From assembly GCA_951804945.1 (NCBI GenBank), contig OX638155.1:5456001-5520000 (forward strand): a stretch of 64,000 bases of DNA. The letters run 5' to 3'. Within the stretch, counting starts at the first letter, position 1. The number at the start of each line of letters is the position of its first letter. Under the pieces are notes generated by a model. That model did no database searches. It was not told where the DNA came from and saw only the letters and a list, made by a program, of their open reading frames with translations. Both the position numbers and the translations under genes were made by a program. This stretch comes from Podarcis cretensis (taxonomy: Eukaryota). Below are positions 1-64,000 of this stretch, piece by piece.

Positions 1-442
1 GCAGTGCTTTAAATGCTCACAATTATATGGTTAGTAAAGGTAAAAATTATTTCTGTTACACAACAAAGCAATATTTTAACTGTAAGGAGTTAAACTATAA
101 GCAGCTAGTAAGAAGGAAATGACATAATCAGATAATTGCTTCTGATGCATAACTTAATAAAACCAAGGTATTTGGATTTAAACTGAAACAAACTAAAAGA
201 CTGTAGCCCAGCATATGCTTTGTGTGCAAAAGATTTCAAGTATAATCCATAGAATTTCAGAAAAGCTTGGAAAGTCTCGTCTCTGAAGAAACCCTGGAGA
301 AACCCACAGTATCTCAGGCAATGTTAGCTGTTTGCAGGTGAAGTGGGAATCTTTTGACTCTCATTCCCTGATCAGCCTTGAAGGGAGTTATTTTTGTCAA
401 CTTGTTCCAAATTAAGCAAGTCATTTTCTTAAGCATCTAGAC

Positions 443-628
443 CAGGGATAGTCAACCTTTTTATACCTACCGCCCACTAGTGCATCTTTCTTGATGGTAA
501 ACTTTCCTTACCTCCCACCAGTGCTCAATGGAAGGAGTATTCACCTTGTGCCGTAGAACACCCTATGGCCCACCTAGAATCCTGAAATGCCCACTAGTGG
601 GTGGTAGGGACCAGGTTGACAACCCCTG
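443..628. mobile_element. hAT (Charlie-like) non-autonomous DNA transposon/MITE
   Basis: TIRs cagggatagtcaacct / aggttgacaacccctg (14/16 match). 8-bp TSD atctagac (435-442) / atctagat (629-636) fits the NTCTAGAN preference of Charlie elements. Confidence 0.8.
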
Positions 629-1033
629 ATCTAGATAATTAGATATGACCAGCAGATCCAGTGAAGGTGGAAATCAAAAACACCCAAAGCATTAAGAATT
701 GCTTATCTAACCCAGCCTTCCAGTGACTTGTGGGGACCTCAGATGAGTGGCACTCTAGGACAATGCTTGGGCTCATTCACACACACACCCTAAAAAAAAA
801 ACCCTTACAGGCAGATGGCCCTGGCGGAATCTTCCCAGCACACTTTGAATGTGCATAGGCAAGAAACAGCAAGCTTCTTCAGTTGATCAGAGGTCAGGTG
901 TGCCAACTTGAATAAAATACTGTGAGGGTTCAGGTAGGCCCTGCCCCGCATAATTGATCACATGATGCAGAACCCCCACATTTGAATGGGAATGCCCATC
1001 AACTTTGTGGGGGTCCAGCCCCCTCCAGCATTT

Positions 1034-1549
1034 CCCCCAGAGTGGCTGGAGAAACGCAGCCAGATGGGCGGGTGTGGCGTTTGCCCTCCTAGGTGTGTGA
1101 CATCATACTGGGTTCAACAGGAAAGCGTTAACTAATTGTAAAATGACTAACCTATAGGAACCCAAGGAGAGGAGTTAGAGTTGTTAAGAAGTCAGTCTGG
1201 AGTCAGAGAAGAGAGAGGGAGGATTAGTCTGTGGGTTGGGCTAGTCTGATGTGAGAGAGTGAGAGAAACTGTTAAGTTGAGATAATCAGTCAGAAGGTAT
1301 TAGGAAGGTATAGGCCGGTAAAGAAACTAAGGATAAGAAACTGACAAGAAAATTAACTGAGAAACCATACTTGTTAATGTTTACAAAATAAACTTGTTTA
1401 TTTGATTTAATTTTAACAACTGTCCGGACTCAGTGTGTACCTGAGAGTAACGGGTTGGTGGCAGCGGGGAAGCGAGCACAGTGGTGGCACTTGGATCAAT
1501 AGATCGTCAAACGTCCGGGGACCCTGTGTGATTGCCACAGCGGGGTATA

Positions 1550-1590
<41 letters not shown>
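1034..1590 (+). mobile_element. L2-type LINE 3' terminus split by the solo LTR, with (TAT)n tail
   Basis: cccagagtggctgg...cagccagatgggcggg[LTR]gtataa(tta)n is the same 3' end as the minus-strand L2 copy at 19449-19770. Confidence 0.65.
1073..1539 (+). mobile_element. Solo LTR (LTR retrotransposon/ERV) inserted into an L2 3' tail
   Basis: Starts TGTGGC and ends GCCACA. Perfect 5-bp TSD gcggg (1068-1072, 1540-1544). Internal AATAAA at about 1388. Confidence 0.8.
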
Positions 1591-1592
<2 letters not shown>

Positions 1593-2402
1593 TTTATTGT
1601 GGGGGCCAAAGGCCTGTAGGAGTTGGCTCCTATGGCCAGAGTCAAGGTAAGGTTGTCCAACCAAGGTAGGTAGCAGAAAATTCTTTTCCAGCTCCTACAG
1701 TTGTAGACTGTAAGGGAGGCTGTCAGTTAAGTAGTTAACCATGTTGCATATAAACTCTTTCACTTAGTGAAATTGTGGCCGAAATTGTGGCCCTACTTCA
1801 GTCTTCATTTTGTTGTCCTCCTGGTATGCTCATTCTAGATATGGAAGCAAAATGCTTATTATCTTTTAAATTCAAGTCCTTTAGTCTAACTGGGTAGAGG
1901 TTTTAAAGACAAGATGGCAATAAAATCAGATATATTTCTAATTTCTAGAAGTTATTTGTGGTAAGAAATGAAAAAATATATAAATATATATATGGCTTCT
2001 AAAATGTCTAAACTAAAGTAGTGAATAGGCCAGGAAGGAAATGATCAGGAAGGGTGCCTGGTTTTACTGAAATAATGTTATAAGATACACACAATAAAAT
2101 GGTGATATTTGGAATGTTACTTTAATATACAGTACAATCCTATATATGGTTACTCACAAGTAAATTTCCAATGTGATTTATTCCCAGGTAAGTTTGTGTA
2201 GGATTGCAGCCTTAATGTCCTGTTAGCTACAGTGATCCTTTACTGGAGAAAAGCAAAGAAACAAAGCAAAGAAAATCTCATTAAATACAACATTAAATAT
2301 GCGTTGGTAATATTATTGGTAAAAGTTATCCACACATGCAGGAAGTAAACTGCTTAATCGTGTCAACTAGGCTGTCTTTGCCTTTTGTATGACTTTAGCC
2401 AT

Positions 2403-2444
2403 TGCAGTTTTTGGTTGAGACTCTGGGCGCCGCTGTTTACCAAT
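2403..2444 (+). promoter_or_regulatory. CSE / CTCF site of V1 promoter (CGCT box + CCAAT)
   Basis: tgcag-N12-actctgggcgccgctgtttaccaat. CGCT lies 205 bp before the ATG, and the motif recurs before every exon. Confidence 0.85.
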
Positions 2445-2635
2445 GAGAAAGCAAACTGAAATGAAAGATGCAGGGTAAGTTCTTGCACATTGCTAGAAAG
2501 GCAGCTAAATTGGCACACGTCCTCTCTCTCAGTGAAACAGTATAGATTAACAAAAGGATTTTCTGGTTCTTTGCTACAAGATCCTTTGCCACGAGAAAGA
2601 GAAATAGGTAGATGCTCCAAAGGTAATTCTTTGAA

Positions 2636-5050
2636 ATGGCAGCTGCCCTGAGACTCCGACAAGACAGTGGCTCCTTCTGGTTTGCTTTTATTGCCATTTG
2701 GCAGACAAATTATGGGCAGCTCCACTACTCGGTTCCTGAGGAAGTCCCAAAAGGCTCTTTGATTGGGAATATAGCAGAGGACCTGGGACTGGGTTCCAAG
2801 AAATTGTCAGACAACAGAGTTCGCATCATCTCTGAAGGTATGCTTCAATATTTTACTTTGAATTCTAAGAATGGCCAGTTATATGTCTCCGAAAGGATAG
2901 ACAGAGAAGAAATATGCAGGTGGGAAGAGAAGTGTGTTTTAAGTCTTGAAGTCCTTGTTGAGGATAAAATGAAACTGTTCACTGTAGAAATTGAAATCAC
3001 AGATATAAATGACAATGCTCAAACTTTCACCCAGGAACGCTTAGATCTTAAAATAAGTGAAACGGCCATTGTAGGGACTCGTATTGCCTTGCAAGAAGCT
3101 CAGGATTCTGACACTGGAGATTATTCCCTTCAGAACTACCATCTGAGCAGCAGCAGGTATTTCTCCCTGAAACTGCAGAGCAGATCTGAAAAGGACAAGT
3201 TTCCTGAACTGGTGCTAGAGAAATCTTTGGACAGAGAAGCGGAAGCATTTTACTCACTCATCCTAACGGCCACTGATGGTGGGCATCCTGTGAGGTCTGG
3301 CACTCTGCAGATCTATGTAACGGTTCTTGATGCAAATGATAACGCACCCATTTTCAACCAACCTCTCTATAAAGTGAGTGTTTTGGAAAGTGTTTCCATA
3401 GGCTCTCTGCTGCTTACTGTAAATGCTACAGATGCCGATGAGGAAACAAATTCTGAGGTGATTTACTCATTCCTAAAAATAAAGGAGATAGCATCACAGC
3501 TCTTTCAAATAAATTCTAGAAATGGGGAGATATCAACAACAGGGAAGTTGGACTATGAAGAAGATGCATTACATGAAATGGAAGTTCAAGCAAAGGACAA
3601 TGGAGGTCTCTCCGACAGGGCTAAAGTGTTGATCATCCTTATTGACGTTAATGACAATATCCCCAAGATAACTATCACTACCTTCTTCAGTTCAATCAGT
3701 GAAGGAAGCTCTCCAGGAACTGTGGTTGCTCTACTAAACATACAAGACAGAGATAAGGGTGAGAATGGAGAAATCTTGTGCTCAGTTCCTAAAACTCTTC
3801 CTTTCCACTTAGAGAAATCCTTTGATACCTATTACCATTTGATGACTGACAGAGTTCTTGACAGAGAAGAAACTTCAAATTATAGTATAACTATCATGGC
3901 TACAGACAAAGGGAACCCTCCATTATCAACCACTACGGTGTTCTTTGTAGAAATTTCAGATGTAAATGACAATGCCCCAATCTTCAATAACATACAATAT
4001 ACTTCTTATGTAACTGAGAATAATATCAGAGGAGCATCCGTTTACTACATGAAAGCAAGTGATCCTGACTGCATGGAAAATGCTACAATCACGTTTTCAA
4101 TCATTGATCAAATTGTTGGCGATTCTACTCTTTCATCCTACCTTTCTATTAACTCTGAAACCGGGGTTGTTTATGCCTTGATCTCCTTTGATTATGAAGA
4201 GATTAAAGAGATTAATTTCCTGGTCAAGGCTCAGGATGGAGGGTCTCCACCACTCAGCTCCAACGCCTCAGTGACGCTCTTCATCCTGGACCAGAATGAC
4301 AATGCTCCCCAAATCCTGTACCCCTCCCCTCCCACTGACGGCTCCACGGGGATAGAGCTGGCCCCTCGCTCCTCTGAGCCAGGCTACCTGGCCACTAAGG
4401 TGGTGGCCGTGGATGCAGACTCTGGCCAGAATGCCTGGCTCTCCTACCAGCTGATCAAGGCCACTGAGCCAGGGCTCTTCACTCTGGGGCTCCACACGGG
4501 AGAGATCAGGACGGCCCGCTTCTTTCTGGAGAAAGATACCCTCAAGCAAAGCCTGGTGGTTTTAGTCAAGGACAATGGGCAGCCTCCAATGTCGGCTTCA
4601 GTCACTGTCACTGTGGTCTTGGCTGACAGCATCCCTGACATGCTGACTGATCTGAGCAGTGTCCCAGTATCTGAAGACCCACAGTCAGATCTCACCTTCT
4701 ACTTGGTGACTGCAGTGGCTTTTGTCTCCTGCTTGTTCCTCGCCTTCCTCCTTGTGTTATTGGCACTCAAACTTCGCAGGTGGAAAAATTCTCAGTTGTG
4801 TGACAATGGAAGTGTGCATTTTGATGGTGCTCCCATCTCTCAATTTGTGGGGATTGACGGAGTCCGGGCATTTCTTCAGTCTTATTGCCATGAGGTTTCA
4901 CTGACTTCAGGCTCTCGGAAAAGCCAGATTTTTTTCCCAATCGGAAGCTGTACCAATACTCTGACACCACAACAGGCTCCTGATAAGCCAGGCCCTGTGT
5001 TACTCATAGGTGATTCTAACACTGTTACGGAGGAGGCAGCAACCTGTCAA
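2636..5050 (+). CDS. PCDHGA: Protocadherin gamma-A-like variable exon V1 (805 codons to donor)
   Basis: Signal peptide, six cadherin repeats (DxNDN, DRE, DxD), EC1 C-X5-C, TM, and gamma-A cytoplasmic motif [21 protein letters not shown]. Donor CAA|GTGAGT at 5050/5051; unspliced stop at 5062. A numbered human ortholog cannot be assigned. Confidence 0.93.
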
Positions 5051-5419
5051 GTGAGTACATGAATTTCAGTACTTCCGTTTATTTTAAAGTTCAGAAAGTC
5101 AGTTCTTTTATTTTTCCTTATTCAATAGGTTTCATTTTATGTAATTTAATTAAGTTTCTTAAATAACAAAGCTTAATTTTTTGCAACAAATTTTGGTGTC
5201 ATTTACTTTTTTTAACAGATGAAGCAACTACTTCATTAATTTAAATAAATATTGCATTTTATTTAGGTAGTGTTTTAATGATTCCTCTGAGCATAAAATT
5301 TGTTATTGATGGGGATAGCAAAGCCAGAGCACGTATTGCATCAAAGTAATCTTATCTGCATAATTTCTATAAGATGGTTGTAAGAAGCCATCAGGGGATT
5401 TGGAGGGCAGTGTCACCGA

Positions 5420-6345
5420 CACTTAGATGACACTTAGGTCCATTTTTGCATATCATCAGAAGCAAGAGAAGCTGTTCAGGTCCTGAATCACTGTCTGCAG
5501 GTAGTATTGAGCTGGATATGGGCCATTAAATTCAAGCTAAATTCTGACAAGATGCAGGCATTGTAGGTTGGCAGTTTCCAGATCTGAGGACTAGGTTGAT
5601 GACCTGTTCTGGAAGAGATAACAATTGTCTTTAAAGGAACCACATTGTAGCCTGGGGCTGTTGTTGAATTCTACATTGTCACTGGAGTCTGAAGTGACAT
5701 ATCTGGCGAAGAATGCCTATTACCTGCTTTGACAGGTTCTTCAGCTACAGTTGTTCTGCTACTATGACCCAGGCTCAGGTAATCCCCTGAACGGATTACT
5801 ATTACTATATGGAGCTATCCCTGTAGATGGCTCAGAAGATACAGCTAAGCACAGTATGCACCTCCCAGATTGCTGAATGGTACAGCCAGTCTTGTCCAAA
5901 CAGCACTGGTCCTGAAGAACTGATGCTGAGTGTCTGTACATTTCTGACCCCAATTCAAGGAAGGAATATCTGATTCTGTATGAAACTGTCCAGTTTGGTG
6001 TCTCTCTGTGTGTGCATTCTCATTGTTCGCCTATCTAATGAAGTGGAGGGGGGAGCATGCAGGAAAAAACCTTCTTTATTTGAGAACTTCACTTTTGCCC
6101 CTTATCTTATTGCGCTTTCTGTGCCACTTAAGGACAAACCTCTTTGCTCAGGCTTTTGGAGAGGGGTTGGTACTGTGGCCAGTAGTTGTTAGGGTATCAC
6201 CTGCAACGTAAGGGTCCATTTTTTAGAGTTACTGTGTATGTTTCACATGTTTTGTATTGTGTTTTATGTTTTATGGTATTTGATCTGCTCTATATTTTGT
6301 TGTAACTCCCCCTGGGATCAGTGATGAGGGGCGGCTTTACAAACA
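5420..6345 (+). mobile_element. Old degraded L2-clade LINE fragment (ORF2 C-terminal half and 3' end)
   Basis: Remnant translations DDT..., WIWAIKFKLNSDK (cf. WMxxNxLKLNxxK), DY...L and RTNLFAQAF, with multiple stops and frameshifts. Confidence 0.6.
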
Positions 6346-6586
6346 GAAGCAAGGACTCTCATGTTCCAGAAGACACTACTTTTAAGCAATTTGTATTGGA
6401 AAACATCTCCTAATAGAACTGTGATCAGTAATGAAAAGACCAGTGTGTCTTGGTACCAACACATATGTTTGCAATAATGATTGGCTTCACAAGCTGTGTG
6501 CCATAATGTCAGGGTGCAGTAATAGCCATTTCACTGCATCCAATATTGAAAAATGGGTGGAGAGGAGGTGGGTTAAAGTGGAAAAG

Positions 6587-6786
6587 AAAGGTAAAGGCAA
6601 AAGACCCCCGGACAGTTAAGTCCAGTCAAAGGTGAATATGGGGTGCAGTGCTCATCTTACTTCAGGGCAAGGCAGCTGGTGTTTGTCCTCTTGACAGCTT
6701 TCCAGATCATGTGGCCAGCATGTCTAAACTGCTTCTGGTGCAACAGGACACCATGACGAGTGCCAGAGCACATGGAAATGCCGTTT
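6587..6786 (-). mobile_element. Sauria SINE, 5'-truncated
   Basis: The tail reads aaaggtaaagg on +, followed by typical body text (catgtggccagcatg...ggaaatgccgttt). Similar to the copy at 7381. Confidence 0.7.
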
Positions 6787-6920
6787 TCATTTTCATCATA
6801 TATAATTTTTGCATCGTATGTGAGACTGCTACTGAACAGATTCATTATTCAGTTCCCAAGGAAATGGCAATTTCCCAAGGAAATTGTGGGGAATATTGCA
6901 AAGGATCTTTGGTGGAGATG
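6785..6920 (+). pseudogene. Relic 5' fragment of a V2-like gamma-A exon
   Basis: FCIVCETATEQIHYSVPKEM...VGNIAKDL closely matches V2 (about 9031-9150). It is frameshifted and has no ATG region, no CSE and no remainder of the exon. Confidence 0.8.
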
Positions 6921-7380
6921 AATTGTTTCTTAGTCAAAACATGAGATCAGCTCTGTGGTTTCTGTGGCCAATCAAAAATTTGCTTAGAAGCTTGTTCCAC
7001 CTTCTTAACAACCCTGAACTTGCATATCAGAATATAACTGATCTGCAGAAAGGACTTTATGATCTGAAAATAAAGACAATGTACACACTTTTGTAGCCCA
7101 ATATAATCTTTAATAATCTTTAATAAAAACAATTAAAAAGTGAGTGAGAGAGAGAGATAGAGAGAAAATCAGCTAGTTCTGGCCAGTGAGAGAAATGAAC
7201 CAACTTAAGGATGTATATTCAAACTGAAACAGGGAATTGCTGTCTATTTAGGGTTCACTGTGGTGGTGTGAATTTCCAGGCACTCTAGATGGCACCTTTT
7301 AGCTACATTGGAATATAGAACTATATCACAGGTACAAATAAAAAATGTGTTGTGTGAGGGGCACTGGCATTGTATTAGTT

Positions 7381-7545
7381 AAAGGTAAAGGTACCCCTGC
7401 CCGTACGGGCCAGTCTTGACAGACTCTGGGGTTGTGCGCCCATCTCACTTAAGAGGCCAGGGGCCAGCGCTGTCTGGAGACACTTCCGGGTCACGTGGCC
7501 AGCGTGACATCGCTGCTCTGGCGAGCCAGAGCCGCACACGGAAAC
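7381..7545 (-). mobile_element. Sauria SINE, 5'-truncated, with TSD
   Basis: aaaggtaaaggtacccctg...gactctggggttg...cacttccgggtcacgtggccagc...cacggaaac. TSD gtattagtt at 7372-7380 and 7546-7554. CpGs are retained, suggesting a young copy. Confidence 0.85.
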
Positions 7546-8738
7546 GTATTAGTTACCAGTTATCAATAAAGACCTTTTGGAATCATTATGAATTGCCACT
7601 TGAAATGGTCAGGTAAGTGCACTGCAGTTGTCAATCAGAAATCAGAACAGAGCAAGAACATAATACAAAAGCTGTTATAAAGGTCCAACCATGCTTCGAG
7701 AAAATGGTGCTGTTCCTGATCATGCTTAAAAAGGATATAGCATAACTCAAAAGAAGTATAGAAAAGGCCAATGAAAACTATCTAGAAAGACAAGTCTTCC
7801 ATATGAGGTAAGTTTAAAAGATTAATGCTGATCCTAAGCCACACTGCATACCTGCAGGGGAGCAAAGAAGTGGAAGCGCTATGGAGAGGCTATAGGGCAT
7901 TTTTTTCCTTGTTCACACTGGGATCCCCACACTCAATAGCCATTTCCAACCATTTTACACAATGCTAAAACAAACTCAGATTCAATACACCAGCAAATAA
8001 CAACAACATATGCAATAAGCTATGCAATACAGTACCAGATTTCATTCAGTTGTTTTTTTAATGTCACCTTTAATGTATGTCTCGGTGTTACATATAACAG
8101 AAATTTTGACACTGAATATTTTTTTAGAACATATGGAATACACATAAGGTTGCTGTGCTACCAGAATGACTGTGTGGAACTGTAATCCTGTTACCTGGAT
8201 AACAGCTATACAAGTGGGACTTTGTTATATTTAGGAAATATAATAATTAGCACACTGATCATTAAAAGTGTATGTGAGATGTTTGGGTAGGTGGGAATCA
8301 TCCATAAAATAATCCTGTCATAATATAAAGCACCATGCAAAATACCTAGGACACAGCATACCTATATAAAAAGCTACAGTTTGCTGCAGTGTAATCCACA
8401 TTTTTTTTTTAATCAATAACTGAAATGTTTGGGTCATGCACCTGACTGCCCCGTGTCCATTGCTTGCTATGGGGTGGGAGGAGAGAAGAAGACCATTATA
8501 ATTTGTAAATCTCAACCAACATCACTAGCATATATGAGCATGTACCTAAATGCATTGCAATAGGAACATGCTGGACAATTTCTGCATTGTTATTGTAAGT
8601 AAAGCAAGATCCTCTGAGTTGTTTTACTTTGGAGCTTCTCCCAGGAGGATCATTTGCTTGGAATGATAGATATTCCTCTATCAGAATGAAAGTACAAAAG
8701 GCATACACCCCATCTGAGGAATTCTTGTAACATGCTGG

Positions 8739-8775
8739 TGCAGTTTTTGGTTGAGACTCTGGGTGTCGCTGCTCC
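8739..8775 (+). promoter_or_regulatory. CSE / CTCF site of V2 promoter
   Basis: tgcagtttttggttgagactctgggtgtcgctg; CGCT 218 bp before the ATG. Confidence 0.85.
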
Positions 8776-8984
8776 CTAACCAGGCAGAGAAATGCACTGA
8801 GAGATGTTGCCATCTCAGTGCTGCTGCTCCACCTAGAAAGGGAATGCAAGGGAACAGAAACAAAGAAGATCTAGGAAGATCTAGGAAGATCCACTGGATT
8901 TGCTATTTTATTTTATTTTATTTTTGCTAAGATATTGGACCATCCAGGTTTAAGGGACTGAAAGTAAGAAGATAACATCTGGAA

Positions 8985-11414
8985 ATGGCTATTGCAACAC
9001 ATTTCTGTCTTAGGTTCTACAAGGACACAGCTTTCATTTCCATCATATTTTTTTGCATCGCATGTGAGACTGCTGCGGAACAGATTCATTATTCAGTTCC
9101 TGAGGAAATGCCAAAAGGTTCCTTTGTGGGGAATATTGCAAAGGATCTTAGACTGGATATAAAGGATTTTTCACATTATGGAGTCAGCTTTGTTTGCAGA
9201 GGTAAGATGGAATATTTTGCTTTAAACAATAAGAATGGCCATTTATACATTAAGGAAAGACTGGACAGAGAGCAGACCTGTCCCCAGATACAAAGATGTC
9301 TCTTTAATTGTGAAGTTATTATAGAAGATGCAATGAAGATTTATACAATTGAAGTAGAAATAATTGATGTCAACGACAATGCTCCAAGCTTCAAATCAGC
9401 TCAACTTCAGATAAAAATCAGTGAGATGACTGAAGGTGGGACACGATTCCGTCTGGAAGATGCCCAGGATCCAGATTTAGGGATGAATTCTGTCCAGAAT
9501 TATAAACTTAGTGCAAACAGACACTTTTCTCTGGATCTACAAACTAGATTGGATAGTGCAATATATGCAGAGATTGTACTGGAAACATCACTGGACCGAG
9601 AAGAACAAAATGTGCATGACCTTATCCTCACCGCCTTTGATGGGGGGGATCCACCTAAATCTGGAACAACCCAAATCCATATTATTGTCCTTGATGCAAA
9701 TGACAACACACCCATCTTCAGCCAACTTGTATACAAAGTGACCATTGCAGAAAATGCGCCCACAGGCTATACAGTAGTCACAGTAAGAGCCACTGACCTG
9801 GATGAAGGAATCAACAGAGAAATAACATACTCCTTCAGAAAAATATCTGACGCAGCTTCTCAAAACTTCCACATAAACTCAGAAGCAGGTGAAATTATTC
9901 TTGTGGGGAACCTGGATTATGAAGAATCTACATTGTATGAAATAGAGATTCAGGCCATTGATGGGGGAGGACTATTTAATATATCAGAAGTTGTGATTTT
10001 TGTAAGTGATGTTAATGACAATGCACCTGAAATAGCTGTCAGGTCACTTGCCAATTCAGTTCCTGAGGATTCTCAAGCAGGAACTGCCATTGCCTTGATA
10101 AACGTGCACGATGATGATTCTGGAGAGAATGGGAAAGTCATATGTTCTATTCCTAGTAATATCCCTTTCCAATTAACAAAAGCAAATGCTAACTATTACA
10201 CTATGGTCATTGCTAGACCGCTGGACAGGGAGCAAGTAGCAGCCTACAACATCACCATCACAGCCTTGGATCAAGGCATGCCACCTCTTTCATCAACCAC
10301 CTTAATCCTCCTTCAGGTTTTAGACAAGAATGACAATGCTCCATACTTTATGCAACCAGAATACACTTTTTACCTTGTAGAGAACAACCAGAGAGGGGAC
10401 TCTATATTTTCTCTGAAAACAGAGGATCCAGACTGGGGAGAAAATTCAAAAACAACCTATTCCATCATTGAAAGTCAAATGTTTGATTCCTCACTCTCCT
10501 CCTACCTTTCCATTAATTCGGAAACAGGGGTTGGCTATGCCTTGAAAACCTTTGATTATGAAGAGTTTCGGGAGATTAAGTTCCATGTAAGGGCTCAGGA
10601 CGGAGGCTCTCCACCACTCAGCTCCAACGTCTCAGTGACTCTCTTCATCCTGGACCAGAATGACAATGCTCCCCAAATCCTTTACCCCTCCCCTCCGACT
10701 GACGGCTCCACGGGGATAGAGCTGGCCCCTCGCTCCTCTGAGCCAGGCTACCTGGTCACTAAGGTGGTGGCCGTGGATGCAGACTCTGGCCAGAATGCCT
10801 GGCTTTCCTACCAGCTGATCAAGGCCACTGAGCCAGGGCTCTTCACTCTGGGGCTCCACACAGGAGAGATCAGGACGGCCCGCTTCTTTCTGGAGAAAGA
10901 TGCCCTCAAGCAAAGCCTGGTGGTTTTAGTCAAGGACAATGGGCAGCCTCCAATGTCGGCTTCAGTCACTGTCACTGTGGTCTTGGCTGACAGCATCCCT
11001 GACATGCTGACTGATTTGAGCAGCGTCCCAGTATCTGAAGATCCACAGTCAGATCTCACCTTCTACTTGGTGACTGCAGTGGCTTTTGTCTCCTGCTTGT
11101 TCCTTGCCTTCCTCCTTGTGTTATTGGCACTCAAACTTCGCAGATGGAAAAATTCTCAGCTGTCTGATAATGCAAGTTTGAATTTCAGTGGTGCACCAGT
11201 TTCACAGTTTGTGGGGATTGACGGAGTCCGGGCATTTCTTCAGTCTTATTGCCATGAGGTTTCACTGACTTCAGGCTCTCGGAAAAGTCAGATTCTTTTT
11301 CCAATCGGAAGCTGTACCAATACTCTGACCCCACAACAGGCTCCTGATAAGCCAGGCCCTGTGTTACTCATAGGTGATTCTAACACGGGTACGGAGGAGG
11401 CAGCAACCCACCAG
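8985..11414 (+). CDS. PCDHGA: Protocadherin gamma-A-like variable exon V2 (810 codons to donor)
   Basis: Same domain architecture as V1. Donor CAG|GTGAGT at 11414/11415; unspliced stop at 11426. Confidence 0.93.
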
Positions 11415-11818
11415 GTGAGTAAATAAATTTCAATACTTTGGCCCTCATTATTCAATAGGTTTTATTTTATGAAATTTAAAAGAATTTCTAAAATAACAAA
11501 TCCTGGAAAAATCTGTTTATGCTTTCTGTAATAAAGATGTAAAGAGAGATGGTGTTTCATTAAATGATGAAGCACTTACTTTATTGATTCTAATAAATAA
11601 TGTATTTTGATCTATGTCATATTTTAAACATTTTTTCTAAGGATAATGGAAAGCTGGGTCAGATTTTGTTTTGAAAGGAAACTTGTGTACTATTCCTAAA
11701 GACCTTTATTGTGCATAACTTATATTGAAATCCACCTTCTGACCAGGTTAGAAACAGTCACAGGAAGGCCAATATTCTTTGTTGTATCACAGAAGTGTTT
11801 AGGAGGCTGGCAATGCTT

Positions 11819-11884
11819 GGCAGGGGCTTGGACTCAATGGCCCTTGTGGTCTCTTCCAACTCTATGATTCTATGATTCTATGAA
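11819..11884 (+). mobile_element. CR1-type 3' tail fragment
   Basis: ggggcttggactcaatggcccttgtggtctcttccaactctatgattctatgattctatga, carrying the CR1 (ATTCTATG)n terminus. Confidence 0.65.
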
Positions 11885-13210
11885 TGATCCTTGGCTTTTC
11901 CACTTGCCTGCCACAATGCAGGTTGCTGGAGAGGGGAAAGGAGCAATACTAAGGTCTGGTCAGCTGCATACAATCTGAACTATATTTAAGGCAATAGATA
12001 GGCACATACATCAGCACAGCTTTGTGACCTAGTATTTCTTTTTAACCTTTTATAATACGGTTGTCAGTGATGGATGGTCTGCAAGAACAGACATTTGTCT
12101 CTTTTCTGTGAAGCTACTCAGGTTTGTAGCCAAACCACTCAGTGATCCTACAGCAGAACGCTTGCCCACAGTTATCTTTTCAGCAGATAAGAGGGTGTGC
12201 AAGTGATAGAACAGCCTTCACATGAGGTTTTGTTTAGGAATGTACAACTTTTGCTACTGAAACTCAATAAAGTTATTTTGGAGTTCCTTGAAACGCTTGG
12301 CTCATTGCAATGGAAGAAGATAATGTTGTTATAACGATGTAGCCACCAATATCATGCAGTTCATATTACTTCCACCATAAAAAGTTATAGCATGACTGAA
12401 AAAAGTGTGGAGAAGGACAATAAAGATTTTCAGTGATGAAAATGCATCCTTATGAGGAGAGTTCAAATCATTCATGCATAGCTTCAGGCAGCAGTGGACA
12501 CAGCATGGTAAGCAGCCTGACCTCCTGGCAGGTGAGTCGCTGCCCTTCACCATGATGGGGCAATGCAGCAGTGAGGTTGGCACGCTGCAGATGCAATCCA
12601 GAAAAAGGACATGTTATTGAAATCAGTAAGTGTGTAAAACAGACATTAACTTGATTGATTTAATCTTTCGCTGATTTAATCTTATGGTCCTGAGATTAGA
12701 ACTACAGTTACTATAGTTGTAAAAAATCAATTTTGCTTTGATCTGTTCCTCCTTTTTAGTGGTCATGGTTCCATGGATTTCATAAGGTGAATCAAAACTG
12801 GTACATGTCAAGTTTCTGCACAGCAGTAATTAATTTCATGATTTTAATCTATGTTGGCCTCAATGTTATATACGTGCACACAGAAGCTCCTTTGTTGGTT
12901 CTTTTTGGTCTAATGATTTCCACATTCACTGAAGGATTCTCCAGTGGTCCAGGCTCCAACACTAAACAGCAATGAAGGTTCAAACACTCACTTCATCAGG
13001 TCATATTAAATTACCCACTTGAAAAGGCTAGGTTGAAATTCAGATAGGATCCTGTACATGATGAAATATAGAGCTGAGCTGAATGAGCTTTCAAAATGAA
13101 CCTTTTACCATGGAAATCGGGACATTGCGGTGCTAAGGAGGTCAAATGTTGAGAAATGGGTTAAGGAGCTTACTAGGGAAAGCAACAGCAGCAAATTCTC
13201 CCTCCCTTTT

Positions 13211-13359
13211 AGGCTGTGCACACAGCACACACTTAAAGCACATGGCTTTCCCCAAAGAATCCTGGGAACCATATTTTACCCCTCACAGAGCTAAAATTCC
13301 CAACATCCTTAACAACCTACAGTTTCTAGGATTCTGTGGGTGGGTGTGCATATGCAGCC
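13211..13359. mobile_element. Degenerate palindromic MITE
   Basis: Imperfect inverted ends (ggctg...cagcc) and internal inverted arms (agaatcctgggaac / gtttctaggattct). Confidence 0.4.
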
Positions 13360-13965
13360 AGTTTAGCTGGTTCTACAAGCAGTGGCAGCAATGGGACACA
13401 ATGTTCCTATGTAATGCTTCAGTTATGTGACATTAAGAAGGCCTTGTGTGCTCTGGTGAAGAATGTGGTGGTCCCTCACTGGCAGAGAACATGTGCTCAG
13501 CTGCTTCCACTTCCCATAAATTGGTGCCTCTAGATGCCCAAAAGGCTTCAGTCATCTACCACAAGTTGGAAGGCCATGGAACCAGCCACAGAGGAATATG
13601 TGTGGTGGTGCCGGCCATGCATCCTTGTACTACTGTCTCAATCATGTACTTACTATTTACTATTCATGCTTGAAGTGAGCTTTGATGGCAAAGGAAGCTG
13701 CATTACATGAATTCAGGGCATTCATTCAGTGTGGTATTGTCTATCACATTTAGTCTTCTAAATCTTTAGACTATCTATGGTAATATTCTCAAAAAGGTTT
13801 CTTTTAAAATGGAAAATAAACATGTGTCTTAACTGAACATTTTCCATAAATATTTTAGAACAAAATGTTAAGAGATGATTATTGAAAGCAAATGCAACTC
13901 ATTTACGAAATTCCACTGTGCTTTTCTGTGCAAAAGAAATTTATTCAGGGTGTCTGGAGGGACTC

Positions 13966-14294
13966 ACAGAGCCGCCAAGTATCCCTGTTTTCCAGGGACA
14001 GACCCCAATTTACAGAAGCCATCCTGGTTTCTGATTTGATCCTGGAATGTCCAACTTTTCCTTAGGATGTTCCTATTTTCATCAAAGAAATGTTGGAGGG
14101 ACATGGAATGGGATGGCCAAGGGGCTTTTTTTCAGCCAGAACTCACCAGAACTCAGTTCCAGCACCTCTCAGGTGGGCACCATTGCCATTGCAAGAGAAC
14201 AAGGGAGGCATTCATGAAGAGTTCCAGAACCTCTTTTTCTAGGAAAATAACACTGAATGTTCCTTTTTTCATCAGAGAAATGCTGGAGGGTATG
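13966..14294. mobile_element. Composite of short non-autonomous DNA elements (inner element about 14118-14255)
   Basis: The segment atgttcct-ttttcatca-agaaatg-tggaggg occurs twice, flanking an inner element whose 5' part recurs at about 18855-18920. Confidence 0.45.
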
Positions 14295-15491
14295 GTCTCA
14301 CAGTCACAGCAAATACAGAGAAACATCAAATGATAAAAATGATGTGTACTAGGTTTTTACATAAACAGCACAATTTACATAAATGACACAAAATGAAAAA
14401 ATAGTGCCACTCCTTCCTTGGTTGCCATCAGAGCCTTGGCCTGGCTACTGGCCACAATGGGAGGAAGACTGCCTCTGTCCACTGGCTTCAGCTCCATAGC
14501 TGCCTTCCCAAAAGGCTGTTAACACCAACAACTCAGGGAAATGAAAGGAACAAGTACTTTATAAAGTAAAAGAACCAAAGCAGACACTTTTGGGAACTGT
14601 GTAGTTCGTTTTGAATTTTTAAATCAAACCTCAGTCCTGACTTGCAGTTAAGGGCTCAGGGCCTTACAGAGATGGCCAAACTTCATCCTCACTGGCTGAG
14701 ATAAGTGATCTCCCTTTCTTACAAAGGGATAACTGCCCATGATGGCGGCTGCTCCTAGCTTCAGCTCTCTTACAGGCCATGTTTATATCCTCCCTCCAGA
14801 AGTCTTAAAGGGCGATTCGGAAGCACAAATAAGTATAGATTTATTTGTATAGCTTGGAACACAAACTTCTTCCTTCCACCATGGACATAACTATTTCTAC
14901 CCTGAAAGGGTTTAAGCATAACTAACTATATTTACATAGGGTAAGGAAGAAAAGACCCACATCTAATTCTACACATTTTAAAGTAACCTTTATTTCTTTG
15001 TAGCTAGGCTACAGACTGGGCAAATCTGATGGAAACATCAGATCAGTGACAAAAATTCTATATGCTTTAATATATAGTAATTCCACCTGGTGAACTATGA
15101 TAGAAGGATATTCTAATGTGGAGCATCAGAATAAATAGCTCTCAGGGCTCTGATGCCTGACTTCTGAAGTTTGAAGCCAATGAATTAACATTGGTGTTCA
15201 TGCATGGAATTTAGTCCTATTTTATTAAAATAAGTGAATAATCTCTTATACACACTATTTTATGCAGAGTTGTCAATAAATGCCTAAAACACCAGTCTAT
15301 TTTTTAAAAAAATTGTAATAGCTGACAACAACCACAAGTACAAATTTATCTGAAGTCTAAATGTTTGATGTTGCGTCTTTAGGGCAATTTTTTACTTATA
15401 AAAATTTATACTCGTGTTATGCCCATTCTTAAAGCAAAATAATTGTTTTATAATGGCAAATACAGGACTACCAATGTAGGAAAAAATAATC

Positions 15492-15534
15492 TCCAATTTT
15501 CAGTTGAGCCTCTGAGTGTCGCTGTTTACTAATC
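15492..15534 (+). promoter_or_regulatory. CSE / CTCF site of V3 promoter
   Basis: ttgagcctctgagtgtcgctgttt; CGCT 206 bp before the ATG. The upstream module is degraded (tccaa). Confidence 0.8.
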
Positions 15535-15725
15535 TGGCACAGGAAGACAGATATTCAGCAAACCCAGCTGCGGTATTCTTAAACACAAGCACAAAATATC
15601 TGATGCAAACTTACACAGATATTGTAGGCACTGTTAACAGAGACTTCTATTTTTTATTTTTTTAAAAACCACTAATTTAAAACCCAGAAGCTCCTGAGTC
15701 CTAGAACTGATAGTGTTGCAAGATA

Positions 15726-18149
15726 ATGAAAGAAAATCAAAAGCTATGGATCTGCAAAGAAAGGGTCTTGCGATGCCTCATAATTGTGCTTGCTTGGAAG
15801 ATAGTTTCTGGGAAGATTCATTATTCCATTCCTGAGGAGATGCAGAAAGGCTCTTTTGTGGGGGATATTGCAAAGGATCTAGGAGTGGATAGAAATCATC
15901 TTTCAGACCACGGACTACGGATTGTTACCAGGACAGGTATGAGTCAGTATTTTGCTTTGAATTACAACAGTGGCCATTTACAAACCTCTCAGAGAATAGA
16001 CAGAGAGGAAGTCTGTGGAAGGGCAGAAAGGTGTGTTTTAAGTTTTGATGTTATAGTTGAGAGCAAAATAGAGATCTATGGGGTTCAAGTGGAAATTATT
16101 GATATAAATGATAATGTTCCCCAGTTCTCATCGGGGAAACTGGAACTGAAAATCAGTGAGGCATCTACTGCCGGATCCCGGTTCCCTCTGCCTGAAGCTC
16201 AGGATCCAGACCTAGGGATAAATTCTATACAGACCTACCAACTCACAGGCAGTAGCCATTTTTCTCTGGAGGTGCAAGTTGAAGAAAATGGTGCCAAATC
16301 TGCTGAGCTGGTGTTGGGGAAAAATCTGGACCGGGAAGAGCAAGCTGTTTTCAACCTGATCCTCACAGCTACTGATGGAGGCGATCCAGTCAGGTCCAGC
16401 ACTGCTAACATCCAAGTCATTGTTTTAGATGCAAATGACAATGCACCTGTTTTCAGCAAACCAATCTATGAAATGAGCATCAAGGAGAACATTCTGAACG
16501 GGTCCAGCATTGCTACAGTTAGTGCTACTGATCTGGATGAAGGACAAAACGGAGAGATAAAATATTCATTCAAAAAAATCACAAAGAAGGATTCCAAAAT
16601 GTTTATTTTAAACTCAACAACTGGTACAATTACCTTAATGGGAAACCTTGATTATGAGGAATCATCCTCCTATGACTTTGAGGTGAAGGCTGAGGATGGA
16701 GGAGGGCTGAGTGACTGGTCAAAAGTTGTGATAATTGTTACGGATGTTAATGACAATGCACCTGAACTATCAATAACCTTTTTCATCAATACCATTTCTG
16801 AGAATTCACCAATAGGAACAGTTATTGCCCTTCTAAACGTACAAGATGAAGATTCAGGGGTCAATGGGGAGGTCACATGTTCAATTCCGAGTAAGCTCCC
16901 TTTCCAATTAAAACAGTCTTTTGATAACTTTTATAGTTTGGTGACACACAGTAACCTTGACAGAGAGAGCACAGCGGACTATAACATCACTATCACAGCT
17001 ACTGACCATGGAATTCCACCACTTTCTGTATCAACTTTTATCCTACTTCAAATCCAAGACACAAATGACAACCCTCCTGTTTTTGCAGAACCATCTTACT
17101 TGGCTTATTTTACAGAGAACAATCCAAGAGGAGCTCAAGTATTTTCCTTAAAAGCAAATGATCCAGACTGGGAGGAAAATGCCAGAATAAGTTATTCCAT
17201 AATTGAAGGGAACATGGACAAATTCCTTATTACCTCCTACCTCTCCATTAACTCAGAGACAGGGGTCATCTATGCTCTGAGTTCTTTTGACTATGAAGAG
17301 ATCAGGGAGATGAAGTTCCTGGTCAAGGCTCAGGATGGAGGTTCTCCACCACTCAGCTCCAATGTCTCAGTGACTCTCTTCATCCTGGACCAGAATGACA
17401 ATGCACCCCAAATCCTTTACCCCTCCCCTCCCACTGATGGCTCCACGGGGATAGAGCTGGCCCCTCGCTCCTCTGAGCCAGGCTACCTGGTCACTAAGGT
17501 GGTGGCTGTGGATGCGGACTCTGGCCAGAATGCCTGGCTCTCCTACCAGCTGATCAAGGCCACTGAGCCAGGGCTCTTCACTCTGGGGCTCCACACGGGA
17601 GAGATCAGGACGGCCCGCTTCTTTCTGGAGAAAGATGCCCTCAAGCAAAGCCTGGTGGTTTTAGTCAAGGACAATGGGCAGCCTCCAATGTCGGCATCAG
17701 TCACTGTCACTGTGGTCTTGGCTGATAGCATCCCTGACATGCTGACTGATCTGAGCAGTGTCCCAGTATCTGAAGACCCACAGTCAGATCTCACCTTCTA
17801 CTTGGTGACTGCAGTGGCTTTTGTCTCCTGCTTGTTCCTTGCCTTCCTCCTTGTGTTATTGGCACTCAGACTTCGCAGGTGGAAAAATTCTCAGCTATGT
17901 GATAATGCAAGTTTGAATTTCAGTGCTGCACCAGTTTCACAGTTTGTGGGGATTGACGGAGTCCGGGCATTTCTTCAGTCTTATTGCCATGAGGTTTCAT
18001 TGACTTCAGGCTCTCGGAAAAGTCAGATACTTTTTCCAATTGGAAGTTGTACCAATACTCTGACACCACAGCAGGCTTCTGATAAACCAGGCCCTGTGTT
18101 ACTCATAGGTGATTCTAACACAGTTACGGAGGAGGCAGCAATCCATCAA
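15726..18149 (+). CDS. PCDHGA: Protocadherin gamma-A-like variable exon V3 (808 codons to donor)
   Basis: Full architecture. Donor CAA|GTGAGT at 18149/18150; unspliced stop at 18161. Confidence 0.93.
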
Positions 18150-18588
18150 GTGAGTACATAAATGCTAAGCTTTCCCATTTGATCTCCCAATATTCTAAAA
18201 TGCATAGGAAACTTTCCTGAATATAAAGATTTTCTGAATGCTGCTACTGCCATTGTTTAACCATGTATAACGATCTCTAGAACAGATAGGTTGTCTTTCT
18301 TACTCTATGTCTTGGTAGTATGTCTTGTAGTTTTGATGGCAGGTGAAGTCATCTTGCATATTCTGTAGTGCGTTTCTACCATGTGCACAATGAACTTTGC
18401 CTTTTGAAAAGGTTCTGTTGTTGACCTTCTGAATGCCTGTAGATGCAATGCTCCCTTTTTGTCAACAATTTTATGTGGGATTATAAATTGATGCTCCCCT
18501 TTTCATCAAATACATTCAGGCTTCAGTTCTTTGCACCATGGTGCTGGTCAACGTAAATGCTATATTTATCTTGTTTTTGTTTTTTATT

Positions 18589-18730
18589 NNNNNNNNNNNN
18601 NNNNNNNNNNNNNNNNNNNNNNNNNNNNNNNNNNNNNNNNNNNNNNNNNNNNNNNNNNNNNNNNNNNNNNNNNNNNNNNNNNNNNNNNNNNNNNNNNNNN
18701 NNNNNNNNNNNNNNNNNNNNNNNNNNNNNN
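18589..18730. other. Assembly gap (142 N)
   Basis: Run of N. Confidence 1.
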
Positions 18731-19448
18731 ACCACACATATATAAATGAAATAACATTAGTAAAACAAATCAGCAATAGCTCTATATCCAAAAATTGTTG
18801 TAACAGGGAACCTACAATGTGTAGTTTTTACTTTCATTAATTGTTAATGATATCCAGTGCTTTTTTTCAGCTGGAGTGCGCTGTAGTGAAGTTCTGGCAC
18901 CTCTCAGATGGGCGCCATTGTGGGCTGGCACTCCCCCCCCCCACTTCATGCCTTTACATATTTCTGAGAAGCCCCAAACTAACATTTCAAGTCAAATGGT
19001 AGCTGCCCAGTGTGTCTACACTTTTTAAAGATCTATGATTCCAACCAGCTCCTAGCTGCTCTTAGCCATGATTGGTCAAGGTTAGGACTTGACTACAGGA
19101 CTAATTCGTACTTCCTTTTCTTCAGTCCGTCTGCTGTGTAGCGGCAGTGGGTTTTAAGCTGTCCCACCAGCCTTCTACCACTGCATGAGTGTGTGTTTGT
19201 GCAAGGGTCCTTCTGAGCTGCCCTAGCCATCCTCCTATATCTAAGAGAGCAAGGGAGGCAGGGGCACATTTATCTTTAATCGTATCAATATTCTGTGCCT
19301 AACACTAAGGCTAAATCCTGGGACATTTGGTACTAGATTTGGGAATATGGAGCATAAATACTATTATAGACTAATGGCATTGTTATCTCATTGGCTAAAC
19401 TAATACTATCCTTCAGGCAAATAAAGGTATAGTGAAAAAAATATAGAA

Positions 19449-19770
19449 ATAATAATAACTTATTTATACCCCACCCATCTGGCTGGATTTCCCCAGCCAC
19501 TCTGGGTGGCTCCCAACTGAATATTAAAAACACAATACAGCATTAAACATTAAAAACTTCCCTAAACAGGGCTGCCTTCAGATGTCTTTTAAAAATAACA
19601 TAGTCACTTATTGCCTTGACATCTGATGGGAGGGCGTTCCACAGGGCAGGGGCCACTACTAAGAAGGCCCTCTGCCTGGTTCCCTGTAACCTCATTTCTT
19701 GCAGTGAGGGAACTGCCAGAAGGGCCTCGGCGCTGGACCTCAGTGTTCGGGCTAAACGATGGGGGTTGGA
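19449..19770 (-). mobile_element. L2-clade LINE 3' fragment
   Basis: The minus strand encodes RAFLVVAPALWNALP and RHLKAALFREVF (typical L2 ORF2 end), followed by the 3' UTR and an AT-rich tail. Confidence 0.8.
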
Positions 19771-20231
19771 AAATTATGGGTCAGACTACACATCTAGTAA
19801 AGAAAATGAAATGATAACTAAATCCTATGCCCTATTTCTTCTAATTTCAGTGAGTTATTAAAGAAAGTTACCAACCCTTACACACACACAAAATTAGGAA
19901 GAATTAAGAAACCTGGTCCTAATTAACTCCATGTTGATTTGGTAAAGTTGCATTATTAAAGGAATGTGTAACCAGGGTTCTCTTTCCCTTCTCCCCTAAC
20001 AGTTCTAATTCAATACTTAAATAATATACAAATTTAATTAATTTTGGGGAGGAGAAGCAGGAATTAAAAGTAATACAATGGAAGAGATTCAGGCCAAAGG
20101 TGAGCAAGCAATATCAAGAATACTAAAATATTATACATACATCACAACTTCTAGCCTTGACTAACTGGCTAAACTAATTGGGGAAATGCTGTAAAACACA
20201 ACATTTTCAGTGACAATGATTGTCAATATAT

Positions 20232-20299
20232 CTTAGTCAGTAGAGCATGAGACTCTTAATCTCAGGGCCGTGGTCCCTTCCAACTCTATGGTTCTATGA
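20232..20299 (+). mobile_element. Internally deleted tRNA-head / CR1-tail SINE
   Basis: A tRNA-like 5' half (gtagagcatgagactcttaatctcaggg) is joined at cgtgg directly to a CR1 tail (tcccttccaactctatggttctatga). Confidence 0.55.
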
Positions 20300-21573
20300 A
20301 TATTGGTATAGAGAAACCCACCAAAATACTAGAAAGTATGTAATATCAACTAATACCAAAGGACACCATAATCTTGGCTGCAAAATATCATATTTGAGAA
20401 AACACTATAGTATTTTGGGGAAACAAGACTTCAGTAAGAGTCAGCTTAGTTATTGTACAGGAGATAATACACAACAACAATCTTCAGGTGAGCTTTTCCT
20501 CTTAACTCAAAAAGCAGACTCGGAGGTTGTAACTGCAAGTGCATAGGACTACTGCCTCTTTCTCTTCCTGCTGTTTGCTGAAAACAAGCCTCCCTGGTTG
20601 CATTCTCATTCATGGGGAGCTAGGGGAAGAAAATCAGCTTGGAAATTTTTGAATGAACAAATGGCAGGAATGAATGAGCTGCTCCTGCTCCTGATGATGA
20701 TGGTTCCCAACAAGATTAAAAGTTATCTCTCCACCTACTTAACTGAAACCATGTGGTGCTGCACTTGCAGGATGTGACAACACAACCAGCCCTTCCTCAG
20801 AACACCATTAGGTGGGTGGGTGCTGTGAAGTGACGTGAGCAGAAAGACATGAATTGCTATGTGGCTCCAAGCCAAGGATGGCCACACGAGAAAAGGCGAA
20901 AGTGGGTGTAGAATGACAATCTCTCCTTTTAGAAATCGCCATTCTCAATTTCAAGCAAATCTCAAGTATTGGAATGTGCCATTCAGGTAGGAATGAGTGT
21001 CCTGCCTTGAAGAGTTGATAGTTGCTCATCACTTCTTCCCATAAAGTATCATCCGATTTCCTGATTTCCTCCCCATCATGCCTTTAGAGTTGTGAATGGT
21101 AGCAGCATTCGAGAGTTTAATACTCTGTAGATTTGTGAAAGAAGTATTTTACCGAATGGATTATAAATGGACATAGTGTGGGAGTCAAAGTATGTGACGC
21201 ATGTATTTGGATCATTTTAGTGTCAGTTTTCTGCTGACACTCAGGTGTTGTGCAAGGGGTTGACCTGTATAAAAATATTTGAGCCAAAAAAAGCCACACC
21301 TGTTCCCACTGTCCAAATATTGTTATTCTATCTTCATTAAAAAAATAATGGATGGTAGATTAAAAGCATCATAAGTGATATCAGAGGGGCAAATTTTGAG
21401 AACCATTCTTTCCAGATCCTATGGTTAGAGAACAAGAAAAGATTAGGTAAGTAATCTAGGAATTGTTAAGTGAAAAGATAACCAACACATAGACTCTTGA
21501 CCCAGTGTATGTTCCATTGTGGTCCATGACACCCTTTCCAAGCCCTGAATCAGCAGCAAAACATTGTGACTTT

Positions 21574-22110
21574 ATAAGAACATAATATGATTTCATAAGA
21601 AGAACCTGCTGGATGAAGCCAATAGCCCATGCAGTTCAGCATCCTGGCTGAGTGGTCAACCAGATACCTGTGGGAAGCCTACAAATAGGACCAGAGCTCA
21701 AAAGCACCCTCCCATCCCGTGGATTCCAGCAACTGGTATTCAAAAGCATTACTGCCTCTAGCTGTGGAGGCAGAGCATAACCATTATGGGTAATAGCCTT
21801 CAATAGCCCTTTCCTCCATGAATTTTGTCTAATCCTCTTTTAAAGCCATCTGAGTGGTCATCACTGCCTCCTGTGGGCTTGTGTTCCTTCATCTAACTAT
21901 GCACTGCTTGTTCCTTTTATCTGTTCTGAATCTCCCAGCGTTCAGCTTCACTGGATGTCCCTGCGTTCTAGTGTTTTACATAATTATATAAACTTCTATC
22001 ATGTTACCTCTTACCCACCTATTCTCTAAACTAAAAATTCCCAAGAGCTGCAAGTTTTCTTCATAGAAGGGGTTGCTTGTACTCCTTGATAATTTTGTTT
22101 ATTCTTTTTT
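21574..22110 (-). mobile_element. CR1 LINE 3' fragment
   Basis: ataagaacata tail plus typical CR1 reverse-strand text (tctaatcctcttttaaagccatc, ctaaactaaaaattcccaa). Confidence 0.65.
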
Positions 22111-23065
22111 GAATAGATCTCAGTGATCCACCAGGTGTATATAGGGACAGGAGTTCTTTCAGAAAACAAGGTCCTGAGTTGTTCAGGGCTTTGCATCCAA
22201 TATATTTAAATAATTTACCATGAAGTGCTCAAACCTCTTAAATGCTCTTGAGATACTGAGGGAGACTGAAACCGCTGTGCCTTCTGTTGTCTTCCTCTAC
22301 CAACACACACATACATACATTATTTTATTTGTATGCCTCTTTTCCACAGTTCAGACCATACTCAAGGTAGCTTACGATATAAAAAAATACATAACTACAA
22401 CATAACAAAAGTAGTCATAAACAATAAATAAAACATGGAACTGATAATAAAACATGAAGCACAACCAAACTGATCAGTTTCTACATAAATCACAAGATCT
22501 AAAATAAAGATACAAAAAACCAACAGCAACAGCAGCAGCAAACCCTCATCACCCCAAAACAGCAAATCAATCGTCTCACCCACCGTCCTTTCCACTTTAA
22601 AATTCACTCACCAGAGCATAGCAGGTGTGAGAGGAAGGTGGACTAAAAGAAAACGGGACTGCTGGATGCCTGAGACCGTGGTCCTCTACACAGGGCAATT
22701 ATCTTATGAATAAGCACGTGCACTGTTGAAACATTTAAAGCAGCCTCTCTGAGTGAACACCTTGCTACCCTAAGTGCAGATAAGCCTGGGCTGCTTTATA
22801 AAACATGCAATAAACCCTACTTACATGACTATATTAACAGATAATGAATTCAATCCTCCTAATGCAATTAACACCCCATATATTAATGCACATTACAAGC
22901 ACAAGAAAAAAGCACCAACTTTTTAAAGTACTCCAGATGAAGATAATGAGATTGCCTCGCCATATCACTTGGGTCTATTAAACAGGATGTGGAACTTTCA
23001 GTCCATCACATCCCTGACTCAGATTGTCTAGGCAAATATGAAAGTAAGATTATGTTAAAATGAGC

Positions 23066-23107
23066 TATAGTTTTCAGTTGAGCCTCTGGGTGTCGCTGTT
23101 CACCAAT
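23066..23107 (+). promoter_or_regulatory. CSE / CTCF site of V4 promoter (CGCT + CCAAT)
   Basis: tatag...ttgagcctctgggtgtcgctgttcaccaat; CGCT 204 bp before the ATG. Confidence 0.85.
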
Positions 23108-23297
23108 TTGGCTACAGAACACACTGGGAGCTCCATAAATTCTCTAATGTATAAACAGAAAATATCTGCATGACCATACTTGCACAGACATTGCAGGGAG
23201 TGTAATAGGAGCAACTTTAAATAAAAAACAACAGCATTTATTTCATACTCAAAAACGTCTGAGCCAGAATAAGTGGCATTTATCCTGTTGCAAGAAA

Positions 23298-25724
23298 ATG
23301 GGAGAAAATCAGAAGCAATGGAGCTGTAAAGAGACAATCTTGTTGCAATGCCTCATATTGATGTTCATTTTGAAGACAGTTTCTGCACAACTTCATTATT
23401 CCATTCCAGAGGAGATGCAGAAAGGCTCTTTTGTGGGAAATATTGCAAAGGATCTAGGAATGGATGGAAATAATCTTTCAAACCGTGAGCTCCGGATTCT
23501 TACCAGAACAGGTATGATTCAGTATTTTGCTTTGAACTACAACAGTGGTCATTTACAAACCACTGAGAGAATTGACAGAGAAGAAATTTGTGCATGGGCA
23601 GAGAAGTGCAAATTAAATTTTCAGGTTATTGTTGAGAGTAAAAGAAAACTTTATGGAGTTGAAGTGGAAGTTACTGATATAAACGATAATGCTCCCCACT
23701 TTCCTCCAGGACAACTGGAGGTGAAAATTAATGAAATATCTATAAAAGGGTCTCGGTTTCCACTGCCTGAGGCTACTGATCCAGATCTGGGGATAAATTC
23801 TGTTCAGAATTACCAACTCACAGGCAGCGTGCATTTTTCTCTGAATGTTCAAACAGGAGAAAATGGTCCCAAACATGCTGAGCTGGTGCTGGAAAAATCT
23901 TTGGACAGAGAGGAACAGTCAGTTTATGATCTAATTCTTATGGCTATGGATGGGGGTGATCCTGTCAGGACTGGCACTGCTCAAATTCAAGTCATTGTTT
24001 TAGATGTAAATGACAACACACCAATTTTTAGCCAACCAGTCTATGAAATCAGCATTGAGGAGAACATTCCCAAAGGGTCCATAGTCTGTGCAGTCAAAGC
24101 CACTGATCTGGATGAAGGAATCAACGGAGAAGTGAAATACTCCTTCAAAAAAACCACAAAAAAGGATTCACAAATGTTTCTTTTAAATTCAACAACTGGC
24201 ATAATAACCCTCATGGGAAACTTGGACTTTGAGACATCATCCTTCTATGAATTTGAGGTGCAAGCCATGGATGGGGGTGGTCTAAGTGACAGGTCAAAGG
24301 TTGTGATCATGGTCACAAATCTGAATGACAATGCGCCAGAATTAACTGTGACCTTTCTGACCAACTCCATTCATGAGAACTCATCAACCGGAACAGTTAT
24401 TGCTATTATAAATGTAGAAGATCAAGATTCTGGAATCAATAGTGAGGTCACATGCACAATTCCCAGAAACCTCCCGTTTCAGCTAAAACAATCCATAGAC
24501 AACTTTTATAGTTTGGTGACAGATGGCCCCCTTGACAGAGAACAAGTGGCAAACTACAACATCACCATCACAGTAACTGACCATGGAATGCCTTCTCTTT
24601 CTACAGCCACCATCATAGCTCTGCACATTTTAGACACAAATGATAACCCACCTCACTTTGCAAGATCAGATTACAAGTCATTTTTCATGGAAAATAATCA
24701 GAGAGGAGCATCCATCTTTTCTCTAAATGCAAATGATCCAGACTGGGAAGAGAACTCCAGAATAACATATTCCATCATAGAAAGTCAAGTGACTGGCTCC
24801 CCTCTCTCCTCCTACCTCTCCATTAACTCAGAGACAGGGGTCATCTATGCTCTGAGTTCTTTTGACTATGAAGAGATCAGAGAGATGAGGTTCCTGGTCA
24901 AGGCCCAGGATGGAGGTTCTCCACCACTCAGCTCCAACGTCTCGGTGACGCTCTTCATCCTGGACCAGAATGACAATGCTCCCCAAATCCTTTACCCCTC
25001 CCCTCCCACTGACGGCTCCACGGGGATAGAGCTGGCCCCTCGCTCCTCTGAGCCAGGCTACCTGGTCACTAAGGTGGTGGCCGTGGATGCAGACTCTGGC
25101 CAGAATGCCTGGCTCTCCTACCAGCTGATCAAGGCCACCGAGCCAGGGCTCTTCACTCTGGGGCTCCACACGGGAGAGATCAGGACAGCCCGGTTCTTTC
25201 TGGAGAAAGATGCCCTCAAGCAAAGCCTGGTGGTTTTAGTCAAGGACAATGGGCAACCTCCAATGTCGGCTTCAGTCACTGTCACTGTGGTCTTGGCTGA
25301 CAGCATCCCTGACATGCTGACTGATCTGAGCAGCGTCCCAGTATCTGAAGACCCACAGTCAGATCTCACCTTCTACTTGGTGACTGCAGTGGCTTTTGTC
25401 TCCTGCTTGTTCCTTGCCTTCCTCCTTGTGTTATTGGCACTCAAACTTCGCAGATGGAAAAATTCTCAGCTGTGTGATAATGCAAGTTTGAATTTCAGTG
25501 GTGCACCAGTTTCACAGTTTGTGGGGATTGATGGAGTCCGGGCATTTCTTCAGTCTTATTGCCATGAGGTTTCACTGACTTCAGGCTCTCGGAAAAGTCA
25601 GATTCTTTTTCCAATCGGAAGCTGTACCAATACTCTGACACCACAACAGGCTCCTGATAAGCCAGGCCCTGTGTTACTCATAGGTGATTCTAACACGGTT
25701 ACGGAGGAGGCAGCAATCCCTCAG
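23298..25724 (+). CDS. PCDHGA: Protocadherin gamma-A-like variable exon V4 (809 codons to donor)
   Basis: Full architecture. Donor CAG|GTGAGC at 25724/25725; unspliced stop at 25736. Confidence 0.93.
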
Positions 25725-26164
25725 GTGAGCACATAGATTTCAGTACTTTCCATTTGATCTCCCAGTATTCTAAAATGCATAGGAAACTTTCCTGAGTACA
25801 AAAGGTTTCCTGGCTCAGGCAATCACCATCCAGGAATGGGAGACTAAGAAGAACCACAGCATGGTGTAGATTGCACATCTCTTCCCGAGGCCCCTCCTTT
25901 GCATGTTTAGTTAAAGCTAAGGATGCATTCCTGAAGGCTGCTAGTGCCATTGTTTAATAATGATTAACAAGGTCTCTAGAACAGGTAGGTTTACCTGAAC
26001 ATTTGGTAGAAGGGCTCTATCTCCATGGCTGTAGGACAGAGGTGGACAACCACTGGGCTCCATGCACCTTCCACTTCTGTCAGTGCAGTCCCCCAAACTG
26101 CCTATATCTTCCTGATCCTGCCAAAGAGAAACACCACTAGCAGAGACAGGGTGGGGTGGGGAAT

Positions 26165-26531
26165 CAGTCATATCTCATCCACCTGGTGACTGCAGTGGCT
26201 TTTGTTTCCTGCTTGTTCTTCATTTTCTTCCTTGTTTTTACTGGCCATCAGGTTGCACGGATGGAGAAAACTGCAACTGTTTGAGTAAAGGAGTGTGAAT
26301 TTCAGTGGTGCTCCTGTCTCACAGTTTGTAGCTATTGATGGAATCCAAACATTTGTTTACTCTTATTGTGATGATCTTTCTCTTACCACTGACTTTAGGA
26401 AAAACCAGTTTAACACTTCCAAGGCAAATTATTTCCATACTGCGACCAATGATCAGGCCTAGGAGGTAAAGAATCCTATTTTTGCTAATGGGGATTTAGA
26501 TTGGAACAATGGAAATGAAATCAGAGACCAG
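26165..26531 (+). pseudogene. Relic 3' end (TM + cytoplasmic) of a gamma-A exon
   Basis: Aligns to [13 protein letters not shown]...WR...[13 protein letters not shown]...SLTTD. It has a +1 frameshift in the TM, stops at 26286 (TAA) and 26460 (TAG), and a decayed donor CAG|GTGTGC. The ectodomain and promoter are absent. Confidence 0.85.
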
Positions 26532-26868
26532 GTGTGCTAACTTTTTCTTTTAATTGTAAATGTAGTTACAAATCTTGACAGATAAATTTCCCATTTATCT
26601 CTTTTCTTGACCCTTTTCAAAGCAACGAGACATGTTGGTAATTATTTTATTTCACTTATAGCTAGTATCTTATTTTACTAGTAGGGAAATCTTTATTGGT
26701 TTCAATCTGTGTTTTCTTAAACCACTGGGGCTTACGTGACAGTAAGGATTTTATATTTGAAATTTATTGTGGTTTGGCTCTGTGCAGGATATTTGAGCAA
26801 GCTACCTACACAAGCCAGCCTGCCCACTGTATTTATTTCTCATAATAGGCCTTGCTCTGTGTTCTGTC

Positions 26869-27042
26869 TGGTTGCCATATGTCCAGAATTTCCCAGACAT
26901 ATCCAGAATTTGTCAGCATCATCTGGGCAGAAATCAGAAAAATGTTAGGGAAAATCCAGGCGTACGGCAGCCCACGTTGGCAGTTGCGATCTGGCCCAAC
27001 AACTTTTCTGTCCGGATTTTCACTGTTTGAAACATGGCAGCT
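26869..27042. mobile_element. Degenerate hAT (Blackjack-like) MITE
   Basis: ggttgccatatgtcc ... acatggcagc inverted ends resemble those of the element at 29052. No clean TSD. Confidence 0.4.
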
Positions 27043-27750
27043 GAAGGTCTGATTGCCTGAGACACAAGCCAGAAGGCACAGCGGGTGGTCTTCTCACTTT
27101 GGTGAGTGGCAAGGAGGGAAAAAGAGGGGGAAAGAAGGTAGCAGAAAGAGGGGGGAAAGGGGTGGCCTATTTTTTTGTCTTGGCCCCTCCCCCCAACTGT
27201 GCCCACATTTAGCTTCAGCCCTGTCCACCATTGGATTTTGTCTTGCCCAGCATCTGCATACAGCCCCTGGCAGATTACTTCTGGCCCCCTGTTCTGTTCT
27301 GTTGTGGAATGCCTCCCCCCTGGGAAGTCTGATTGCCCCCCTCATTAACTGACAGGCTGTGAATACCTCTATGTTCAGTTACACTGTCAATTATTTCTTC
27401 CACCTCCCTGTTGGTTGATTAATTGTTTTCATTCAAGTTGTGATCTGCTTTGGAAGTCCCTGGACTAAAAGCTGAGTTGAACCTATTTTGAACAAATAAA
27501 TACATTTTCCTGTGGTAACATGATCTTCTGGTTCTCTTTGCCAACCACTATTCTTAAATAGGTGCAACGTGTGCCTAGTTATGTGCAAGTAATAATTGCT
27601 CACAGTAGCATAAAGTACCTCTAAGCCTGGAAGGAAAGGGGGTGTTGCTATATGCACTTTGAGTGCTGATGGGAATTGCATGCTGAAATAGCTGCCCTAT
27701 CCTACCTGCATTACAGTTCCCAATCCCATACCAGGAGCCATGTGCTAGAA

Positions 27751-27871
27751 CAGGTCCTCCAAATGTTTTGGGACTACAATTCCCATCATCCCTGACCACT
27801 GGTCCTGCTAGCTAGGGATGATGGGAGTTGTAGTCCCAAAACATCTGGAGGGCCGAGTTTGGGGATGCCTG
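27751..27871. mobile_element. Palindromic hAT MITE
   Basis: Long hairpin (tgttttgggactacaattcccatcatccct / agggatgatgggagttgtagtcccaaaaca), CAGG...CCTG ends, and 8-bp TSD tgctagaa/tgccagaa. Confidence 0.8.
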
Positions 27872-29051
27872 TGCCAGAAGGAGGCATCCATCCTCTAATC
27901 TACCTTGCTGGACTGGTCAAATAATCCTTGCTGGATTAATCAAATATAGATTCATTTTGCTATGTGTATGCATTGTGTTTTAGTCTATGCATTTGACCAA
28001 TCTTTCTATTCTGGACAATGGTGTTACTATTCACTGATAACTCCACATTTTCAGGTAATAAGAATTTAACCTATCAAATTAATATCAACAATAAGACCGA
28101 TAGAATGATAGAAAATTATTCCGAATCTATGATTGCATTCAAGTCAAGAGTGGATATAAGCAGTTCTGGATATATCTTAGACCCCCTAAAGAAAGTTTCT
28201 TATCACTCAAATCCTCTCCGCTGAATGGCTCTGCACTGATACTATAATGGCAGAAATAAAGTTCTCAGTTCAAAACAACTACTGTTACTACTACTACTAC
28301 TACTATGATTAATTATTACATTTCAGTTTACAGTCTGACAAACTGAAATTCTGGCAGAGTAGTGCACACTTTGAGTGCACTTGTGTAGAAGCTTTTTCTT
28401 CATGTCATAAACATTCCTGATTAATTACAGTAAACTTCCACATATGCCAAAGCAATCCAAAAACGCAATACATCTAACAAATCTTTTATCTTCAGATATA
28501 AGTCTCATTGAGTTTATACTCAGGTAAGTTGGTATAGGATTCCAATGTAAAAACTGTAATAAAATCTTACTAGCAAAGGTTGAATAGAATTAAGTACCAA
28601 TACTATGAAAACAGAAATGAAAAACCAATTATTCAAAAGGATCATATGCGTCTTCTTGGGAAATACCATTGAAAAGCATCCAAAAAAGTCAAAGGGAGAA
28701 TATTGAATAATTCACCACCTAAGGAATTAGGAATCATCACACAGAATCGTAAGGAAAGATGTATCACCCAAAACTTCCTCTAGTGCAGCAGTGGCCAGCC
28801 AGATGCCACAGGGAAGGTTACAAACATATGAGAAAAATGTCAAATGAATATGCATGCCTAAAGAATGAAAGAGTTATCCTGTGCTAAAGTGAATTTAATT
28901 TTTTTTTTCCAGCATGTTATTATGGCCAATAGAACAGAAATAAAGCACACAATGCACCAAAATCTTAAAGACAGAACAAAATACAAAATTTAAATTTGCT
29001 AAACAAGTTCATAATTAAATAAAGGCCAAATCACCAGAATTCTGGCAGGGA

Positions 29052-29264
29052 TAGGGTTGCCAGGGCAGCCCACAATTGTTTTTAGGAAAACCTGAAACTT
29101 GTTGAGCTTTTTCTAGACAAAAACACCCCTAAAACCATGATTTTGCGATTGACTTGAATAAGAACGAGGACAAAGCGCCAACTCTTGGAAATTCCCCCAA
29201 GATGTCAATTCCGCCTTTGAAATCCCAGTAACGTCCAGGGAAATCCAAACGTAGGGCAGCCCTA
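29052..29264. mobile_element. hAT (Blackjack/Tip100-like) MITE
   Basis: TIRs tagggttgcc / ggcagcccta. Perfect 8-bp TSD ggcaggga (29044-29051, 29265-29272). Confidence 0.85.
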
Positions 29265-29567
29265 GGCAGGGATGTAGGCTTTCTGAATTATTGCATGGTT
29301 TTCTTCTGGTGGTAACTGCTTGTGTTTATGCTACATCAAAAACACCCTAAAGTGTCATTATCATCTACCAGCAAAAGCAATAAAAATATTAAAATAACAG
29401 TTTGTATGCAATGAAAAACAAACCTGAATTAAGCTTATGTGACTTCTGATCAAGTGATACTAAAGTACATTTGGACAACCAGTGAAAGAATTTTAAGTCA
29501 TTCACAATTCTCCATAGATATCAGGGGGAAATAGCAATATAGAATTATAAACATGAAAATAAGCAAA

Positions 29568-29603
29568 TACAGTTCCCCATGTGAACTCAGAGTGTCACTG
29601 TTG
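29568..29603 (+). promoter_or_regulatory. CSE / CTCF site of V5 promoter (CACT variant)
   Basis: tacag-N12-actcagagtgtcactgttg, with the same spacing as the other CSEs; 242 bp before the ATG. Confidence 0.75.
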
Positions 29604-29837
29604 CACAACGTGGGAGCAGCCATGGCTCAGCATTTCTGAGACTCTTGGAGCTCTCTCTCTCTCTTAACACATCAGCGGAGCAGAAAGGAAAAGCTTTTAT
29701 CTTAAAAGCTGCTCAAGAAAGGAAAGCTCTGAGTTTCCCAAGGATCAGCTGAAAAGAAGAATATTTATATTATCTCAAATAAGTGTACTGGGAGTCTTGA
29801 AAACTGTACTGAAAGCAAGAAGAAATCAGGAAAGGCA

Positions 29838-32267
29838 ATGGATGTGATGGAAGTAAAGCAGGCAGAGAGAACAAGGAAGATCACCAGGAGGCAAGTACTG
29901 TTTCTGTTCATATTCTGGTCTGTGTTCTGCTGCCAGGTAGCGTCTGAGAAGGTTCAGTATTCAGTTCCAGAGGAAGCAGAGCAGGGGTCCTTTGTGGGGA
30001 ACCTTGCTAAAGATCTGGGGTTGGATCTCAGAGAGCTGTCAAAGCGCAAGCTTGGTATTTCTTCAGAAAAGCAATTCTTTGATCTGAATGAACAAAATGG
30101 CAACCTGTATGTGAATGAGAGGATAGACCGGGAAGAGATTTGTGGGGAATCATCTACTTGTGTCGTAAAACTAGAAGTTGTGGCACACAATCCTTTGAAT
30201 ATTTTCCAAGTAAATATTTTTATTCAGGATACTAATGACAATGCTCCACATTTCCGGAATGAAAATATTGAGCTTAAATTTAGTGAATCTACTCTGCCGG
30301 GAACTCGATTTGCTCTTGGAAATGCTGAAGATGATGATATCGGAATAAACTCCCTCCAGAATTATCAGTTGAGCTCAACTCCATATTTCAAACTAGAAAT
30401 TCAAAACAGCAATGATGGTGGAAAATATGCAGAATTAATATTGCAGAAACAACTGGACAGGGAAAAAGAACACATGCACCACATGGTCCTTACAGCCATG
30501 GATGGTGGAGAACCTCCAAAAACCGGAACAGCCAAAATATTGGTAACAGTTGTTGATATTAATGACAATGCCCCTGTTTTCACCCAGACAATCTATAAAG
30601 TGAGCCTGAAGGAGAGTGCACCCAAAAGAACCTCTGTGCTTCAAGTCAAAGCATCTGACAGTGATGAAGGGTCCAATGCTGAGATCACTTACACTTTCAG
30701 TGACATCCCAAAAACAGCTGAGCAGAAGTTTCATCTGGATCCCAGAGATGGAACAATTACACTTATAGAAAGTGTTGATTTTGAGGATAGACAAAAATAT
30801 GTGATGATAATTCAGGCAAGTGATGGAGGAGGATTGGCAGCACATTGCAATGTGGAGATTGAGGTTCTTGATGAGAATGACAATGCTCCAGATGTGATCC
30901 TCACATCCGTGTCCAGCCTAGTTCCGGAAGATGTCACATCTGGAGCTGTGATTGCTCTCATTAAAGTTCAGGACAGGGATTCTGGGGATAATGGAGAAGT
31001 CACCTGTCACCTGAGGGAACTTGGACCTTTCCTTATAGTCTCATCTTTGGATAATTATTTCAAGCTCCTCATAGATGGTGCCCTTGACAGAGAAAGGACT
31101 CCTGAGTATAATATTACAATCACAGCCACAGACAAAGGCACCCCTCCACTCTCCACACACAAATCCATATCCATACAGATCTCAGATATCAATGATAACC
31201 CACCAGCCTTTGAAAAATCTTCCTACACTGCCTACGTTCCAGAGAACAACCCATCTGGAGCTTCAATTTTCCATGTCAAGGCCTCTGACCCAGATCTGGA
31301 TCGCAATGCCAGAATCACTTACTCCATCCTTAACAGCAACATCAAGGATCTGCCTCTCTCCTCCTATGTCTCCATTAACTCTGAGACCGGGATCATCTAT
31401 GCCCAACGCTCCTTTGACTATGAGCAATTCAGGGAGTTTCAGATTCAAGTGAAGGCCCAAGATGGAGGTTCTCCACCACTCAATAGCAGTGCCACAGTGA
31501 CAGTATGTGTTTTGGATCGAAATGATAACGCTCCGCAGATCCTGTACCCCTCACAATCAACAGAGGGCTCACCTTTCTTTGAGATGGTGCCTCGGTCAGC
31601 TGAGTCGGGTTATCTGGTGACGAAGGTGGTGGCTGTGGACTCTGATTCGGGACATAATGCCTGGCTCTCCTTCCATCTCCTGCAGGCCACAGAGCCCTCA
31701 CTCTTCAGCATTGGCTCCCACACAGGAGAGGTGCGCACAGTCCGAGCATTACTTGAGAAAGATGCAGTGAAGCAGAGGCTGGTCATCCTGGTGAAGGACA
31801 ATGGGCATCCTCCTCTCTCAGCCACCACAACTTTGAGCCTGGTGTTTGCTGAGAACTTCCAAGAGGCTCTTCCGGAAATGAACTCCCAACCAAATGACTC
31901 AGAATATCAGTCTGATCTACAGTTTTATTTGGTATTGGCCTTGACCTTGGTGTCCTTTCTCTTCCTGGTGACGGTGATTCTGACCATTCTGATGAAGCTT
32001 CAAAGGTCAAGGAACCCCACTTTCCTTCAGTGCTTTATTCCTGACCCCCACTCAAAGGCTGGTGCCATATTCCCACCCAATTATGAGGACGGAACTTTGC
32101 CTTATTCCTACCAGGTCTGTTTGTCCTCTGAATCCAGGAGGAATGAGCTGACATTCCTGCAGCCCACTGTCCAAATAGCAGAGAACCTCCTTTGCAATGG
32201 CAATTCTGACATTTCTTTGATGGTCAGTGGGCGTAATTTAATTTCTGAAAAGGAAAATGGCAGCACG
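29838..32267 (+). CDS. PCDHGB: Protocadherin gamma-B-like variable exon V5 (810 codons to donor)
   Basis: Gamma-B hallmarks: RRQVLF leader, GGLAAHC in EC3, [18 protein letters not shown] start, and [13 protein letters not shown] cytoplasmic motif. Donor ACG|GTGAGT at 32267/32268. The start could be the second Met (codon 4). Confidence 0.92.
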
Positions 32268-32589
32268 GTGAGTTATATTTCATGTTCCTTATAGGGAATT
32301 TGGTGTTATCACTTGTTTGAGAGTTTATTTGTAAACAGTGGATGTTATCAAGCTGGCACTCCAGACAATTCATGCCATGTTATCAGGAAGGTAGGTAGAG
32401 AGTAATACTGAGCTGCTACTGCTGCAGAGCAACCTAATGGGATGGATTTTTCAGCAGTTGTTGAGGGAGAAAACTGCAAATTATGGAAGCCTCAGTCTGA
32501 ATTATCTAGATGCCTATATTCATGCTGACTTAGGGTGATGATCTGGGACCATAGTATAGTATGTTTGAGTGGAGACAATGCAAAATTGT

Positions 32590-32638
32590 TTCCTTCCTTC
32601 CTTCCTTCCTTCCTTCCTTCCTTCCTTCCTTCCTTCCT
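32590..32638. repeat. (TTCC)n microsatellite, paralogous to 58293-58349
   Basis: Direct reading. Confidence 0.9.
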
Positions 32639-33162
32639 TTTTTCTTTCTTTGCAGCATGACTAAATTTAATATGTAGCTATTTTAATGTTCTCTCTTTAA
32701 GAAGATACAGTATATGCAAGAACAAACACAAAAACATCCTACATAGTATATGCTTCAAGAAGTTTGCAAATTTTTTAGTTATTGGCAAAATTCTCCTTAT
32801 TATCAAACTAAATATTAGGAAGTTTGTGGAGAGTTTTTTATGTGTTATGGGGAAGGAAATAGAGGATTGAACATCTTTTGTTGACAGTCTGCCAGCAGGG
32901 ATAATTACATGGTGATTGATGATAGCCAGACATAAGTCTCTTGGCTCCCATATTCATTTTGGGGAAAAGAGTGAATGAGAGATTAATCCCTGGTGCTTTG
33001 AAAAAACTGTTTTCTGTTGTCAAGAGACCAAGAAGCAGTCAGCTCCTAGGAATTCAGATGGGGGTTAAGTGACTTGAGAGCTGAGGAATTTACATCTTGC
33101 CCTAAAGCCATGTAAAAGCTGAGATGGGTATGGGATCTGCAAAAGTCTCCCTTTCTTAATTA

Positions 33163-33480
33163 CAGTGGTGTCTCGCAAGATGAAAATAATTCATTCCACG
33201 AGTCTCTTCGTCTAGCGGTTTTTTCGTCTTGCGAAGCACAGCCATTAGCGGATTAGTGGATTAGTGCTATTAGCGGCTTAGCGGCTTAGCGGCTATTAGT
33301 GACTTAGCGGCTTAGAAAAGGGGGGGGAGGGGAAAAACTCGCAAGACTCGCAAGACATTTTCGTCTTGTGAAGCAAGCCCATAGGGAAATTCATCTTGCG
33401 AAGCACCTCGAAAAATGGAAAACCCTTTCATCTAGTGAGTTATTCGTCTTGCGAGGCATTCGTCTTGCTGGGCACCACTG
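33163..33480. mobile_element. Tc1/mariner (Tigger/pogo-like) MITE, family 1
   Basis: TIRs cagtggtg...caccactg and TA TSD. An empty paralogous site lies at 58845-58846. Confidence 0.9.
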
Positions 33481-33687
33481 TATTTTTGGGACAGTTATAA
33501 TTTATAACTGATGGAGATTTGTCCAGTTTTAACAATGGAAATCTGTATATTTGTATTTTTTAGATTGAGAGTATATAAATGTTCTACATTGTTAAACTTT
33601 TATATTATTAAAAATGGATAAAAATAATATTTTAAAAATGACAACCATAATTTAAAGCACACAGAAAGTTAAAATCACAACAGAATA

Positions 33688-33927
33688 CAGTGGTACCTCG
33701 GGTTAAGTACTTAATTCATTCCGGAGGTCCGTTCTTAACCTGAAACTGTTCTTAACCTGAAGCACTACTTTAGCTAATGTGGCTTCCCGCTGCCACCACG
33801 CCGCCAGAGCACGATTTTTGTTCTCATCCTGAAGCAAAGTTCTTAACCCGAGGTACTATTTCTGGCTTAGCAGTCTGTAACCTGAAACGTATGTAACCTG
33901 AAGCGTATGTAACCCGAGGTACCACTG
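33688..33927. mobile_element. Tc1/mariner MITE, family 2
   Basis: TIRs cagtggtacctcgggtta / taacccgaggtaccactg and TA TSD. An empty paralogous site lies at 59181-59182. Confidence 0.9.
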
Positions 33928-35436
33928 TAGATTAATACAAATTAAAGCAAATTAAAAATGCAAGCAATCGAATGTAAGATTGATTGCATTATACTCCTTA
34001 TAACTTGGAACCTTCACCCTATGTCAGAAAACAACAGCAACACACTAACTTTTTTTTGGGGGGGGGGGTTCTACCCCAATGAGATTTGCAATATAAGGTG
34101 TGGGTAGAATTTTGAATCCCAGAAAATATATGTGTCTGTAGTGTCAGAAGAAGAGTGCTTGACAATGTCCAAACATCCCAAGCCGGAAAACACTTATTTG
34201 TGGGATGTGTTTCTGACCCTATTAAGAAACTCACAAGAAAACTGTCCTTGGTTAGAGAGATGTCCCCAAACAACATTATACGGCTTGTGCCAAGTTATTG
34301 ACACAGCTGTAAGTAGTAGGGGCTGAACTTTGAAGATATTGTAGGGGTGACCATTTGTGACAATGTCCTGGAAGTACGTTCATTGCAGAATCAAAACTGC
34401 ATTGGAGCGGGTGGGGTGGGAATGCTTTGATTCACACAAAATTGTATGACGGTTAAAGAGAAACTGGAAATGATTTAATATTGGGAACACTTAGGAAAAA
34501 ATGGTGCTTGAAATAGTTGCATTACATTATTCTTAATACAAGTGGTAAAATATTTTGTTCACATTAATCAAATGCACATTGGTTAGTTTGGTCTTTCAGT
34601 ATTTTATTCCTTTACAGAAACTTTTTTAATGGAATTATGCAAAAGTATAGAGATATTAATGCTATGTTTAAACTGGGTGAAAGAAAGATAGCAAATAACA
34701 TAATAATGTATAACATGTTGTCTCTTTTACAAAGAGTGCAGCTAGCTTTAGTCCAGGTCCTATGAGAAGATTTTAAATATAAGCTCTCCCATCTTTTTTA
34801 ATCACTTTAATTCAGCAAGGACCCAGTTTTCTTTGAATTAATTTCAAGCATAAAATGGGTTTCACCAGTACCATTAGCTAAACCTCCCTGCCATTTCTTC
34901 CCTTTATCAAGTAAAAATAAAATCACCCTTGAAAAAGTGTGGGGTGCTGGTGGTAACTGTCAGTGGGCAGAGGTAGGAAAGTCCTATCTAACCTCAAACC
35001 AGAAATGATGTTCCTGAACATGCACAGAACTGGAACTTCCTGCCAGGGAGCATGTCAAATGTAGACCCCACTGCCTCCTGATCCAATAAAGGAGACATTG
35101 ACAAACCATGTGTACCCTGACAAGGAATTACACTCTGGAAGACCACAATTTCTTTAGAAGCCTCTGGAAACAAACTTTCTGTATCTGATGAGCCCTCCTC
35201 ACCAACAGGCATCCCCTCTCTACTATTCCTATGGGTTTTCTTGGTTTTTTTCACTTCTTTTTAAAGAAAGAAAATAAAGCAATGATGCTGAATAGTAAGG
35301 GACTGGGAAGCGAAGAGGATGCACACAAGTGATGGAGAAGAAATTTGTTTCAGATTGCATTTAAAGGTGTACTTATATTACAAACAATTCCCTACTTAAG
35401 AGACAAAATTCCATGTAGAATTCTAGAAATAGTAAA

Positions 35437-35472
35437 AGCAGTTCACCATATGGACTCAGAGTGTCACTGTTG
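35437..35472 (+). promoter_or_regulatory. CSE / CTCF site of V6 promoter (CACT variant)
   Basis: agcag...ggactcagagtgtcactgttg; 240 bp before the ATG. Confidence 0.75.
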
Positions 35473-35704
35473 GACAACGTGGGAGCAGCCATGGCTCAGC
35501 ATTTCCGAGACTCTTGGAGCAGTCTTTCTCTCTTAACATTTCAGCGGAGCAGAAAGGAAAAGCTTTTATTTTAAAAGCTGCTCAAGAAAGGAAATCTCTG
35601 TTTCCCAGGGATCAGCTGAAAAGAACAACATTAGTACTATCTCACTTAAGTGTACTGGGAGTCTTGAAAACTGAAGTGAAAGGAGGAGGAAATCAGGAAA
35701 GGCA

Positions 35705-38134
35705 ATGGATGTGATGGAAGTAAAGCAGGCAGAGAGAACAAGGAAGATCATCAGGAGGCAAGTACTGTTTCTGTTCATATTCTGGTCTGCGTTCTTCTGC
35801 CAGGTGGGGTCTGAGCAGGTTGAATATTCAGTTCCAGAGGAAGCAGAGCAGGGCTCCTTTGTGGGGAACCTTGCTAAAGATCTGGGCATGGATGTCAGAG
35901 AGCTGTCAAAGCGCAAGCTTGGAGTTTCTTCAGAAAAGCAATTCTTTGATCTGAATGAACAAAATGGCAACCTGTATGTAAATGAGAGGATAGACCGGGA
36001 AGAGATTTGTGGGGAATCATCTACTTGTGTCCTCAAATTAGAAGTTGTGGCACACAATCCTTTGAATATTTTCCACGTAAATATTTTTATCCAGGACATC
36101 AATGATAATGCCCCACATTTCCAGAATGAAAATATTGATCTCAAATTGAGTGAATCTACTCTGCCGGGAACTCGATTTGCTCTTGGAAATGCTGAAGATG
36201 ATGATATCGGAATGAACTCCCTGCAGAATTATCAATTGAGCTCAACTCCATATTTCAAACTAGAAATTCAAGCTGGCAATGATGGTGGCAAATATGCAGA
36301 ATTAATATTGCAGAAACAATTGGACAGGGAAAAAGAACAGATGCACCACATTGTCCTTACAGCCATGGATGGTGGAGAACCTCCAAAAACCGGAACAGCC
36401 AAAATATTGGTGACAGTTATTGATATTAATGACAATGCCCCTGTTTTCACCCAGACAATCTATAAAGTGAGCCTGAAGGAGAGTGCACCCAAAGGAACCT
36501 CTGTGCTTCAAGTCATAGCATCTGACAGTGATGAAGGGTCATATGCTGAGATCACTTACACTTTCAGTGACATCCCAAAAACAGCCAAGCAGAAGTTTCA
36601 TCTGGATCCCAGAGATGGAACAATTGCACTTATAGAAAGTGTTGATTTTGAGGACAGACAAAAATATGTGATGAAAATTCAGGCAAGTGATGGAGGAGGC
36701 TTGGCGGCACATTGCAATGTGGAGATTGAGGTTCTTGATGAGAATGACAATGCTCCAGATGTGATCCTTACCTCTGTGTCCAGCCCAGTTCCGGAAGATG
36801 TCACATCTGGAGCTGTGATTGCTCTCATTAAAGTTCAGGACAGGGATTCTGGGGATAATGGGGAAGTCACCTGTCACCTGAAGGAACTTGTACCTTTCCT
36901 GATAGTCTCATCTTCTGATAATTATTTCAAGCTCCTCATAGATGGTGCCCTTGACAGAGAAAGGACTCCCGAGTATAATATTACAATCACAGCCACAGAC
37001 AAAGGCACACCTCCACTCTCCACACTCAAAACCATATCAATACAGATCTCAGATATCAATGATAACCCACCAGCCTTTGAAAAATCTTCCTACACTGCCT
37101 ACATTCCAGAGAATAACCCATCTGGAGCTTCAATTTTCCACATCAAGGCCTCTGACCCAGATCTGGATCGCAATGCCAGAATCACTTACTCCATCCTTAA
37201 CAGCAACATCAAGGACCTGCCTCTCTCCTCCTATGTCTCCATTAACTCTGAGACCGGGATCATCTATGCCCAACGCTCCTTTGACTATGAGCAATTTAGG
37301 GAGTTTCAGATTCAAGTAAAGGCCCAAGACGGAGGTTCTCCACCACTCAATAGCAGTGCCACAGTGACAGTATGTGTTTTGGATCGAAATGATAACGCTC
37401 CGCAGATCCTGTACCCCTCACAATCAACAGAGGGCTCACCTTTCTTTGAGATGGTGCCTCGGTCAGCTGAGTCGGGTTATCTGGTGACGAAGGTGGTGGC
37501 CGTGGACTCTGATTCAGGACACAATGCCTGGCTCTCCTTCCATCTCCTGCAGGCCACAGAGCCCTCACTCTTCAGCATTGGCTCCCACACAGGAGAGGTG
37601 CAAACAGTCCGAGCATTACTTGAGAGAGATGCAGTGAAGCAGAGGCTGGTCATCCTGGTGAAGGACAATGGGCATCCTCCTCTCTCAGCCACCACAACTT
37701 TGAGCCTGGTGTTTGCTGAGAACTTCCAAGAGGCTCTCCCAGAAATGAACTCCCAACCAAATGACTCAGAGTATCAGTCTGATCTACAGTTTTATTTGGT
37801 ATTGGCCTTGACCTTGGTTTCCTTTCTGTTCCTGGTGACGGTGATTCTGACCATTCTGATGAAGCTTCGAAGGTCAAGGAACCCCACTTTCCTTAAGTGC
37901 TTTATTCCTGACCCCCACTCAAAGGCTGGTGCCATATTCCCACCCAATTATGAGGACGGAACTTTGCCTTATTCCTACCAGGTCTGTTTGTCCTCTGAAT
38001 CCAGGAGGAATGAGCTGACATTCCTGCAGCCCACAGTCCAAATAGCAGAGAACCTCCTTTGCAATGGCAACTCTGACATTTCTTTGATGGTCAGTGGAGG
38101 CAATTTAATTTCTGAAAAGGAAAATGACAGCACG
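35705..38134 (+). CDS. PCDHGB: Protocadherin gamma-B-like variable exon V6 (810 codons to donor)
   Basis: Near-identical paralog of V5. Donor ACG|GTGAGT at 38134/38135. Confidence 0.92.
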
Positions 38135-38983
38135 GTGAGTCATATTGCATGTTCCTTATAGGGAATTTGGTGTTATCACTTGTTTGAGAGTTTAATTGTA
38201 AACAGTGGATGTAATCAAACTGGCATCCCAGGGAATTCAGACCATGTCATCAGGGAAGTAGGTAGGGAGTAGTACTGAGCTGCTACTGCTGTACAGCAAG
38301 CTAATTGGACTTTCCAGCAGCTATTGAGGGGCAGCATAGCAGGATGGCGGAGGCTCTGTCAGAATTGTCTAGGTGCACATCTACATGCTAACTCAGTGTC
38401 ATGCTAAGATTACAGAGTGGTGCAGCATGGCTGAGTGGAGAGAATGCTGATTTCTTTTATTTTTTTATCTTTGCAGTACAAATGCAATTGAATATGTAGT
38501 TATATTTACATTCTGTCCTTTAAGAAATTTACAAGAAGAAATACCAAAAAGTCTTTCACAGAATATTCTTTATATTAGTTGTTAAATTTCTTAGTAATTG
38601 GTAAAGGTTTTCAACTGAATTTTAGGAAGTGTGTGTGGAAGGAAGTGTTTATGGGCTGGATCATTTAAAGAGAGTAAAGGATTAATTAACCACTAAACGT
38701 TTTAGAATAACTTGATTTGGTTCTTGTATATACAGATAATCTTACATAGCATTTGGATACCGTGTTCCTGTCACAGACACAGCTTGGGATTTGGGTCTGA
38801 TGAGAATAGCACAACATATTAAGTGGTGGAGCACTGATGGAACCTATCAGTTGTACAAGCATTTCTTAGGTCTTGTGACTGCATGCTGTTTGTAGAATGA
38901 AAAATGCTCATGTACAACCTGTGTAGAAGAGTGGCATCAAAAGGAAGTTTCTCTTGGCATGATTTCTAGAGATGTTGTATACC

Positions 38984-38987
<4 letters not shown>

Positions 38988-39025
<38 letters not shown>
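38988..39025. repeat. (TG)n microsatellite
   Basis: Direct reading. Confidence 0.9.
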
Positions 39026-39026
<1 letters not shown>

Positions 39027-40848
39027 TAGTGGTGGGGGGGACTATAGAATTATTTTACTTAAATAAATAAATAATATGCACATATCCCCCACACTTCCAA
39101 GATACATATATATTGGAAATGGTCCCTAGATTGACAAATACCCTAAACCAAACATGACTGTATCATGAACCCAAAACTATCCCCTGCCCCCCTGCCCCCC
39201 CCTGCCCTGACCAGGTCCTGTATTCTCTTATATACTACTGATGTCCAGTGTGGATGCAATCCCAAAGTATTGGCATTCCTTTCATTGGCATTTGCATTAT
39301 ATTGTTAGAGATTATGACAAGTTGTAACAGTTGTAGTGAACACTTTGTATGTAAGGATGTGTGGATGTGGAGCTACTTATACCATCTCCAGTCAAGCTTC
39401 CATACTGTTGAAATATAGGTGACAAATGACTATTGAGTCACAGATACCAATGGTAGGTGCCCTTTTAACTCTTTGGCATGGAATGTTTTATTATGGAGTG
39501 TCAATCTGGCCAGGACATACATCTGCACATCCTGTAATTGCTGTACTTTAAAGCTAGATCATGTTCACCACCAGTGTATATTCCATTAGGAAAGATGAAG
39601 ACTAATGTTAAAAGAACATTTGTTAGCATTATCTAGTGGATAATTCAGTGTCTTGTCCCTCCTGCTAATGGCCAAATTCAGTTTTAGCAGTTTAATTGTG
39701 TAGAACAAGAAGCACAACATCAAGCTCTCCAAAGAAGATGGCCGAAAACCACCTACTGTTTAACAAGCCCTCACATGCTAGTTTTTAATAAAGCTCTCTT
39801 TTGAGTTTGCATCCAATTTTCACATGTGTGCTTCTAAGCTACCATTGAATGTTTTCCATTCTCAGTAGTGATGTTTGTCTTAAGCTGGAGCTGTGAATGA
39901 GGCAGCAGTGTGGCTCGGTCTGTATGCTTCTGTCAGCAACCAATCTGGCATTCCTGCTGGTGCACCTGCATGGCCATAACCTTGCCGTGACTGAAGCCCA
40001 GCCCTTTCCAGATAAGCAGTGGCAATAAATTACAGAGAATGTGGCCATTTTACTCCTTTGCTCTGGTGTTTATACAGCACTATAGAGTGTTCAAGGTGCT
40101 TCACATATAGTGCTGTGTAACTCTTACAATAACCCAGAAAAGTAGATCAGTGTTATGATATGGGAGAGGGAGAGAGGCAGCATTCAGATTTGTGAGGAAT
40201 ATTGCATTAGTTATTTTTCCTGATTTTAATGCCAGCATTTCTGTCCTGTTCTTTTCACTGTGGTACCTGCTGTGCTAAGGAAATGTGGTTTTTGACTGAT
40301 ATACCAGCAAGTTGTGCTAAATTTCATGCACACCAGCGTATTTGGTATCACACAACAATGAATGTCATTGGCTAATGCCACAACTCTGTCGGCCTTTCTG
40401 CACATGGATGCCTCTGTTTCCCCAGGAAAACAGCAGGAAATAACTGTGTGCCAGTATATCAGTTTCCTCACTTTACAACTATAAACATTACACTGAAACA
40501 AAGAAAATAGGAAGTACCAGAGGCCTACTATTCTTTTTTCTGCATCCAAAATGAATCTTTTGAATATCCAGCAAATAACTTTGCTGAGAAAGTTCAATAT
40601 TTCAGAATTCAATTCATTCCAGAATATCCAGTAATGGGGTAGGGCAGGAAACCTAAACACACTTGTCTTTCCTCCTCCTTTTCAGTTTCTCACTCTTTTT
40701 TATCCTTAGCGGTTAAATTTGAAATAAAATAATAATAAAGAATATAGAATAATATACATAGTTATCCTAGCTATGTCTTCATTTATAATATTTATAATAT
40801 CATAATAAACTAGTACAGTGTTTATTTAATTTTCAAAAGTGAGGTTTT

Positions 40849-40887
40849 TGCACTTTGGGCTTGATCCTCTGGGTGTCACTGTTGACC
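40849..40887 (+). promoter_or_regulatory. CSE / CTCF site of V7 promoter (CACT variant)
   Basis: tgcac...gatcctctgggtgtcactgttgacc; 199 bp before the ATG. Confidence 0.8.
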
Positions 40888-41075
40888 AGAATGGAGCAGA
40901 AATGTGAAATCCTGCCCAATTGAAGTTGCCTTTCCGTTAAACACAAACACAAAATATCTGAAGGAACAAGCTGCTTGTCGGTGTAAAGAAGAAATGGAAG
41001 TACATTTTCCTTAGAATAGAGTTGGATACAGCATCATTTGAACCAGAATCTAAGGGCCTTTAACCTGCTGCAAGG

Positions 41076-43478
41076 ATGGAAGGAACTCAGAGGCTGTGGA
41101 ATTGCAGAAAGGGAATCTTCCAGTGCCTTTTCCTGATGTTTTCTTGGAAGGCAGTGTCTGGGCAGATCCACTACTCCATTCCAGAAGAGATGCACAAAGG
41201 CTCTTCCGTGGGGAATATTGCAAAGGACCTGGGAATGGATGGCAAGCAGCTCCCAAACCATGGACTCCGCATTGTGTCTCCTGTAGGTATGATTCAGTAC
41301 TTTTCTTTGAATGCCAACAATGGTCATTTGCAGATATCTGAGAGAATAGATAGAGAGGAAATCTGCAGAGAGGCAGAGAAATGTATGTTAAAGTTTCAGG
41401 TTCTTGTTGAAAGCAAATTGAAGCTTTATGGAATTGAAGTGGAAATTACAGATATAAATGATAATGCTCCCCACTTCCCTCTATGGGAACAGGAGCTGGA
41501 AATCAGTGAGGCATCTATGCCTGGATTCCAGATCTCTCTTCCCGAAGCTCAAGATCCAGATTGGGGGATAAATTCAGTGCAGAGCTATCAACTCACAGGC
41601 AGTAGCCATTTTGCTTTGCATGTGCAAACAGAAGAAAATGGTGCCAGACTTGTTGAACTTGTGTTGGAAAAGTCACTGGACAGAGAGGAACAATCATCTT
41701 ACAATTTGCTTCTCACAGCTACTGATGGAGGTGATCCTATCAGGTCTGGCACATTACAAATTCACATTGTTGTCCTTGATGCAAATGACAATGCACCAGT
41801 TTTCAGCCAACCTCTCTATGAAGTGAGTATCAATGAGAATATTCCCAAGTGGTCCACACTTTTGACAGTGAGAGCAACTGATATGGATGAAGGAATCAAT
41901 GGAGATATTAAATACATTTTCCAAAAAATCACAAAGAAAGACTCCCAAATGTTTCTGTTAAATTCCACAACAGGTGAAATCATCCTTATTGGGAATCTTG
42001 ATTATGAGGAATCATCTTTATATGCATTTGAGATACAAGCCAAAGATGGAGGAGGCCTGAGTGACAGATCAAAAATTGTGATATCTGTTACAGATCTGAA
42101 TGACAATGCACCTGAATTATCAGTTACCTTTGCCACCAACACCATACTTGAAAGTTCACCATCCCAATCGGTAATTGCCATTTTAAATGTCCAAGACCGA
42201 GATTCGGGAATCAATGGGGAAATCACATGTTCAATCCCTAGCAACCTCCCTTTCCAGCTAAAGAAGTCCATGGATAACTTTTACAGTTTGGTGACTGATG
42301 GTGCCCTTGACAGGGAACAGGTGTCAGTCTTCAATATTACTGTCACTGTTACTGACCATGGAGTCCCCCCTCTTTCTACAGTCACAGTTATCACACTTCA
42401 TGTTTTAGACACAAATGACAACCCACCCCTCTTTGAAAAAACAGACTATACTTTCTATTTTGTTGAGAATAACCAAAGAGGAGCCATGGTCTCTTCTTTA
42501 AGAGCAAATGATCTTGACTGGGAAGAAAATGCCAGAATAACATATTCCATCACTGATGACCAAGGAAGTGACTCCCGCCTCTCCTCCTACCTCTCCATTA
42601 ACTCTGAGACGGGGGTCATCTATGCTCTGACCTCCTTTGATTATGAAGAGTTTCGAGACATTAGATTCCGTGTAAAGGCTCAGGACGGAGGTTCTCCACC
42701 ACTCAGCTCTAACGTCTCAGTGACTCTCTTCATCCTGGACCAGAATGACAATGCTCCCCAAATCCTTTACCCCTCCCCTCCCACTGATGGCTCCACAGGG
42801 ATAGAGCTGGCCCCTCGCTCCTCTGAGCCAGGCTACCTGGTCACTAAGGTGGTGGCCGTGGATGCAGACTCTGGCCAGAATGCCTGGCTCTCCTACCAGC
42901 TGATCAAGGCCACTGAGCCAGGGCTCTTCACTCTGGGGCTCCACACGGGAGAGATCAGGACAGCCCGATTCTTTCTGGAGAAAGATGCCCTCAAGCAAAG
43001 CCTGGTGGTTTTAGTGAAGGACAATGGGCAGCCACCTCTCTCTGCTTCAGCCACTCTGACTGTGGTGCTGGCTGACACCATCCCTGCAATCCTCTCAGAC
43101 CTGAGCAGCATCTCAGCTCCTGTAGAGCCTCCGTCTGACCTCACCTTCTACCTGGTCCTTGCAGTGGCTTTTGTCTCCTGCTTGTTCTTTATCTTCCTCC
43201 TCGTGTTACTGGCCATCAAGTTGCACAGATGGAGAAATTCTCAACTGCTTGAGTCGGGGAGTGTGAATTTCAGTGGTGCTCCTATCTCACAGTTTGTGGG
43301 GATTGACGGAGTCCGAGCATTTCTGCACTCCTACTGCCAGGAGGTTTCTCTCACTACAGACTCTAGGAAGGCAAATTATTCCAATACTCTGAGCAATAAA
43401 GAGGCTTGTGAAGCAAAGGATCCTATCCTACCTGGTGAAGATTTAAACTTGAACAATGAAGGCTTAATCATAGTCCAG
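41076..43478 (+). CDS. PCDHGA: Protocadherin gamma-A-like variable exon V7 (801 codons to donor)
   Basis: Full architecture with the second cytoplasmic subtype. Donor CAG|GTGAGC at 43478/43479; the ORF reads 57 codons into the intron to 43652. Confidence 0.93.
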
Positions 43479-46297
43479 GTGAGCAAACAATACTGGAGGG
43501 TATTATTATACATAGCATTTTATTTGATATTTATTAGTAACACCACAGTTGTTTTTTCAGTATTTGTGTTTCATGCTATAACACAGACAAATTATTTTAC
43601 TCAATTACATTTCTTATCTTTGTTGTTATATTGTTGCCCAGCAGTAAAATGACTCTCTGATCCTCATTGCCAAGTATATATTATGGTATGTAAACATATA
43701 ATTGATGCTATGCAGCATTTTAATGAACATCAATATTATGGGCACTATCCATAGGAGAGATAAGCACATGCTTAAGTTCCTTCTCCAGAAATCACTGGGT
43801 CTCAGAAATGCTTTTCTTTGGCCGAAATGTACCATATAGTTGTAGGATATTTTGTAATAACGTGTGCATCATAAGAATAATCATACTTATACACTTGTTT
43901 GACTGATATTCTAGCATCTGCTGAATCGAGAAAAATGAAAATAACATACTAACTGAATATTAATTAAGATAGATTATTTAGTGCATTTGTGCAATTAGTT
44001 TTAGGCTGAATCTTCTGGCTTTTCCATTAGTAAATGTCATGTGGATTCTCATGTTCTCTGCCGGGATGGGTAGGGCAGAAGAAAAATCAAAGATGTAAAC
44101 TGGCAGAAGAAAACACTCCCGTATGCAAGGATTAAAGTGAATCGTCCGTATTATGGACCATGAGTGCCTCTACCACTTTCCGAACCTCTAAAAGGATAAG
44201 ATCAAAGACAGGGAGGTGTGTGGATAGGAAAGACTCTCACATAAGACTTGGCAGAGACAGAGCTGTATCTTGTAATGGCTTTGAAAGGCCAAGCACCAGG
44301 GCCGGCCCACCCACGAGGGAAGGTGTGGTGACCACCTTAGGCGGCAAAGTCCACCAGGGCAGCAGATCCTGATGTCAGTTCCTGACATGGATCTTCACTC
44401 ACCCCATCTTCCCTGGTGGGGAGGGGGTGCCATTCTGGGTTCTGTCTCAGGTGCCAAAATGTACTGGGCCGGCCTTGCCAAGCACTGCTTGGCTTTTTGC
44501 TACATACAAAACTATTCCTGGAGAAAATATACCAGAACTTTCCCGTCACTAAATATGGTAATTAATTATCTTCTGACAGATAAACCTTAATCTCTGCTGT
44601 TGAGCCTCTTCCAGAAAATGCATATTCACTCTTTTTGATCTCCTGTGTTTATCTGTGGCAACTTTATGTTTTAGAAGTGCTGGCAGCGAACCTCCCCCAT
44701 TCTTCTGAGGAAAATTTTATCTTTTCTGAATACCGGTACTTTTTCTACTGCACTCACAACTAAGCAAGCACCTTCAATCCCTTACTAGGCCTCATATTAA
44801 ACCTTGCTAAAAAAATAATAATAATAAATCCAGTATATATGCAATGCTGGAGTGCAGAGTCCTGATTTTTGTTCCTAGAAACTGGGATGCGTCATTCCTG
44901 TGGTGGGTTTGTCTGAGATAAAATAATCCCCAGAAGTTATTTTCTCTAGATATTACTGCACAGTAAATATGGATGGATGTTAAAAACTCACCCAAAGGCA
45001 AAAGTGAACACTTTGCAAAGAGGCTTAGACATATCTTATGCTGTGAAAGAGTTAAAGACCTGCCAATCATTAAGAATTCACTCTTTGGTTAACTTACAGT
45101 ATAATGGTATACATACCTACTCAGACGTGCTTAATGGATACAGACGAGGCTTTGGTTTAGGGTTGGCATTGGGGGAAAACAGGGTTCTTGTGCCTTTAAC
45201 AAATGTATGGCAGACAAAAATTCAAGAGGTTGAGCCTTTCCTAGTATGGAAATACAATTATGGGAAAAGTTTCACCATGACCGTGCTCACTCTAATTTTG
45301 TGGTATACCGTGCTCCCCACAGCAGCCATTTTGTATTATGCAATGGCTGCACCCATGGCAGCCATTTTGTGACTTGCACCCACAGCACTCTCTCAGAATT
45401 AAAAATGTGCCCACTGGTCCAGAAAGACCGATGGCGCCTGGTGTAATTGCAAAACAGGCAAACTGTCAGGTTTCTGAGGTGGCAGCAGCTAGAGTGAGGA
45501 AAGGTGAAGAGCAGGCCCTCAGCCTGGCAGAACCACCTCCCCCGCTTCCTTGCTGAGGCAAAATGAGCAGGCCTTGGGACTGAGGCTTTATAAAATGATG
45601 TGAAGCTGTACTGGTTCCCTGACCACCTGAATTTATATTTTTGCCTAGATGGGGTAACTACCGTACAATACTTCTGGTGGACATGCTGCCATGTGCCTCC
45701 CTGCCACAGGGGACCACTGTCTGAGATATATTTGGCAGGTATTCATGGAAGGGATGTGGAACTCCCTGCCCTGGAAAGTCCTCTGGGCCTCTTTCCTGAT
45801 GGCATTTCACTGCCTGCTGCAGGCCTTTTTATTCCAATAGGCACTAATCCTGCCTTGAAGCTGGATATTCTTGACTATATCCCAAATATAGACGTTTTTT
45901 TAAAAATCCACACTGACTCCATGGCAGGATTGTTGAAGTGACTATTATTTTATCTGCAAAGTCTGAGGTAAATTACGATAGCGTACAGAGTCCAGATTTA
46001 TTCTTCCAAAAAAACTCTGCCAAATTCTTCTTTACATATTTGGGGGCAAATGATAGAAAAAGAAGACAATTTATTTACTGCTGCTACAATACTATCACTC
46101 CAAATTCTAGGATAGCTTGAGGGGAGCATCACATGTTCAAAACAAAAGGAAACAGAGGTGTGAGTGACATTTATTCCTTCCTGTATAATATGGAAAGCAG
46201 GGCTAGGCGCAAGGATCATGGAATAATGGATGATTCTAGCAGGTGAAATTCTTGCATTTTATCATAGTGGAGACACATGTATTCTCACTTCACATAT

Positions 46298-46920
46298 TAG
46301 AATTATAGAGTTGAAAGCGACCTCAATAATCATCTATTCCAACCATCTGCCAATGCAGGAAATTCACCATTGCTGATAATCTCTGTTTAGAACTTCTAAT
46401 GAAGAAGAGTACACGACTTATGGATGCAGTCTGATCCACTTTCAAGCAGCTCATGCCTGCAAAAGGTTCTTCCTAATAGTCTAAATACTTTTTCTTGCAA
46501 TTTGAATTCTTTTTTTGTTTCCCCATTTTGGACACATTCCAGTTTGCCAATATTCTTCTTAAACTGTGGTGCATGGAAATGGGCACAGTACTCTGGGTGA
46601 AGTTGTCTGACCAAAGCAGGATATAAATATACCATTACTTCTCACAAACTGGACACAGTATTTATGTTGATGTGAACTAGAACTGCATTAGCCTTTTTAG
46701 CTGTTGTGTCGCACTGCTGGCTCATATTTACCTTGTGGTCTACTAAAGCCCTAGTTCCTTTTCACATGTACAACTGTCAAGCCAGGTATCACCCATCCTA
46801 GATTTGTGCACCTGATTCTTCGTACCTAACGCAGAGATTTAAATTTATCTCTATTGAAAGTTGTTTTGTTAAAAATGTCCCCTTTCTGCATCCAGTCATG
46901 ATCCAAGTATTATTAGCTAT
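46298..46920 (-). mobile_element. CR1 LINE 3' fragment
   Basis: The minus-strand remnant LYPALVRQLHPEYCAHFHAPQFKKNIGKLECVQ matches the CR1 ORF2 motif LYxALVRPHLEYCVQFWxPxxKKDIxKLExVQ. CR1 tail at 46298. Confidence 0.8.
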
Positions 46921-48307
46921 TATTAGGCATGAGGGAGCTGCTTTCTATGAGTAGACCCTATGCAGTTGGGATCTAAGTGAGAAGCCATGTAGGTTGAGTT
47001 TATGCAAGAGGAGTGTGTTCAGTTTATGTGGGTAGGACCTGCGTGATCAGCTCACCCATTACGCCCCAGCTGCATGGAGACTGTTTGGAGGAAAGCAGCT
47101 CCCAAGCAAGAGGCATGCTATTTAGAAGACTTCTGAGTCACTCGGTTTTCTTGTGCTTCGCCAGCTTTCACCACAACTCAAACGGCATCCAGCTAGGCTT
47201 CTGTTTCTGATGTTTCAGGTCCCTACTTCAGCAGGAAGTAGAAGAGACACTGGTGTTTATTATCTTACCTTCTACATGGTGCCTATTTAAAAGCATACCT
47301 CATGAGAGGCCATCTGAATACCTGTAGCCTCCAACTACACAGTAAAGTTACCACATTTCTAGATATGGGTGCCTATGGAATCACGGGTGGGATTTCAGAT
47401 AATTGTAGTCACACCTCCCAGTGGCCATGATGTGAGATATGTTCATTTGAGAATATTGTTGGTTAGCTATAAATCAAAGAAGTGACTGAGTTGATGGCCA
47501 AAGTCAAATTGAGTTGACTTCAGAGAACAACCAAGCCTCCAAAAGAAGAGCTGTCAGTGATAAAGTCATAAGAGAATAATGGAATACAACAGCAAACTGG
47601 AAGTATCTGGGATAGATTATCAAAATTGTTGCCCCACTTCAATGGAGACTTAAAAGATTCAAATCTGCTACCTTAGAATGTAATGGTGTGACAACAAAAG
47701 TGCCTTCTTGATACCCTCAATACATCTCTTGTTTCAAAATGCCAGTTTCAGATTATTATGGTACTAGAATTAATAGCTATCCTCATGATGGGCAGGGTGC
47801 AAGTCTTAGTTCTTGGACACTTTAGTTCCATTAATCTTGTTCTGATTATTGGCTTTCAATGAAAACACTCTGCAGTTCTACTTACTGGATGTAATGGAAA
47901 CTTCTCATCTCAAAGTTAGTCAGCGTAAGAGCCTGAGGAACTATCAGATAAGAACTGAAGAAAGAGAAACTGGGCACATGGGATTACTGAAGGAGGGAAA
48001 GATGGAGAGGAAAGAGGATGCATGATTATTTTTCAAGCACAGCCCTGTGGAAGCTGACTTTCCATTATGCAATCCCCTGCATCTAAGAGCTGCCTGTGAA
48101 AGACAGAACCACTTGGACAGGGTTGAGGGGGAAATCACACAAATGTAACTGCATGTGAAGGTCAAATAAAGAATTAACTCTGAGAAGGAAATGGGAGCGG
48201 GAGGGAAGAATGATTAGAAAACTGCACATGATAGATCAGCACACATAGATGAGCAGGACTGAACTGTACATATCGTAGTATAATCACCTGCCAGATGCTT
48301 GGTTATA

Positions 48308-48548
48308 CAGTGGTACCTTTAGTTACAAACGCCTCAGGTTGCAAACGCTTCAGGTTACAAACTCCGCTAACCTGGAAGAGTTACCTCGAGTTGAGAACTT
48401 TGCCCCAGGATGAGAACGGAAATCGTGTGCTGGCGGCGCAGCAGCAGCAAGAGGCCCCATTAGCAAAAGCACACCTCTAGTTAAGAACAGTTTCAGGTTA
48501 AGAATGGACCTCCGGAACAAATTAAGTTTGTAACTAGAGGTACCACTG
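48308..48548. mobile_element. Tc1/mariner MITE related to family 2
   Basis: TIRs cagtggtacct-tagttaca / tgtaactagaggtaccactg and TA TSD. It lies about 230 bp upstream of the V8 CSE. Confidence 0.88.
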
Positions 48549-48780
48549 TATGCTTATAATATTCAATATTCAACTAAGACTGGGAGTAAACATGAGAACA
48601 CCTGAGAAAAAGTACCTATTGTGATTTTTTTTTTTAAGGACAAAACTGGCTTATATGAGTTATATATATATTAATGAGTTGAACAAAAAGATCAGTCAAC
48701 TGAAATTTCCTGATAATACCATAAAGAATAGAAGGAGATATGGAAGAAAATGTATATTTAGGATTCCAAAATAAGGCTTC

Positions 48781-48822
48781 TGCAGTTTTGTATTGAGCCT
48801 CATGGTGTCGCTGTTCACCAAT
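48781..48822 (+). promoter_or_regulatory. CSE / CTCF site of V8 promoter (CGCT + CCAAT)
   Basis: tgcagttttgtattgagcctcatggtgtcgctgttcaccaat; 245 bp before the ATG. Confidence 0.85.
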
Positions 48823-49053
48823 AAGGAAAAAAAGTAAAAGATCTAGCCTCACAGCCTTAGCTATTACAATGCAGCACACAATAACTGAGGCAAGGCTGAA
48901 CATGACAGTACAGAAAGCAAAACTGAAGGAAGTTTTGCTTAGAAACAATTTGGCTATTTTGAACTGGAACTAGGAGCAGAACAAAGGGAACACCAGAAAC
49001 CAATCATTAGAGCTTTTGAACAGAACCAGCATTTTTTATCCTGGTACAAAATC

Positions 49054-51456
49054 ATGGAAGAAACCCAGAGACTCGGGAGTTGCAGAAAAGGAATCCTTCA
49101 ATGCCTTGTCATGGTGACTATCTGGAAGCTAATTTCTGGGCAGATCCGCTATTCCATTCCTGAGGAGATGCAGAAAGGCTCTTTTGTGGGGAATGTTGCA
49201 AAGGACCTGGGAATGGATGGGAAGCAGCTTTCAGACCATGGACTCCGCATTGTTTCCAGTGTAGGTATGGTTCAGTATTTTGCTTTGAATGTCAACAATG
49301 GCCATTTACAGATTTCTGAGAGAATAGATAGAGAGGAAATCTGTGGAGAGGCAGACAAATGCATATTGAAGTTGCAGGTTTTTATTGAAAGTAAATTAAA
49401 ACTTTATGGTATTGAAGTGGAAATTACAGATATAAATGACAATGCACCCTGGTTTCTACCAAAGGAATGGAAAATGAAAATCAGTGAGACATCAACACTC
49501 AGAGACAGGTTTCTTTTACCCATAGCTCAGGATCCAGATCTAGGGATCAATTCTATACAAGATTATCAACTTGCAGGCAGTAGCCATTTTTCTCTGCATG
49601 TGCAGACAGGAGAAAATGGGGCAAGACATGCTGAGCTGGTGCTGGAGAAACTTCTGGACAGGGAAGAGCAACCAGATTATGATCTAATCCTCACAGCTAC
49701 TGATGGGGGCGATCCAGTGAGATCTGGTACTGCTCAAATTCATGTGATAGTTCTAGATGCAAATGACAATGCACCGGTTTTCACACAACAGATCTTTGAA
49801 GCAACCATAAAGGAAAATGTTCCTAAAGGGTTTCTAGTTTGCACAGTGCGAGCCACCGATATAGATGAAGGAATCAATGGAGAGGTAAAATACTCCTTTG
49901 GAAAAAACACAGAGAAGATTTCTAAAATGTTTCTATTGAATTCAACAACGGGAGACATTACCCTTGCAGGAAGCCTTGACTTTGAAATATCATCCTTATA
50001 TGAATTTGAGGTGCAAGCCATTGATGGTGGTGGTCTAAGTAACAGATCAAAGGTTGTGATATTTGTAACAGACTTAAATGACAATGCACCTGAAATAGCA
50101 ATAACCTTTGTACTCAATGCTGTGTCTGAGAACACACCAAGTGGAACTGTCATTGCCATTTTAAATGTCCAAGACAGAGATTCAGGAGTCAATGGGGACG
50201 TTATATGCTCAATTCCCAATAGCCTTCCTTTCCAACTAAAGAAAACAATGGACAACTTTTACACTTTAGTGACAGACAGAGCCCTTGACAGGGAACAAGT
50301 GGCGACCTATGACATCCCTATTACAGCAACTGATAATGGGACTCCGACATTATCAACTTCTGCAATTATTTCACTACAGCTGTTAGACACAAATGACAAC
50401 CCCCCATTCTTTTTACAGTCAACCTACACCTCTTATCTCCTAGAAAATAATCCAAGAGGAGCATCAGTCTTTTCCCTGAAAGCAAGTGATCCAGACTGGG
50501 AAGAGAATTCCAGAATAACATATTCCATCACTGACGACCAAGGAAGTGACTCCCGCCTCTCCTCCTACCTTTCCATTAACTCTGAGACGGGGGTCATCTA
50601 TGCTCTGAGTTCTTTTGACTATGAAGAGATCAGAGAGATGAAGTTCCTGGTCAAGGCCCAGGATGGAGGTTCTCCACCACTCAGCTCCAATGTCTCAGTC
50701 ACTCTCTTCATCCTGGACCAGAATGACAATGCTCCCCAAATCCTGTACCCCTCCCCTCCCACTGACGGCTCCACAGGGATAGAGCTGGCCCCTCGCTCCT
50801 CTGAGCCAGGCTACCTGGTCACTAAGGTGGTGGCCGTGGATGCGGACTCTGGCCAGAATGCCTGGCTCTCCTACCAGCTGATCAAGGCCACTGAGCCAGG
50901 GCTCTTCACTCTGGGGCTCCACACGGGAGAGATCAGGACAGCCCGCTTCTTTCTGGAGAAAGATGCCCTCAAGCAAAGCCTGGTGGTTTTAGTGAAGGAC
51001 AATGGGCAGCCACCTCTCTCTGCTTCAGCCACTCTGACTGTGGTGCTGGCTGACACCATCCCTGCAATCCTCTCAGACCTGAGCAGCATCTCAGCTCCTG
51101 TAGAGCCTCCGTCTGACCTCACTTTCTACCTGGTCCTTGCAGTGGCTTTTGTCTCCTGCTTGTTCTTCACTTTCCTCCTTGTATTATTGGCCATCAAGTT
51201 GCACAGGTGGCGAAATTCTCAGCTGCTTGAGTCGGGGAGTGTGAATTTCAGTGGCGCTCCTATCTCACAGTTTGTGGGGATTGACGGAGTCCGAGCATTT
51301 CTGCACTCCTACTGCCAGGAGGTTTCTCTCACTACAGACTCTAGGAAGGCAAATTATTCCAATACTCTGAGCAATAAAGAAGTTTGTGAGGCAAAGGATC
51401 CGATCCTACCTGGTGAAGATTTAAACTTGAACAATGAAGGCTTAATCGTAGTCCAG
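49054..51456 (+). CDS. PCDHGA: Protocadherin gamma-A-like variable exon V8 (801 codons to donor)
   Basis: Full architecture with a V7-type cytoplasmic segment. Donor CAG|GTGAGC at 51456/51457; unspliced stop at 51474. Confidence 0.93.
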
Positions 51457-53318
51457 GTGAGCAAACAATTTTAGATAAACAATGTTTTTATTTTGTTAAT
51501 ATCAGAATATATTTCCCATCTGCCTCTGCTTTCTCATTATATTCAGAACTATGTCAGTCTTCTTTCTATTCCTTTCAGCCCGCCTTCTTTTAGTTATTAC
51601 ATTATATGTGATCCTTCTGTGAAGTATCTTCTTTCAACAAATCTTTATCTTGATGCATCAGATGATCAGTCTTTGTCTCTTATTTTGGACTGCTGGTGGA
51701 GGCTCACAAAACCTTTTGCACATCTACAAAAAACATAGTTCCCTACATATTGAAAACTATCATGTATGGGAGATGTATAGGAGAAGGCTAGGCTCATCCT
51801 ATTTTCATGTGGAGGTGTATTCATCTCCTCCCGCTTTGAACAAGGCTTCAGCATGTGAGTTCCTGTGAGATTGATTTAATGCATTCTTAATTGTTTTAAC
51901 TTAGTATATTGTATTTGGCTTTTATTTCATATTTTTAAGACTCTTTAAAAAACCTGTATCAATAAATAAGTATATAAATGTGAGCCCTCACCTGCCTTGC
52001 TACTGGTAAGTTTAGTTATGCTGCCTCCATGAAAACTAGGGCCAAGTATCCTATGACAAGTAAGTGTTCATTCCCATCTTTCATCCAATAACCTCTTTCC
52101 ACTACATACCCAACTGCCCACCAATAAGCTGATACTGAGATTCTCATTGCTACAATACCTTTTTAAAAAAGTAATAATGAATTTACTTAACCCTTTTATT
52201 GGCTGAGTTATTTTGGCTGTTGGTATATTTTAGCATGATAAAATGAGGAGATTCAATGGTGAGGGGACTCTGGGAAGAAATTTACAAGCAATTGTATTGT
52301 AAGATTGGTTGCATAATGCTCGTTGTAATTTGCAACCTTCACCCACTATTTAACTACAGCAGCAACATACAAATGGCTTTTGGGGGGGGGGGGGTATTTT
52401 CTATTTAAATGAGATTTCCAGTGTAAGATACGGGTAGAATTTTGAACCCCAGAGAAGGTGTCGTGTGTTGCCTTCTCCCTGTAATTTGAAAGAAAACAGC
52501 TTCAGCTGACAGTGTGTTCTTCTAGGGAGTTCCACACTGCTACAATGGGTGCATCACAGGAAATGTGATTGCAAGTTTCATTACTCCTCTGTCACATGAC
52601 TGTAAGCTGTTTTGATTCCAGTGCTCTTTGGTGACATGTCGCTTATATTTTTCTATTTAAAATATGCTGTCATGGTTGGTGTTGTAAACACACTACAGTG
52701 GCAAGAATTGATGTATTTGGGGGACATTTTATGAGGCATGTGGGGTTTTTGTTTTTTGTTCCTGTAAGGAAAACAATGAATGGTAACTTGCTGAAATTTG
52801 GGGAAGTTGTTTGCGTGACCATTTCTGACAATGTCATAGAAGGACTATCCTGTAGTTCTACTAATGTGTGAATTGGACAATGAAAAGTATGCTGGGAGGA
52901 TGCTTGGATTCCCACAAAATTGTTTGACGTTTAAGAGCAAGTGGGAATTATTTAGGGATTATTGGAACACCAGACAAAAATAGTGCTAATAGTAGTTACT
53001 TTTCATTATTGTAAATGCAAGTGGTAAATCCTCTTGATCACATTAATAAAATGCACATCTGTTTGTTTTGGGCTTTTAGTGTTTTTTCTGTTACAAAAAG
53101 AAAATATTTAAAAGAATAATGCACACACGTAGAGATTTTTGTGCTATGGATACAAGGCACATTGCAGATAATGTAATATATTGTACTTTTAATAGTTATT
53201 AAACATAATTTGTTTTATAAATAGTGCAACTAATTTTAGTCCAGGTCCTAAGGGAAACCTTGTTGGCTCTCTCCATACAGAACAGGAAACATATTCAATG
53301 GTAGATCTTTACCTTTCC

Positions 53319-53321
<3 letters not shown>

Positions 53322-53350
<29 letters not shown>
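53322..53350. repeat. (TA)n microsatellite
   Basis: Direct reading. Confidence 0.85.
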
Positions 53351-53354
<4 letters not shown>

Positions 53355-53560
53355 TTGGCAGCAGAGAGCAGCAGCAAGTTAATTGTTTCAGAGGGCAATG
53401 AATTTAGCCAACATTCATCTTAAGTATCTTAAGGGCACATCGTCTATGCTGTTGATAAAAGTTGCAATGAAAAGATTTTGTCCCATCCTCTCCAACATGA
53501 ATGTAAGAAAAAGTGTGTTGCAGATCCTCCATTGTGAGGACTATGCATGCCATGGGCTTA

Positions 53561-53901
53561 CAGTGGTGCCCCGCAAGACGAATGCCTCGCAAGACGGAAA
53601 ACCCGCTAGACAAAAGGGTTTTCCATTTTGGAGGTGCTTCGCAAAACAAATTTCCTATGGGCTTGCTTCGCAAGATGAAAATGTCTTGTGAGTTCCTGCG
53701 GTTTTTTTCCCTCCCCCCTTTTTCTAAGCCGCTAAGCTGCTTATCTGCTTATCCGCTAAACCGATAAGCCGCTAAAAGCCGCTAATAGCGCTAATAGCGC
53801 TAATCCGCTAATCCGTCAATGGGCTTGCTACGCAAGACGAAAAAACTGCTAGACGAAGAGACTCGCGGAACGGATTCTTTTCGTCTTGCGAGGCACCACT
53901 G
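53561..53901. mobile_element. Tc1/mariner MITE, family 1 (inverted relative to the 33163 copy)
   Basis: TIRs cagtggtgcc-cgcaagacgaa / ttcgtcttgcgaggcaccactg and TA TSD. Confidence 0.9.
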
Positions 53902-55265
53902 TATTTGCATAATTCTTGCCTTCTGAAAAAGGGGGACATTTCCTTAAAGAAGGCATCATACATAAAATACTTGTCTCACATGTCCCTTCTTGTGTATGAT
54001 GTAGGGGGGAAATCAGCACCGTCTCCCACTCTGTGTTGCTGATTGTTTGAAGAGAACTATGTATGGTAGAACAGCAGTCATCATGGGATGACAGGTGTTC
54101 CATGAGGACAGAAGTGAATACACAATGGTATAATTGATGTGGCCAGGCTCTGCCTGGCAGGAGTCTGGCTGTGAGGAGACTTTCCATCCCACCTTGAGCA
54201 AATATCCCACAATAGTCCATCCACCAACTATAGAGAATAGTTGTATGCTGACAGCTCAAGTAAAATCCAGCTCGTGAGCTTTCCCTGGGAAATAGTATTC
54301 TGCCTAATTTTCACCAGGTTACCTCTTTTTAAACCACAAATTGCTGAAGAGATGTCAAGAACTGAAGTTAAGATTAGAAAACTGAGAAACAGAGGGAACT
54401 GAAACTGACTGGTCTGCACTTTCCTAATACATACTTTTTATGTTCTCAAAAAAACTCTTGAGTTGTTCAGGTTGGGGATTTCAAGGAAAGCTACAAAAAG
54501 AAAGTAAGAATGGCTTTTGAATTGAACCAACTGGATATTACCATTTGTCTACCTATGGAAACCTTTCCAATTTAGAAGATGTAGAAAATAAATATTCCTC
54601 ACCCACAACTACTGCCCTCAAATTGTAGCAAAAACATATCATCTCTTCTTGACAGGAGATTACTGGATGATCACATTGAGCATCATATAAAAATATCTTG
54701 CAAAACAAATGCAGTAATGATTTCTTTTTCAAGCCCAAGGCATTGCAAAGTAGCACATGATTTAACAAAATATAACTATATTTTAAAATATTACACTGGA
54801 AGTTGCCTTTGAGCACCTCTCTAATCAGTAGCAGAGAAAGGCTCTGCCTGTTGAAACAATACAGGGCTAAATGGAAAATAAATATGAACTAGTATAAGGC
54901 CCATCACTATTTTCCTATTCACAAATATATTTTGTTTAAATGTTTAAACACATCACTGTGTGGGTCAACCTAAAATTATCACAAGCTGAACCTCTGAAGG
55001 GAATACGTTTTAAAAATTCACTTGTGATAATTTCCTAATATTATTTAGATTTTTTTAATGCACATCAAACATGGAAAAAAGAAATCTGGAACTCTGGTCT
55101 CATTGACCTGCATACTGAAAAGAGCTCTTATGGAGTGAATAACTATAAGGTCTGATCAGTAATCCATTGAGGGGGGTACAACTTGAAAACAATGGTAAAG
55201 GGTAAATTAGAAGCAGTTCTCTACATTAGAAATTATATACTATGTACCATTATTGAAATGGCAAA

Positions 55266-55301
55266 TACAGTTCCCCATGTGGACTCAGAGTGTCACTGTT
55301 G
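55266..55301 (+). promoter_or_regulatory. CSE / CTCF site of V9 promoter (CACT variant)
   Basis: tacagttccccatgtggactcagagtgtcactgttg; 238 bp before the ATG. Confidence 0.75.
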
Positions 55302-55531
55302 GACAACGTGGAAGCAGCCATGGCTCAGCATTTCCGAGACTCTTAGAACACTCTCTCTCAACACTTCAGCAGAGCAGAAAGGAAAAGCTTTTATTTTAAA
55401 AGCTGCTCAAGAAACGAAAGCTCTCAGTTTCCCAAGAATCAGCTCAAAAGAACAGCATTGGTACTATCTCACATTAGTGTACTGGGAGTCTTGCAAACTA
55501 TACTGAAAGAAGGAAGAAATCAGGAAATGCA

Positions 55532-57961
55532 ATGGATGTTATGGAAGTAAAGCAGGCAGAGAGAACAAGGAAGATCACAAAGAGGCAAGTACTGTTTCTG
55601 TTCATATTCTGGTCTGTGTTCTTCTGCCAGGTAGTGTCTGAGAAGGTTCAGTATTCAGTTCCAGAGGAAGCAGAGCAGGGCTCCTTTGTGGGAAACCTTG
55701 TTAAAGATCTGGGGTTGGATGTCAGAGAGCTGTCAAAGCGCAAGCTTGGTATTTCTTCAGAAAAGCAATTCTTTGATTTGAATGAACAAAATGGCAACCT
55801 GTATGTGAATGAGAGGATAGACCGGGAAGAGATTTGTGGTAAATCATCTACTTGTGTCCTCAAATTAGAAGTTGTGGCACACAATCCTTTGAATATTTTC
55901 CAAGTAAATATTTTTATCCAGGACATCAATGATAATGCCCCACATTTCCGGAATGAAAATATTGAGCTTAAATTTAGTGAATCTACTCTGCCAGGAACTC
56001 GATTTGCTCTTGGAAATGCTGAAGATGATGATATTGGAATAAACTCCCTCCAGAATTATCAATTAAGCTCAACTCCATATTTCAAACTAGAAATTCAAAA
56101 CAGCAATGATGGTGGCAAATATGCAGAGTTAATATTGCTGAAACAACTGGACAGGGAAAAGGAACACACACACCACATGGTCCTTACAGCCATGGATGGC
56201 GCAGAACCTCCAAAAACCGGAACAGCAAAAATATTGGTGACAGTTATTGATATTAATGACAATGTCCCTGTTTTCACCCAGACAATCTATAAAGTGAGCC
56301 TGAAGGAGAGTGCACCCAAAGGAACCTCTGTGCTTCAAGTCAAAGCATCTGACAGTGATGAAGGGTCAAATGCTGAGATCACTTATACTTTTAGTGACAT
56401 CTCAAAAACAGCTGAGCAGAAATTTCATCTGGATCCCAGAGATGGAACAGTTACACTCATAGAAAGTGTTGATTTTGAAGAAAGTCAATATTATGTGATG
56501 ATAATTCAGGCAAGTGATGGAGGAGGATTGGCGGCACATTGCAAAGTGGAAATTGAGGTTCTTGATGAGAATGACAATGCTCCAGATGTGATCCTTACCT
56601 CCGTGTCCAGCCCAGTTCTGGAAGATGTCACATCTGGAGCTGTGATTGCTCTCATTAAAGTTCAGGACAGGGATTCTGGGGATAATGGAGAAGTAACCTG
56701 TCACCTGAAGGAACTTGTACCTTTCCTTATAGTCTCATCTTTGGATAATTACTTCAAGCTCCTCTTAGATGGTGCCCTTGACAGAGAAAGGACTCCCGAG
56801 TATAATATTACAATCACAGCCACAGACAAAGGCACCCCTCCACTCTCCACACACAAAACCATATCCATACAGATCTCAGATATCAATGATAACCCACCAG
56901 CCTTTGAAAAATCTTCCTACACTGCCTACATTCCAGAGAACAACCCATCTGGAGCTTCAATTTTCCACATCAAGGCCTCTGACCCAGATCTGGATCGCAA
57001 TGCCAGAATCACTTACTCCATCCTTAACAGCAACATCAAGGATCTGCCTCTCTCCTCCTATGTCTCCATTAACTCTGAGACTGGGATCATCTATGCCCAA
57101 CGCTCCTTTGACTATGAGCAATTCAGGGAGTTTCAGATTCAAGTGAAGGCCCAAGATGGAGGTTCTCCACCACTCAATAGTAGTGCCACAGTGACAGTAT
57201 GTGTTTTGGATCGAAATGATAACGCTCCGCAGATCCTGTACCCCTCACAATCAACAGAGGGCTCTCCTTTCTTTGAGATGGTGCCTCGGTCAGCTGAGTC
57301 GGGTTATCTGGTGACGAAGGTGGTGGCCGTGGACTCTGATTCGGGACACAATGCCTGGCTCTCCTTCCATCTCCTGCAGGCCACAGAGCCCTCACTCTTC
57401 AGCATTGGCTCCCACACCGGAGAGGTGCAAACAGTCCGAGCATTACTTGAGAAAGATGCAGTGAAGCAGAGGCTGGTCATCCTGGTGAAGGACAATGGGC
57501 ATCCTCCTCTCTCAGCCACCACAACTTTGAGCCTGGTGTTTGCTGAGAACTTCCAGGAGGCTCTTCCGGAAATGAACTCCCAACCAAATGACTCAGAATA
57601 TCAGTCTGATCTACAGTTTTATTTGGTATTGGCCTTGACCTTGGTTTCCTTTCTATTCCTGGTGACGGTGATTCTGACCATTCTGATGAAGCTTCGAAGG
57701 TCAAGGAACCCCACTTTCCTTCAGTGCTTTATTCCTGACCCCCACTCAAAGGCTGGTGCCATATTCCCACCCAATTATGAGGATGGAACTTTGCCTTATT
57801 CCTACCAGGTCTGTCTGTCCTCAGAATCCAGGAGGAATGAGCTGACATTCCTGCAGCCCACAGTCCAAATAGCAGAGAACCTCCTTTGCAATGGCAACTC
57901 TGACATTTCTTTGATGGTCAGTGGAGGTAATTTAATTTCTGAAAAGGAAAATGACAGCACG
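55532..57961 (+). CDS. PCDHGB: Protocadherin gamma-B-like variable exon V9 (810 codons to donor)
   Basis: Near-identical paralog of V5/V6. Donor ACG|GTGAGT at 57961/57962; unspliced stop at 58033. Confidence 0.92.
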
Positions 57962-58292
57962 GTGAGTTATATTGCATTCTTTTTTTTCTTTTTTAAGGGA
58001 ATTAGGTGTCTTATCACTTGTTTGAGAGTTTAATTGTAAACAGTAGGTGTTATCAAACTGGCACCCCAGACAATTCAGGCCATGTCACCAGGGAAGTAGG
58101 TAGGGAGTATACTGAGCTGCTACTGCTGCATATCAAGCTAATGAAATGGGCCTTCTAGCAATTGTTGAAGGGCAAAATTGCAAGTTGGGTGGAGCCTCAG
58201 TCAGAATTATCCAGATGCATTTGCATTCTGACTTAGGGTGGCAATCTCGGACCACAGGATGACATAGCATGTTTGAGTGGAGACAGTGCTTA

Positions 58293-58349
58293 TCCTTCCT
58301 TCCTTCCTTCCTTCCTTCCTTCCTTCCTTCCTTCCTTCTTTCCTTCCTT
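58293..58349. repeat. (TTCC)n microsatellite
   Basis: Direct reading. Confidence 0.9.
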
Positions 58350-59378
58350 CGTAGTATGACTAAAATTGAATATGTAGCTATTTTAATGTTATGTCTTAAA
58401 AAACCCCCAGAAAAACAGACATCAAAAAATATTACATTGTATATTCTTCAAGAAGTTCAAAAATTTTCTATTTATTGGCAAACTTCTCCTTATTATTAAA
58501 CTAAATATTAGGATGTTTGTGGGGAGTTTTTTATGTGTTGTGGGGAAGGAAATAGTGGATTGAATATCTTTTGTTGGCGGTCGGCCAACAGAGATAATTA
58601 CATAGTGATTGATGATAGCCAAGTCTTGGTTCCCAGATTCATTTTGGAAAAAAGAGTGAACAAGAGATTAATCTCTGGTACTTTGAAAAAGCTGTTTCTG
58701 TCGTCAAGAGACCAAGAAGCAGTCAGCTCCTAGGAACTCGGATGGGGGTTAAGTGACTTGAGAGCTGAGGAATTTACATCTTGCCCCAAAGCCATGAAAG
58801 AGCTGTGATGGGTATGGGATCTGCAAAAGCCTCCCTTTCTTAATTATGTTTGGAACGGTTATAATTTATAACTGAGGGAGATTTGTCCATCAGCTGGTGA
58901 TAAATTACTTTCAGTGTGTGAGCTGCTTTTTGGCTTCAAGAAGAAGGGAAGGGAAATTGAACATTAAAGGATTGAAGGCAGAACTAAAAGCCTGTTTTGT
59001 GGTTTGAGACAAGGAAGTTTTAAACGAACAATGGAGATCTGTGTTTTTGTATTTTTCAGATTGAGAGTATAGAAATGTTCTACATTATTAAACTTATATA
59101 TTGTTAAAAATGAATATAATAATATTTTTTTAATGGCAACCATAATTTAACGCACACAGAAAGTTAAAATCACAACAGAATAGATTAAAACAAATTAAAG
59201 CTCATACACAGTTGGGTCTGATTGGAAAAGCACAATGTATGATATGGTGAAGTATTGGTGAAAGCTGTCAATAGTACAAGCACCCCTCAGGTCCTGTGAC
59301 TGCATGCTGGTTGCAGAATGAAAAGAGCTCGTGCACAGCCTGTATCTGATCAATGAGTGGTGCAATTAGACTTTCTCT

Positions 59379-59538
59379 CATCGAGTCATAGAGTTGCAAG
59401 GGACCCAAGGGTCGTCTGGTCCAAACCCCTGGAATGCAGGAATCTCAGCTAGAGCATCCATGGCAGATGGCCATGCAGCCTCTGCTAAAAAAAACTTCAA
59501 GGAAGGAGAGTCCACAACTTCCCAAAGGAGACTGTCCC
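59379..59538 (-). mobile_element. CR1 LINE 3' end fragment
   Basis: tcatagagttgcaagggacccaaggg...aaggaaggagagtccacaacttccc, the reverse of a CR1 3' terminus. Confidence 0.65.
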
Positions 59539-59639
59539 AATATGTCATAAAAAGATTCATGAAGCACTCCTAAATTCTCCAACATGTTACCTCATGCTTT
59601 CTAAAACAACTTAGCACAAGATTGTTCAAGATAATGATT

Positions 59640-59900
59640 GTTCTCATATCAATTCATCTATTCACCAAGATCTTCAGTGGAGGCATTCCTGGTGGTCTCC
59701 TTACCTGCATCAGTACATGTTCTGGAAATCATAAGGATGGCATTCTCTGTGGTGGAACAGTCTGCACTTTTGAATTCAATAGTAATGTACGGTGCAGTGT
59801 TTTCATCAACAAGTATTTGCTGGCCATCGGTGTTCAACTCCACTAAGTTGCTGACAACAGTATTATATACTGTACTTTATTATGCATATTATTGCATTGA
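59640..59900 (+). mobile_element. Very old L2 3' fragment
   Basis: Remnant RSS..FLVV...RMAFSVV resembles the end of L2 ORF2. Confidence 0.4.
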
Positions 59901-62123
59901 ACTGGTGCTTATATGGTCTTAAATCAATATTATACACAACCTAGATACTCTTTGGGTGTGGGACTGGTACTATATAATTATTTTAAATAAATATATAAAA
60001 TGCATCAATTCCCCACCTCCAAAAACCATATACTAGAAAGACAAAACACAGGCAATGAGCAATAGGGAAAAACAGGGGTCCCTGTATTGACTTATATGCT
60101 GACCCAAATATGTCTGCATCATGAACCCAAAATCTCTTTCCCCCTTTGCATAACAGTCAGAACAGCTAAGAGCATTTGCAATGTATGATTAGAAATTATG
60201 ACCAGTTGGAACAGTTGTGGTCAACAGTATGTATGTAGGTGAGTGCGCATGTGGCTAGTATTTCCACCTATACCATCTCCAGTCATGCTTCCATGCTGTA
60301 GTAACATAGGTGACAAATGACTATTGAGTCATAACAATGTTAGATGCCCTCTCACCTCTTTGGCTGGGAATGCTTTCCCATGGAAAGGCAATCTGGCAAG
60401 GACATACAGCTGCACACCCCTGTATTTGCTGCTTCATATACATTAATGCTGGATCGTGCCTAATGTGTCAAAAAGTTTGTTGCCAGTGCATATTCTGTAG
60501 TGAAAGATGGAGAATAATTTTAAAAGAACTTTAAGGCATTGCTTAGTGGATCAGATACTTGATTTTCTGTCTTCTGGGGGAAAGCATTCAGCAAATTCAG
60601 TATAGCAGTTTTAGTAGTCCTGCTGATTTTGTAGAACAAGAAGCAGAAGAGGATCAAGATCTCCAAGAAAAATGACTGGAGGTTTAACAGGTCATCACAT
60701 GCTAGTTTTTAATAATTCTTGTTCTGAGCTTGACAACTGATTGTCACACATGAGCTCATAAGCTGACATTGAAAGTTACCCACCTGCAGTAGTGACATGC
60801 ATGGTGGTGGGCAGCTGGTGAATTCACCCCCCACCCCCACGCACTGTTGCCTACCTGGATGGGGCAGAGTGAGGCTGGAGTCATGTGCTTTTAACTGTGG
60901 GAACATTTAGCACTGCTGCTGGTGCACCTGCACACCCCCAACCACACAGTTGTGTCAGCCCAGCCCTGACCAGGTAAGTCCCAGCAACAACACTAGTGTT
61001 GAAGGGTGGCTCCACAACTCCACCCCATTGCGTGTGTCACCCATCTTTTCTTGCTTCTTTTTATCTCTGTAATTTGATGTGGTGTAGTAATAATAATTGG
61101 CTTTAATAGCATTCGTCTTGGCTTTATTTTCTTCTAGGCACAATGTGAGCAATAAATTAAGGAGGACATGGCCTTCTTTGCACTGTGCAGTCATACTTAG
61201 TGTTTATAGAGCACTTTAGTGTAGAAAATGGCTGATATACATTCCCTTGTAACCCATAATAACCCAGAAAGATAGATCAGCATTATTTTCCTCATGTTGT
61301 GGATGAGATGGAGAGAGGATACATTTAGATGTGGCAGATATTGCATTAGTTTTCCTGTCCAGAACGCTAGTGCTTCTGTTCTGTTTTCCAGTGATCCTTT
61401 CACAGTGCAGTACCAGTTGTGTTATTTTTGACCAATATATCAGCATATCAATATATGAGCAATATATCATGTTCCACTAAATTTCATTCACACCAGTGTG
61501 TGTGGTGTGACGCAACAATGAACATCATTGGATAACATTGCAACTATTCCACCCATAGCTGTGAATGTATTCATTCCCCCATGTATTCGGCCCCAAATTT
61601 CATCACTTTACTCCTGCTATTTTCCGGTTTAAGGGAGCAGCAAATGGATTTTTTCTGCAATTAAATAACATGGAAATGAAGTGGATTTCATGCCATGTGA
61701 AAACTTGAATATAATGCAGAAATTAACAGGGAAACATCAGGGAAATGGAGGAAACTGCTGTGTGAACTCAACCAGAGAGAGGAGGAAGGGAGTCTTGCCC
61801 AAGGACAACTAATGAGCTCATGGTTGAAGTTTGATTTGAACTGGGGCATTCATGATGTGCATCTCCTACCCAGTACAGCCTTATTTGAACAATCTCCTCA
61901 AGTGTAAGCAAAGAAAATATGATGGTGCAAAGTTCTAAATCATGTGTGGGGCCCCTACAAGTAGAGTAAGCTCCCCACCTCAGACCCTGGTCCTCAAATT
62001 CATGGAGGGATTTGGATTGTGTACAGATGAAATGCTGGACAGGAAAGGACTAAGAAGCACTCCATATTTCTCCTCAGGTGTTTGCTCATGTATGGACAGT
62101 GTATGCCCAAATAGGGCTTACGT

Positions 62124-62456
62124 GTTGTTGTTGTTGTTGTTGTTTAGTCATTTAGTCGTGTCTGACTCTTCGTGACCCCATGGACCAGAGCACACCAGGC
62201 ACTCCTGTCTTCCACTGCCTCCCGCAGTTTGGTCAGACTCCTGCTGGTCGCTTCGAGAACACTGTCCAACCATCTCGTCCTCTGTCGTCCCCTTCTCCTT
62301 GTGCCCTCAATCTTTCCCAACATCAGGGTCTTTTCCAGGGAGTCTTCCCTTCACATGAGGTGCCAAAGTATTGGAGTCTCAGCTTCAGGATCTGTCCTTC
62401 CAGTGAGCACTCAGGGCTGATTTCCTGAAGAATGGATACGTTTGATCTTCTTGCAG
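62124..62456 (-). mobile_element. Bov-B (RTE) LINE, 5'-truncated
   Basis: (CAA)n tail and characteristic Bov-B 3' text (gaccccatggac, tccaaccatctcgtcctctgtcgtccccttctcc, ccaaagtattggag). 12-bp TSD tagggcttaYgt (62112-62123, 62457-62468). Confidence 0.9.
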
Positions 62457-62831
62457 TAGGGCTTATGTAACACGTACCAAAAAATAAAAATTCAGTTTGA
62501 AGATGAACAGCGTAGAGATGTGAATGAAGAAATAGGAGCTGAGAGGAGCGAAGTGCCAGATGTACTGGTGGTTTACTAGTGTTGTTTCTACATCAAGAAA
62601 AAATCTATTGAATATTCCCTTAGAAAAATGAGCAGAAAACATTGCTGAGAAAGATCCATAACATTTATTCCAGAAATTCCAGTAATGGGGCAGGGCAGGA
62701 ACCCTAAACACACTTGTCTTTCCTGCTCCCTTTCAATTTGATTACAGCAACAAAAATCGTCACTCTTATTTATCCTTAGTGCGTAAATTCTAAGGGAAAA
62801 GAATAGTTATCCTAGCTATATCTGAAGTTTT

Positions 62832-62870
62832 TGCAGTTTGGGCTTGATCCTCTGGGTGTCACTGTTGACC
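62832..62870 (+). promoter_or_regulatory. CSE / CTCF site of V10 promoter (CACT variant)
   Basis: tgcagtttgggcttgatcctctgggtgtcactgttgacc; 199 bp before the ATG. Confidence 0.8.
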
Positions 62871-63058
62871 AGAACCGAGCAGAAATGTGAAATCCTGCCC
62901 AACTGAAGTTGCCTTTCTGTTAAACACAAACACAAAATATCTGAAGGAACAAGCTGCTTGTCAGTGTAAAGAAGAAATGGAAGTACATTTTCCTTAGAAT
63001 AGAGTTGGATACAGGATCTTCTGAACCAGAATTTAAGGGCCTTTAACCTGCTGCAAGG

Positions 63059-64000
63059 ATGGAAGGAATTCAGAGGCTGTGGAATTGCAGAAAGGGAATT
63101 TTCCAGTGCCTTTTCATGATGTTTTCTTGGAAGGCAGTTTCTGGGCAGATCCACTACTCCATTCCAGAAGAGATGCACAAAGGCTCTTCTGTGGGGAATA
63201 TTGCAAAGGACCTGGGAATGGATGGCAAGCAGCTCCCAAACCATGGACTCCGCATTGTGTCTCCTGTAGGTATGATTCAGTACTTTTCTTTGAATGCCAA
63301 CAATGGCCATTTGCAAATATCTGAGAGAATAGATAGAGAGGAAATCTGCAGAGAGGCAGAGAAATGTACGTTAAAGTTTCAGGTTCTTGTTGAAAGCAAA
63401 TTAAAGCTTTATGGAATTGAGGTGGAAATTACAGATATAAATGATAATGCTCCCCACTTCCCTCTATGGGAACAGGAGCTGGAAATCAGTGAGGCATCTA
63501 TGCCTGGATTCCAGATCCCTCTACCCAAAGCTCAAGATCCAGATTGGGGGATAAATTCCGTGCAGAGCTATCAACTCACAGGCAGTAGCCATTTTGCTTT
63601 GCATGTGCAAACAGAAGAAAATGGTGCCAGACTTGTTGAACTTGTGTTGGAAAAGTCATTGGACAGAGAGGAACAATCAGCTTACGATTTGCTTCTCACA
63701 GCTTCTGATGGAGGTGATCCTAGCAGATCTGGCACATTACAAATCCACATTGTTGTTATTGATGCAAATGACAATGCACCAGTTTTCAGCCAACCTCTCT
63801 ATGAAGTAAGTATCAATGAGAATATTCCCAAGTGGTCCATACTTTTGACAGTGAAAGCAACTGATATGGATGAAGGGATCAATGGAGACATTAAATACTC
63901 TTTCCAAGAAATTACAAAGCGCGACTCCCAAATATTTCTATTAAACTCCACAACAGGTGAAATCATCCTTATTGGGAATCTTGATTATGAGGAATCATCT
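63059..64000 (+). CDS. PCDHGA: Protocadherin gamma-A-like variable exon V10, 5' part (truncated by window; close paralog of V7)
   Basis: ATG at 63059, [17 protein letters not shown]...[10 protein letters not shown], reading to DYEESS at the window end (314 codons). It is absent from the ORF track, consistent with no stop being reached. Confidence 0.9.
   Translation, partial: MEGIQRLWNCRKGIFQCLFMMFSWKAVSGQIHYSIPEEMHKGSSVGNIAKDLGMDGKQLPNHGLRIVSPVGMIQYFSLNANNGHLQISERIDREEICREAEKCTLKFQVLVESKLKLYGIEVEITDINDNAPHFPLWEQELEISEASMPGFQIPLPKAQDPDWGINSVQSYQLTGSSHFALHVQTEENGARLVELVLEKSLDREEQSAYDLLLTASDGGDPSRSGTLQIHIVVIDANDNAPVFSQPLYEVSINENIPKWSILLTVKATDMDEGINGDIKYSFQEITKRDSQIFLLNSTTGEIILIGNLDYEESS

Follow-up and report, generated by a model that had tools for sequence, protein, structure and literature searches.

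Every gamma-A variable exon found in the clustered protocadherin locus of Podarcis cretensis, twelve in all, carries a phase-1 splice-donor motif at the codon for Gly38 of EC1, well upstream of the canonical donor that closes the exon, and its join to the first gamma constant exon would create an early stop codon. The account toward which we lean, by a narrow measure, is that this old internal donor of moderate strength drives unproductive splicing coupled to nonsense-mediated decay (NMD) and would thereby lower the output of the isoform concerned.

The locus and the distribution of the Gly38 site

The stretch of DNA analysed, hereafter the window (64,000 nt; OX638155.1 positions 5456001-5520000), is part of the clustered protocadherin locus and contains seven gamma-A and three gamma-B variable exons, ten in total (Table 1). 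The survey also took in the surrounding beta/gamma region, in which 54 ORFs of at least 400 codons and three gamma constant exons were located, and part of the alpha region. Each gamma-A variable region is a single exon of approximately 2.4 kb, with an ORF of 810-862 codons for a signal peptide followed by cadherin repeats, and ends in a phase-0 GT[AG]AG donor. In a quick tree, the gamma-A exons form a clade of 12 rows apart from the gamma-B, beta, and C-type exons (SH-aLRT 100); the best matches of the V8 EC1 among solved structures are gamma A9, A8, and A1, and its identity to lizard gamma-A proteins reaches 87%. Two variable-exon ORFs elsewhere in the cluster stop early, at 672 codons (L002, contig 5535822) and 492 codons (L025, 5381240), and are likely pseudogenes.

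The initial annotation had placed internal donors in seven gamma-A exons, and all seven GT positions and their flanks proved exact, as did its caution that V7 and V10 are not independent (near twins, 99% identical over 120 nt). All seven window donors are in phase 1 and lie 202-217 nt past the ATG; in gamma-A exons generally, the Gly38 donors match the consensus at 6-7 of 9 positions and precede the canonical donor by about 2.2 kb. Across the cluster, the motif AG/GTA.G (xxA GGT A.G; the slash marks the cut) stands at Gly38 in 12/12 gamma-A exons and a related form, AG/GTAAAA (xxA GGT AAA), occupies the same codon in 8/21 gamma-B exons, while none is found in the beta (0/16), aligned C-type (0/4), or alpha-region (0/13) exons. 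The motif alignment covers 53 of the 54 long ORFs; the remaining one, a fifth C-type exon that missed the EC1 pattern, was examined separately and has Gly38-Met39 coded as GAC GGG ATG, although this exon is GC-rich, which weakens it as a control. Another C-type exon uses GGC for the glycine, and the two together show that the protein does not dictate the motif.

These counts alter one element of the earlier interpretation, namely that gamma-B exons lack the motif and that the donor is specific to gamma-A: the three gamma-B exons in the window do lack it, but with a weaker copy in 8 of the 21 gamma-B exons of the cluster, the statement is true of the window only and the specificity is lost. The eight motif-bearing gamma-B exons (within L003-L012, contig 5540374-5636838) fall in two sister clades, and their positions on the contig alternate with those of motif-free gamma-B exons. 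The site seems less fixed in gamma-B at the level of the protein sequences as well, because two gamma-B rows from another lizard read LGEK. In 6/16 beta exons (within L022-L029), which belong to one clade, a separate donor-like string, TGT/GTGAGT, recurs where the signal-peptide coding part ends, 14 nt short of EC1; it may reflect no more than the coding of Cys-Glu-Ser.

Table 1. Variable exons, internal donors, promoter element, and constant exons. Positions are those of the window unless marked as contig (OX638155.1).
Feature	Position	Strand	Detail
CSE-like promoter element	2414..2441	+	CGCTG core; about 410 nt upstream of V1 donor
Gamma-A variable exon V1	2636..5050	+	ATG to canonical phase-0 donor, GT 5051
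V1 internal donor	2835..2843	+	AAG/GTATGC, GT 2838; EC1 Gly38, phase 1
Gamma-A variable exon V2	8985..11414	+	canonical GT 11415
V2 internal donor	9199..9207	+	GAG/GTAAGA, GT 9202; best U1 pairing among the seven window donors (-9.6 kcal/mol)
Gamma-A variable exon V3	15726..18149	+	canonical GT 18150
V3 internal donor	15934..15942	+	CAG/GTATGA, GT 15937
Gamma-A variable exon V4	23298..25724	+	canonical GT 25725
V4 internal donor	23509..23517	+	CAG/GTATGA, GT 23512
Gamma-B exon, 5′ part	29838..30100	+	no motif (ISSEKQFF, no Gly38); in-window negative control
Two further gamma-B exons	starts 35705 and 55532		no motif; negative controls in the window
Gamma-A variable exon V7	41076..43478	+	canonical GT 43479
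V7 internal donor	41284..41292	+	TAG/GTATGA, GT 41287
Gamma-A variable exon V8	49054..51456	+	canonical GT 51457
V8 internal donor	49262..49270	+	TAG/GTATGG, GT 49265
Gamma-A variable exon V10, 5′ part	63059..64000	+	continues beyond window
V10 internal donor	63267..63275	+	TAG/GTATGA, GT 63270; near twin of V7
Gamma constant exon 1	contig 5686310-5686368		59 nt
Gamma constant exon 2	contig 5696680-5696768		89 nt
Gamma constant exon 3	contig, near 5705600-5705860

Constraint in nucleotides and in amniote proteins

At the gamma-A sites, A at -2, G at -1, G at +1, T at +2, A at +3, and G at +5 are each present in 12/12 exons, with -3 and +4 variable; the fixed positions are the informative ones of U2-type donors. 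In these exons, GGT supplies only 21% of glycine codons and GTA only 15% of valine codons. The string AG/GTR is common to all 12 exons at Gly38; with the homogenised EC6 region set aside, no second column has it in more than 4/12, and the best column of a minus-strand control reaches 6/12 outside EC5-6. Together with the C-type contrast, these results support, at the nucleotide level, the initial proposal that an internal phase-1 donor is under selection; conservation of this kind is evidence of selection on the sequence and does not of itself make splicing the selected function.

Taken one column at a time, the statistics are modest after multiple testing. Gly38 is 1 of 20 strictly invariant four-fold columns with an invariant third base and 1 of 2 invariant four-fold columns among 94 looser ones in gamma-A EC1-4, for which a neutral HKY fit with no rate variation predicts about 0.65. 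When the eight motif-bearing gamma-B exons are added, Gly38 becomes the sole invariant column of 75, with P(all T) = 3.7e-4 per column under a neutral model without rate variation. A third base kept in at least 11/12 rows despite at least four different residues, on the other hand, is also seen at 14/146 other columns. Four-fold identity among gamma-A exons is 0.62 in EC1 vs 0.42-0.46 in EC2-4, and it rises to 0.69 in EC5 and 0.88 in EC6, a strong homogenisation of EC5-EC6 and the 3′ ends. For anole gamma-a, one study reports both a lower dS in EC1 than in EC2-4 (its Table 2) and a comparable homogenisation toward exon 3′ ends (PMC2764143). No single base is decisive, and it is the conjunction of fixed donor positions that stands out.

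The raised synonymous identity of EC1, the weakness of single columns after correction, and the near-invariant third bases at other variable columns all leave some room for a cause other than splicing, such as common descent, local gene conversion, codon usage biased to AT, or a DNA-binding element in the promoter-proximal exon, with any splicing as noise. We nevertheless consider such a cause unlikely: once the V3-V10 clade is set aside, similarity between gamma-A lineages over the 120 nt upstream is only 55-71%, which does not suit recent conversion; the fixed bases are those of a sense-strand donor; and both the amniote residue pattern and a rat record that uses the site, described below, tell against it.

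The residue following Gly38 is M, R, K, or T in 92/93 amniote gamma-A EC1 rows (81 from the database and 12 of our own), which are exactly the four residues of A-N-G codons, and the one row that deviates is a gene model that departs from EC1 at the Gly38 point. For the residue preceding Gly38, an NNA codon exists in 93/93 rows. When columns are scored as the fraction of rows codable in this manner, the post-Gly38 column is the top-scoring of 45 variable columns; under a strict all-row test (fixed first and third base) no column passed, and one gene-model row was the cause. Among the best 120 of 3549 matches, Gly followed by M/T/K/R was found in 79/79 anchored amniote gamma-A-like EC1s (62 squamate, 14 bird, 2 turtle or crocodilian, and 1 mammal, with taxa taken from source names), rows that are interrelated, biased to the clade of V8, and compared at the protein level, the 13 rows with Thr included. 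This count leaves out 22 fish proteins (by source name) and three amniote rows without an anchor. Solved mouse gamma-A EC1s read S-KGKTQLF and S-RGRSQLF, and, at the protein level, squamates, birds, and mammals alike show the residue pattern.

Several further observations were made around the site. A second invariant silent position lies at Ala17 (V1, about 2774-2776), coded GCA in 11/11 gamma-A exons with Ala and mostly GCC in the motif-bearing gamma-B exons; it falls in a purine-rich stretch about 60 nt upstream of the donor that is possibly a splicing enhancer. A conserved RNA hairpin at the donor was considered and rejected, as the consensus (11/12 gamma-A exons, V10 left out) folds at -0.21 kcal/mol with the donor unpaired. 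Six exons bear a one-codon insertion, in which A adjoins GGT in 6/6 and stands one codon further in 1/6, but the alignment cannot tell which codon was inserted, and the pattern was therefore not used as evidence; the excess of AGGTANG in the window (42 observed vs 23 expected) was likewise set aside, because paralogy inflates the count.

The predicted product and the transcript record

Since the internal donor is in phase 1, its join to constant exon 1, which begins in phase 0, shifts the frame, as the initial annotation had predicted. In 7/7 window exons, the joined message would encode 71-76 residues ending ASTT-stop. The stop would fall 216-231 nt past the ATG; the end of constant exon 1 lies 45 nt, and the last (exon 2/3) junction 134 nt, downstream of it. 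As a rule, NMD acts on stops that precede the last junction by over 50-55 nt, and all seven predicted stops lie beyond that limit; NMD is weak in the start-proximal zone, to which this stop is close. As regards the dosage control that had been proposed, decay is predicted from the position of the stop only; no published data on the response of such transcripts to a block of NMD were found in the literature searched.

Pairing with U1 is estimated at -5.6 to -10.7 kcal/mol for the gamma-A internal donors and at -7.1 to -13.8 kcal/mol for the canonical gamma-A donors; usable but mostly the weaker, the internal donor is likely a minor competitor of the canonical one. The course of events that we favour is that the internal donor would compete with the canonical donor further 3′, that a minority of gamma-A transcripts in Podarcis would be spliced from Gly38 to constant exon 1, and that the out-of-frame message with its early stop would be removed by NMD, which would lower the output of the chosen isoform. 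Use of the site in Podarcis, the competition between donors, the decay, and any regulation of the choice are inferred in this scheme.

The homologous site appears to have been used in rat. The record 'protocadherin gamma a2' (AAT77595.1/UniRef100_I6LBX1), which we take to be a cloned cDNA from work on the rat cluster, is a protein of 75 aa that follows EC1 to residue 37 and ends IVSR-ASPAQH, while its mouse cluster mate reads through (IVSR-GKSQLF). The tail ASPAQH plus stop fits the start of Podarcis constant exon 1 (QAQPNTD) in the shifted frame at 7/7 positions; of 20,000 random tails set against constant exon 1, none reached 7 and two reached 6. At least one deposited sequence, the fit suggests, stems from the homologous donor spliced to constant exon 1, so that use in rat is indicated indirectly, by a single protein record; with its break at the Gly38 codon, this protein also bears out the earlier caution that the donor may be ancient. 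The join has no human, mouse, or lizard counterpart among the 120 of 255 matches listed, nor among the 24/24 of a further set. Many UniRef models of 68-85 aa from turtles, birds, and mammals end near Gly38 and were dropped as independent support, because their tails give the impression of having been forced onto the rat protein; the tails of five other Ala-starting models match constant exon 1 at only 1-4 positions.

The squamate RNA data are too shallow to be informative (depth 2-10 in contigs, approximately zero in raw reads), and show no junction from the Gly38 donor. No listed holder of the sequence is on record as RNA. For window positions 2400-9900, compared with two contig and two raw RNA runs, raw depth is zero at the V1 donor and near zero at the V2 donor, no donor starts any of the 15 of 22 joints listed, and the loose ends (24 of 590 listed) are swamped by a high-copy repeat. 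As regards an exitron, whose donor and acceptor would lie within one coding exon, no joint of the V1 donor occurs among those same 15 of 22, and the rat record points to constant exon 1 instead. For the 5′ part of V8 (80% likeness, four contig runs, 21 records), three contigs bridge the donor unspliced, one paralog contig ends 5 nt beyond it, and 0 of the 22 listed loose ends (of 27) carry constant-exon letters; at a depth of 4-10, and because contigs drop rare forms, this result is uninformative on absence.

A secreted micro-isoform was also envisaged by the initial annotation and is its weakest branch; it would be a functional micro-protein, comprising the signal peptide and the first third of EC1 and acting as a decoy or signal. 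Both the lizard join and the rat record stop a few residues into constant exon 1 with the signal peptide kept, and a start-proximal stop may partly escape NMD; yet only 37-38 of about 100 EC1 residues are left, which makes folding improbable, the tails differ (ASTT in the lizard, ASPAQH in rat), and the stop falls under the 50-55 nt rule, so that we regard such a product as very improbable. Of the earlier interpretation as a whole, constraint, frame, and age are supported, while gamma-A specificity and the secreted micro-isoform are not.

A possible U1-binding role near the promoter, known systems, and significance

The main rival to NMD-coupled splicing is a role in U1 binding only, whereby a promoter-proximal U1 snRNP site would aid transcription or block premature polyadenylation of the long (2.4 kb) first exon and splicing would be leakage. 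U1 telescripting is an established phenomenon, and proximal donors stimulate transcription. The Gly38 site is suitably placed for such a role: it lies 393-508 nt downstream of a CSE-like core (the letters of which we take to be CGCTG) in the 14 of 20 motif exons where the pattern found a core, in 9/12 gamma-A exons nothing else donor-like occurs from -350 to +300 around the EC1 start, and gamma-A exons contain 0-4 AATAAA/ATTAAA hexamers each. Nevertheless, 13/21 gamma-B exons, all 16 beta exons, and the C-type exons are equally long and do without the site, most of them having no nearby substitute donor; poly(A) hexamers are about as numerous in exons that lack the site as in those that carry it, and the rat record fits real splicing. 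A U1-only role is a serious contender, though we hold it to be clearly the less probable account. The name of the promoter element follows PMC3601302. A link of U1 telescripting or of the proximal-donor effect to protocadherins was not found in the literature searched.

Several known systems invite comparison with the site. Like promoter-proximal U1/telescripting sites, it is a sense-strand donor motif a few hundred bases past the promoter, but it is found in only part of the cluster and inside a coding exon. Poison exons of SR-protein genes are conserved splice signals whose use creates an NMD-triggering stop; the Gly38 donor resembles them in that its use would leave over 50-55 nt between the stop and the last junction downstream, and differs from their cassette exons in being an alternative donor within the coding sequence of a paralog family. 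To our knowledge, no feedback regulator of the gamma-A internal donor has been described. The closest counterpart is the rat Pcdh-gamma a2 short form, with its break at the same EC1 codon, phase 1, and shifted-frame constant exon 1 tail; it concerns one gene in one mammal, whereas in Podarcis the site is found in all 12 gamma-A and eight gamma-B paralogs, with the tail ASTT. Wu reportedly described, in 2005, internal splicing within variable exons of zebrafish Pcdh. Internal breaks in variable exons are a known kind of event, since the 107-aa record of human PCDHGA3 (A0A087WYH2) leaves EC1 elsewhere, later than the Gly38 point. In zebrafish, Ugt2b1_v4 likewise uses a donor inside a large variable first exon that is spliced to the first constant exon, although, unlike the Podarcis case, the event removes 81 nt near the exon end (PMC2819257). 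Neither the available Ugt2b1_v4 passage nor the PCDHGA3 record describes a site fixed across all paralogs, and the 'short isoform' in the available part of PMC8101739 is a read-through form distinct from the Gly38 splice product.

The accessible portions of several sources make no mention of the Gly38 site (PMC7811963; PMC4978886; PMC2819257; PMC2764143; PMC3601302; bioRxiv 10.1101/2025.11.25.690524; PMC8101739; PMC7335077), and no account of a Gly38 donor or of family-wide constraint on it was found in the literature searched; the primary cluster papers or supplements may describe one. Novelty is limited by the fact that the splice product is already on record, in the rat deposit; what may be new is the fixation of the site across a whole subfamily and the amniotes and its shaping of protein sequence.

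Neurons owe their identity tags to the clustered protocadherins, and promoter choice is where control of these is commonly located. That all gamma-A paralogs, in reptiles through to mammals, retain a donor within the coding sequence suggests a second level of control, be it splice-and-decay or a contribution of U1 to the transcription of so long a first exon. It is conceivable, as a tentative proposition that we would not yet press, that an amniote-wide donor is hard-wired into all gamma-A exons, dictates EC1 loop residues, and serves as a regulated off-ramp to decay for part of the transcripts of each chosen isoform, an overlooked post-transcriptional layer of the identity code that differs among gamma-A, gamma-B, and C-type isoforms. 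The 13/21 gamma-B exons that do without the site count against the favoured account of unproductive splicing. Conservation of EC1 loop residues may, by the same token, reflect constraint on RNA and not on protein, and the prediction follows that 'silent' variants at the Gly38 codon may alter the dose of an isoform. The role of the site can be probed by changing a single silent base in each gene.

Two minor features were noted in the sequence upstream of V1 and V2. A remnant of a V2-like 5′ end (signal peptide end and EC1 start, 91% identical to V2 over 65 nt) lies at window positions 6806-6910; it ends before the donor and adjoins a high-copy transcribed repeat (about 6590-6750 and 7380-7550). 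The 5′ UTR of V1 contains two extra donor-like sites, AGG/GTAAGT (GT 2475; 2472-2480) and AAG/GTAATT (about 2620-2628), which are not common to the other gamma-A exons.
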